From Octopus bimaculoides (Eukaryota): DNA of 63,855 nt. The notes below the pieces were generated by a model. The model did not search any database and was not told the DNA's origin. It saw nothing but the letters and a program-made list of their open reading frames with translations. The stretch covers positions 7,958,408-8,022,262 of the forward strand of contig NC_069004.1 in NCBI RefSeq assembly GCF_001194135.2, in the 5' to 3' direction. Of the stretch, positions 1 through 63,855 are shown in pieces. The translations under genes and the position numbers were made by a program. The number at the start of each line of letters is the position of its first letter. The first letter of the stretch is position 1.

Positions 1-94
1 AAAAAAAGAATTGTATAAAAGACAAAAGAAGAGTTTTTGTTACATTAGGTTATAATGCTTTAACTGTGCTGACAGAGGAAGTAAAAATATTATT

Positions 95-255
<161 letters not shown>

Positions 256-619
256 CACACATACTTACATATCCATTAACAAGTCAAAATCTTTCTGTGT
301 ATTTCTGTCGCTTCTTCTACTAGTACGGTTAGTCAATGAAATATCTAAGAAGTCTTCTATTCTCCATTATATTCTTTCATTCTTATATTCTTTTGACATC
401 GTATCATTTTGTTGCATTCATATAAACCACGTGTAACTGCACTGTCTCAATACCTGCTAAGTCACTCGATAGGATGGAGAATATACAACAGATTCAACTG
501 TATATGTGTACGTTTACGTCTGTGTATGTGTGAGTATATAAGCATGCATACATACATTCATTCATACATACATACACACACACACATACATACATACATA
601 CATGCATACATGCATACAT

Positions 620-795
620 ACAAGACACTTGCCCATGGTGCCACGTTGTGGTTCTGAACCTGAATCAATATGTGGGGCGAAGCTGGCTTCTTAACTGCAA
701 AGCTGTGTCTACAATTATATATTCTATTATTCCTTTATTGGTTTCAGTTATTTGAGTGCGGCCATGCTGGAGGACCGCCTTGATGTTTAAAGCTG
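620..795 (-). mobile_element. Fragments of SINE family B (tRNA-like head remnant plus tail)
   Basis: 'gacacttgcccatggtgccacg' and 'gtttcagttatttgagtgcggccatgctggaggaccgcctt' match the fuller copy at 26.8-27.2 kb. Confidence 0.7.
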
Positions 796-929
796 AGGCT
801 AAGTTCAAATACTTTTAGTACCATACCTAGTGTACTTGTGCTGTTTTTCAAAAAGGGTTAAAAAAGTTCTTACATTATACAACATAGTACTTTATACTAA
901 AAAAAAGATATAATAAATAACATACAGTT

Positions 930-1130
930 CTAAATCAAAGCTGGACCTCTTCCTGTCGAGATTCCCAGATGAACCTATCTCACGGCAAGAGGTGCAAACG
1001 AGGGTAACTACATCAAACTCCATTCTTCACCAAGTGCCACATATTGGAGGAGGCTCTCAGTAATAACAGTGTAGCAAAACGGCGGTGCATCAGCATGGCC
1101 GCAGCTCTGAGCAGAAGCTACAGAGAAAAG
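930..1130 (+). mobile_element. 3' end fragment of a CR1/L2-like LINE
   Basis: The + frame reads SKLDLFLSRFPDEPISRQEVQTRVTTSNSILHQ, resembling the LD.FL..PDEP...SNS C-terminus of CR1/L2-type ORF2. The clade assignment is from memory. Confidence 0.5.
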
Positions 1131-1673
1131 AAAACTTCTTAGTTTCCTTTAATTATTACCACAACAACTACAAGAATTACAACAACATCAATAGCAATAA
1201 CAATTTCAGTAAGTATCAATCATAGAAGACTTTTCTTCAGCACGTTGTGTTTAATACTTTAAGGAGTTTGCGTTCGTAAATCATCAAATCCTCGTTGAAG
1301 GATCTTATTTCCAAACGTATATGTATATCTGGCAATGCAGCAATATATATCATTCTCTCTGGCAACACGCAAACAATTCAAGCTATTTATGACCAATGAA
1401 TGCCGTAAAGAGATAGTCGGCCATGTTTATTCATTTCCGCTAAAGCATTCCGCCATGACCTTTTCATCGACATATTATATCTGGCTGTCTGTAGGCCTGT
1501 TTTATTTGTCAGTTTCTCTATCTGTCTGCGTGTCTTTCTATATGTGTATCTGTCTGTTACCAATGTTCTTTTTGAATTGCTTCATATTCTTTTCCGTTCC
1601 TTTACAAACATTCATGTGTGCGCGATCGGGTATATTACATGCATATATATACACGTGTATGTACGTAGGTATG

Positions 1674-1721
<48 letters not shown>

Positions 1722-2132
1722 NNNNNNNNNNNNNNNNNNNNNNNNNNNNNNNNNNNNNNNNNNNNNNNNNNNNNNNNNNNNNNNNNNNNNNNNNNNNNNN
1801 NNNNNNNNNNNNNNNNNNNNNNNNNNNNNNNNNNNNNNNNNNNNNNNNNNNNNNNNNNNNNNNNNNNNNNNNNNNNNNNNNNNNNNNNNNNNNNNNNNNN
1901 NNNNNNNNNNNNNNNNNNNNNNNNNNNNNNNNNNNNNNNNNNNNNNNNNNNNNNNNNNNNNNNNNNNNNNNNNNNNNNNNNNNNNNNNNNNNNNNNNNNN
2001 NNNNNNNNNNNNNNNNNNNNNNNNNNNNNNNNNNNNNNNNNNNNNNNNNNNNNNNNNNNNNNNNNNNNNNNNNNNNNNNNNNNNNNNNNNNNNNNNNNNN
2101 NNNNNNNNNNNNNNNNNNNNNNNNNNNNNNNN

Positions 2133-2178
<46 letters not shown>

Positions 2179-2724
2179 CTGACTCGCATATTCTTGAAAT
2201 CACACAGAGTGTGAATGTTCGTGTCTGAGCGATAAAGAAAACGAGACAAATACCTATAGTCTTTTTTTCTTTTCTTGCGACAGCAACACAATATAATCGA
2301 TGAATACAATGGAAGAATTCATGTAGAAGCAAAAACACCAAACAAAGAAATATAAATATAAATACATTACAATAAAGAACAATGAAATACAATACATGAT
2401 TATGTTGAAGGGGGAAAAAAAAAACCAATGAAGAAAACGCACGTCTATTCCCAAAGACTGCACAGAAAGGAATTAAAAGCGAAATAAAAGACAATCGTAA
2501 AATGATTTAAAGGCATTCTTCTTCAGAAATGCATTAATGAAGAGGAAATTATTCTTGGTGCTAATGCTCTTGTTATCGTGTTTCACAGTTGCCAAATATT
2601 CTACCATTCATTGTTAAAAATTGCAAAATGTATCTATAAAACGTACATGGATATCGAGCAATAGTCTTCTTCTCCGCATTGTGCCGCCGCAGTATCATTG
2701 GTTTCTATGTGATATAAAACGATG

Positions 2725-2797
<73 letters not shown>

Positions 2798-3239
2798 NNN
2801 NNNNNNNNNNNNNNNNNNNNNNNNNNNNNNNNNNNNNNNNNNNNNNNNNNNNNNNNNNNNNNNNNNNNNNNNNNNNNNNNNNNNNNNNNNNNNNNNNNNN
2901 NNNNNNNNNNNNNNNNNNNNNNNNNNNNNNNNNNNNNNNNNNNNNNNNNNNNNNNNNNNNNNNNNNNNNNNNNNNNNNNNNNNNNNNNNNNNNNNNNNNN
3001 NNNNNNNNNNNNNNNNNNNNNNNNNNNNNNNNNNNNNNNNNNNNNNNNNNNNNNNNNNNNNNNNNNNNNNNNNNNNNNNNNNNNNNNNNNNNNNNNNNNN
3101 NNNNNNNNNNNNNNNNNNNNNNNNNNNNNNNNNNNNNNNNNNNNNNNNNNNNNNNNNNNNNNNNNNNNNNNNNNNNNNNNNNNNNNNNNNNNNNNNNNNN
3201 NNNNNNNNNNNNNNNNNNTATATACTCAAATTTTACTCT

Positions 3240-3445
3240 ATTGCTTGTATCAGTCATTTGACTGCGGCCATGCCGGAGCCCCTCCTTTAGTCGAATAATT
3301 CGACCCCAGAGCTTATTCTTTGTAAGCCTAGCATTTATCTAATCGTTCTCTTTTGCTGAACCACTAGATTACGGTGACGTAGACACACCAACATCGATTG
3401 TCAATCGATGATGGGGGGCGGGGACAAACACAAACACACAAACAT
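3240..3445 (-). mobile_element. SINE family B, tail half
   Basis: 'tcagtcatttgactgcggccatgccggagc...gaccccagagcttattctttgtaagcctag' is shared with the copies at 26830 and 49500. Confidence 0.85.
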
Positions 3446-3960
3446 ATACACTCATCCCGTAGCATACCAGTCGCAAATTCTCTGTCTTCCAAGCATTACT
3501 CACTATGTATATATATATATATATATAAGCACAGGCACACATACATATGCATATATGTGCGCGCACGCACACGAGTGTGTGTGTGTGTGTGTGTAAAGTA
3601 GGTGTGAAAATCAAATATTATTACGTTCTAAATAAAAGTAATTTACACATGAAATCAAGTAATAAATTTATTTTATTTTAGTTAGAGGTGTTATTGTAAA
3701 GAGAAGTCTTTCTAGATTGAGATGTTGTTACAGGAAGAAAAGAGAGGCATTTAAACTTCTGTTGCTGTATGATGTCCATTTTACATGTCTACAGCAAAAT
3801 ACTTAATGCATGACAAATGCGACATTGGCACACTTTGTGTGCACTTTTATCGTTCGATAATTCAGAATTGTCGATAGGCATTAGATTAGAAAACCTACAC
3901 AAACACCGATACTCACACATGCATATACATGTATATACACATACACACACACACACACAC

Positions 3961-4030
<70 letters not shown>

Positions 4031-5222
4031 CATATGAATATATGAATATATATATGTATGTATATATATGTGTGTGTGAATATATGAATATATATATATA
4101 TAAATGATGAAGAACTAGGGACCTTCTGTTTTTATTTCCCGTGCTGTCGTATACTCAGTATGTGTTATGTCGTTTTTTTATTTACCATTAATTTGTTTTC
4201 ATTTATTCATAGAACGCAACGCGCACTAAATTTGTATTAATATTAATAAGCAGGTTTTTTACATACCCGTGTGACTCTCTCTCTCTCTCTATCTCTATCT
4301 CTCTCTCTCTCTCTTTCTCTTTCTCTTTCTCAGAAGAGGCATTGAACGCGCTGTTTTCTGATTGGCTGAAAATTCTGAAAATTGTCAGACATTCAACACC
4401 TGTAAGATTTTCGCAAAATATTTCGGAATAAATAACAAATTCGGATTCAGCGTCAAAAATTACATCTACATGATACGTTAATTTTTTTTTTAATTTCCCA
4501 CATGCAGTGACGAATACCACAAAGATCCTAGATTTTTTCTCGACTGTTAAGACCCCTTCTCATGGCAAACGACTCAATCAGCTCCTGACAACTGAGTCCA
4601 ACTCCAGTCTCGTAACGTGACTTAACCTCTAAGTGCAGAGCGAGTGTTTGTACGGAAAAGTGATGACGGACGAGGGTCCTGGTGCTTCGGTGTACTTGGA
4701 AATAGTAGTGCAGTTCATCTAAGAGACGACAAACCCTCACTTAAACATCTGCTGCCTTGTGGTGATACTCACGCATTATGGAGGTGGCGCTGAGGTTTCG
4801 GAAGTGAAATCCCGGTCTCTAAGACATTCCACCAGTGTTTCCGAATTGTTCCAGCAGCTTCTGCAACAAATCTGGTGCCAAATTAAACCTATTTTTTTTC
4901 CTCTGCCCCGTATTAAAAATGTACAGGTCAACGGAGACAACTTACACCTAGCATACAACCTGTACGGAGGACTTCACTTTACAAAGGACCCAGTAGCATC
5001 GCATCACTGCGATACCAGCTTTTGATTCATATTAACCAAGAGTGCACATGCGCAACAACAATTTAACTTGACATTCACGAAGGTTTCATTGTTGTAATGG
5101 CATTTGGGCGTCAACTATTTCCCAAGATTTATTCTCTGCTATTTCGAGATAATGATAACTCTACCTTTTGGTTTGTGGACATAGGCACACACACATAAAC
5201 ACAAATACTCAGGCACACACAC

Positions 5223-5270
<48 letters not shown>

Positions 5271-6084
5271 NNNNNNNNNNNNNNNNNNNNNNNNNNNNNN
5301 NNNNNNNNNNNNNNNNNNNNNNNNNNNNNNNNNNNNNNNNNNNNNNNNNNNNNNNNNNNNNNNNNNNNNNNNNNNNNNNNNNNNNNNNNNNNNNNNNNNN
5401 NNNNNNNNNNNNNNNNNNNNNNNNNNNNNNNNNNNNNNNNNNNNNNNNNNNNNNNNNNNNNNNNNNNNNNNNNNNNNNNNNNNNNNNNNNNNNNNNNNNN
5501 NNNNNNNNNNNNNNNNNNNNNNNNNNNNNNNNNNNNNNNNNNNNNNNNNNNNNNNNNNNNNNNNNNNNNNNNNNNNNNNNNNNNNNNNNNNNNNNNNNNN
5601 NNNNNNNNNNNNNNNNNNNNNNNNNNNNNNNNNNNNNNNNNNNNNNNNNNNNNNNNNNNNNNNNNNNNNNNNNNNNNNNNNNNNNNNNNNNNNNNNNNNN
5701 NNNNNNNNNNNNNNNNNNNNNNNNNNNNNNNNNNNNNNNNNNNNNNNNNNNNNNNNNNNNNNNNNNNNNNNNNNNNNNNNNNNNNNNNNNNNNNNNNNNN
5801 NNNNNNNNNNNNNNNNNNNNNNNNNNNNNNNNNNNNNNNNNNNNNNNNNNNNNNNNNNNNNNNNNNNNNNNNNNNNNNNNNNNNNNNNNNNNNNNNNNNN
5901 NNNNNNNNNNNNNNNNNNNNNNNNNNNNNNNNNNNNNNNNNNNNNNNNNNNNNNNNNNNNNNNNNNTATATATATATATATATATATTCTGCTTCAACAT
6001 ACAGATGAGGTGCCGGAGTAATTTATACGTTGCTTAGTATATATGGTTTGTGTTGTGTGTGTGTTTGTGTGTGTGTGTGTCTCT

Positions 6085-6435
6085 CTCCTATCCTGCTCAC
6101 AGCCACGCTTAGCACCTTACCTCTCATTTCAATTGCTGTAAACATCCGCAATGCCGACCGAGCAAAGAATCCCCTACAGTCAATCTCGACTGAGAAAAGC
6201 CATGCCTGCCATCCCTTCTCGCTGCAATCCTGCAGAAGGCTGTCATATCTGGCATGCTTCCGTTGTTGGGCCTCATCACACTCACTCCTCTTTCCACGGA
6301 ACTGTTAGCTCAATTACGATAATTTTATTGACATTTTCAGACGACAGGACCACATCTGGCTTCATATGGACAACATGGGGAACCTGCGATCTCTCCCAGA
6401 AGTCCACTTTCATATCCCATGATTGAGGTCCTTGC
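6085..6435 (-). mobile_element. HERO-like non-LTR retrotransposon, restriction-like endonuclease (RLE) domain fragment
   Basis: Minus strand, one frameshift: MKVDFWERSQVPHVVHMKPDVVLSSENVNKIIVIELTVPWKEE / CDEAQQRKHARYDSLLQDCSEKGWQAWLFSVEIDCRGF. This carries the PD...ELTVPW...RK.RY..GW...VE.GCRGF pattern of HERO-type RLE domains. Confidence 0.8.
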
Positions 6436-6735
6436 AGTAACCTATGCATTGTTTTTGTTGACTTTACAAGTTTCTCTCTCTAAAGGGGGATAATCAAAAG
6501 TATCCAGAATTTTGTAATATTATTCCATTTACTTAGTTTTACATGTTTAAACTTTTATCGCCTTCAAAATAGGGAGGGTTGACGATGAAGGAGTAGGTGG
6601 GTATGAGAGAAGAGATAAAGAGAGTAAGAGAGAAGAGAGAAGAGAGAAAGAGAGTAGGGGTGATGAGAAGTAGGAATGGAGAGAAGTAGGAGTCGGAGCA
6701 AGAGAGGAGAGGTGTATGGGAGGAATTAGGAGGGA

Positions 6736-6900
6736 GAGGGAGAGGAGAGAGAGGGAGAGGAGAGAGAGGGAGAGGAGAGAGAGGGAGAGGAGAGAGAGGG
6801 AGAGGAGAGAGAGGGAGAGGAGAGAGAGGGAGAGGAGAGAGAGGGAGAGGAGAGAGAGGGAGAGGAGAGAGAGGGAGAGGAGAGAGAGGGAGAGGAGAGA
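6736..6900. repeat. 15-bp pure-purine tandem repeat (GAGGGAGAGGAGAGA) x about 11
   Basis: Read directly; near-perfect copies. Confidence 0.95.
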
Positions 6901-8000
6901 GAGGCAGAGAGGCAAGGGGAGGAGGTTAGATGAAGTGGGGAGGAGAGTTGAGCCCATGTGGCGCAAAGGAGCGAAAGCAAAAAACAATATTGTTATAGTT
7001 GACTGGGGAGATTTCGTTAATGATTGATGGAATGTAGGAGCCATTGATATGGCACCAAATATATTCTTGCATCTGCCAAATTACACAAGAAAATAATATG
7101 GAAATAACACAAAAACATCGCTAATATTTTGCTTCTCTCTCTCTTACTACTATTTCTAACCAATATTTTACTGAGCTAAATGACCTACTAACCGACTTGA
7201 CATTATTTTTCCAACGAAAGTATTTCGGTGTTGATTAGAAGACGCTTCGATAATCGAAAAATGATTTAAGAGACTTCAGCCAAATTTTACGTTCATATGT
7301 CTTATAGAAATAATAGCCAACTCCGCCATCATGTACGTAATTATCTCAAGTTCTCTTATCTTATATAGATGTGGCTAAATAAATATCATTTCCATAATTT
7401 ATTGTTGATATCTAATCTAATTATATCTTCGTTGAAAGCAGATAGATCTATGAGAAATATAATTAGCAAATGTGACGATCTTGTTGTTTGATTGAGTATT
7501 TTTTCATATTTATAGATGTCTGTATACATCCATCCATCCATCCATCCATCCGCCCACAATTTTTGGTCCACCCGAATCTATAGTAGAATGCCCAAGGTGC
7601 ATTCCATATAAATAAGAATGAGTCTGCCTGTCTGTATGTGTATGTGCATCACTAAACTCGGGAACTACCCAACTGATTTCATTCAAATTTTATACATACA
7701 CTACTTAGGATCCATGGAGTGTCATGGGCCCAAAAGAGTTTTAACGTTCTGCCTAATGCGAGCCCGGAGCAATGTCTTACACTGTTTCGGTATTACGTGT
7801 CAAAAGTGAAAAAATAACATCTCTATTGTAATGTGAGATAACAGTTTCAGTTTAAATAGTTTCACAATTAATTCTTTCACTATGTATATAATACATACAT
7901 AGTGAAACTATTACATAGTGACATATGTAATACATAGTGACATTATTAATAATGAAACTATTATCTCACATTACATATATACATGCATACTTACACACAC

Positions 8001-8061
<61 letters not shown>

Positions 8062-8884
8062 NNNNNNNNNNNNNNNNNNNNNNNNNNNNNNNNNNNNNNN
8101 NNNNNNNNNNNNNNNNNNNNNNNNNNNNNNNNNNNNNNNNNNNNNNNNNNNNNNNNNNNNNNNNNNNNNNNNNNNNNNNNNNNNNNNNNNNNNNNNNNNN
8201 NNNNNNNNNNNNNNNNNNNNNNNNNNNNNNNNNNNNNNNNNNNNNNNNNNNNNNNNNNNNNNNNNNNNNNNNNNNNNNNNNNNNNNNNNNNNNNNNNNNN
8301 NNNNNNNNNNNNNNNNNNNNNNNNNNNNNNNNNNNNNNNNNNNNNNNNNNNNNNNNNNNNNNNNNNNNNNNNNNNNNNNNNNNNNNNNNNNNNNNNNNNN
8401 NNNNNNNNNNNNNNNNNNNNNNNNNNNNNNNNNNNNNNNNNNNNNNNNNNNNNNNNNNNNNNNNNNNNNNNNNNNNNNNNNNNNNNNNNNNNNNNNNNNN
8501 NNNNNNNNNNNNNNNNNNNNNNNNNNNNNNNNNNNNNNNNNNNNNNNNNNNNNNNNNNNNNNNNNNNNNNNNNNNNNNNNNNNNNNNNNNNNNNNNNNNN
8601 NNNNNNNNNNNNNNNNNNNNNNNNNNNNNNNNNNNNNNNNNNNNNNNNNNNNNNNNNNNNNNNNNNNNNNNNNNNNNNNNTATATATATATATATATATA
8701 TATATTATGTGTGTGTGTTTATATTGGAAAGGTTGCAAGACGCAACGAGATTTTAGAAAAATTAAAAAAAGGAATAAGTGGAAATTTTACCGGTGATTGT
8801 GTTGAATTATAAGGCACTAAAAGAGTATATAAATATTCACACACACATATATGTGTATGTGTATTTGTGTGTGTATGTGTGTGT

Positions 8885-8928
<44 letters not shown>

Positions 8929-9002
8929 ATGTGTGTAAGTATGTATGGATGTATATATGTGTATATATATCTGCACATATATATGTATGTATATATATGT
9001 AT

Positions 9003-9049
<47 letters not shown>

Positions 9050-10365
9050 TTGATATTCATATGACAGGATGTGTTGAAGTCAACCATCATCCTCCCTCAC
9101 GTTTTTATCTGATCGTTTCCGTGCTAAGTGTGTGTATTTTTCTTGCACTTGTTCGACATAGAGATGGAAAATGAGGGAGAGAACGTAAGAGAGTATGAAG
9201 TGCGAGGGACAAGAGAGAGTGAGAGAGAGAAAGAGAAGAAGTGGAATGAGTAGCGAATGAGAAAGAAGAATGAGAATGTAAAAGAGGTGAGAGTGATACA
9301 AGAGAAAGAGGGAGAGATGACATTTCACTTGTATAGCAATATATGTTGGTAGAAAACAGTATTCATCTCGATTATATTCCCTTTCAATGAAAGATTTGCT
9401 GTTTAACCAGACGTAAAGTATTTATTTTCCAGCAGTTTGTGTAACAGAACATCATATCCACTAAATAATACTTTGAATTAATCTAGCATAAAGTCGTAAA
9501 TGCAATGATCAGCTAGTGTGGTCATATAAATTTAAAGGATCACTGCGATTGAAGTAATAGTCAGATTGTATGCACATTCATTACGTTACTGACAAAAGAC
9601 TAGAATGATTTCTCTATCTAATATATTATATATAAGATTTTGTATATAAACTGGAAATGAGATTCACGCACAAGCTGTTCATTATAATGCAACGTCATAA
9701 CGACGGCAAGTTAAGATCTATTGTGAAAGTGAAAGAGAAATTATGGTAAGCAATAAAAATTTCTCAGTTTACCAACTGATAAATGGAAATTTTAATAATG
9801 AAAGTTCGTCAACCAGAAACTACACGGAGTTATCAGAGAAAGCACAGAGAAAGCTTATAATAACACTCAATACGTGCACATACACAGAGGAAATACGAAT
9901 CGTTAGGCAAGCCTTTACGGAGTCGTTCAATCAGCTAGAAAGTACAGTTAAATCTCTCTCTCTCACATTATATCTTACATTTTACCGACCGTTTTAGGTA
10001 AGAAAGATGCATCGAATAACGTAGTATAAGAAAATAGTTTGATCCAGGCTGGAATAATTTAGTCATATTTCTATATAACCAAGATTGAGTTAGAGAAAAA
10101 CAACAACAGTCGTTTCAGCAACAACAACAATAACAGCTACAACATAACTGTGTCGAAGATCGTTATAACAACACGTGAATTACAGTTAATTAGAACCAAG
10201 TAAAAGGGTTTTTTTCTACTCTCACTACATCGGAAAAGATCATGTCTTCAGGGATTTCAACGTCTTTCAGCCGATTGGAGTACTATATAATATCGTTATT
10301 TTTATAATGAGTGGGGGGGGGCATTTTTGCGACTTGCCCCGGGCGCAGTTTGCCCTAGCTACGCC

Positions 10366-10404
<39 letters not shown>

Positions 10405-10660
10405 TATAAATCAGTCATTGGCCAGCTGATGGAAACGAATATGAAGCGACGCTATAGTTCACAAAATGCGATATAAAATAAAAATAAAATCAATAATTAC
10501 TAATCAAATAAATATCTAGACACAACAAAGAGAGACCAGAATAACACAGAACTATTTTTAAAGTCACTCTATCTTACACCTAATCCAGACAAACGGGAGA
10601 CACACGTACAAAACTAAATGAATTAACATTAATACTTACACACATATTTTTAATGCTCAC

Positions 10661-10722
10661 CACCCACTTCTATGCCACCATGTCTCAATTTCACCTTATC
10701 TCTATCGTCTAACAAATCAACT
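10661..10722 (-). CDS. Candidate internal exon D (62 nt) of an unidentified gene: (R)VDLLDDRDKVKLRHGGIEVG
   Basis: Preceded by a roughly 34-T tract ending TGCAG and followed by GTGAGC. Only one of three frames is open, and its phase matches candidate exon C. Confidence 0.4.
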
Positions 10723-10724
10723 CT

Positions 10725-10761
<37 letters not shown>

Positions 10762-11214
10762 AAGGAAATAAATAAATAAAAGTAAAATAAACGAAATGCA
10801 AAATAAATATTACAAAAAAGAGGAGAAACACACTTGCTTAACATTTTTCAATGCAGAAATGCCGCCCATCTCTTGATAAAAGTATTTGATATAACGGCTT
10901 GTCAAAAGAATTTCGGAAACGTTGCAGGCTACATCTTACAATTGTTTATTTTCAATCTATCAGAAAACTTGCTTCGTGTAACCATTTAACCTTTACTGCA
11001 ATATCACAATCGCTAAACTGTTTGATGCTGAGTTCCCTTGCTGTTGAATATCATCAGATACAGTATTTAGAGCTAGTTATTATTTTGAGATAACAGCCCT
11101 ATTTTGGAAATTAAAAAACATATCATGTGAAAAGAGGTCATAGTTATTGATGTTTATATTATTGCTGATAATACCCTAAAATCAGGTAGGACCAAACAGG
11201 CTTTCTCTATTGAT

Positions 11215-11620
11215 TTCAGATTTCGGCACGAAGAAGGCCAGCAATTTTGCGTGAGAGGTTAAGTCAATTCCAGTGTTCAACTCCAGTTTTCAGCTGGTAC
11301 TTATTATATCGATCTCGAGGGTTGAAATGTAAAGTCGACCTTGGCGGAATTTGAACTCGGAGCGTAAAGCGCTGTAAGAAATGCTACTATGCATTTCGCC
11401 CGGAGTGCTAGCAACGTTCCAGCGAGCTCCCTACCTTAAAGCAAGCTTTATTATTGATATCAAATTTCGTACAAGGCCAGCAATTTTGGGGAGAGGACAA
11501 GTCAATTTCCTCGACACCAGTGCAAAACTGGTACTTGTATCGACTCGCCAAAGGATGAAATGCAAAGTTGACAGCATTTGAACTCAGAACGCAAAACTGA
11601 TGAAATGCCGTTAAGCATAT
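11215..11620 (-). mobile_element. Two adjacent copies of SINE family A
   Basis: Both contain 'tggtactt...atcga...aaag(tc/tt)gac...gaatttgaactc', the reverse complement of the + copy at 61708. Confidence 0.85.
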
Positions 11621-12476
11621 ACTGGCATATACTTGCACATGCCACCCCTTCCTACTTCCCCCTCTGTCCAACAACCTGACCGACTTCTAGTCTATTTCCT
11701 GTCCTCCACGTGGGCAATTTCTTATTCGCCATGCAGTAATCTCCAGCTAACTGTTAGCCATGTATCTATCAACATCAAACCACGACACCGCGTAACCTTC
11801 CTCGACCAATCGCAGCCCACCTTACCGTAATAACAATCAACTTCTGTCATTTAAATTTAAAATGGCTGACGACTAGCATCGCGCTTGAAACTCAAGATTA
11901 TCAACAAATTTGAATCAAGCTGTTTTGATCCATATATAACTGATTTATTCATTCAATGTCAGGTTTTGCACTAGATATTCTACCCTTGATAGTTTCCTCA
12001 ATCTAATTTTCTGAAATGCTAGTTTTAAAATGTGAACCATTGTCTTCGTTTTGTTCTGTGGTTTCCTTCTATTTACAATCATTTAATAGCATCCTGGAAT
12101 TATAGCGACATTTTTAAACACTGCTGAAATATTGTGTTTGCAAACCATAAAAATTTAATCAATTGTTACATCTATAAATGTTTAACACATCATATTCTCC
12201 ATAGTATGTATGATAAACATTTTATGGTCCATTCAATATTCTGGAAAATAATAACATGGAATACGTATGCAAATGTGAGTTTATACATGCATATATACAT
12301 AGATATAAATATACATACATACATAAATACATACATACACATATACATACATACACACATATATACATACATGCATACTTGCTCATACATATACACACAT
12401 ACATACAGCAAGGCTGCAAGCAATTTATGTCGCATTTGCTACTCTGGAATATGACCAGGTAGATATACATATATGC

Positions 12477-12520
<44 letters not shown>

Positions 12521-12856
12521 NNNNNNNNNNNNNNNNNNNNNNNNNNNNNNNNNNNNNNNNNNNNNNNNNNNNNNNNNNNNNNNNNNNNNNNNNNNNNNNN
12601 NNNNNNNNNNNNNNNNNNNNNNNNNNNNNNNNNNNNNNNNNNNNNNNNNNNNNNNNNNNNNNNNNNNNNNNNNNNNNNNNNNNNNNNNNNNNNNNNNNNN
12701 NNNNNNNNNNNNNNNNNNNNNNNNNNNNNNNNNNNNNNNNNNNNNNNNNNNNNNNNNNNNNNNNNNNNNNNNNNNNNNNNNNNNNNNNNNNNNNNNNNNN
12801 NNNNNNNNNNNNNNNNNNNNNNNNNNNNNNNNTATATATATATATATATATATATA

Positions 12857-13340
12857 TGGAGTAGTAGTTTTACGAAAATAGATCCATTTTCCATCTCTAT
12901 TTACAATTCGATGACCAAATCTTGAATCTCGAGAATTTGCCATCAGTTGCTTACAAATGTCCACACGCCGTTCAGCTTTATCATCGGTCAGTTCATTAGG
13001 GTCTTCTCGACATCGTCTGTTCACAAGGCTGAGTTTAAGGCGCTGTCCACTGATGGTACTGTGTGAAAGACCAAGTTCTACCAACAATGTAATAGTATTT
13101 GTGCTTGACTGTTGTTCAATTGTTTCCAGCGAGGCGTCATCTTCGACAACAGATCTCCCTGACCTTGGTTTGTCTTCGACGCAGGTCAGGTGTCACCTGC
13201 CTTCACTTGTCTGAACCAGTTTTGTGTTACACGTTTGTTGACTATTCCTAGACCTTCCGCATTATTAATTTCTTTTGCCGCTGACCTTGTACTCAGCTAT
13301 CCTTTCGAAAGGCAACATAAAATGGTTGTAATTGCAATTT
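12857..13340 (-). mobile_element. Mariner (Tc1/mariner) transposase pseudogene, N-terminal half; truncated at an assembly gap
   Basis: Minus strand with frameshifts: AAKEINNAEGLGIVNKRVTQNWFRQVKAGDT..EDKPRSGRS (HTH region), then DPNELTDDKAERRVDICKQL..RIVNRDGKWIYF (decayed WVPHEL and TGDEKW motifs). Confidence 0.88.
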
Positions 13341-13584
13341 TATGACCACTTAATATCAAAGTTGCAAAAAATAAAATTTTTTTAACAAGTAATGTTCATA
13401 TAAAAATTAAAAAATGAAACGTTAGCAACGACTCGTCAAGAATTTACATGAAATTAATGATATAATATGGAAATCCGAGTTGCCAAACATCATCAGTGGG
13501 AATTCGAAAAATACATTTGATTGAGCATCGTATATAAATATGTATGGGTGAGTATGTCTGTGTGCGGGTTTATGTATATATTTG

Positions 13585-13652
<68 letters not shown>

Positions 13653-14238
13653 CATATATGTAAACGCACTCATATATATACACATTGAGACGTTTCAGAT
13701 TACATATGACGTACACACGTACACATCTATGTATGTAGGCACATATGCCTCTGTGTGTGTGTGTGNNNNNNNNNNNNNNNNNNNNNNNNNNNNNNNNNNN
13801 NNNNNNNNNNNNNNNNNNNNNNNNNNNNNNNNNNNNNNNNNNNNNNNNNNNNNNNNNNNNNNNNNNNNNNNNNNNNNNNNNNNNNNNNNNNNNNNNNNNN
13901 NNNNNNNNNNNNNNNNNNNNNNNNNNNNNNNNNNNNNNNNNNNNNNNNNNNNNNNNNNNNNNNNNNNNNNNNNNNNNNNNNNNNNNNNNNNNNNNNNNNN
14001 NNNNNNNNNNNNNNNNNNNNNNNNNNNNNNNNNNNNNNNNNNNNNNNNNNNNNNNNNNNNNNNGGGGGGGGGGTATTTGTATGTCTGTGTCAGTGCCTGT
14101 GTGTGAGTGATAATAAAAATGTGTCACGTTGAGGACGATAAGGAAACATGCAGAAAAACATGAAATATAACAAAAATATGCGCGGACATGCTCCATTCCT
14201 CATCCGTTATCGACCAACTTTTATCACTATTTCGATAC

Positions 14239-14319
14239 CTACCGATAATCCTGTTCAATTTCGCGATATTAACAACATAACCGGCTGTGTTATAAATAAA
14301 CGCTGCTGCCAGAAACACA
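14239..14319 (-). CDS. Candidate internal exon C (81 nt, phase 2-2): VFLAAAFIYNTAGYVVNIAKLNRIIG(R)
   Basis: Acceptor 'gctttttatttcag', donor 'AG|gtatcg' (alternative 'G|gtaggt' at 14243). Open frame with a hydrophobic segment. Confidence 0.4.
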
Positions 14320-14648
14320 CTGAAATAAAAAGCACAATGACAACAGAACAAGCTCTTTAGACCGAACGAGTTATAAAAAACGAGTTATGAGGAGAGCAGT
14401 GAAACATAGATTTAACGAATAAGCAAAGACAGAAATAGACCAAAAACAGTAAACGACACAGAAGCTATTTCTCACGTGCATTGCTGCTACTGTCACCATG
14501 GAAACCAAAACTTTCTCTGTTACGTCTTAATTCCCGAACCGCTGCTTTACGACGATGTAAACATTCCAATACCGCCTGTCCGTTTATATATATATATATA
14601 TATATATAAGTCAGTAAATAGTGGGGTTGTGTTAACCGCACGTGGAGA

Positions 14649-14685
<37 letters not shown>

Positions 14686-15179
14686 ANNNNNNNNNNNNNN
14701 NNNNNNNNNNNNNNNNNNNNNNNNNNNNNNNNNNNNNNNNNNNNNNNNNNNNNNNNNNNNNNNNNNNNNNNNNNNNNNNNNNNNNNNNNNNNNNNNNNNN
14801 NNNNNNNNNNNNNNNNNNNNNNNNNNNNNNNNNNNNNNNNNNNNNNNNNNNNNNNNNNNNNNNNNNNNNNNNNNNNNNNNNNNNNNNNNNNNNNNNNNNN
14901 NNNNNNNNNNNNNNNNNNNNNNNNNNNNNNNNNNNNNNNNNNNNNNNNNNNNNNNTATATGTTTATATATGTATATGTATGTATGTATAATTTAACAGAA
15001 TGAGATTAAAAAATCCAAGGCTGTGAATAGTTTTCAGAACATTTATAAAGAGAAGGTTGTTTCCGGGATATTTTATATCTCCCTTCATCAGAGACGGTGC
15101 GAGAAAATGTTTAAGTAATACTTATTATAGAGAAGATATGAAATGTATGTATGAATGTATGTATGTATACCCACAAAAC

Positions 15180-15342
15180 TGGCTTGCACACATTTTCCGT
15201 CTACCACAAGGCATTACACATCATGATGGTGGTGCCGGGGGCTATTTTACATGACACTTTACTAAGCTGCTGAGCAGTTGGTTTGAACCCGAAACTGCCC
15301 GGTCCCGAAGAAGGGTTTTTAAGCTCACAGCTATACCTATGC
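15180..15342 (-). mobile_element. Degenerate SINE family B head
   Basis: 'ggtttgaacccgaaactgcccggtcccgaagaagggtttttaagctcacagctatacctatgcc' is the reverse complement of a tRNA-like head with A/B-box-like spacing. Confidence 0.6.
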
Positions 15343-15618
15343 CCATAAAAACGAATATATATCTTTACATTTTGGCTGATATTTAATTACTAACATTGAG
15401 CAGAGTTGATATTGATGGTAGATTTTAATCGATAACTGATTGAGAAATGAAATACTTGCAGGATGCAATGACAAACTTAACTTCATAAGTACTAAAACTA
15501 GTTGCGAATTGTGTAAACATGTTAGAAAGAAAGACAGGTAGAGATAAGTATATGCATACATACGCAAATATATACATGCATAAAAATATACACGCAAACG
15601 TGCGTATATGTGTGTGTG

Positions 15619-15656
<38 letters not shown>

Positions 15657-15713
15657 CATGTGAGTGTCTGCGAGTGTATATACATATATACATCTGTGTA
15701 TATATGTATGCAA

Positions 15714-15760
<47 letters not shown>

Positions 15761-15950
15761 GAACGAAATTGCATACAGAGAGTGCAATCAATGCAATTCT
15801 TTTATGTTTATATAAGCACGTACAACGTACATGCATACATACATAAATACACAAATATCTGATGAAATAACCAGGTTTGAAGCAAGTTTCAATGTAGCAA
15901 AGTATATTTACTGATCAGTTAACTCCATACATATAGATAGATAGATACAC

Positions 15951-16010
<60 letters not shown>

Positions 16011-16113
16011 CTACTCGTATGCAAAATTTCTACTCGTATGCAAAAATTTAAGTTGTAAACAAACAGACCCACACACACACGAACACTCAGACTCACACAC
16101 ACCCACACACACT

Positions 16114-16145
<32 letters not shown>

Positions 16146-16253
16146 ACGCACACGTACGCACATGCGCAGACACACACATATGTATGTGTGTAGATACATG
16201 TGTCTTTGCTTCTATGTGTTTTTCTGGTTCTATTATTTTTTCGAATTTCTCAC

Positions 16254-16279
16254 CAGTGGGGCAACAGCCGGATTCTAGC
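16254..16279 (-). CDS. Candidate micro-exon B (26 nt): ARIRLLPH(C)
   Basis: Acceptor 'tcttgtttccag', donor 'TG|gtgaga'. Phase 0 to phase 2 links candidate exons A and C. A competing + strand exon reading overlaps it. Confidence 0.28.
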
Positions 16280-16409
16280 CTGGAAACAAGATTCTTTCAT
16301 TGGAATTTCGACATCAACAACAGGTTAGTCTTGCATGTGTATATACAAGTGTGTGTACGCGTACGCTTGTGTGGGTGTTATGTGTGTGTACGTTTGTGTA
16401 TGTATGCAT

Positions 16410-16447
<38 letters not shown>

Positions 16448-16463
16448 ACATATNNNNNNNNNN

Positions 16464-16512
<49 letters not shown>

Positions 16513-17198
16513 AACTTTATACATATATTATATATACATATATATGCGTGTGTGTATGCATGTATGCATTAGTGGTGTAGAATATGTGTAGGCCACCCGC
16601 TTCCTTGTATGCAACATATCCTAGACTGCAACGAATATAAGTATACTGAATTGCCGATCTTGTGCGTTCAGCATAACTTCTAACCGTCACGTTACGCCAC
16701 TGGCGTGTGCATATGTATGTATTTATGTATGTACGTATGTTTGTATATCTATGTTTGTAAATTATGCGCATTTGTATGCATATACATGCGTATATGCACA
16801 TACTCATGGGCGCAGATATCGATGTCATTACATATATAGATCATATAACGTGCTGAAATATTTTACATATTTTCTGATTAGGTGCGTTCTTTCTAAAGTT
16901 TCAATGCACAGCTTCTCAAGGTCGTTTGTTAGGCATATACGAACATAATGCACCAATAATGATTTGTATGAGGCGATTGGGCGCAGTTGTATGGACGCTG
17001 TCGATATGCTTCGGCTCATTGTATGTTCAGCCAGTCTTGGTGACAAAACGTTTCAGCAACCACACTCGCACACACGCATGCGTGCGCAGCGCTAGTATAA
17101 TAAACTCTATCAATCAGATAGCCTTAACGTACACGCGCCGTGCAATAAGCGTCTGGTGTTAATTCACGTGAGAGTCATGGACTGGCGAGATAACTTAC

Positions 17199-17234
17199 CT
17201 CTAACCCATCTAGGAGGATAACATTGCATGCCAT
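17199..17234 (-). CDS. Candidate first coding exon A: MACNVILLDGLE (full exon 17199-17265)
   Basis: ATG in an AAAC-ATG-G context, donor GAG|GTAAGT, upstream acceptor 'gcatgattcag'. All frames upstream of the ATG are closed. Confidence 0.33.
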
Positions 17235-17714
17235 GTTTATATAATCACATCATCTCAAATCGCAACTGAATCATGCAGAATACGAACGGCGGTTTGTTTC
17301 CGGGAATATGAGAATACATGACCATATGAAAGTAAATATTCCGGTATAGTTGCATAACCACATGAAATTTCACTACGTGTGTGCTCATACAGTGATAAAA
17401 AACTCAACAATGCGTACAATTTCAAAAATATTTATTTCAACAATTATTAACTGCACCGACAAGTAAAACCACTTTAGCACAAATCACTAATACATATTTC
17501 CCATTGTTAAAATATGTCAATCAAAACCATGCTTTCTCTTTACTACTCTCTAGTATACAGATGTTTGTACAATTATAGTTTCATTAGGGGAGAACCATTC
17601 ATCTGTATTTTGTATAGATATTTTATTTTCTATGAAAAACTTTTTATTTGTAAAAATCCTTCTATAAAACTCTTAATACAGAGTCACAGGTGAGGCTGCT
17701 TTGAGTTCAGTCCT

Positions 17715-17940
17715 TCTGTGTGGTACTTATTTTACCGAATCTGAAAGGATGAAAGGCAAAATCGACTCCGGCGGAAATTGAACTCAGAACGTAGTAAAGA
17801 CGGAGGAAATGTCGCTAAGCAACTTGCCCGGGGTGCTAACGATTCTGCTAGCTCGCCGCCTTAATAATAGTAAATATAATACTAATCCTTTCTACTATGG
17901 GCACAAGGCCTGAAACTTTGAGGGAGGAGACTAGTCGTTT
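17715..17940 (-). mobile_element. SINE family A copy plus the tail of a second copy
   Basis: 'aaaggatgaaaggcaaaatcgactccggcggaaattgaactcagaacg...gctagctcgccgcct'. Confidence 0.88.
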
Positions 17941-17944
17941 GCAT

Positions 17945-18110
17945 ACGCGAAACAATGCGGCCTTTTGCTCTCAGTCATGATGTGTATCACTGCCCCGTCC
18001 TGGAGACAGATGTGGTCCGGGATTTCATTTTTTCACGTCTGATCTGGAGAAGTTTCTCCAGGTCAACCCCGGACCAGTCCTCCCTGGCAGGTCTTGGCAC
18101 CTCTATCGTG
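17945..18110 (-). mobile_element. Possible LINE ORF1 remnant (Tx1/L1-like)
   Basis: With one frameshift: TIEVPRPAREDWSGVDLEKLLQIRREK / NEIPDHICLQDGAVIHIMTESKRPHCFAYA. It resembles the IP..I...G..I.V..EGRRP.C lead-in to an ORF1 zinc knuckle, recalled from memory. Confidence 0.35.
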
Positions 18111-18127
18111 AGTTGTTGTTGTTGCTA

Positions 18128-18160
<33 letters not shown>

Positions 18161-18546
18161 TCACCTTTGCGGCTGCTTTTGTCACTGCTACCGCTGTTGC
18201 TGTTACTGTTACTACTGCCATTACTACAATGTGTACTTTGTAGGGTAACACTTTCGTTTTTCTCCTCCCGTTCACTTGTATTGTTGCCAGTAACGGAGGG
18301 TGGGCAAGGGAAATCTTCAGCAGTCACCAGTTTCGTGGGAGGGGTTGTTTTGTTTATTTTCAACTCTTTCAAGTCGAGCTCTGCCATTTTTTCGAGTTGC
18401 ATTTGTTTAAATTAAATTAAACGCCCTCCGAACTTATTTGGTGGGCCAAAATAGAGCCCTTAGAGAAGATAAACAACCATAGAAAACTAGTCAAAACTGC
18501 ACCAACCTGGAGCGTTTGAAAACACGTCTTATGTATTCCGCAGGGA

Positions 18547-18602
<56 letters not shown>

Positions 18603-18718
18603 NNNNNNNNNNNNNNNNNNNNNNNNNNNNNNNNNNNNNNNNNNNNNNNNNNNNNNNNNNNNNNNNNNNNNNNNNNNNNNNNNNNNNNNNNNNNNNNNNN
18701 NNNNNNNNNNNNNNNNNN

Positions 18719-18780
18719 NGTGGCGGACGAAATACCGCTAAGCATTTCGACCGGCGTGCTGAAGATTCTGCTAGCTCGTG
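18719..18780 (-). mobile_element. SINE family A head fragment at a gap edge
   Basis: 'gacgaaataccgctaagcatttcgaccggcgtgctgaagattctgctagctcg'. Confidence 0.85.
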
Positions 18781-18811
18781 GCTTTGATAATAATAACTAA
18801 TATAGTTTGTT

Positions 18812-18866
<55 letters not shown>

Positions 18867-19287
18867 AAGTAAAACATTAACTATGCAATAGACATATGAA
18901 GATTAATAGTTATCATTTTGCTCCATTTATCTACCATTTATTTTTTTAAAATTTGGTTTCGTTAATCTGTAACTGTCTAAATAGAGCGAAAACTAGTTTA
19001 TTTTACCTTAGCTATTGTTAATATATGAAATAAATCGATAGTAATTTGCACATGAAATAATATGATGTATTTTAAACATGGGAAAAACGTTTTAAGAAAT
19101 TTAATCTCTCGTTTTTCACATCCATTTACGTTGATGAATGCATTGAATTCGAAACAATAGCCATGTAATTCATAAGATGAGAGTCTACTTAGGTAAAAAT
19201 CTAGCATACTGTTGAACTCATTTAAATGTATGTGTGTTTTATGCAAAATGTTTTGTACTGTCTACCCAACTTTCTCTCTCTCTCTCG

Positions 19288-19337
<50 letters not shown>

Positions 19338-19662
19338 ATGTGTGTGTGTGCGTGTATAGTTTACTATTCTGTTAAAGGAAGATCAAGAAAGACGTACTCC
19401 ATCCAGTGAAAAATTAATAGTGTACATTAAATAGTATATATATACACATATATATGCACCCATATATATATGTATGNNNNNNNNNNNNNNNNNNNNNNNN
19501 NNNNNNNNNNNNNNNNNNNNNNNNNNNNNNNNNNNNNNNNNNNNNNNNNNNNNNNNNNNNNNNNNNNNNNNNNNNNNNNNNNNNNNNNNNNNNNNNNNNN
19601 NNNNNNNNNNNNNNNNNNNNNNNNNNNNNNNNNNNNNNNNNNNNNNNNNNNNNNNNNNNNNN

Positions 19663-19696
<34 letters not shown>

Positions 19697-21752
19697 AAGA
19701 AAGATATATATGTGTGTGTGCCTGTGTGTTTGTATTTATGTAGGTGCATGAGTGCATATAAGATTATGGGTGCATACATCTTTATATTTATAGACACGTC
19801 TTCAAATATATGTGTATAAATGTATGTGCATACGAATATACTTATTTTTGTGTGTGTACGTGTATGCAATTGGTTGATACATATAGGTGCATATAGGTCA
19901 GTACGTTTTATATATACACTATCTCCGTCTTTGCTTTGGTGTTCGCATCCTAGATACTTCATCCTCACTACTCTTAGTACTGCTTTTGTTTCTTTTTATT
20001 GTATAACCCCAGGACGTCGGTCCTGATCAAACAATCCTCCTAATTAAAGGTATTTCGCTTGGGTCCATTCTGCCTCGTGATTTCAGATAATGTGTAAGCG
20101 TGAACACAGTTTACAATGCATATTCATTCATTAGAGGCGGCAGATTGTGCCTGGAAGGATATTTGGCTGCTATATTTAGTATAGTAATTCGAGGTACTTA
20201 CATAAGGTACCTTCCACCTTCTGCTCCACCTAATTGAATGCACTGGATAACAATCTTTTTTCCTCTTTCATTCGCTCTCCCTCTCACTTTTCCCTCTTTC
20301 ATCTCTTCTCTATTTCCGTCTCTCTCCGCCTAACTTCCCTCTCTCCCTCTCTCATTCTCTTCTCTCCTCTCTCTTTCCCTGTCTCTACCTCTCTCTTTCC
20401 ATCTCCCCCCTCCCTTTCTCCCTCTCTTTCCCCTCTCTTTTCCCCGCTTACCTTCTCTTTCCCTTTCTCTCTCTCTCTCTCTCTTACTGTATCTATTTCT
20501 GCATCTGTGTGTGTGTTGCGCCCTTGTCTCCAATATCTAACCGTACTTTCACCACATCAGGTTCTATTTCCCATCAGCCGTGCCAAATCGTCAATACCGA
20601 AACAGCCCCAACCAATCGTTTCGTTCAGAATAGCATTGTAGCAAAGAAATTTTTTCTTGATATCAAGTATTCTGACGGAAAACGTACATGAAAATTTAAA
20701 GGTTATTCATGCGCTCGTCTTTCCTCTATGACCGTAACACATACCAACTGAAGAAAGTCGTAATCACAAAGGACCCCCACAGCAATAACTGCTTTGCAAG
20801 TGTAGTATCAAACACCACGAATTTGTGACGGAACATCAAGGTGAAACTAATAACACCTTAAAATTAAAAGCTTGATGCATATCGAAAAGCTGTATTGAGT
20901 AACGATTTGACATAGCGGTATTCATAAGCGGATTTACCCTTCGGGGTCATCAATGTCTCAATATACAACACCAGAATACGTCATAATAAAATAAAAGGGT
21001 ATAACATATCCCACAAAGTTGTAGTAGTGAAATGGAAGGTGAGACCACCTGCGCTCCGAAACTAAAGATTAGAGACATCATAAACGTGTGTCCCCATGGA
21101 AAGGAAATGAAGTCACCAAATATTTTGAAACAGATTAAAAGTAAGACACACAGAGAGGAGGGGTCAGATGCTGAACGATAAGACAACCGGAAGCAGCTGT
21201 GCGTCTGCTAGGCTTTGATATACATATCAATAAGCCGATTGTAGAGATAAACAAAATTAATAAAAAGAATTTAAACCTACGCCCAAAGAAAAGCTTATGT
21301 TTAGAATTAAAGATCAATAATTATATGGCAAATGCATTTCTGAAAAGAAATGAAATTTGCAGACGTTATGCTTTTAATGCACACAATCCACTAAATATTG
21401 GTTTTTATGTGTTTAATCAAATATGTTTAGTCTAGATGGGAAAGAAGATAAAAGGGACAAATCACATGGTGTGTGGTAGTTGATAAAATAGACTGAAACT
21501 AATATCTTCAATCTAATTAAAACTCGCCAGGTATCACTTATTTTTATCTTATAAACTGCAGAACTAAAGAAGCGAAGAACTACTTATGAAAATTGTAAAC
21601 AAACGGGCTTGAGGAAGGAACCCCGTGTAGTAAAGTGGATACTACTACGAGCACCACTGGCTGACTTTTGAAGTAATATTTCTACTATATGTATATGTAT
21701 GTACTTTATATATTTGTGTGTGTGTGTGTGTGTACGCGCATATATATATATA

Positions 21753-21990
21753 TATCGGGTTGGGGCATAATTATTGCGGCGTTTTTACAACAAATTTTAT
21801 TCAACAAAAACAATAACAATATTTAACAAAAACATCTTTGAATGTCGGTCTGACAAATGGGAAGCAGTAATTGAAGTAGATGGTGAATATGGTCTGCAAT
21901 AATGATTAAAGATGTTTTTGTTACACATTCTTTGTTTTGTCCTATACTGTCCATAATGTTTTTCGTAATGTAAACACTTGTTGTCAATAA
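21753..21990 (+). mobile_element. Internally deleted mariner derivative (terminal repeat fused to the transposase C-terminus)
   Basis: TA then 'tcgggttggggcataattattgcggc' (TIR-like), followed within 100 bp by DKWEAVIEVDGEY, the typical mariner C-terminal W..V...DG.Y motif. Confidence 0.65.
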
Positions 21991-22001
21991 AGAAACCATT
22001 A

Positions 22002-22002
<1 letters not shown>

Positions 22003-22063
<61 letters not shown>

Positions 22064-22150
22064 GCGTGAGAGGGCAGTGCATGCCATCAAAGTGACACTG
22101 GGGTACAAATATACGAAGCCTAGAATACTGATCATGACTACCCGTCTGAT
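22003..22150 (-). mobile_element. LINE 3' terminus with an (AAT)n tail, probably R4/Dong-type
   Basis: Minus strand reads 'atcagacgggtagtcatgatc...cactttgatggcatgcactgccctctcacgc' running straight into about 20 AAT units. The clade link is inferred from the tail type. Confidence 0.55.
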
Positions 22151-22850
22151 TATCATCATCATTATTATTAGTATTATTATTATTAGTACACTTGTTTCCA
22201 GTGCCCAATGTCACCGCTCCTGTCATTCAGGCCGTTTAAAACATTTTCCTATCTAGCCAAAACTATTATTAACGGCTCTGTCACACTTTTTTTCTTAACA
22301 ATTTCTTTTGCTATTTCTCATCTTGCCTTTGTTGTCGGAATCATTAATGTTATTTGAACAAAACTCTTTCCAATATAAAGAAAACATTTACCGATTCTTT
22401 CCTGTATCTCCCAAAGCAGATTCTCACAGCCATTATTTTCAGAATCATTTTTCTGACAGTTCTTTAGTCTCTTTTTTCCATTATTACCACAGCATCATAA
22501 GACTTTCTCCTTTGAAGGGGTCAGAATGAAAAATGCAAATCTTAGCCTCCGCCTCAGTTTGTCATTTTCCATCATTTCTGTTCCAAGGTAGAATCTGTCA
22601 ACCATTATTTCACGAAACATTTCTCTTTTACGGATTTTGAAAATAATGACTCCTGTAGGCATGCCAATAGGGAATAACGACATAATTCCTCATTCTTCAA
22701 ACGTGGAAAATATTGAAGTACGTGTTTACTACAAGCCTATACATGCACACAAACATACACACAAACTAAACGCACTCACACATACAAACACACACACACA
22801 CATATATATACGCATGCAGATGTGTATATCTGAGTAACAACACACACACT

Positions 22851-22894
<44 letters not shown>

Positions 22895-24729
22895 ACAGCT
22901 GTATAGAGATGGTATATACTTGTAAAAGATATACGTGTTTGGGCGTATGTGTATTTATAATATATATATANNNNNNNNNNNNNNNNNNNNNNNNNNNNNN
23001 NNNNNNNNNNNNNNNNNNNNNNNNNNNNNNNNNNNNNNNNNNNNNNNNNNNNNNNNNNNNNNNNNNNNNNNNNNNNNNNNNNNNNNNNNNNNNNNNNNNN
23101 NNNNNNNNNNNNNNNNNNNNNNNNNNNNNNNNNNNNNNNNNNNNNNNNNNNNNNNNNNNNNNNNNNNNNNNNNNNNNNNNNNNNNNNNNNNNNNNNNNNN
23201 NNNNNNNNNNNNNNNNNNNNNNNNNNNNNNNNNNNNNNNNNNNNNNNNNNNNNNNNNNNNNNNNNNNNNNNNNNNNNNNNNNNNNNNNNNNNNNNNNNNN
23301 NNNNNNNNNNNNNNNNNNNNNNNNNNNNNNNNNNNNNNNNNNNNNNNNNNNNNNNNNNNNNNNNNNNNNNNNNNNNNNNNNNNNNNNNNNNNNNNNNNNN
23401 NNNNNNNNNNNNNNNNNNNNNNNNNNNNNNNNNNNNNNNNNNNNNNNNNNNNNNNNNNNNNNNNNNNNNNNNNNNNNNNNNNNNNNNNNNNNNNNNNNNN
23501 NNNNNNNNNNNNNNNNNNNNNNNNNNNNNNNNNNNNNNNNNNNNNNNNNNNNNNNNNNNNNNNNNNNNNNNNNNNNNNNATATATATATATATATTTGTC
23601 GTTGCTTACTGGTTGAGATCCTACTTCTGCAGCAGCCACTACTTTCCCTGCAAGACAGGAAGCTACTAATTGTAGTTTTCACAAGCCTTGTTGTGGAAAA
23701 AAGCATTCCTCAACCTTATTAAACGCCCTGGTACTTCTAGGACAGAGGGCGAAGGGACACGGTTTCTTTTCACTTTGGTTGTTCCCAGAGTTCCAGCTTC
23801 TGGAGTTCCAGAGGCAGACATAGCAGCAGTAATGACCTTCACCTTTGGCACTTCCTGTCATTGTCATCGCTGCTACATCTGCTGGTGTCTCACCCTCCAT
23901 TTTGTGTTTCTCTTTCCCTCTCATCTCCTGGACAGAATGATTTAAAGTGGCCGTTAATTCTCTCCTGTTCACTGTTTGATTGACCTCCAGTCGGCTCACT
24001 CAATAGGGTCCTCAAGAATTATTCGAAACTGAAAACCCATCAGACCCCACCCTACTGCTTATTATTGCTGGTCATCACAACACTCACTGCACACATGTTC
24101 TATTGTGAACAAGTTATCACAAACTAGAAATCGACGCTCATACCATTACCTCTAACTACAATCCAAGTTTTTCCTGACACCAATATACAACGGAACTAAT
24201 GAACTAAACTGGAACAACCTAGTTGAGTACCAGCTTCACTTGTATCGGTACTTCATCCTCGATCTTAAAACCCAGTCACATAATTCAATCTGCAGCACTG
24301 TGATCTATAGAACACTCACTCTGTCACACGTCGCCTTGGGTTTCCTCAAGTCCTAGTTTGAATTCACTTAGAAGATATCTTCTTTTATTGTAAAACAGAC
24401 ATACTAGCTTCCATCTTGTCTTTCCATCTTGTCTTTCCATCAATAAAGTAATCGCCCACGCTTTACTGTCCATTGAGGTGCTTGTTTAGATATATAACCT
24501 TTGGTATCTTCATTGTCATTTACACTGTTTTCGTTTTTACATTCGAAACAATCTTTTGAATTCTGTTGCTTCGTGTATTTTCATACAAAGTTTACTTCTA
24601 AACTTTTAAGCTTAGAGCTATGTCTGTATGTTGACATGTTGCATAGATATCTCTAGCTGGTATTTTGCATCTATTTAAAAGTACAAACATATTTAATCCT
24701 TCTATTTGGGCTGCAAGGCGTTTTATGTA

Positions 24730-25058
24730 TACGTGGTCAGATCAATGAGTATCCGGATTGTTGCCATAGTAACGAAGCAGAGTAAAGCCGCCTGGCACAG
24801 ATTGATCTTAAACTCTGCTGTGCATACGGAATAAGATTTCACGTTCTAGGTCACTTCCGCTGTTTACAGCAGTGCTTGGAAGGAAAATTGTTGTGTGTGA
24901 TCGTCAAATTGACCATGACAGAAAACGTTGTCATGGTGATGCCTGCTCAGAGACCTACGCAAAGTTGCAGAAAGAGTGTGGAGAGGAGTGTATGAGCCGC
25001 ACACAAATGTACGAATGGTTCAGACGTTTCCAAGATGGCTGAAAAATCTCGATATTGA
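24730..25058 (+). mobile_element. Mariner 5' end: TIR, leader and HTH-coding fragment
   Basis: TA then 'cgtggtcagatcaatgagtatccggattg', followed by ETYAKLQKECGEECMSRTQMYEWFRRFQDG*, the mariner N-terminal HTH. Confidence 0.88.
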
Positions 25059-26012
25059 CCAATTTGGCTTAGTCCAAATACTTGCAAGTAAATGTAGTCT
25101 ACTTAAGGCATACAAAGATAAGGAGGGGCCTTTAACGGGATGACGGACTACATTTACCATCAAGCAATAACATTAAGAATCTCAACTATGAGCTTTCACA
25201 CAGTTTCCATATACCTAAGGCGATGATATTAAACACTCGCCACGAGTTCCAATCAGTGAAATTAAACATAAAAGCGAAATAGTTACAAAACGACCATCTT
25301 CACCACCTGACCATACTTCTCTTACCAGAACCATGAATAGTTTAACTGTTCATCGATTCTTCACTGAAATACGGCAACACGTCAAAGCTTGATGCTCATA
25401 CCAAACATATTTATGTTTCTTTAGCGAATGATCAGATAGTGCCGTCACGTTTTGTGATTGCTAAAACCGAAGATATTTGATGAGACTTGTAGTGTTTTTT
25501 TTCAATTTTATTAGAAAAATGTGCGAAAGACCCACATTCCGACATAAAAATTCTCATGTAATTATATCTAAACATTTTTTTCTTTTCCTTGTTCGCTTTC
25601 TTTTCTATTATCATTTCTTTGGTTATATGGTGTTACATTTTTTTTTGTTGTCTTTGTTTTTTAGGTAAAATTGAAATTTTCTTATTCTTCGAAGAACAGA
25701 TGAGTTTGGCGCCGAAATAGTTTATTCGGTCTAATGTAAATACGTGTAGGTATAATACACTTGACAGAAATAACGTATAGAGAATGTGATTATATTACCT
25801 GACACTATAATAACAATATAAGATGCATCTGTTCACCAAATACATATAAAGAATATATACGACGAAGGCAAGCAAATAGAAACTTTGGAGTCACTGTTAA
25901 GATTTTTCTTGTAAAAATTAAACGAACATATACTCTACACAAATATATTTCACACACACACTCACACAAACACACACACACGTATATATATATACATATA
26001 TGTGTGTATATA

Positions 26013-26053
<41 letters not shown>

Positions 26054-26819
26054 TATATATAATATTCTATATTATATATATATATATATATGTATACATA
26101 TATGTATATATCATTATATATCTATATATATATATNNNNNNNNNNNNNNNNNNNNNNNNNNNNNNNNNNNNNNNNNNNNNNNNNNNNNNNNNNNNNNNNN
26201 NNNNNNNNNNNNNNNNNNNNNNNNNNNNNNNNNNNNNNNNNNNNNNNNNNNNNNNNNNNNNNNNNNNNNNNNNNNNNNNNNNNNNNNNNNNNNNNNNNNN
26301 NNNNNNNNNNNNNNNNNNNNNNNNNNNNNNNNNNNNNNNNNNNNNNNNNNNNNNNNNNNNNNNNNNNNNNNNNNNNNNNNNNNNNNNNNNNNNNNNNNNN
26401 NNNNNNNNNNNNNNNNNNNNNNNNNNNNNNNNNNNNNNNNNNNNNNNNNNNNNNNNNNNNNNNNNNNNNNNNNNNNNNNNNNNNNNNNNNNNNNNNNNNN
26501 NNNNNNNNNNNNNNNNNNNNNNNNNNNNNNNNNNNNNNNNNNNNNNNNNNNNNNNNNNNNNNTAGGGTTAAATATTATCTAAGCAAACCTATTGATATTT
26601 CTACAGAATATATATTTTATATGAAATTAACGTACAACGAGTTTATACATAGAAAAAAATAATTTGAAAAAATATTATTTGATCAGAAATCAGAAAATAT
26701 AAATTGACAATTTTCATCCAATCAGATTTGTTTCATTTTATTTATTTATTTATTTATTTTAATATTTTGTATGAGAAATGTTTTGGCAGTTTTATCAAGA
26801 TTACACGAATTCTTTACTC

Positions 26820-27033
26820 TTTTGCTCTTTTGCTTGTTTCAGTCATTTGACTGTGGCCATGCTGAAGCACCGCCTTTAGTCGAGAAATCCACCCCAGGTC
26901 TTATTCTTTGTAAGCCTAGTACTTATTCTTTCGATATCTTTTGCCGAACCGCTAGGTTGCTGGAATGTAAACACACCAACATCAGTTGTCAAGCGATGGT
27001 GTGGGGGGACAAACACAGACACAAAGGCACCAA

Positions 27034-27083
<50 letters not shown>

Positions 27084-27245
27084 ACGACGGGCTTCTCTCA
27101 GTTTCTGTCTACCAAATCCACTCACAAGGCTTTGATCTGCCCGAGGCTATAGTAGAAGACACTTGCCCAAGGAGGCACGCAGTGGGACTGAACCTGGAAC
27201 CATTTGGTAGGGAAGCAAGCTTCTTACCACATAGCCACGCCTTCG
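26820..27245 (-). mobile_element. Near full-length SINE family B with an internal (CA)n(TA)n tract
   Basis: tRNA-like head (reverse complement of 'gcagtgggactgaacctggaaccatttggtagggaagcaagcttcttaccacatagccacgcc'), body and tail are all present. It is homologous to at least 8 other copies in the window. Confidence 0.92.
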
Positions 27246-27419
27246 TAATATTATTTTGTTTTGTTTTGTTTTTTCTAGTAATAGTCATCTGATTATGGAC
27301 CTACTAGGGAATCCACTGCAGTACTCTTGCTTACTACTTTATTTCATAGATCTTGGAAGAAGAAGGTCAAAGTTGTATGAGTGCAAAATGAGATTGAGAA
27401 TGAATGACATGGAAAGCAA

Positions 27420-27490
27420 TTTGACAAACCTAGCTGGTTGATTGACTGACCGAAAGATTAATAAAATAATTGATTAGTTAGCTAGTTAAA
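27420..27490. repeat. Dispersed repeat, second copy at about 45220-45290
   Basis: 'ttgacaaacctagctggttgattgactgaccgaaagattaataaaataattgattagtta' versus 'ttgacaaatctagctggatgattgattgagcgaacgattaatgaagcaaatgattagtta'. Confidence 0.75.
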
Positions 27491-28049
27491 TGCTTACGAA
27501 TTGGTTAATATTAATAAAGAAGAGAACTAGAAACAGTACGCGTGTTTATTGTTGGCACAATGAGCTCCCTTCCCCGAGACACGACAAAATATGCTTCAGT
27601 GCACAAGTTTATATCAAGAATCCTGCAAACCAAACACACAAACGAAAAATTCCGGTTAACCAAACACATTAAAGATCTCGACTGAAAGCTGGCACTAGAA
27701 TGCACGCTGTCCAAATAACAAAAGAATCACGTGATACTGATTCTATTAAACTGGATGGATAATTGCTAATCAACGATATCCATAAAGTTAAGAATATAAA
27801 TTGAGTTTGATTGTTTCTTTAAGTTTCTGATAATCACTTGTGAAGAGAATATTAAAGAATTCATCTTAAGCTATTTCTATCTCAAACCGATTCTATATTA
27901 CCTAAATGCTACATCACATTGAGACTCTTAAGAGTAAATTCATTCCTAATTTAATTTAGGCAATTATTTCTTATCGTAAATTCAGAAACTGGGTAAAATA
28001 GATTGTCTTAGCTACTAGTTTATATAATGAGTAGTAATTATAGTGAAAA

Positions 28050-28110
28050 GCGCGTGGCATAAGTGGTTAGGGTGTTGCACACACGATTGCAAGAGTACGG
28101 TTTCTATTGC
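28050..28110 (+). mobile_element. tRNA-like SINE head (family C)
   Basis: 'gcgtggcataagtggttagggtgttgcacacacgattgcaagagtacggtttctatt' is related to the copy at 60094. Confidence 0.6.
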
Positions 28111-28287
28111 ATTGTTGAGCTTCATTCCTTGTCTTGTGCGATCACTTCGCTTCATTCCATGTTTCTGCGATCACATTCGATAAAAAGAAAATGATTATCT
28201 GTGCAGGTTTTTCAGCAACCGCAAAAGAGTTTGTTCGGAACTCGCGGAACCCTACTCTGTCGTCAACGACAAGAAGGCCAAAGTGCG

Positions 28288-28318
<31 letters not shown>

Positions 28319-28689
28319 ATGTGCTATAATTATCAAGCTGTATGCCTTAATGTGCCATTTATACATACGAAGAACAAGAAGAAATCTCGTGAAACAGAGT
28401 TTATTTTAACGAGATACCTCTTGAAATCACCTGAGGAAACACATCTACACCTACGGATGCACCTAAACCAGATTTTCAATACCCCACTCGCGAGAGAACG
28501 GTGCTAGATGTGTCGAAACAATTGTAGTGCTCAATAGAGATTCTCATATCTTCCGTTGAAGTTACGGTTGAAATCATTGTTATTATTGACCACCAATGGG
28601 GGAAGATGGCACCTTTGGGCGTCTACCACTGTTTTCTTCCTGATCTATTTCTCTGCCCTCCCTTACGTTATCATCCATCCAACTACCCT

Positions 28690-29100
28690 GCCAATCATTC
28701 CTAGAATGCTCGCCAAGGTAGATTCTTCAGGCACCTCTTATTTAGAGTCCTATCAGAAGCAACCGTCATTACATTTTTTCAGGTGGATTCCCAAGCGTGG
28801 CCAACTAAGACTACGGATATTTTTCTACCATCCTGATTTTGGTTTGCTCCCAAGGTCTCCTGCCTGTTGCTTACGTTTGAAGAATTCGTCTTGTGATTCT
28901 TTCCTGTGACGCTCTCATCACATATCTTTAGTATTGTAGCTTCAATACGGAGAAGTTTCGGCTCGACCTGGAGAGACTCCCTGATCTCCGAACCGCGCAC
29001 GCTGTCGAGCATACATTGCTCCAGAAACTCTTCGGAGGAACCCAATCGTACTCTTTCCGTCATCACCCAACGTTACTGACCATAAGTAAAGATCGGCATG
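28690..29100 (-). mobile_element. RTE-clade LINE 3' fragment
   Basis: IFTYGQ*RWVMTERVR...LDSVRGSEIRESLQVEPKLLRIE...RRILQT*ATGRRP... is a decayed LLYGSETW / D..RN.EIR / G.RP.GRP RTE C-terminus. Confidence 0.72.
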
Positions 29101-29395
29101 GAAATCGAATTCAAGATAATGAGTTTGAATTCCCCACCATCCCCACCCCCGTTTTTCTCCTCTTCTGACGATCGAAAGCTTTACTGCATTTATTTATTTA
29201 TTTATTTATTTAACTATGTATTTATTCAATCATTTATACATTTGTTTATTTATTTGTTTGTTTATTGAATTATATATTTATTGGCAGAGGAGAGAGTTCG
29301 CCGTCATACTTGACGGACAAACTGTCTTGTGAATGTGTGTGCGTAAAGAGAGACAAAGTGAGTGTCGGCGAATGGTGTGTGAGAGAGAGAAAGAA

Positions 29396-29436
<41 letters not shown>

Positions 29437-29954
29437 CAGACAGACAGACAGAAATATACGAAAAGAGACAGAGTAAAGTACATATGATACTTCTACGTCT
29501 GCTGTGCTGAAATAGATAAATATTCTAAGATTGAGAAGTGCTTGTGTTTTGACACACGCTTAACATCTTAAAGAAGTGTTATTGATTTAGAAAATATAAA
29601 TTGGAATATTAAGTTCTCACTGCTTTATTTATTTATTTATTTATTTATTAACGTATTTATTTATTTATTTATTTATTTATTTCTATCAAATAAATGTTGT
29701 GTGAACTAACATAAATCGTAGATAGAAATGAGCACAGCCGCTTGTCATTCACAAAGATCAATAAAATAATATATAAAAAAAGGTAAATGAATGAACGAAA
29801 ATAAGCTTTTCTATAATTAATTATATTTATCTATATATATATATGTAGCATTGATTTTTAATCAGATGAAAATAAATATACGTTATTTATAATGTATATT
29901 TACTTGATCATAGTTCATATATATTTCATCATGCATTCTTTTATTCTTTTATTC

Positions 29955-30320
29955 TTTTATTTGTTTCAGTCGTTTNNNNNNNNNNNNNNNNNNNNNNNNN
30001 NNNNNNNNNNNNNNNNNNNNNNNNNNNNNNNNNNNNNNNNNNNNNNNNNNNNNNNNNNNNNNNNNNNNNNNNNNNNNNNNNNNNNNNNNNNNNNNNNNNN
30101 NNNNNNNNNNNNNNNNNNNNNNNNNNNNNNNNNNNNNNNNNNNNNNNNNNNNNNNNNNNNNNNNNNNNNNNNNNNNNNNNNNNNNNNNNNNNNNNNNNNN
30201 NNNNNNNNNNNNNNNNNNNNNNNNNNNNNNNNNNNNNNNNNNNNNNNNNNNNNNNNNNNNNNNNNNNNNNNNNNNNNTACTCACAAGGCTTTGATCGGCC
30301 TATAGTAGAAGACACTTGCC
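29955..30320 (-). mobile_element. SINE family B spanning an assembly gap
   Basis: Tail 'ttgtttcagtcgttt' lies before the gap and 'tactcacaaggctttgatcggcctatagtagaagacacttgcc' after it. Confidence 0.8.
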
Positions 30321-30418
30321 ACGCATATATAAAAAGTACAATTTAAAATATTGTATTTACATGTTTTCCCTGGATAACTCTATATTTCTTTTTCTCCCTC
30401 TTCTCTTTCTCTCTTCCT

Positions 30419-30461
<43 letters not shown>

Positions 30462-31155
30462 TCACTCTCTCTCTCTATCTATCTATCTCTATCTCTCGAT
30501 GGAATGAGGCTAATTGTCTCGACCTTTTGTCCTGCCATTTTGTTAACTCATCCATTAAGGCTTAGTGTTTCGTCTCTGTGTAATCTTATTGTTTACTGTC
30601 TTTGACCTGGTGCCAACCTGCATCACTCTCCTCAGCCAATGGATGACAGCCGTGTCGAGTTTTCGACCTTCCAATGTTTTTGTACGATAACATAAGCCCT
30701 CAAAATGTTTTTTTCCAGCCTAGAATCTACATGGTTTCAAAGCTTAGGAAATAAACGGAATACTAAATTATCAAATAGCTAAACTACTTAAAGTAATGTG
30801 TGTGTTTGTGTGGGGAGGGGGACAATTGTACATAGGTAAGTGTGTGTCTGTTTGCACGTGTGTTATGTGTTTCATACGTAGCCATACCGTGTGCGATATT
30901 TATGTGTTTATGCATGAATACACACTTATATGTATATATATATATATATATTTATGTGGAGAATGGAGCAACAAATACGAGAAGAAGCAGTTCTGTTGGG
31001 CTAGTTAGCCGTTGTTTTATTGTGTGGAGGTTATGTAATGAGTCTTTGTGGAGGTTGAGGTTATGTAGTGAGTCATTGTGAATGTTATGTAATAGTCATT
31101 TACGTACGTTTCAATCTAGCCAATGGTTTGGCAGATCTCATCAGAGTGTTGAGGA

Positions 31156-31199
<44 letters not shown>

Positions 31200-31205
<6 letters not shown>

Positions 31206-31390
31206 CAGAATGGGACAAGTACGCAAAACATCAAGACAGTTAGGTGATACAAGAAAGAGACAAAACATCCAGATAGACGATACAAAGAAAACACGGACAG
31301 GTCATTCGGAGTTTTCTCTCTTCACTCGAGATCCAGATTATCTTTGCAATTTCGTCTGGTTATTCTCGATATTGCTCCAATCTGGCCAAC
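31200..31390. mobile_element. Penelope-like terminal repeat fragment
   Basis: 'ggtcattcggagttttctctcttcactcgagatccagattatctttgcaatttcg...attgctccaatctggcc' resembles a repeat end I associate with Penelope-type elements; from memory only. Confidence 0.35.
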
Positions 31391-31394
31391 CCCA

Positions 31395-31580
31395 AGGAAA
31401 AACTAATCTCTGTAAGTGATCTTCAGTATTCTGAATAGACACCATTGGTGGAATGTATTCAGCCACTGAATGAGCTTGGTAGTCATTTTCCAAGTTTCCC
31501 CTACATAGACTGATGTTAGCAGGACAATGCTCTGGTACTGTAGGATCTTCATATGGTTGCTTATCAAAGAAATGTTTCAC
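31395..31580 (-). mobile_element. RTE-clade LINE fragment (RT thumb region)
   Basis: KILQYQSIVLLTSVY / ETWKMTTKLIQWLNTFHQWCLFRILKITYRD matches K...Y.S.VL..LLYG.ETW...L..FH..CLR.IL.I.W.D. Confidence 0.82.
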
Positions 31581-32740
31581 ATTTATAACATATCTACTTC
31601 TTATCAGAGTTAGCAGACGAGACTGGTCGGTTGGAAGAACTAGGAGATTGACGGATAAAGCAGTCGTAATAGTTTGGTAGAATTACTATACTCGTAGAGA
31701 AAATGGTGGGAATATATAAGGAGAGTTAGTAGAGCAGCTGACAAAATATAATATCTTGCAGTATATTTTTATACTTCTTTAAATCCTGATTTCGATCTCA
31801 AACGAAAAATCAGCTTTGCGTATCGTTGTTCCAGTATCGGTAAAATAATAAAACAAGCACCAATTGGGAAAGATATATTACAAAAAACTAAAATGAATCA
31901 CTCATCCATCATTGAACACTGAATGGCATAATTTCCCATATAACAGAAAATATATTCTACATTTTATCAAATCCGTTTCAGTTAATGGCCATCTATTTCG
32001 ATCGAACATTTAAGACTACAGCTACATATATTTGAAAAATAAATGTACTTTTTCCTTTATCTTTTCACTTTTTTCCTTTTGACTTAACTTTAAAATTATT
32101 AGAGAAATAAAAGTCCTCCGTTTAACTTCGGTTAACTCCGTTTAACTCTCAAACGATGTAATTATTCTAAACAGAAAAAATTGCTAGTATTACCCGAAAC
32201 GTCATCGCCTACTTTAACTAATATATGCTGTCAAACGATATATTATCTCCATAATAAGACATAAACCACATGTTAAATGAACCATTTGAGGGGAGAATTA
32301 TGCCTGGAGGGGGTGATTTATCTCTGCTAGCAACGTATTTTTCTACTAGAATATATAGGTTTCTTATGCTTATATAACCTGCATTTACCCAATAAAATAA
32401 CACGCGACTGAACGCATTCACACGAACACATGCGTGTATTCACACATGCTTAACACGTAGTCTCTTATGTACACATGAATTGACGCACGCCGAAAAACAC
32501 ACACGCACAAACATACACGCACACATACACACACAAGCCTTTTCACATTTAACATTAATGAATACATAAACATACAAAAAAATACAGAATGCTTCGAAAA
32601 CACAAAATGTTACTGGTGTAAATTAACAGCGAACAAACATTTATACATATCATCATCTCTAAACACCCACGCACGCATGTGTATATATCTATCAATGTGT
32701 GCATATATACATATATGTATCAGTATATGGGTGTGTATGC

Positions 32741-32790
<50 letters not shown>

Positions 32791-34262
32791 CGATTTTTTC
32801 CCTCACACCCTTTTCGGTCGAAGAGCGTTAGCTCGAACGTCGAAGACTTTTCCATTTCTCCGTACGTCAAACAACTGATATACCTGCTTGTTCTACCCCC
32901 ACCTGCGTTTCACTTTTGTTTCCTGTTCATTTGAACTATATATNNNNNNNNNNNNNNNNNNNNNNNNNNNNNNNNNNNNNNNNNNNNNNNNNNNNNNNNN
33001 NNNNNNNNNNNNNNNNNNNNNNNNNNNNNNNNNNNNNNNNNNNNNNNNNNNNNNNNNNNNNNNNNNNNNNNNNNNNNNNNNNNNNNNNNNNNNNNNNNNN
33101 NNNNNNNNNNNNNNNNNNNNNNNNNNNNNNNNNNNNNNNNNNNNNNNNNNNNNNNNNNNNNNNNNNNNNNNNNNNNNNNNNNNNNNNNNNNNNNNNNNNN
33201 NNNNNNNNNNNNNNNNNNNNNNNNNNNNNNNNNNNNNNNNNNNNNNNNNNNNNNNNNNNNNNNNNNNNNNNNNNNNNNNNNNNNNNNNNNNNNNNNNNNN
33301 NNNNNNNNNNNNNNNNNNNNNNNNNNNNNNNNNNNNNNNNNNNNNNNNNNNNNNNNNNNNNNNNNNNNNNNNNNNNNNNNNNNNNNNNNNNNNNNNNNNN
33401 NNNNNNNNNNNNNNNNNNNNNNNNNNNNNNNNNNNNNNNNNNNNNNNNNNNNNNNNNNNNNNNNNNNNNNNNNNNNNNNNNNNNNNNNNNNNNNNNNNNN
33501 NNNNNNNNNNNNNNNNNNNNNNNNNNNNNNNNNNNNNNNNNNNNNNNNNNNNNNNNNNNNNNNNNNNNNNNNNNNNNNNNNNNNNNNNNNNNNNNNNNNN
33601 NNNNNNNNNNNNNNNNNNNNNNNNNNNNNNNNNNNNNNNNNNNNNNNNNNNNNAGATAGATAGATAGATAGACAGGCAGACAGAAAAACGGACAAACAGA
33701 CGGAGAAAGGGACAGATACATACATACACACACGCATACTTGCATAAATACGTACATAGAGAAAGAGAGAGAGATAACAAGCATACAGTGCTAATAGGAA
33801 TCAGATGGTGATACTTCACATACTATCATAGATGTCAAATTTAATTTGGAATAATTTTATTGCGATGAATATAAAATTATATCCTGTTGGCTCACCTGCT
33901 TTCGTTATCAACATGACAATAACTACCAGCTCAAGTTTACTCCGCAATAGAAATGTACCACTATTGATACCTAAATCTACACAAACATCAGTTTGCATAG
34001 AAATACGTTTACTTGTCTTCCTTTATGGCTGTATCAAAAAGTTTTGTATTGTTATAGCTTCTTCAGTTTTAGTTCTACATTATGCTGTATGCCAAATATA
34101 AAATTCTCACGTTGACAGTTTGCTTGCTATTAGGTCAACTATAAGAACAAATAGCATTTGTTGTCGAAGGCGTATAAGTCTGAAATATAATTTATAACTC
34201 ACTTAAATTTATTGTTGTATTAAGTTATAAACACCTATGGATACTTATTTTACAGTGATGTG

Positions 34263-34318
<56 letters not shown>

Positions 34319-34611
34319 CTTGCGTGCATATATGTGTATATATATATGTATATGTGTACGTATGTGTGTGTGTGTGTGCATCTATCTATCTATCTANNNN
34401 NNNNNNNNNNNNNNNNNNNNNNNNNNNNNNNNNNNNNNNNNNNNNNNNNNNNNNNNNNNNNNNNNNNNNNNNNNNNNNNNNNNNNNNNNNNNNNNNNNNN
34501 NNNNNNNNNNNNNNNNNNNNNNNNNNNNNNNNNNNNNNNNNNNNNNNNNNNNNNNNNNNNNNNNNNNNNNNNNNNNNNNNNNNNNNNNNNNNNNNNNNNN
34601 NNNNNNNNNNN

Positions 34612-34664
<53 letters not shown>

Positions 34665-34744
34665 TATGTACATATGAAATGTAACGTGTATGGGCTGGCA
34701 CAACAGTGCAGAGTGGACAATAATAACTGTTATAAATAATTTAA

Positions 34745-35340
34745 TTACTCATAGTCTAATATAATGTTTCGGAATATAAAAATTCCCTCTTCAGATATTG
34801 CTAGGAAGTAATGGAGTCACTGTTATAGTCGGTTTTCGAACGGTGACTGAAACCTGTCGGAAGCGTCCTTGTAGTGGTCTCGCAAATCTCCTTCCGAAAT
34901 TCCGCATGAGAAGTGCGTGAGGGCGGTCTTGTCTCGGGCTCGTGTGTGTTGGCATATCTGCAGCGCTGCTTCCAAGTTATGTATTATACGTGCATTATTA
35001 TTTCTTTTATATATTATTTTGTTGCATAGGCATGTTACTATCGAGCGTGCAGAGCGTTGATGTTGTTAAATCATACAGTGATTGCTAATTTCCAACCTAT
35101 TGTTAATTTGGGGTCCTAGTCTGTCTATGAGGATAGCCTCCTTAATTCTTAAATTTCCTAAGTTTCTGTCATTGGCCTTAATTGTGACTGTTAAGTTTTT
35201 GTCGGTGTTCCGGCATATGTTTAGATGTTTTCTGAAGGAGGAGGCTCGCGTGTTCAGATGTTCTTTGATGCGAATGTGTAATGGTCTTGTTCAGAGAGAA
35301 CAGAGAGAAAACCAAAACCAAGTCCAAAGTTTCTATCTTA
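34745..35340 (-). mobile_element. Penelope-like element 3' part: GIY-YIG endonuclease remnant and terminal repeat
   Basis: SHQRTSEHASLLLQKTSKHMPEH...KLRKFKNKEAILIDRLGPQINNRLE (R..EH...KH...EAILI...P.IN), followed by a 'ctgaagagggaattttatattccgaaac' terminal motif. Confidence 0.72.
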
Positions 35341-35899
35341 TCTGATAACGAGGAGCGAAGGAAAGAGAGAGAGAGTAGTGAAGGAGAGAGAGAGAGGAGC
35401 AAAAGAGAGAGTGACAGACAGACAGACGCACACAGACTTTTGATGATTCCAGTAGAATATGAAGTTTGTCATTTCCTTCCTCTGTTTTTAATGAGATGTT
35501 GCTGGTCCTTCACAGGTTCATTCACCTCCCCTGGAAGATTGTCGCTTGAGGAAACAATCTCTGACAATTCCGTGTGTGGCCACATTATATTTCATTACCG
35601 AATAAACCAAGCAAACCAATTATAGTTTATTGCCAACTTATAAACAGAATCCAGCAGATTATTAACATTCATAAATTAACGGGACGAATTACGTCTGAAT
35701 ATTTCATTTAGGTTTCTCTTTGTATCAGAGGTTTAACACACCGCAGTATAGCGGATAGTAGGATAGCTGGCTGCAAATGATCCGTGTATCTTGTTTGTTC
35801 TGTTTGCCGTTTGTTATGCTATCGTCTATTTTTCCGCATCTTGTGTTTTCTTGATTTCCGCTTGTTGCGTTCTTTCTGCTCTAGCTTATATATATATAT

Positions 35900-36006
35900 A
35901 TATAAAGAATAATAAATGGAGCAAAACGCATATAATCAATAAGTTCCTTTAGGAATTATATATAGGATTATATGCGTTTTGCTCCATTTATTATTATTCT
36001 TTATAT
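35900..36006. repeat. Short inverted repeat (arms about 38 bp, spacer about 28 bp)
   Basis: 'atataaagaataataaatggagcaaaacgcatataatc' and 'gattatatgcgttttgctccatttattattattctttatat' are reverse complements except for one extra TAT. Confidence 0.92.
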
Positions 36007-36142
36007 CTACTCAAAATACATCACTTTAACATGGAATTTCTACCCATTAACCGAGTATGATATCCCAGTTTTTGTGTGATTTTTGCTACCCTGGTAACTA
36101 TTAACATATTTGCATTATCGAAGTTTTTCAACCAAGATAATA

Positions 36143-36195
<53 letters not shown>

Positions 36196-36954
36196 TACGT
36201 GCTTCTTTATAGTTTCTGCTAACCAGAAATCAGTCAAAAGGCGTTTGTTGACCTGGGTCTATAGCAGAAGACCCTTGCCCAAGGTGCCAACAATTCGTTA
36301 TAATTAGTCACACATACGAGCATACTGCAATGGATTGCACCCTCAGTCAGAACTGACCCGGGGTTAAATAATGAAACCACCACCAACACCACCGAAAATA
36401 ACAAACTGTGGAATGGTATTTAAGGAACTCACTTTACTAATGCACAGTTTCAAGTTAATAGAAAGCGACAGATTTCCAGCTAACAAAGTTAGATTTAAAG
36501 TGAAGAATAATTTTCATTGACTTCTCGTTAAATACGTAAGTAGAATTTGGAATGGTGTTTTACTGTTGCAATGCTGCTTAAAATTGTGAAACATCACAAG
36601 AGTAATTAATTTTTCAGAATCTGGTGAAGATAAATTTTACCTTGATGTTTCAAGCTGAACTATAATTTGCAAACTTCAATTACAAGAGATAAATTTCACT
36701 CCAACATGTGCGAAACTTTGTGTGTGTGTGTGAGAGAGAGAGAGAGTCTGATACGTATACATACATGAATATGCAAATCACATACACGCACGTCAACACA
36801 CAGAACACTTGATATTACATACATGTTATATAATGTATCTATGGCTTAATGTTTTCAACCCAACACAACAGCACCAAGTGAATGGTGCGTATATGTAAAT
36901 ATCTGTGTGTGTACGTATGTGTGTGCATCTGTGTGTGTGTGTGTATGTGTGTGT

Positions 36955-37115
36955 AGGCGCAGGTATAGCTGTGTGGTAAGAAGCTTGATTCCCAACCATA
37001 TGGTTCCGGGTTCAGTCCCACTGCGTGGCACCTTAAGCAGGTGTCTTTCTACTGTAGCCTCGTGCCGACCAAAACATTGTGAGTGGATGTGGTAGACGGA
37101 AGCTGAAAGTAGCAC
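36955..37115 (+). mobile_element. SINE family B head and body, + orientation
   Basis: 'aggcgcaggtatagctgtgtggtaagaagcttgattcccaaccatatggttccgggttcagtcccactgcgtggcacc' has tRNA A/B-box-like layout. Confidence 0.9.
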
Positions 37116-37117
37116 GT

Positions 37118-37182
<65 letters not shown>

Positions 37183-38325
37183 ATGTGTGTAACTGCTCGA
37201 AATGGTCGTGACTTCTGGAACTTAACTGATGAAATAAAGCCACGAATGACCCGCCTTTTTTTTTTTTGTCTGTCCTTCTAATTGTTGTTTCTCTTGTCCG
37301 CCTTTGCATCGTCTATCCGTCCGAACGTTTTAATGCCCTGTATTAGAAGCCAGCCGCAGCATAGGATAGGAATGGTAATGAAAGTGTAGTAACGTATGGA
37401 GAAATATAGATGTATATCACCTTTGTGAATATCAAGAGTAATAGGCAAAATCAAGCGTTCATATTCTGCGGGAGCAACGAAAGAAAGACTAGGGCAGTAG
37501 ACAGACGTGAAGCTGGAGATTGTAGTGCACGAATACTTTGACACACTTAACGTCCACTAGAGTCTCTCACAAAGCATTAGTCGGTCTGGGACTATATAAT
37601 AGTAGATACTCGTCCAAGATGCTACACAATGTAACTGAACCCGAAACCGCGTCGTTCTATAGCAAATTTCTTTAACCACAGATCCATGGTAACGACAGTG
37701 ATGGAATTTAGGCTTCTGTAGTTGTTTATTCCGTGTTTCGAAAGACGAAAGCTGCCAGAGAACATCTTCCTTTTATTACACCGTCCCTTCACTAATGATA
37801 AATTCCAGATGGCCTGTTTTGCTGTCAGAGTCACCATTCAGCATAGCTTCCATTGAAAATATATTTGCAAACAAATGCCAATTTGATAGACTGTAAGTAA
37901 TTGTGAAACTCAATATTAGTGCGTGTAGGAGAAGGCAGGAGGGAATTACATTTTATCAAATTTGTGCTGTTCGACTAATATTTAGCAGAGCACAACCCAT
38001 TTCCCCCTATGTTTCTTTGGGAAGATACATAACCGATATTGCCTATATGGGTTTCTTTGAAAATTACAGTAGAGGCCATTTGACCTTATTTTCTTTGTGA
38101 GGGTCAATAATTTACACGATGTTTGTGAGAATCAATGTACAAGACTGGACGAAAACAGATAAAATGGTAATATTAAATATTCTTCGAAAGAGGAAGGGTC
38201 AACAAATTCAAATAAGGAAACACAGCGTTAACGTCTATCGTCGTCTTATTAGTATCAAACAACAGACTTCCTAGGGATTTTTCCAGATGAGTAAATACCC
38301 GAATATTTTTGTATTACTGGTGATG

Positions 38326-38385
<60 letters not shown>

Positions 38386-38413
38386 TGATGATGATGATGA
38401 TGATGGTGGTGGT

Positions 38414-38830
38414 GAAAAGGTGATAGATTCCTTAATACAGGCTGTAGGACTCTAGAGCAAAGATATAGGCACAGATCAGTGTACAGGTGTACCGTATTAA
38501 TCGGGAAAAGGGGACAGGTAGTCAGCAGTGAAGGCATCCAATTACCACATCACCAGACATTAAAATCATTGAAAGAAGGAGACAGAGTTATAAGTGTCAA
38601 GGAGTATTAGAATCTGATAGAGTACTGTGTATAGAAATGAAGATGAAAAATGAGAAGGCGTACGTCAGAAGGGTGACGGAGGTGATGAAGTCAAAACTAA
38701 CTGGTCCGAATCTAGTGACAGCTCTAAATACTTGGGCAGTATCATTACTTAGATACTCAGTAGATTAGTTACTTACATACTCAGGACAAAAACTGAAATA
38801 GCAAAGCTAGACAGAAGAACTAGGAAGAAA
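38414..38830 (+). mobile_element. R4/Dong-like non-LTR retrotransposon, RT C-terminal fragment
   Basis: DSLIQAV..SKDIG / CTVLIGKRGQVVSSEGIQLP / SYKCQGVLESDRVLCIEMKMKNEKAYVRRVTEVMKSKLTGPNLVTALNTWAVSLLRYS / TKTEIAKLDRRTRK. It starts directly after an (AAT)n(GAT)n(GGT)n array. Confidence 0.82.
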
Positions 38831-39010
38831 TATAAGAAAGCAGAGTAGTAAAATCCGTGGACTATTTTTTATTGCTGTACAATATAAAATTCTTTAGAGA
38901 GAAGTTCTGTGGAATATTATACAGGTACAACACCTGCGACATTAATAGCTAAGTTCGTGTAAGCGCGCCTCATCTTTCAGACATTTCAAATGTATAAAAT
39001 ATTAGTATAA

Positions 39011-39048
<38 letters not shown>

Positions 39049-39494
39049 NNNNNNNNNNNNNNNNNNNNNNNNNNNNNNNNNNNNNNNNNNNNNNNNNNNN
39101 NNNNNNNNNNNNNNNNNNNNNNNNNNNNNNNNNNNNNNNNNNNNNNNNNNNNNNNNNNNNNNNNNNNNNNNNNNNNNNNNNNNNNNNNNNNNNNNNNNNN
39201 NNNNNNNNNNNNNNNNNNNNNNNNNNNNNNNNNNNNNNNNNNNNNNNNNNNNNNNNNNNNNNNNNNNNNNNNNNNNNNNNNNNNNNNNNNNNNNNNNNNN
39301 NNNNNNNNNNNNNNNNNNNNNNNNNNNNNNNNNNNNNNNNNNNNNNNNNNNNNNNNNNNNNNNNNNNNNNNNNNNNNNNNNNNNNNNNNNNNNNNNNNNN
39401 NNNNNAGTGTGCGTGTTTATAAATTCATGTGTCCGCATGACTTATCTCCTCATCTACATATATATATATAAATTGTAAATGCAAAAAATGCAAA

Positions 39495-39569
<75 letters not shown>

Positions 39570-40491
39570 TATGTATATATATATATATTTACACACACAC
39601 ACATATATATATATATATGCATATATCTATATATACATACACATACATGCATGAATACAGACACACATACGCATATATGTTTATATGCATATAAATATGC
39701 CTATATATACACATAAATGCATACACGCTCACACACACTCGAACACACACATTTCTGTGTGCGCATCTGCAAGTATGTATATGTGTGTGTATGTTTACAA
39801 ATTACTGTATTGCATGCACTCACAGTGAATTTGTACAATATCTATAAGTCAGACATATTTTCTTTTATTCTTTTTAACATTCAAATGTTATTTAGAACCT
39901 TCTAGTCTCGATATCTGTATTGTTTTTTCATACATCTCTATCGTTTCCTCTTCTCTTTCTACTTTTTTAAACATTACAACTGTAATGCTATACTTGAAAT
40001 ATTATATTCACATTTATCTTAGCTGACGTTGGTCTGTATTTTATTTCGTCTAATGAAATTTTAATTAAAGCGAACGAAAAACATGGACGATACTTCTTCA
40101 GAAATATTTGTACAATTATAGGTTTCATGTTTGTTTAAAGGATGCTGAATGAAACTGTGTCCTTTCTTTTTAAAAACAAAAAACAATAGGTTGTGATTTG
40201 ATGGTCAACCAAATGTTGTTTCTGGCAATCGTATTAGAATACCTAAAAAATATTAGACGTCAGGCTGTTACTTGTATTACAAAATTGAGTTCAACGCCAA
40301 ACTGTGTAATATTTATACATTGACCAAACGATTCGAATAACATTTGGTCAAGTACGTCAAGCGTTACAGATGAAGTCAATATAGGGACTGATGTAAAATT
40401 TAGCAGAATGCCTCAATAATCCACCAAGTACATTTTAATCTATGTTTCAGTGTTATGGTCATCACATCACTAAGCTAGCTAGCTAGCTAGC

Positions 40492-40550
<59 letters not shown>

Positions 40551-41292
40551 GTAGGTAGGTAGGTACGTATGTACGTACGTACGTACATACGTGCATAGNN
40601 NNNNNNNNNNNNNNNNNNNNNNNNNNNNNNNNNNNNNNNNNNNNNNNNNNNNNNNNNNNNNNNNNNNNNNNNNNNNNNNNNNNNNNNNNNNNNNNNNNNN
40701 NNNNNNNNNNNNNNNNNNNNNNNNNNNNNNNNNNNNNNNNNNNNNNNNNNNNNNNNNNNNNNNNNNNNNNNNNNNNNNNNNNNNNNNNNNNNNNNNNNNN
40801 NNNNNNNNNNNNNNNNNNNNNNNNNNNNNNNNNNNNNNNNNNNNNNNNNNNNNNNNNNNNNNNNNNNNNNNNNNNNNNNNNNNNNNNNNNNNNNNNNNNN
40901 NNNNNNNNNNNNNNNNNNNNNNNNNNNNNNNNNNNNNNNNNNNNNNNNNNNNNNNNNNNNNNNNNNNNNNNNNNNNNNNNNNNNNNNNNNNNNNNNNNNN
41001 NNNNNNNNNNNNNNNNNNNNNNNNNNNNNNNNNNNNNNNNNNNNNNNNNNNNNNNNNNNNNNNNNNNNNNNNNNNNNNNNNNNNNNNNNNNNNNNNNNNN
41101 NNNNNNNNNNNNNNNNNNNNNNNNNNNNNNNNNNNNNNNNNNNNNNNNNNNNNNNNNNNNNNNNNNNNNNNNNNNNNNNNNNNNNNNNNNNNNNTATGTA
41201 TGTATGTATTTATAAGTAAATATGAGAGCGATTGTACTATCATAATACCATCGCTAGTGGAAGCGAATACCAGCCGTACAGGCAAATTACTA

Positions 41293-41335
<43 letters not shown>

Positions 41336-41337
41336 TA

Positions 41338-41740
41338 CCACACTACACACCAACATTCCACATCATGCCACACCGAATCACACACCGCCACACCACACCA
41401 TACACCAGCACACCACGCCACCACACCATCACATCACATCACAGCACAACACAACACACCACACATCACAACACCACACATCCCCACACCACACAATATA
41501 TATATAGTCTGAATTTATAAAGAAAAAAAAACAAAAGACGAAGGCAGGTGTATAAACAACAAACAGGCGTATTAGTTTAACTCTCGGGAAGATGAGAAAG
41601 GCTTTTACGCTTCGAGCCTATGCTCTTCAACAGAAAGGTACACGAGAAAATAATCAGAGAGGGAATAAAAAAAAGCCATACCGCACAACCACGCCACATC
41701 ATGCCACACCACACAACACCACATCACACCACTCCGCATA
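41338..41740. repeat. Degenerate (CACCA/CACAC)n arrays flanking a Penelope-like terminal fragment (41520-41680)
   Basis: The arrays are read directly. The internal 'gcttttacgcttcgagcctatgctcttcaacag' resembles a GAAGAG...CTCGAAACG terminal motif. Confidence 0.55.
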
Positions 41741-42229
41741 CACTAGCACTGACCACTTCCTAGCACCCACACCATCATCCACACACCTACACATGCACAC
41801 ATCCACACGTGAAGGTCACCAGCCCCAATCTGCACGCACACACTTACATACTCTCACATACACACCTACGCGAAACTTCGTTTTGGGATCACCACTACTT
41901 TATTATCTCCCTTCCTAGCTCCCCTGTCTGAGAACCTCGGTCCAGCCGGCCGCCATGATCGACCGCTAGTCGCTAAAGCTTTTTTCCATTCCCTCTCTGT
42001 TTATTTATTATTAGTGGTGTCAATTAGACCCAGAGGTTTCATCCTGGAAACAGCTGTAAGACCTTCTATTTATAAATGTTCTAAAATATACAAATTCTTC
42101 ATGGTTCAAAACGCTGGTTACTTTTCACTCAACCTGATATATAAGGATACTATTGTTTATAATAATATCAAGTGATACTGCATGCGTAAAAAACCAATAA
42201 GGTAAAACAATAAGATAAAAAATTACTAA

Positions 42230-42565
42230 TTAATAATTAAGGGTGCTACAAGTAGCACCAGCACGCTAAAAATAGCAGCCAGAAAACGACTACAACCACA
42301 AAATTTCACTGATACACATTAATTGAAATCGGGGAAAATGAACAGAAATTTCAAGCCCACGTACCAATAACGAAAAGAATCGTAAATTGAAAAACCCGAC
42401 ATACCTGTATCGTTACGATCTTAAACTTATTAGTAGGGGTTTTAGAAATTCTGCTCATTCCCCTGATTTCAATGAATGTGTGTCAGTGAAATTTTGTAGT
42501 TGTAGTCGTCTTCTGGCTGCTATTTTTAGCGTGCTGGTGCCACTTGTAGCAATCTTAATTATCAA
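42230..42565. mobile_element. Foldback/MITE-like element, about 130-bp inverted arms and about 77-bp spacer
   Basis: Left arm 42230-42358 and right arm 42436-42565 are reverse complements with scattered mismatches. There is no coding capacity. Confidence 0.85.
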
Positions 42566-43293
42566 TATGTGTGTGCGTGTGTACGCATGCGTATATATGA
42601 ATATATGTGTATGTATGTGTTTATATATGTATACATGTATATATGTATGTGTCTGTGTGCGTGTATATGTATATGCATATGTATGAATGTGTGTGTGAGC
42701 GCATGTATATATATTATACATATACATATATAAATTTTTATGATATTATTCATCCCTTATAAATGAATATTTTAATCTTTTAATTAACAATAAATTTACT
42801 TTATTCATATTTATCTTTCCTCAATCATCGCTATTTTCACTTTATTTATTGTTCTAGTTTTATTTACTTTACTTTATCCCTAATTATATTTTAATCAACC
42901 TGTAAACCCGTCAACCGATCATATAATAATGCAAATCATAAACCGTAATATTTACTTTGCTAAAATAAATTGATAGGTCCACATAATACATCCCAATGTA
43001 TGTCTTTTTTTCTTTTCCTTTTCTCTGATGAAATTATGCTCATGTCACATAAATGCAAATTTAATGTACAAATTTATAATTAGATTATTGAGTATTAATT
43101 GAAACGGATGTAAGTAGAGAAGACAACCAATTTGTTAATTATAAATAATTGTTAACTTACTTATCTCCATTTTCTTTTCTTCTTTTATAAATATATATAT
43201 ATGTATGCATGTATGTATGTATGTATATATGTATGTATGCATGCATGCATGCATGTATGTATGTATGTATGTATGAATGTTTGTATGTATATG

Positions 43294-43327
<34 letters not shown>

Positions 43328-43389
43328 CGTGTGTGTGAATGTGTGTGTGTGTGTGTGTGTGCACACACAACATCACGTAATTTCGAGTT

Positions 43390-43434
43390 CAGCTCCACTG
43401 TGCAGCTCCACTGTGCAGCTCCACTGTGCAGCTC
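43390..43434. repeat. 13-bp tandem repeat (AGCTCCACTGTGC) x about 3.4
   Basis: Read directly. Confidence 0.95.
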
Positions 43435-43514
43435 TCAGAGCAGCTGCCTCCTACCATAACGCCGGGTGCACTGATGCCTTCTGAATGAATTTTGTAGGCA
43501 AGTCCGTCGTATGA

Positions 43515-43572
<58 letters not shown>

Positions 43573-44870
43573 GTGTGTGTGTGTGTGTGCGTGCATTTGT
43601 GAGGTCGAGCATGGCTGGAGGTTACTAACAAAAATAAGTAAAAGGCAAAAGATAACAAGATTTGCATACACAGATATATGTACATATGTATGTGTGTTAA
43701 CGCGGCGTACGTGTGTATGTGTGTGTGTATTCAAAAAGTAGTACGTTGCGTTAAAAAATATTTTGCAGTACTTTATATGTCGAGTAATGCCCCTTTAAAA
43801 TGAGAAAGAATTAGATGTTCGAATAAATAATCTTCCAAAATACATAATAATGAATGTAATGGATAAGTCGGCATTATCTGCTGAAATCTCTTGATGCCAA
43901 TGCCCTGGCATGGCCTCTGTCCAACAATATTGGAAGTAGGAAAAGAAAGAAAGAGATTATATGTCAAAGATATATCACTGAGTTATGTCTGTGTACGAAA
44001 CTATAAAGTTACGAAGCTCTGCTGAATAAGCACATTGTCTAAAGTCATATATATGTAAGTAAATACGAGGTATTTCCTTTATGCTGCTGCTTTTGGGGAT
44101 TTTTTTGTTGTGCTTTGTTTTTGTTGCATGAATATGTGAATAAGAAGAAAACTTTCAGACTGGTCGTTATCAAGACTGACAGTCATGCAAAAGTTAGTCA
44201 ACCATGAATTCTCTGTTTTTTCCCCCTTTTCTTTTTTCGTTTTATGCAAACTCAGCTCCATATGAAAGAGAAAAAGTTCTAGTATCATGAGAATATATAC
44301 TTGTTGTGATGTATTAATTTGCATAGTTTTAAAGACATCGTATTTCAAATACAAACGGTATATATAACTGTTTCGTTATTCATGTATTTTATTAGTGAAG
44401 GCTTTAAAAACTTTGTGTATTATGTTTTTACATCCACTACACTGTCATGCCGTGAAAGTGCGTATTCTAACGATTAGGGTCATGGTTTCGATTCTCGGAT
44501 CAAACGATGCACAAAATCTTTCGTTTCACATTGCTTCACTTCACTCAGATGTTAGTAATTAACCTTGCTACGGAATGACGCCACGTTTATGATGAAGGTA
44601 AGGCTGTGGCAGAGGAATAGGGGAAAGGGATAACCGGGGAACCGGCACTGTGAATCATGGTACTCCAGCCAAGTCACGATCGTAAGATCGTGGTTTCAGG
44701 TCCCGGAACGGACGTCCATGTAGTTGGGAAGTAAGCTTCTTACCACACAACCATACCTGCTCCTATATAAGTAGAAATATGATTAATGAGAGAAAGTATC
44801 AAACAATTTAAAACATATCAAGGCAAAAAAATGATTTGGAATAAAAGGCAAGAAAGAATGGTGAATTAGT

Positions 44871-44962
44871 GTACGTAAATATAAATACGTAAATATATAA
44901 ATACGTAAAATATATGAATATATAAATACGTAAAATATATGAATATATAAATACGTAAAATA
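44871..44962. repeat. AT-rich minisatellite, unit about 25 bp (TACGTAAAATATATGAATATATAAA)
   Basis: Read directly; two full and several partial units. Confidence 0.9.
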
Positions 44963-45308
44963 TTATTTGTTGTATTTAGTTCCTTAAGATGTACACTTAT
45001 GTTAAAACATATTTTGTTGTAGTTTGGGCGGGTTGTTACGTCAATAATATATACACACGCTAGTTTTATTTCACGTCTTTTATTATTTGTGAATTTGCTC
45101 AAGATTTAATCAATTAACAAACCGATTGTCTGCTTAATCGCTGAGGTCATACCTGAAGTATTCCTGGAGTGGAGCGCGCAGCATATTATTGATGAGGTCG
45201 GAAAGGGCAATGACAGGACTTTGACAAATCTAGCTGGATGATTGATTGAGCGAACGATTAATGAAGCAAATGATTAGTTAATTGGTTAAACGTTTATCTT
45301 ATTGACAA

Positions 45309-45337
45309 ATAATGATAATAATAATAATAATGATAAC

Positions 45338-45429
<92 letters not shown>

Positions 45430-45443
45430 TAATAATAATAATG

Positions 45444-45477
<34 letters not shown>

Positions 45478-45494
45478 TAACAATAATAATAATG

Positions 45495-45568
<74 letters not shown>
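45309..45568. repeat. About 260-bp (AAT)n array with interspersed GAT/AAC
   Basis: Read directly. Confidence 0.97.
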
Positions 45569-45872
45569 CATGAGGTAGAGAATAGGAAGCTAGACAGAGT
45601 GCTAATTGAGAAAGAAAGCAAACGATCCTGGATCATAGATATAGCATGCCCAGCTAACAACAAGGAATGCGATAAGGAAGAAAGAAAAGTCGAGAGATAT
45701 GACAGGTTAGCTTGGGAGAAGAAACAGTTGCTGTCGACGAAAAAGGTGGTAGTAGTACCAATAATTGTCGGAGCCCTGGGAACAGTGAGTAAAATAATTT
45801 TGAGAAGTACATGAAACAAATAGGAGCTGCAATAAGGGTGGAGCACTTGCAGAAAACAGCACTGCTTGGAGT
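45569..45872 (+). mobile_element. R4/Dong-like RLE endonuclease fragment
   Basis: HEVENRKLDRVLIEKESKRSWIIDIACPANNKECDKEERKVERYDRLAWEKKQLLSTKKVVVVPIIVGALGTVSK...IRVEHLQKTALLG follows the (R)PD..IID...P.D...KE.EK..KY...PI..GALG pattern. Confidence 0.85.
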
Positions 45873-46462
45873 CTAATACGAACCGTACATTTAGTGCAAT
45901 GAGCGTTTCTTGATTAGCCTCAGGGCTCATGTTATAATGTTATACTGAGTTGGGTATAGTTTATCGTATACATAACCGGAATATCTTTCTGCCTGTACTT
46001 TGGTACCTGCGTATACGTTCTCCTATTTTTGTTCTGTACACACTCTTTTGAACACAACCTGGTGCCTTACCGTTTAAGTGCCTCATTCACTGCAACCCTG
46101 ATCTATTATATATGTGTATGTATATATATTGCTTTTCGGTTTGTGTAATTGGGTACGTTAGTAATTTATTACAGCACATTAGCTGGTTGAAGTATTAAAT
46201 ATTAAGAGAAGTAAGAGAAGAGGTTTAGGTTGAAGGTAAAGCAAGGAAACAACAAACTGAAGTGTAAAAGGAAACGAGAAATCATACTGCTTATTAGTAC
46301 AAATTCTATTGAACTCGCTGCTAAGTTGGTGTTCAGTGAAGCGAAGAATTATTAACATAATGTCCATCACTAATTGAATCTCGCTTTTGTTGTTCAGGTT
46401 TTGAACAATCGCAATGGTGAAATAAGTACGCGCACACACATATACACTCAGACATTGACAGG

Positions 46463-46507
<45 letters not shown>

Positions 46508-46740
46508 ATACAGAGAAGGCGGGTAGAGAGATTAAAAGGGTATAGAAGTATCCGTAGAACAAGATGTGTAAATACACGTATTCTCACTTGCACATGTACG
46601 TAAGCATGTATATATGTATACACATATGAGTATATGTGTGTAGGTATGAATATATATACGTGTGATTGTATATACGTTTATGTATACACACATATATGTA
46701 TACATATAAATATGTGTGTGTATATATATGTATATATATA

Positions 46741-46783
<43 letters not shown>

Positions 46784-48186
46784 AATATTATAATATTCCT
46801 GTAAAACATCATAGCACGCCAACCAGCTTTTAGCAATAATAATATATAGCCATCTCGTTTAGAAATTGCACTATTTCGCCTAAGTCAGTTTATTTTACAG
46901 CAGTAAAAGGTCATAAGATTAACATTTGTTATCACCCTGTACATTAGATTCACCAGTCCATCATATTCAGCAATCAGTAAATAATGAATTCAATTAATAA
47001 TACCTAATATCCAGTGCAAGCACTCAAATAGTCATAAAACTGTTCGACTCGGAAATACAGTTTCCCTTTAGTTTCATAACTAGGCTATTTAGGCTTCTAT
47101 TAACCATCAGATACATTCATATGCTACCAACCATAATAGTTCTATTGCTAGCTTTGCCATAAGAAAAACCATGAAATTATCGCACCATACCCAGTTGTTC
47201 TACATATATAATTGCAGAACGGCGAGCACTTTAATGCTAATAGCCTTGTTGGTGTATATATTTGAAGCAAAATAAAAAAAAGATTTTTCCGTTTGTAAAA
47301 CGAGGTTTTTTTATCGAGATATCGGAATATTTTCAAACATGAACATCCAATCCACTGACAAATTCTATACACACATCCACACTATTTACAAGCAAGTAAT
47401 ATTTAATACCTCGAAGGTTTCTATAATGGAAAAAAATGCATTTGTTAATGGTCATTCAATTAAAATCTTTACAAGTCTCAGCCGCCTTGGACTTGGTATG
47501 TAACTGTAAGCATATGTTTCGCAAAAGAGGGAGAATAAGGTCAAAACGTGCCCACACTTCTCAGTGCATTTGTCAATGTTGACACTCTTCATGACCCCCG
47601 ACCACAACTGCATGCCTGTACACACTCAAATTTTACTAATTTGGGTTCTAACACTATTTTTTTGTGGTCCTTAGATACATGATGTTGAAACTAAGGTTAG
47701 AGGTTTCTAATTTTATGTGTAATTTTAATTAATTACATACTATATTGCAGTACTAATATCAATGATACCAATGTCATTTCAATGCCTATATAGTACAGTT
47801 AACAGAACGGTAATAACCCAGATTATATATATATATATATATATNNNNNNNNNNNNNNNNNNNNNNNNNNNNNNNNNNNNNNNNNNNNNNNNNNNNNNNN
47901 NNNNNNNNNNNNNNNNNNNNNNNNNNNNNNNNNNNNNNNNNNNNNNNNNNNNNNNNNNNNNNNNNNNNNNNNNNNNNNNNNNNNNNNNNNNNNNNNNNNN
48001 NNNNNNNNNNNNNNNNNNNNNNNNNNNNNNNNNNNNNNNNNNNNNNNNNNNNNNNNNNNNNNNNNNNNNNNNNNNNNNNNNNNNNNNNNNNNNNNNNNNN
48101 NNNNNNNNNNNNNNNNNNNNNNNNNNNNNNNNNNNNNNNNNNNNNNNNNNNNNNNNNNNNNNNNNNNNNNNNNNNNNNNNNNNNNN

Positions 48187-48217
<31 letters not shown>

Positions 48218-48762
48218 TATATATACATATATAAACCCTCATTATATCCGTTCTGGAATTTCACGTCTTTTCTGCAAAATTCACACATGAATTCTCACCC
48301 CACACACGTATATTTACACAGATATACACACACATGCACTTTACACACGCAGACATACTGACACATGTATTAAAAATTCAATAATCAAACACAGTTAGCA
48401 TTAAGCTCTGCGCCTGATTCATTGCTATCGAGAAAAGCAGTGGTTACGACTTGAACATGCACTCGACCTCGTTCTGAAAATACAGGAATCACAGTGGTGG
48501 AGCGTATGTATAAAAATTTAACAGATAAAAAATGTGAAAGGTGCTTATTCTGTTTGTTGACACCTGTTTCGTAATCTGTATTAGTTACGTAGATGGTGCT
48601 ACATCATCCACGAAACACATATAACCAAGATGCACACAGACTTATAATATATAAACACCTATAAACATAATTGTGCTGTCACAACACTGTACAGATCAAA
48701 TGTATCATGGATAGTCAAACACCAAACACACAAACACAAACACGCAATCACGCGCGTGTACG

Positions 48763-48810
<48 letters not shown>

Positions 48811-49494
48811 TATATATATTTACAGAACGAGAGACAGAGATACATATACAACATATACACTGTATGTACGTGTCAATGCATTTATGTATATATGTGTGTA
48901 TATTTAGAAATGTAATTAGATTCTAAAAGAACAAAGGGTTGCTTCCTATTTACGTCTGATATTGTTTGCTGTTTGCTACAAGCTTAACATTACAAATAAT
49001 TTGTCTTCACTTGAATCATCAAATGGTAAGAAATCTATCTCTGTGCTACTACGATGATATATTAAAGTAATTTATTGAAAAAACTATTGTTATAAATACA
49101 ACATAGTGTGGGTGTGTGGGTGTGGGTGTGCATGTGTGTGTTTACAAGTATTATATTTGTGTATAGTATATAGAAACGTATCGAACTCTTAAATTTTCCT
49201 TGGTTGACATGAAAGACAGTGGCCTGGTCAGAAGAAATCTATTATTTACGTTGCAATATAACATATAATAAAACAATTTTAATACATCAAACAGGTTTAC
49301 GATACATAATGTTTCGCTGCGAATTCCTTCGCCAACATTTAACATGATAAACAATTTCCATTCATATGTTAAATCACAGAATTCTATTAGATATAAACAT
49401 ACACGTATACACACTTACATACATACATACATACACGCATACATAGATAATACATACATACTTCTCAATACCAGAAAAGAGAAAGCTAATTCGA

Positions 49495-49625
49495 AGACTA
49501 ATTCGACCCCAGGACTTATTCTTTGTAAGCCTAGTACTTGTTCTATCGGTGTCTTTTTGCCGAACCGGTAAGTTACGGGGGACATAAACACACCAGCATC
49601 GGTTGTCAAGTGATGTTGCGAAACA
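49495..49625 (-). mobile_element. SINE family B body fragment
   Basis: 'tcgaccccaggacttattctttgtaagcctagtacttg...acaccagcatcggttgtcaag'. Confidence 0.88.
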
Positions 49626-49654
49626 CACACAGACACATAAACACACACATGCAT

Positions 49655-49698
<44 letters not shown>

Positions 49699-50400
49699 GA
49701 AGAAACGCAACGCACTACATGGATTGGGAATTGAAACCACAACCTCGTGATCGCGGGTGCTACAATCTAAACACTAGTCAACACGCCTTCACAATGTGGT
49801 TCGCAACGCTCTTAAACATTACGCAATTATCATCAAACCGTATCATGCAGTACACAATAAAATTGGATACGAAAACATTAGAATGCAATGCATCTGTACT
49901 CTACAAAATGGACGAGTAGTAAAACACACAGATTAAATATATATAACTGATAGTTAAAAGGCAAAATAAACGCCGAAATAGGATACATTAGTAAAAAATA
50001 TATAGGAACTTTACTGGTTACACGCTACGTCATTCACTTTTGCAATGCTTCGTATGAAAAAAAAAGGGACATCAGCATCACTTTCTACAAGAGAGAACAC
50101 GATGATGCGGTATTCGGAAGTGTCACTCTTGTAAGCAGGAAAGAATTCTTGAGAAAATAGGAAAAAATATCTTGCTTAAAAAAGATAAAAGTAGACACAG
50201 TCTTGTTGTCGGGAAATCGTGTTTTAAAGATGAGGTGTTGTTACACACAGATACACACGCCTACACATAAGGTAGATAGAAACATGTGTATGTGTGTATG
50301 TGTGTGTGTGCTTGTGTGCATAGATAAATATATACGTATTTAGTATATATCTTAGCTGAAAATATATTTTTATACATATAGGTTTACAAATATATGTGCA

Positions 50401-50452
<52 letters not shown>

Positions 50453-50649
50453 CATATATATATGTATATTATGCACATACACGTATAGATATAAATAAAC
50501 GTGTGTGTGTGTGTGTACGTAACTATATAACAGATATATATTTGTATATACTTACATACATCCACACAGGTGCACACACATATGCATGTTTATATATACA
50601 TATACACACATATACATATATATATAGAGAGAGAGATATGGACGCATTT

Positions 50650-50735
<86 letters not shown>

Positions 50736-50748
50736 ATATCTACGTACC

Positions 50749-50779
<31 letters not shown>

Positions 50780-51369
50780 ATGTACCTATTTATCGTACAT
50801 ATATGTTTACATATATTGCAATTCACACACACACACACACATACACACACACATACACACACACAAACATACACACACACACATACACATACACCCACAC
50901 ACACATACGAAAGTTATTTAATTTGACATTATCCTCTTATCTCATGCTGTCGTTCATTCCAAATCGCAAATCAAAAGAACAGAACAAATCATAAAGTAAA
51001 TCCACAAAAGAAAATAAATATCACAAAGCTATCCATTCTTCGTGCTTCATCGATTAATTCTTTTCTAGATTCAGATATCGATACGCTATCACTCAGCTCC
51101 AATCAGCTGTCAATGGGACACAATGGATAACATATACACAATGTGCCAACATAGTTCAATAAATAATCCTTGACAATTCCTATCGTACGTCTTCTTTAAA
51201 CTCCAATGCATACATACATACATACATGCATACATACGCACATATATACATACATGCGTAGATACATACATTCATATATGTGCGTGCGTGTGTGCGTATG
51301 TGTGTGTGAGCATGTGCATGTGTTTTTTTTTCTTTTTTCACAGAGATAATATGTATGTTTCCAAACATA

Positions 51370-51531
51370 ACTACATCGACTCCAGTGCGTAACTGGTACT
51401 TATTTAAACGACCCCGAAAGGATGAAAAGCTAAGTGGACCTCGGCGGAATTTGTACTCAGAACGTAGAGGCAGGCGAAATACCGCTAAGCATTTCGCCCA
51501 ACGTGCTAACGATTCTGCCAGCTCGCCGCCT
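51370..51531 (-). mobile_element. SINE family A copy
   Basis: 'gaccccgaaaggatgaaaagctaagtggacctcggcggaatttgtactcagaacg...ccagctcgccgcct'. Confidence 0.9.
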
Positions 51532-51607
51532 GTAATGCACTTTTATATTAATCAGGGAAGATCCGATACACTATAATAACGATAGTAGTAGTATTANNNN
51601 NNNNNNN

Positions 51608-51667
<60 letters not shown>

Positions 51668-52566
51668 GCTGGGTCACCGCCAATATATATACATATAGAT
51701 ATACACATACGTATACATATGAGTGTATAAACATTTACATATACATATATGCATATCATGTTTATATACTCATATATGCATACACACATTAATGTATTTA
51801 TATTAATATATATATGTATGCTTTCTAGGCAAAACAGCGCCTACAGGACGGTGTCACGATTAAATTTTTAGCCTTAATGTATGTTTTGAAAGATAATCGG
51901 TTGATCCATTAAACTTTAAATGCTTGATTTGTCATATTCATCGATTTACTATCTAGAGCTGTCTTTAGATGCAGTTCCAGAACCCGTTTTACAAACACTG
52001 GGACGCGTGTAAGAACGGGTGTAAAATGTTTCGCTCACAAAGCTCCTGACAAATAAAATTGGCGCCATTTTAACAGTTTCATTATAACAGTGATATGGCC
52101 AATTTTTGCTTCTGTGTTTGTTTTTATTCGTGCTTTTGTGTTCCAGAAATGAATCGTCAATCGCATTAAAAATATTGGAGATATAGGTAATTTCGAGATA
52201 TTCAATAAATCTTTGTAAATGGTTTGTTTATCTGCAGTGAGTAATGAAACGTGTTTTGACAGTGAATTAAAGTAATGTTGCTAGTTCTTTGTTGTTGAAG
52301 ATGTAAACAGTTACGTTGTTACTTGTAACGAATAAAACTTCTAATCGGATGCAATCAGAAGCTGGACGTTACGTTAGTGTTACTGTTAGACTTATGTCAT
52401 GGGTGCAGAAAATACGGTTTCGAATTGCACATGTAACCTTTGGTGGTTTTTTTCCATCTAGAGGTTTATAAATCCAATATAATTACGTGCTATTATTATC
52501 AGCATCTTGACGCTCATCTCTATTTATTTCACATTACGAAGCTTCTACATTTTCATATGTATACAT

Positions 52567-52608
<42 letters not shown>

Positions 52609-52618
52609 ACGTAAGTGC

Positions 52619-52652
<34 letters not shown>

Positions 52653-53274
52653 TTCTATGCCACGCTACGCATAAAAACAATATAGTAAATTGAAAGATAA
52701 CCGAACACATTTTAGTAGCGTAAAAAATGTTAAACTTTTACACGGAAAAAAACGTCAGTGCACATTTTGGCTCAGTCGCCTGATTGACTGATTAATTGAT
52801 AGAAAGATAGACATACAGCCAGACAGACAGTAACACATCGTATATAGTCAAGGAAAACCATATTTTTTGGCCTAGAAATTTGCAATTATATATTTGTCAG
52901 TCGCTATTATACTTTTTACTCTACAATTCTTTATAAAATTCGCATAAAAAAGCGTGGTATAGATTTCTTAAGTTCATTATCAAATAAGCAGTGCAATTAC
53001 TAACGTATAATTAGCGTGGCATGCATCTAACCGTATTATCTATTATATAAGCTAGACTGCATGCCTTTACATTTATCGTTTCATGGTTGGCAGGGGGTGC
53101 AAGTGTGTACTTATGAATGTGTGTGTGTGCGCGTGGCATATTCCTCCAGGAATATTTCTCGCTTGAAGTAATGAGAATTCTTGTTAATGCCGAAACTGAC
53201 ATTACCAATCAATCATTCGAGAAATGTTAGAATTTCAAATGCGCAGAAAGCTACAGAAAAGAAATATCTGCGCG

Positions 53275-53605
53275 GTGGTGGTGATGATGAGGAGGAGGAG
53301 GACGACGACGACGACGTGGACGACGAGGAGGACGAGGAGGACGATGAGGACGAGGAGGACGAGCAGGAGGAGGACGAGGAGGACGACGAGCAGGAGGAGG
53401 ACGACGAGCAGGAGGAGGACGATGGCGATGACGACGACGATGACGACGATTATGATGAGGATGGTGATGATGAAGACGTTGATGATAAAAGCGACCACGA
53501 AGACGATGATGATGCTTGTGATGATGATGATGAGGAGGAGGAGGAGGAGGAGGAGGAGGAGGAGGAGGAGGAGGAGGAGGAGGAGGAGGAGGATGGTGAT
53601 GGTGA
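53275..53605. repeat. Compound GAN trinucleotide low-complexity tract (reads poly-Asp/Glu on +)
   Basis: GAT/GAC/GAG runs including a pure (GAG)n of about 20 units. No flanking domain or convincing splice context. Confidence 0.85.
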
Positions 53606-54184
53606 AGGAGTCGTAGTATATGTTGTATAAACTTATAATTATGGCGGACAGCAATGATTACGAGAATCTGCATGGTATATTTACACACGGGTAATTTATA
53701 GCGGTATATTCAGTGCTGAAATTAATGAACAACTTGATTTTTTTTTTTTTGTAGGAATTTTAATGATTATTTTTTATCATTATTATTATTATTATTTGAA
53801 ACACTTCAATTTTTGTTCTTACATTATTTCCAATTTAAAAACCACAGTAAACATCTATGCTTTTTTTTTTTGTATGAAAAAAATTAAAACCTGCAGTTGT
53901 ATATTCGTAACCTTTATAATTTTTGTTTTATCACCCGTGCCATTTAAAGTGCATTAAGCACCTAATTAGAGATAAAAGTTCAGCATGGATATGCAATACT
54001 CCAACGAGAGTAACTTTAGCAATGGTTACTATGGTCAAGTGTAATGGATACGAGTAAAGATACCAGGAGTAATCCATGAGAGATTACATGATCGTATTTA
54101 TTTAGAAGTAGATGTGTTTTGTTGCGTGTACATAGAGCTTTCGTGATCCACTACGATTCATAAGGCGGGAACTGGTTTCCATAA

Positions 54185-54460
54185 CTGGTTTCAAATTCTG
54201 GCACAAGGCAGGAAAATTCTGGAGAAGGGGTAAGTCGATTTCATCGACCCCAGTATTTAAATGGTACTCATTTTATCGGCTCCGGACGGATGAACTGTAA
54301 AGTCAATCTTGGCGGAATTTGAACTCAGAACGTAAAGACGGACGAAATATCGCTAAGCATTTCGCCCAGCGTGCTAAAGACTGTGCCACCTCGCCGCCTT
54401 GAATATATAATAAGTATTTCACCCGGCGGCGTGCTAACGATTCTGCTAGCTTACCACCTT
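54185..54460 (-). mobile_element. SINE family A copy plus a head fragment
   Basis: 'gtcgatttcatcgaccccagt...ggcggaatttgaactcagaacgtaaagacggacgaaatatcgctaagcatttcgcc'. Confidence 0.9.
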
Positions 54461-55264
54461 AATATAAAAGATATATAATATATACGTACGTATATGTGTT
54501 TATTTGAGTATATATATTTGCATGTGTATATGTGAGTATGTATTATATATTCATGCATGGTTATATTTGGGTGTTGTGAGAACCGGTACATTCAGACAAA
54601 AATGCACAGTGTAATATAACTCATCGCAGTTTTCTCCCTTCGTAGCAATATTGACTTTACATTTCGTATCTTCATATCTTACATGAACGATGAATGAAAA
54701 AACCAAAGAACGGTGCCGATATAATCCACATAGGAACTCTTTAAATGTCGTGCTCCAGCAAGGCCGCAGTCCAATGAATGAAACCTGCAAGAGAAAACGG
54801 TGTACAAATAGGAAATAAAGAGAGGTTTTGTTTACATTCCTTCTCCTCTTTTGTATACACAATTGTGTAGGACGGAAATTACTTTGGTAAATAGAAAACC
54901 CGAGATTTTGCAAGAGTAGAAAGAAAATATACACGAAAATCTCGTTTCTATACAAACAACTGCTATGCCTTCTTTTCCCCTTTATAGTAAACAACAAAAC
55001 TATTCTTTAAACATTGTGATGTGATATTTATTACATTTAGAGGTGGATAAAATGTGTGTGCGCGTGTGTGCGAGAGAGAGATTGACACAGGGAGAGACTG
55101 ACAGAGGGAAAGCCTGACAGTGGGAGAGAGAAACGGAGAAGAACGGCGGAAGAGAACTAAATCAATGCCATAAACGAGATCCTCTACAAAAATACTATAT
55201 TGATACTACTATTACTAGTGCTGCTGCATCTACACTGTAGTTAATGCTACTACTATAAATAGTG

Positions 55265-55333
<69 letters not shown>

Positions 55334-55397
55334 TGCTTGCAGTGGAGAGCTAACACTTTCCATCATACCAAGCAATATAAGTTGTAAGTTTTAGTAC

Positions 55398-55449
<52 letters not shown>

Positions 55450-55450
55450 G

Positions 55451-55481
<31 letters not shown>

Positions 55482-55589
55482 AATAATAATCATAATAACA
55501 CTAAATGCTCTGATGTAATGCTAGGCACTGAATGTTAAAGCGTCTAATCTTAACTGACTGGAAATAATATCATGTATATATTATGTCTT

Positions 55590-55800
55590 GGTATAAAAAG
55601 ATGGGCTACAGCAAATATTTAACTCAATACCACAGACCTGCTTGTCAGTTGCTTGACCTGTCGAGTATGTCCCTTAATGGCTGACGGTTTGTGCATATCA
55701 CAAGCGGGAATAGTGGTGGAACATCGTAACCATGTGTTGAGAGGAATTCTTTGGGGTTTCAATAATCCACCTCTGGAAACATGGGTGTTGCTTTCATTTA
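55590..55800. mobile_element. Interspersed repeat of an abundant octopus-type family (class uncertain)
   Basis: 'aaaagatgggctacagcaaatatt...ccacagacctgcttgtcagttg...gagaggaattctttggggtttcaataatccacctctggaaacatggg' is recognised from memory only. Confidence 0.5.
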
Positions 55801-55894
55801 AAGATGAAATGGCTCTTATATGTAAGAATACCGGGTTGACTAAATATAAGAGAAGGAAAACATAAAGACATCTTATAAAAGTTACGTGGAAATC

Positions 55895-56085
55895 TTGGCG
55901 CTAGGTCAGCAATTTTGGGAAGGGGAAAGTCAATTATACTTTCCAGTGTTCAAAGTGGTGTTTATTCTATCGACCTCGGAAGGATGAAAGACAAAATCAA
56001 CCTCGGCGGAATTTGAACTCAGAACTTGAGGACGGAGGAAATGCTCCGAAGTATTTTTCCCGGTGTGCTAACAATTCTGTCATGT
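55895..56085 (-). mobile_element. SINE family A copy
   Basis: 'tcgacctcggaaggatgaaagacaaaatcaacctcggcggaatttgaactcagaac'. Confidence 0.88.
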
Positions 56086-56404
56086 CATCACCTATCCATA
56101 AAACTTTCAGAAATCTCATTGTATTCAAAATAAAGCCAGCTAGAATACCAGAATGGTTGTGCTAAGGAAGAACTTAGAGGTGGCAGAATATTATAGTCGT
56201 TGGAACGTTGGAGAAATTGCTTTGTGATAACCAAGTTCATGAGCAGTATTGAACAGTATTACGCCAGTAACAGAGAAATGAGCTGGTTTTATTTTATTTT
56301 TTTATCATTCGTCAATGGATTAATTATTTAACTGATCAACAAATGGATTGTTTAATTAATCATCCGATTTATCAATCAAGCAGTAATGTTTGTGGTGCAG
56401 ATTA

Positions 56405-56444
<40 letters not shown>

Positions 56445-56699
56445 GAAGCAAAAAAAGAGTGTCATTGTTATCAAGTCCTCTTGATACAGGAGAACTTCAA
56501 AATTAGAACCAATCATACAAACCTTCACAGATCCAAGATCTTCATGAACTGCAAAGATATAAGCACAAATTTATTTACCCTATTTTTGCCAAAGTCACCC
56601 ACTTTTCGACAGATTCACTAGAGACGAACACTTCCCTTTCCATTTACACCTTTCCATTCCAAGCTTCACCAAAAAGAGAAGGGTCTTATATTAATCCTT

Positions 56700-57650
56700 T
56701 GAACTTCTACTTCCACACTTTCCAGACAGACGAGAAAACTGCCTGCCTTTTTTTGTTGAAGCAGGGTGGTATAGCAAACTGCATCATGACTTCGAGCGAT
56801 ATCCGGGTTCATCAACGATGTGAAAACAGCTGTTCGAAGCATGTTTTATTTGGCAAAAGAACCCCACTACTTTTTACAACATTTCTTCATTTTGTTGGAG
56901 GTTGGTTTGAACTTTTGACGATGTATTGCAACATTTTCCATTGTTTTCTGAAAGGATGTTATTTTATGAATGTCAAGTACAATATACTGTTTCAAAATAG
57001 AATTTAACTATTTTAAGGCTGGCATTTCTAATAATCTTTAACCATAATTCTTTGAATTTCAGAAGTAATTTTAAACTAAATCTTGCTGGTTATTTGCATT
57101 TCTAAGAGTTAAGAAGTATCATCTCAATGCCATCTACTCATTAAAACCTGGCATTTTTATAAATTCAATTCAAAAATATACAATCTAATAACTTTGAAGA
57201 CTTTCGTAGAACTTAGATCCTAGACCTTTTGGTTCCATTTTAACACTGAAGGGAATAATACTTTTTCTTAATCCATAAAGCATTATTGAAAGATAGTATC
57301 ATTCTTATTGCATGAATCGCAATATTAATCTCATTATCAGTGATATAGAAATAATCCTTTTTCTAAATCTATCAACTTACTGATTATTCGTATTTCTAAG
57401 ATTCATAAGATATATACTTTCATCGCGATAAAATCTTGTTATTTTCTGAATCTTTGTATGGAAAATGTGTAAAGTAAACAATCCAACAATTTTCCAAATA
57501 TCGACAACATTTTCTTTCACTAGCACTGGAGGAATGAATTCCATTTTTCTTCATTCAATGGAAGCTAATATCGCTCTCCTCGTATATATTTCAAACTGAA
57601 ACGTTGTATTCGATATTTGGGAAACGTTTGTGACAAAAACCTAGAGATTT
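56700..57650 (-). mobile_element. Highly decayed Penelope-like reverse transcriptase
   Basis: Minus-strand islands LNEEKWNS...VVDIW, NNALWIKK and HPFRKQWKMLQYIVKSSNQPPTK correspond in order to the Penelope RT motifs NQW.NT..VI.W, W.KK and PFRK...YI...SNHPP. Confidence 0.6.
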
Positions 57651-57904
57651 TTTTGTGGGAGTATTTTAAATAGTGTGGATGCGTTATTGGCTTCTGCTTT
57701 TCTGTATAGCTTTGTTTTGTGTTCTGTAGAGTAGCGTATTGCAGCTGACACAGTAGGAAGACTATTAGAGAATGTTGTCGTTATATGACCGACGTAACAC
57801 CAGTGAAACACCAGTGATTAAGAAACACAAAATTAAAAATCTATATTAACAAACTGCTTCAGTTTTTATTATTGTTTCTTATTGATAGTATTGAATTAAG
57901 ATTG

Positions 57905-58340
57905 TGACTGGGTTGGTCTCATCCATAGACGTGTCTTGGATCGACTGACTTCATTTAGACCTTAAGACTTTCAAACCGAGATCATCATCACCATTCAAAT
58001 TGTAGAATCATGCACGTCTGACTTGCCATAGAGACAAACAGATACCTGCCTTACACCAACAAATCATCTCTCAAAACACGTTTCATTATCCCTTCTCAGC
58101 CATATCTAATTGCTGGTTCTCTCAACAGTTGATTTCATTTTTTTCCACGTATGTTGCTTCACGATGGTTCACGCTAGAAAATAAGAGCAACCGCCTAAAT
58201 CTGGTTCCTTTAAACTTCTACATCCAGCGTCTACAAAAAAAGTTACTGCACTCTAGCCAGCACTTTTACAGTCTTCCAGTAGCAACTCATAACGGCTCGT
58301 CTCTCCTAACCTGAGCAGCATCAGTATTATCCTCGTTCGG
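57905..58340 (-). mobile_element. Second HERO-like RLE C-terminal fragment with 3' flank
   Basis: EDNTDAAQVRR / RYELLLEDCKSAG*SAVTF / VDAGCRSL...KSTVERTSN*IWLRR is a decayed RY..L..C...GW...PVEVGCRG...AE..S.W.W.KR pattern. Confidence 0.68.
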
Positions 58341-58387
58341 ATCACTTAATTCAACAAGATGCACTAGAGCAGTTTAACTATTTATTT

Positions 58388-59050
58388 AGTTAATCCAGCG
58401 TGAGATATAAAACATTTTCAAGTTTCTAAATTCATAAAATATAGAGTTGTCTGATGGCAATATCGATTTCGAAAACAAAATAAGTAATTTAAATTAATAG
58501 ATAAATCGATGTTGTTAAAGGGTTTGTTAATTAAAGAAAAAGGCAGAAAATCACCAATTAACATGGTTCTAAAGTTTGTCACAGTTAGGAGGGCGAGTGT
58601 TAAAGGTTGAACACCAATTTTAATAATTTCAATGAGAAAGAGAAATGGAATTAAAAATTAATGTGTTCGAAGTGATAGTAGAGAAGCTAAGGATGATTTT
58701 ATATCGTTTCGATAGGAAGATGTCATTAATCTTAATCACAAGAGGAAGGAAAGAAAGGGAGGATAATATAGCTAAATGACTCGCAGTTTTAAATACACAA
58801 GGATTTAGCCCTAAAGGTTTTAAATTAATAATTATTAGAAATAATGAAATAATGAGGAATCTTCCTATATTATTACTAAAACATCGGTAATTTATGTATT
58901 TATAATTCGCATAGTAATTATTGAAGAAAAGTTAAGCAATGATGAGAAGATTCAAAGTGATGTAGTGATAAAGAAAAGGGATTAGAGTGTTAAGATTCAG
59001 ACAAGAGAGTGATGATAAAAGGTTGTTGAGTTATGATCGTCATGACACAT
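58388..59050 (-). pseudogene. atp6: NUMT: mitochondrial ATP synthase subunit 6 pseudogene
   Basis: Mito-code islands in the expected order and spacing: DDHNSTTFYHHSLVWIL, TSLWIFSSLLNF, SLFLMIINLKPLGLNPCVFKTASHL, LIPFLFLIEIIKIGVQPLTL, YFVFEIDIAISQLYI. Confidence 0.85.
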
Positions 59051-59107
59051 TAGAAAGCAAAATGGAGAAAATAATATAATTCAACTTAAAAGATATAATC
59101 GAAGCAT
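59051..59107 (-). pseudogene. atp8: NUMT: 5' fragment of atp8
   Basis: MLRLYLLSWIMLFSPF resembles MPQLSPLNW.MLF and lies immediately after the trnD remnant. Confidence 0.55.
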
Positions 59108-59170
59108 ATAAAAACACTATATTATAGTAATTAAAATTTGATATATTTCTGCTTATTTACTAAATTTATA
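59108..59170 (-). pseudogene. trnD: NUMT: mitochondrial tRNA-Asp remnant
   Basis: About 63 bp between the cox2 stop and the atp8 ATG, with acceptor-like ends and a residual 'ttacta...tagt' T-arm. The anticodon position appears mutated. Confidence 0.5.
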
Positions 59171-59180
59171 TATTTGTTAT

Positions 59181-59770
59181 TTAGTTATTTTTCAATAGTC
59201 AGTTATTAAATGCATTTATATTTTCAATTTCAAGTGTAATAGATATGAATGAATGGTTAGCTCCACAAATTTCAAAATATTGACCATAAAATATGTCTCA
59301 GCAGTTAGAGAATAGATATAGTTGATTTCAACGACCTGGAAGTGCATTTACTTTATCTCTTCGAGAGGAAACGGTTCAAGAACGGATTACGTTTGCGAAT
59401 AAAATGATTATTCGATTGTTTGCTTTCATTGGAATAATTAAGTGAGGGCTAGTAGGTAGGCGGAATAATAATCCTTCATTTAATTCATTTAGAGGGATTA
59501 TATAGGAATTCTTGAAAGTTTAGTATTCATACCTTCTGTATCATTGATGGCCTTATCGTTTAATTATAAGTAAAGGGTAAATCGATTCAATTAAATATAG
59601 TTTAAGGGAAATTAATGCGAGAAATGGGAGACTCATTCTAAGAATAATTGTTCAAAACGTCACAGTTTCTTGGCTTTCAGTAATTATAAGTGAATTATAA
59701 TTAATCTTAAGAAATGTAGGAATAAGAATTAAAAAAAATTAGTGATTAAACGAACAATATTAACACTTAT
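59181..59770 (-). pseudogene. cox2: NUMT: cytochrome c oxidase subunit II pseudogene, main 3' part
   Basis: SLMITESQETVTFWTII / FLALISLKLYLIE..GHQWYSSYEY / NVIRSWTVSSRSDKVNALPGRWNQL...FYGQYFEICGANHSFMSITLE...NWLLKNN*. The EICGANHSFM motif is unmistakable; frameshifts and lost CuA ligands indicate decay. Confidence 0.93.
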
Positions 59771-59976
59771 AAATATATATATATATATATATATTAATCC
59801 CGAAATTGATTCAATATAGAGATAACGCATTAAAAAATATCCGTTAGCTTGCTTTCCTCGATTTCGAGAGAACGTGTATTCATAGTGATGTATATTGTAA
59901 TGTGGTGATTGACGATTTAAGGTCTATTTCTCAGCATATTGGCATAGAACTTTTTTCTTTTGCCCTTATTTATAAT

Positions 59977-60011
<35 letters not shown>

Positions 60012-60052
60012 ATGTATGTATACATACACGTATGTATATATATATATATGCA

Positions 60053-60090
<38 letters not shown>

Positions 60091-60093
60091 GAT

Positions 60094-60151
60094 GCGTGGC
60101 TAAGTGGTTAGGGTATTCGGCTCACGATCATAAGATTGTGGGTTCAATTTC
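60094..60151 (+). mobile_element. tRNA-like SINE head (family C) running into a gap
   Basis: 'gcgtggctaagtggttagggtattcggctcacgatcataagattgtgggttcaattt' has A-box and B-box-like segments. Confidence 0.75.
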
Positions 60152-60437
60152 NNNNNNNNNNNNNNNNNNNNNNNNNNNNNNNNNNNNNNNNNNNNNNNNN
60201 NNNNNNNNNNNNNNNNNNNNNNNNNNNNNNNNNNNNNNNNNNNNNNNNNNNNNNNNNNNNNNNNNNNNNNNNNNNNNNNNNNNNNNNNNNNNNNNNNNNN
60301 NNNNNNNNNNNNNNNNNNNNNNNNNNNNNNNNNNNNNNAAATGTAGGAATAAGAATTAAAAAAAATTAGTGATTAAACGAACAATATTAACACTTATAAA
60401 TATATATATATATATATATATTAATATATATATTACT

Positions 60438-60655
60438 AAAGCCGGCGAAATGGCAGAATTTTTAGCACGCCGGGCAAAAGGCTCAGCGGCATTACTCTTC
60501 TGTCTCTATGCTCTGAGCTGAAATGTCACCGCGGTCGATATTGCCTTTCATCCTTTTGGGGTCGATAAAATAAAACACCAGTACTGGTGTCGATGTAACT
60601 GACGTACCACCTATCTGGAAATTGCTGGCCTTGTCCCAATACTTAAAACCAATAT
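60438..60655 (+). mobile_element. SINE family A inserted within the cox2 NUMT
   Basis: 'gccggcgaaatggcagaa...gtcgatattgcctttcatccttttggggtcgataaa'. It separates cox2 5' from cox2 3'. Confidence 0.88.
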
Positions 60656-60659
60656 ATAT

Positions 60660-60762
60660 TATTAAATGGTAAAATAGTAACAATAATTATGGAGTGATGA
60701 TTGAAAAAATGAATTGCTCTACAAGTGGAGAATTTGCATCTTGAAATCCTCGTTACTTCCAT
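60660..60762 (-). pseudogene. cox2: NUMT: cox2 5' fragment
   Basis: GFQDANSPLVEQFIFFNHHSMII corresponds to the canonical GFQDA.SP.MEQLIFFHDH.M. Confidence 0.88.
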
Positions 60763-61165
60763 TAGGTTTTTAATGGAATAAATAAAGCTCCTGTTTCCAT
60801 TTGAAGTCAACTGGTAAACGGTTGTTTCATTCTAATGATGTATTTGTGGGATTTGATAATAGTTCGTTTCCTCATATGAAAGATATAAAAAAATATGATC
60901 AATGTTGAAAGTAATGAAAGAATATTTCATTTGGTATATGAATCAGAGTAGTCTTAATATCATCATGTCATGGTATTTCTGCTAATCTTAAAATGTATAT
61001 GGAAAGATAACGTTATAAATATTATAAACATAAATATTCTCACTTAAAGATAATATCAGTTCAACACCTTCAACGGCATGCTCTATTTAAGCTATTTAAG
61101 AAATCATAATTGCAATGAAAATAATAATTATTTTGACATTGAATAAAATAAGTATTCATCATTGT
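60763..61165 (-). pseudogene. cox1: NUMT: cox1 3' fragment
   Basis: HF / LAEMP* / DYSDSYTKWN (from HFLGLAGMPRRYSDYPD.YT.WN) and SLEWNNRLPVDF / ETGAL C-terminus abutting cox2. Upstream of about 61010 only weak HDTYY/HFHY remnants remain. Confidence 0.8.
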
Positions 61166-61707
61166 TTTTAAAATATAATTTTCTTAACTACTATAATTAA
61201 TCTCTGCGTTCTTATAATTTCTAATAACTCTATATCAAGCAATTTTAAATTCATATTTCTAATAGTCTTCTGAACACTAAAAACAGATAACTACTTAAAA
61301 TAAGATAAAAATCAAATGCTATTATATCAATCTAAATATAGATTTTTCTTCCTCTTTCAGTCATATTCTAAACGCTAATAATAGAGAAAAACTAGTAATA
61401 TCACAAGTACTTTTTATACCATCGGTAAAACAGTAATTTCATTCAAACAAAGTACCATGTTCTGCAATACAAACCTTCCAAATAACGGCTGCAAAACACA
61501 AATGTATTATTGATATCGTTATAAACGCATCAGCCTCTCCTATGTTTTCATATACTATACTTTTAAACTATATCTTGCCACACTATGTAAATAGATATAC
61601 GAATATCTATGTAAATAGACATACGAAATGCCAGTAAGCCTTTTAGTCTGGCAAACGTTTCCACCAGCTCACCGCTGTGAAAGCGTAATGATTATTAACT
61701 TATAATA

Positions 61708-62045
61708 TAAGGCGGCGAGTTGGCAGAAACGTTACACGCTGGGCGAAATGCTTAGCGGTATTTCGTCTGTCTTCACGTTCTGAGTTCAAATTCCGCGGAG
61801 GTCAACTTTGCCTTTCATCCTTTCGAGGTCGATAAATTAAGTACCAGTTGTTCACTGGGGTCGATCTAATTTATTTCAGCCCTCTCCAAAGATTTTGGGC
61901 CTTGTGCCTAGACTAGAAAAGAATATAGGGCGGCGAGCTGGTAGAATTGTTAGCATGCTAGACAAAATGCTAAGCGACATTTCGTCCACCTTACGTTCTG
62001 AGTTTAAATTCTGTCGAAGACGATTTTTGCCTTTCATCCTTTCGG
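61708..62045 (+). mobile_element. Two tandem copies of SINE family A (first near full length)
   Basis: 'aaggcggcgagttggcagaaacgttacacgctgggcgaaatgcttagcggtatttcg...ttgcctttcatcctttcgaggtcgataaattaagtaccagttg'. A second head starts at about 61927. Confidence 0.92.
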
Positions 62046-62297
62046 AAAAGTTACATCGCCTAACTGTTATCTTAACGAGTTGTGTCTATTTATCACCCGA
62101 TGAGATACATCTGCACCGCCGGATGCTCCTGAACCAGTCGTTGAGTGTCCTACCCGTAAGGGATTGATAGGAAATGTGTCGAAACAATTGTCGTGATTAA
62201 TAATAAATTCTCGAATATTCCATCTTCTGTCTTTCATTTGCCATATATATGTATACATATACACAAATATGTGTATGTGTGTGAGCGTGTGTGTATA

Positions 62298-62330
<33 letters not shown>

Positions 62331-62332
<2 letters not shown>

Positions 62333-62812
62333 CAATTTGCCTCAAGAAATCAAGAAGTGGTGGAACTCACATAATATAAATACACAACAAAGGTATCAAT
62401 AAACTGATAATAGGGTTATAATTAATTATTCATCCACACAAAGAGAAGCTTCGTCCGTTAAGCATCTCATAAATTAAATTTCCATCACAAAATAATGCTC
62501 GGGAATACAATCCATGGTGCAACATTATTAAGTCCCTCACAACCCACAATAATCCTCCTGCCAATCCTGCTAATATAATCCCTATGTGCCTAATAGAAAA
62601 ATGAGCAGTTAATCTCATATCACTTAGCCATAAACAAATAATTGAAGACAACAACCTTTGCAAATAAATAACCATTATATTAAAAACTTAAACATTTAAA
62701 CAAACTCATAAAACTCATTACCCCACGTCCACCTATATTTTACTCTACTCAGACCACAATTATTGAACCTATAATACGAGCTTGTACATGAGCCTTAGCT
62801 ATCTTTTATATT
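62331..62812 (-). pseudogene. nad4: NUMT: NADH dehydrogenase subunit 4 central fragment
   Basis: Mito code: AKAHVQARIMGSM (PKAHVEAP..GSM), GGRGVMSF (LKLGGYG), IICLWLSDMSLTAHFSISHMG (CLRQ.D.KSLIAYSS..HMG), HGLYSRALFCDGNLIYE..GRS, MWVPP; all in the correct order. Confidence 0.88.
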
Positions 62813-62819
62813 TTTACTT

Positions 62820-62990
62820 GTTTCACAATGTGGCCATGCTGGAGAAATTCGAGTAGAACGAATCAACACCAGTATTTCATTTTTGCTTAAAGCTAAGTAC
62901 TTATTCTATAAGCCCCATTTTGTCGAACCGCTAAGTTACGAGGAGGTAAACACACCAACACTGGTTGTCAATCTTTGGCGGGACACACAC
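62820..62990 (-). mobile_element. SINE family B tail fragment bounding the NUMT
   Basis: 'tggccatgctggag...aagtacttattctat...gaaccgctaagttacg...aaacacaccaacactggttgtcaa'. Confidence 0.8.
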
Positions 62991-63380
62991 ATACATACCT
63001 ATCGTTGTTATTAGTGTCTTAAGTCCGAAACGTTGCTTTTTCAGGAAACGAAAAAATAGTTTCATTATTCCATTTCTTTTTACAGTTTTAGAAACGGTTT
63101 CAGGTTAACAGTAATTCTTCGCTGGGTGCACAAAATCGTAATTTCATGCATGCATAATATTTTCAGTCAGAAATATTTTTGCAAAACTGTCGTATGTGGG
63201 GCTTAGTACACTTTTGAAAAATGCTAAACCGTTGTACTACACTTTAACAATTTTCATCATAAGCAGCTGGAGATACAACAGTTTGACCAAAAGAACCGGA
63301 TATTGCAAGCAAAATTAAATATTGAAACCAAAAACACATCTGGCCAAATTTAGACATACGATAGTTTAATATAATAGCAA

Positions 63381-63427
<47 letters not shown>

Positions 63428-63516
63428 TTATAGGGTAGCAAAAAAATTTTTAGAAATTTTATTTACCACCAGTGGTCTAGCGAGAGTAAAAAAACAGTCA
63501 ATAGTCTATGTATTAT

Positions 63517-63855
63517 TCATTTAAAATGCAGAGATGCCTATAATAGGACGTCTACTCGCTAGAAATAGCAGCAAAAGACTACATACCACAAAAATTAGGG
63601 ATAATTTCGAAAGGAAATGAAAAATAAAAACTTTTACCAATCTATATTCTGTACCATGGTTTCAAGTCAATTTTAGTAAGATAAAGATTATGGTACAGAA
63701 TATAGATAAAGATTATGGTACAGAATATAGATTGGTAAAAGTTTTTATTTTTCATTTCCTTTCGAAATTATCCCTAATTTTTGTGGTATGTAGTCTTTTG
63801 ATGCTATTTCTAGCGAGTAGACGTCCTATTATAGGCATCTCTGCATTTTAAATGA
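63517..63855. mobile_element. Foldback element or long palindrome: 141-bp arms with 1 mismatch and a 57-bp spacer; truncated by the window end
   Basis: 63517-63657 is the reverse complement of 63715-63855 except gcagc versus gcatc. The spacer carries a direct duplication of 'ataaagattatggtacagaatatag'. Confidence 0.9.

What the first reader, a model, noticed from the sequence alone, without database searches (positions are those of the whole stretch)
58388..62812. Old compound mitochondrial insertion (NUMT) of about 4.4 kb that the ORF track misses
Seen in sequence: under the invertebrate mitochondrial code the minus strand carries colinear, decayed cox1(3')-cox2-trnD-atp8(5')-atp6 from about 61.1 kb down to 58.4 kb, plus a nad4 block at 62.3-62.8 kb. 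Conserved cox2 CuA ligands are mutated (VIHSW to VIRSW, GQCSE to GQYFE), and stops and frameshifts are frequent, so it is non-functional and old. Established knowledge: cox1-cox2-trnD-atp8-atp6 is the Octopus mitochondrial order. Inference: this is a molecular fossil of an ancestral octopod mitochondrial sequence and a possible source of false COI/COII barcode signals.
Basis: partly seen in the sequence, partly recalled or inferred. Interest (0 to 1): 0.75.

Follow-up and report, generated by a model that had tools for sequence, protein, structure and literature searches.

The report
Old rearranged octopus mitochondrial insertion (NUMT)

Summary
Window 58436-62802 holds about 2.7 kb of mitochondrial-derived DNA in five blocks, each about 68-72% identical to Octopus mitogenomes (blastn E 1e-37 to 1e-84; tblastn up to 8e-52; Pfam COX2 1.7e-29).

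- cox1(3')-cox2-trnD-atp8(5')-atp6, plus nad4.
- Loss of two CuA ligands.

What it missed:
- A trnF-nad5(3') block at 61015-61646.
- The cox1-atp6 block is inverted relative to nad5/nad4, joining mt 4346 to mt ~6229 inside one contig.
- Three SINE-like nuclear repeats lie inside the fossil, one with a 15-bp target-site duplication in cox2.

The assembly gap is not in mitochondrial sequence. It sits in a ~950-bp interruption of cox2. The 87 bp to its right exactly copy 59712-59798, which probably reflects assembly or haplotype redundancy.

Second codon positions are 16-17% changed in all blocks, against 1.4% between two functional Octopus mitogenomes. This implies one event and neutral decay of about 0.19 substitutions per site, roughly 80 My at a published octopus rate.

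Trees place the source inside core Octopodidae (98% bootstrap), not at the base of Octopoda. The Folmer COI region is absent, so barcode risk is low. Verdict: a new member of a known kind, of low interest.

The parts
58436..59042 (-). atp6 pseudogene (aa ~10-217). It may continue weakly to ~58395.
   Evidence: blastn 69.5% to mt 5562-6188. tblastn E 1e-30. 4 in-register stops and 7 frame-shifting indels. The end alignment fades after 58437.
59043..59050 (.). Deletion scar. About 120 bp of mtDNA is missing here (atp8 3' two thirds plus the first ~9 codons of atp6).
   Evidence: Alignment of the cox2-end/trnD/atp8/atp6-start region. There is a gap between the blastn blocks at mt 5435 and mt 5562.
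59051..59107 (-). atp8 5' remnant (first ~19 codons).
59108..59179 (-). trnD remnant, no longer recognised as a tRNA.
   Evidence: Aligned to mt trnD 5310-5378. ARAGORN -mt finds no tRNA here.
59177..59694 (-). cox2 3' piece (aa ~51-228) with CuA ligands lost (H>R in VIHSW, C>Y in GQCSE).
   Evidence: blastn 70.6%. tblastn E 8e-52. Pfam COX2 1.7e-29. Translations.
59695..60650 (.). Interruption of cox2, where only ~30 mt bases are unaccounted for. It contains:
- 78 unassignable AT-rich bp.
- A (TA)n tract.
- 353 bp of unique sequence with microsatellites, ending in a tRNA-like head at 60089-60151.
- The assembly gap at 60152-60338.
- An exact 87-bp copy (60339-60425) of 59712-59798.
- A SINE-like repeat at ~60441-60651.
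   Evidence: Sequence. Self-blast shows the 100% 87-bp duplicate. The copies diverge right after the (TA)n tract. The 78 bp score no better than shuffles against cox2.
60441..60651 (+). SINE-like interspersed repeat inserted into cox2. It is flanked by a 15-bp target-site duplication: atatatattactaaa at 60426-60440 and atatatattattaaa at 60652-60666.
   Evidence: Five related copies elsewhere in the window, 70-75% identical. The duplication was read from the sequence, and its right copy aligns to mt cox2 ~4735-4748.
60651..60767 (-). cox2 5' piece (aa 2-41).
   Evidence: blastn block mt 4346-4748. tblastn aa 2-41. Alignment.
60774..61007 (-). cox1 3' end (aa ~422-510 of 510).
   Evidence: blastn 68.6%. 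Translations show YSDSYTKWN, NTSLEWNNRLPVDF and METGALFI. 10 frame-shifting indels.
61008..61014 (.). Inversion junction, where mt ~4346 (cox1) abuts mt ~6229 (end of atp6). It lies inside one contig.
   Evidence: Adjacent blastn blocks of opposite orientation. The nearest gaps are at 60338 and at the window end.
61015..61100 (-). atp6 3' tail plus trnF remnant. This is the best preserved stretch, 81% identical to O. vulgaris.
   Evidence: blastn L001 11603-11683 -> 61026-61100, 81.5%. Alignment. Not called by ARAGORN.
   Evidence: blastn 68.8%. tblastn E 7e-19.
61693..62046 (+). Two adjacent copies of the same SINE-like repeat family (61693-61927 and 61922-62046). They lie where ~1.4 kb of mtDNA (nad5 5' two thirds, trnH, nad4 3' end) is missing.
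   Evidence: Up to 9 related copies in the window, 73-86% identical.
62067..62221 (.). Another dispersed repeat, with a copy at 28401-28554.
62236..62330 (.). (TG/CA)n and (TA)n microsatellite at the edge of the nad4 block.
   Evidence: Sequence.
62331..62802 (-). nad4 middle part (aa ~173-340).
   Evidence: blastn 67.9% to L002 and 72.1% to O. bimaculoides. tblastn E 1e-31. Pfam Proton_antipo_M 1.5e-9.

Best explanation
This is a nuclear mitochondrial DNA segment (NUMT). One stretch of mtDNA at least ~4.5 kb long, running from the 3' end of cox1 through cox2, trnD, atp8, atp6, trnF, nad5 and trnH into nad4, escaped from the mitochondrion of an early member of the core Octopodidae. It was ligated into a nuclear chromosome break (inferred: non-homologous end joining, the established route for NUMTs). 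The cox1-atp6 part ended up inverted relative to the nad5-nad4 part, either at integration or by a later inversion.

Since then it has decayed as neutral nuclear DNA. The decay comprises:
- About 0.19 substitutions per site.
- About 60 small indels, mostly deletions.
- A ~120-bp deletion and a ~1.4-kb deletion.
- Microsatellite growth.
- At least three SINE-like insertions.

It has no function. What is shown: the mitochondrial origin, the nuclear setting, the loss of coding capacity, the equal decay of all blocks and the placement inside Octopodidae. What is inferred: a single integration event, the end-joining mechanism and the absolute age (~80 My, perhaps 50-120 My).
For: - Origin: five blocks match Octopus mtDNA at 68-72% identity, E down to 1e-84.
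- Nuclear setting: a SINE-like repeat with a 15-bp target-site duplication sits inside cox2, and two more copies lie between nad5 and nad4. The same repeat family occurs at 11.3, 17.7, 51.4, 54.3 and 56.0 kb of the window.
- Dead: 10 stops under code 5, about 46 frame-shifting indels, and CuA ligands H>R and C>Y.
- Relaxed constraint: mismatch by codon position is .243/.171/.384. Between functional O. vulgaris-type and O. bimaculoides mtDNA over the same columns it is .084/.014/.301.
- Indels: 48 deletions against 12 insertions.
- One event: second-position decay is .164.173 and .160 in blocks A, B and C. The end of A (mt ~6188-6228) and the start of B (mt ~6215-6229) are adjacent in mtDNA. 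B and C are colinear and in the same orientation.
- Age and source: where the two Octopus mitogenomes differ, the NUMT matches one 155 times, the other 130 times and neither 59 times. The NUMT falls inside core Octopodidae with 81% (COX2), 90% (NAD4) and 98% (COX2+NAD4) bootstrap.
- Rate: 2.4e-9 per site per year, from PMC7656900.
Against: - No read data, so nuclear depth and the junctions rest on the assembly alone.
- The left end (58395-58436) and the junction at 61008-61030 are AT-rich and cannot be placed to the base.
- The trees are NJ on 150-350 decayed codons with a very long NUMT branch. The three-gene set, which has missing data, gives only 71%.
- The rate is a single published estimate, and second-position differences include some alignment error and some change that predates the insertion.
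- The interruption around the gap is unresolved.
Confidence: 0.9

Rival explanations
1. Two or three independent NUMT insertions (cox1-atp6; trnF-nad5; nad4) landed next to one another at different times, rather than arriving as one fragment.
For: The blocks differ in orientation and are separated by repeats. Compound NUMTs built from several fragments are known in general (PMC2820518, listed).
Against: Second-position decay is equal in all three blocks (.164/.173/.160). The mt breakpoint of A and the start of B are the same place in mtDNA, within ~40 bp. B and C are colinear and in the same orientation. COX2 and NAD4 give the same placement.
Confidence: 0.12
2. The inverted arrangement or the whole locus is an assembly artefact. 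Either true mitochondrial or contaminant mitochondrial contigs were scaffolded into nuclear sequence, or a contig was mis-oriented at the gap.
For: The scaffold has 20 gaps. The contig to the right of the gap begins with an exact 87-bp copy of sequence 440 bp to the left of the gap, so some local redundancy is likely.
Against: The sequence is ~30% diverged from every Octopus mitogenome tested, with stops and frameshifts, so it is not the organelle genome. The A/B junction at 61008-61014 lies inside one contig. The cox2 5' piece (right of the gap) and 3' piece (left of the gap) are in the right order and on the same strand, which supports the scaffold join. SINE-like repeats shared with the rest of the window are embedded in the locus.
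Confidence: 0.04
3. A single colinear insertion was followed much later by a separate ~2.6-kb chromosomal inversion of the cox1-atp6 part. In this reading the inversion is not a feature of the integration.
For: The same data as for the main explanation. Inversions are common in old non-coding DNA. This is a variant of the main explanation rather than a competitor.
Against: One inversion breakpoint would have to coincide, to within ~7-20 bp, with the original left edge of the NUMT (mt 4346 abuts mt 6229 with no nuclear DNA between them). Breaking and flipping at integration would explain this more simply.
Confidence: 0.3

Closest known systems
NUMTs (nuclear copies of mitochondrial DNA) as surveyed across sequenced genomes (Hazkani-Covo et al. 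2010, PMC2820518; seen)
   Same: A fragment of mtDNA sits in a nuclear chromosome. It is non-functional under both genetic codes, decays neutrally, is interrupted by nuclear repeats, and contains multi-gene stretches that keep the mitochondrial gene order.
   Different: The host lineage is an octopus. Searches of the held paper library found no catalogue of octopus NUMTs. This one is old (~30% diverged) and internally inverted.
Rearranged or compound NUMTs and post-insertion NUMT rearrangements, as in insects with many numts (e.g. Orthoptera, PMC4204883)
   Same: Non-colinear pieces of mtDNA lie side by side.
   Different: Here the two pieces share one mitochondrial breakpoint and show the same decay. 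This points to a single molecule that was broken and flipped, not to repeated insertions.
Suspected COI pseudogenes/NUMTs in octopod barcoding (Tremoctopus violaceus study, PMC8749848)
   Same: An octopod mitochondrial pseudogene in nuclear DNA.
   Different: That case concerns the COI barcode region and recent, similar copies. This locus lacks the barcode region and is far too diverged to be mistaken for the real gene.

Membership tests
NUMT | Significant similarity to the mitochondrial genome of the host lineage, with mitochondrial gene order kept within blocks. | tested here: met
   blastn and tblastn against O. vulgaris-type and O. bimaculoides mtDNA. The best protein hits are Octopus COX2. 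The gene order was checked on real mtDNA.
NUMT | Located in nuclear DNA, that is flanked or interrupted by nuclear sequence. | tested here: met
   SINE-like repeats lie inside the locus, one with a 15-bp target-site duplication made of cox2 sequence, and the same family occurs elsewhere in the window. The flanks have no mitochondrial similarity. This rests on the assembly only.
NUMT | Loss of coding capacity and relaxed selective constraint. | tested here: met
   10 stops under code 5, frame-shifting indels and loss of CuA ligands. Second-position change is 17%, against 1.4% between functional mitogenomes.
NUMT | Nuclear (not organellar) copy number, with reads that span the junctions. | not testable with these tools
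   No read data are available.
Genuine mitochondrial genome sequence (organelle contig in the assembly) | Intact reading frames under code 5, recognisable tRNAs, and near identity to the species' mitogenome. | tested here: not met
   Stops and frameshifts. ARAGORN -mt finds neither trnD nor trnF. Identity is 68-72% to all Octopus mtDNAs tested.
Functional nuclear gene derived from a transferred mitochondrial gene | An open reading frame under the standard code. | tested here: not met
   94 stops in one frame under table 11. No ORF of 110 aa or more overlaps 58.4-62.8 kb.

The most novel reading that the evidence does not exclude
The insertion is about 60-100 My old and is shared at the orthologous site by all core Octopodidae (Octopus, Amphioctopus, Hapalochlaena, Cistopus, perhaps Callistoctopus), but is absent from Enteroctopus, Eledone and Bathypolypus. 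If so, it would be a near homoplasy-free clade marker. It would also be a slowly evolving snapshot of an early octopodid mitogenome, usable to root and calibrate the saturated mitochondrial trees of octopods. The inversion state across species would show whether NUMTs can be flipped at integration.
Probability: 0.4. Interest if true: 0.35.

Novelty: new member of a known kind. Interest (0 to 1): 0.2.

Why it matters
It matters mainly for annotation and housekeeping:
- The 4.4 kb should be masked as a NUMT so it is not taken for mitochondrial contamination or for genes.
- The assembly around 59.7-60.4 kb needs checking.

It has modest evolutionary use:
- If it is shared among genera, it is a rare-genomic-change marker for core Octopodidae.
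- It would then also be a roughly 80-My-old outgroup-like copy of five mitochondrial genes.

It does not threaten COI barcoding.

Tried and rejected
It was redone with code-5 translations. Only COX2 and Proton_antipo_M passed; cox1 and atp6 are too frameshifted for a single-frame scan.
- ARAGORN, in mitochondrial and standard modes, found no trnD or trnF. Its only call (60089-60164, 'Val') is the tRNA-like head of a repeat running into the gap.
- Rfam at gathering thresholds over the whole window found nothing.
- I suspected that the 78 bp at 59695-59772 was a second copy of cox2 codons ~20-35 (tblastn overlap of aa 29-41). Local alignment scored at the mean of 500 shuffles, so the idea was rejected.
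- P0005 and P0006 (COX2 calls from Logan/ENA contigs) appear to have been translated with a wrong code. L002 DNA is 97% identical to O. vulgaris, yet its called protein clusters apart. They were not used for the conclusions.
- ATP6 homologues did not make the top 120 of the concatenated-query search, so there is no ATP6 tree.
- I tried to find a real nuclear gene or the host species from ORFs. Only low-complexity ORFs turned up. A mariner-like guess for 12425-13087 got no Pfam support.
- No paper in the held library describes octopus NUMTs.
Full report
**What is there**

The window is AT-rich, full of microsatellites, and broken by 20 assembly gaps. I translated 58300-62900 on the minus strand under the invertebrate mitochondrial code. 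The translation shows clear COX2, COX1 C-terminus, ATP6 and NAD4 motifs. Pfam confirms COX2 (E 1.7e-29) and Proton_antipo_M (E 1.5e-9). A search with the cox2 translation returned Octopus vulgaris and O. mimus COX2 as best hits (64-65% identity). Other octopods followed at 61% and Vampyroteuthis at 55%.

**Reference mitogenomes**

- Part of O. vulgaris OY720585.1 (L001).
- A 13-kb contig that is 97% identical to it (L002).
- O. bimaculoides NC_029723.1 (L006).

**Map**

blastn of L002 against the whole window gives five blocks and nothing else:

| Block | L002 mt coordinates | Window coordinates | Strand | Identity |
|---|---|---|---|---|
| A1 | 4346-4748 | 61007-60651 | - | 68.6% |
| A2 | 4778-5435 | 59694-59051 | - | 70.6% |
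| A3 | 5562-6188 | 59042-58436 | - | 69.5% |
| B | 6229-6833 | 61015-61601 | + | 68.8% |
| C | 8326-8816 | 62334-62801 | + | 67.9% |

tblastn under code 5 agrees and extends block B to 61646 (nad5 aa 379-564, E 7e-19). The locus therefore holds:

- cox1 (last ~89 codons).
- cox2, in two pieces.
- trnD.
- The first ~19 codons of atp8.
- atp6.
- The atp6 tail plus trnF.
- The last third of nad5.
- The middle of nad4.

That is about 2.7 kb of mitochondrial sequence spread over 4.4 kb.

**Rearrangement**

In mtDNA, nad5 and nad4 lie on the strand opposite to cox1-atp6. Here all the genes read on the window's minus strand. Block A is therefore inverted relative to B and C.

The junction at 61008-61014 joins mt ~4346 to mt ~6229. 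The other end of A stops at mt ~6188-6228, so the end of A and the start of B are neighbours in mtDNA. The junction lies inside a contig (gaps listed), so it is not a scaffolding error.

The simplest reading is that one mtDNA fragment broke near the end of atp6 and one piece was flipped at integration. A later inversion is possible. It would need one breakpoint to coincide with the edge of the insert.

**The assembly gap (tested first, as asked)**

The gap at 60152-60338 is not inside mitochondrial sequence. cox2 is split between mt ~4748 (window 60651) and mt ~4778 (window 59694). The ~950 bp between these points holds:

- 78 AT-rich bp that match cox2 no better than shuffled sequence does.
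- A (TA)n tract.
- 353 bp of unique sequence, ending in a tRNA-like head that runs into the gap.
- The gap itself.
- An exact 87-bp copy of 59712-59798 that starts at the first base after the gap.
- A SINE-like repeat with a 15-bp target-site duplication (atatatattactaaa / atatatattattaaa).

The right copy of that duplication is cox2 sequence.

The two cox2 pieces are in the right order and on the same strand, which supports the scaffold join. Reading-frame continuity is moot, because the gene already has four stops. A 100% identical repeat inside a locus that has otherwise decayed by ~30% most likely reflects assembly or haplotype redundancy. That last point is an inference.

**Nuclear and dead**

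- Three copies of one ~200-bp repeat family lie inside the locus. Relatives at 70-86% identity occur at five other places in the window.
- There are 10 in-register stops under code 5 and about 60 small indels (48 deletions, 12 insertions), most of them frame-shifting.
- Larger deletions remove ~120 bp (atp8/atp6) and ~1.4 kb (nad5 5' part, trnH, nad4 3' end).
- VIHSW>VIRSW and GQCSE>GQYFE are confirmed. By established knowledge of the CuA site, these remove a His ligand and a Cys ligand.

**Constraint and age**

| Comparison | Position 1 | Position 2 | Position 3 |
|---|---|---|---|
| NUMT vs mtDNA | .243 | .171 | .384 |
| Two functional Octopus mitogenomes, same columns | .084 | .014 | .301 |

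Where both mitogenomes agree, second positions are changed at .164 in block A.173 in B and .160 in C. The three blocks are therefore the same age.

Jukes-Cantor correction of .165 gives about 0.19 substitutions per site. At the published 2.4e-9 per site per year (PMC7656900) this is roughly 80 My. The error is wide, because the rate is a single estimate and the alignments carry some noise.

Where the two mitogenomes differ, the NUMT matches the vulgaris type 155 times, bimaculoides 130 times and neither 59 times. The insertion is therefore not a recent event in either lineage.

**Source lineage**

NJ trees with bootstrap place the NUMT inside core Octopodidae, with no stable sister species:

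| Data set | Bootstrap support |
|---|---|
| COX2 (201 codons) | 81% |
| NAD4 (150 codons) | 90% |
| COX2+NAD4 | 98% |
| Three genes, with missing NAD5 data | 71% |

The fossil is therefore of an early octopodid mitogenome, not an ancestral octopod one. The same paper dates the Hapalochlaena-O. bimaculoides split at ~59 My, which fits an insertion before that split.

**Known or new**

NUMTs are a well-described class (PMC2820518). I found no paper describing octopus NUMTs in the held library. One Tremoctopus barcoding study suspects them. This locus is a new member of a known kind.

The barcode concern is weak. Only cox1 nt ~1265-1533 is present, outside the Folmer region. cox2 is split and ~30% diverged.

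**Verdict**

The finding is ordinary and of low interest.

Noticed in passing
window 63517-63657 and 63715-63855: A near-perfect inverted repeat: 141-nt arms, 99% complementary, with a 57-nt spacer that itself holds a short tandem duplication. It runs to the very end of the window. It could be a foldback or MITE-like element, or an assembly palindrome.
   Followed up: partly
window 59712-59798 and 60339-60425: An exact 87-bp direct duplicate. The second copy starts at the first base after the assembly gap, and the copies diverge right after a (TA)n tract. It looks like contig-end or haplotype redundancy.
   Followed up: partly
window 60089-60151: A tRNA-like sequence (ARAGORN -mt calls it 'Val', running into the Ns) at the left edge of the gap. 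It is probably the head of a different SINE whose body lies in the gap. No other copy of 50 bp or more occurs in the window.
   Followed up: partly
window 11277-11618, 17721-17884, 51369-51552, 54200-54415, 55943-56086: Further copies of the ~200-bp SINE-like repeat family that is also inserted in the NUMT, 70-86% identical to one another. It has no Rfam or ARAGORN tRNA match, so its classification (possibly a cephalopod SINE) is untested.
   Followed up: partly
whole window, 20 gaps (e.g. 1722-2132, 5271-5966, 32944-33653): Most assembly gaps are bordered by (TA)n or (CA)n microsatellites. This suggests a short-read assembly that breaks at simple repeats, and the gap lengths are only estimates.
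   Followed up: no
window 45286-45930 and 53181-53690: Long trinucleotide-type low-complexity tracts that read as poly-Leu/poly-Asn and poly-Asp/Glu ORFs in several frames. They cause spurious weak tblastn hits to hydrophobic mitochondrial proteins.
   Followed up: no
window 12425-13087 (-): An ORF fragment whose N-terminal 77 aa reminded me of a mariner-type transposase. Pfam gave no match, so this is unconfirmed.
   Followed up: partly
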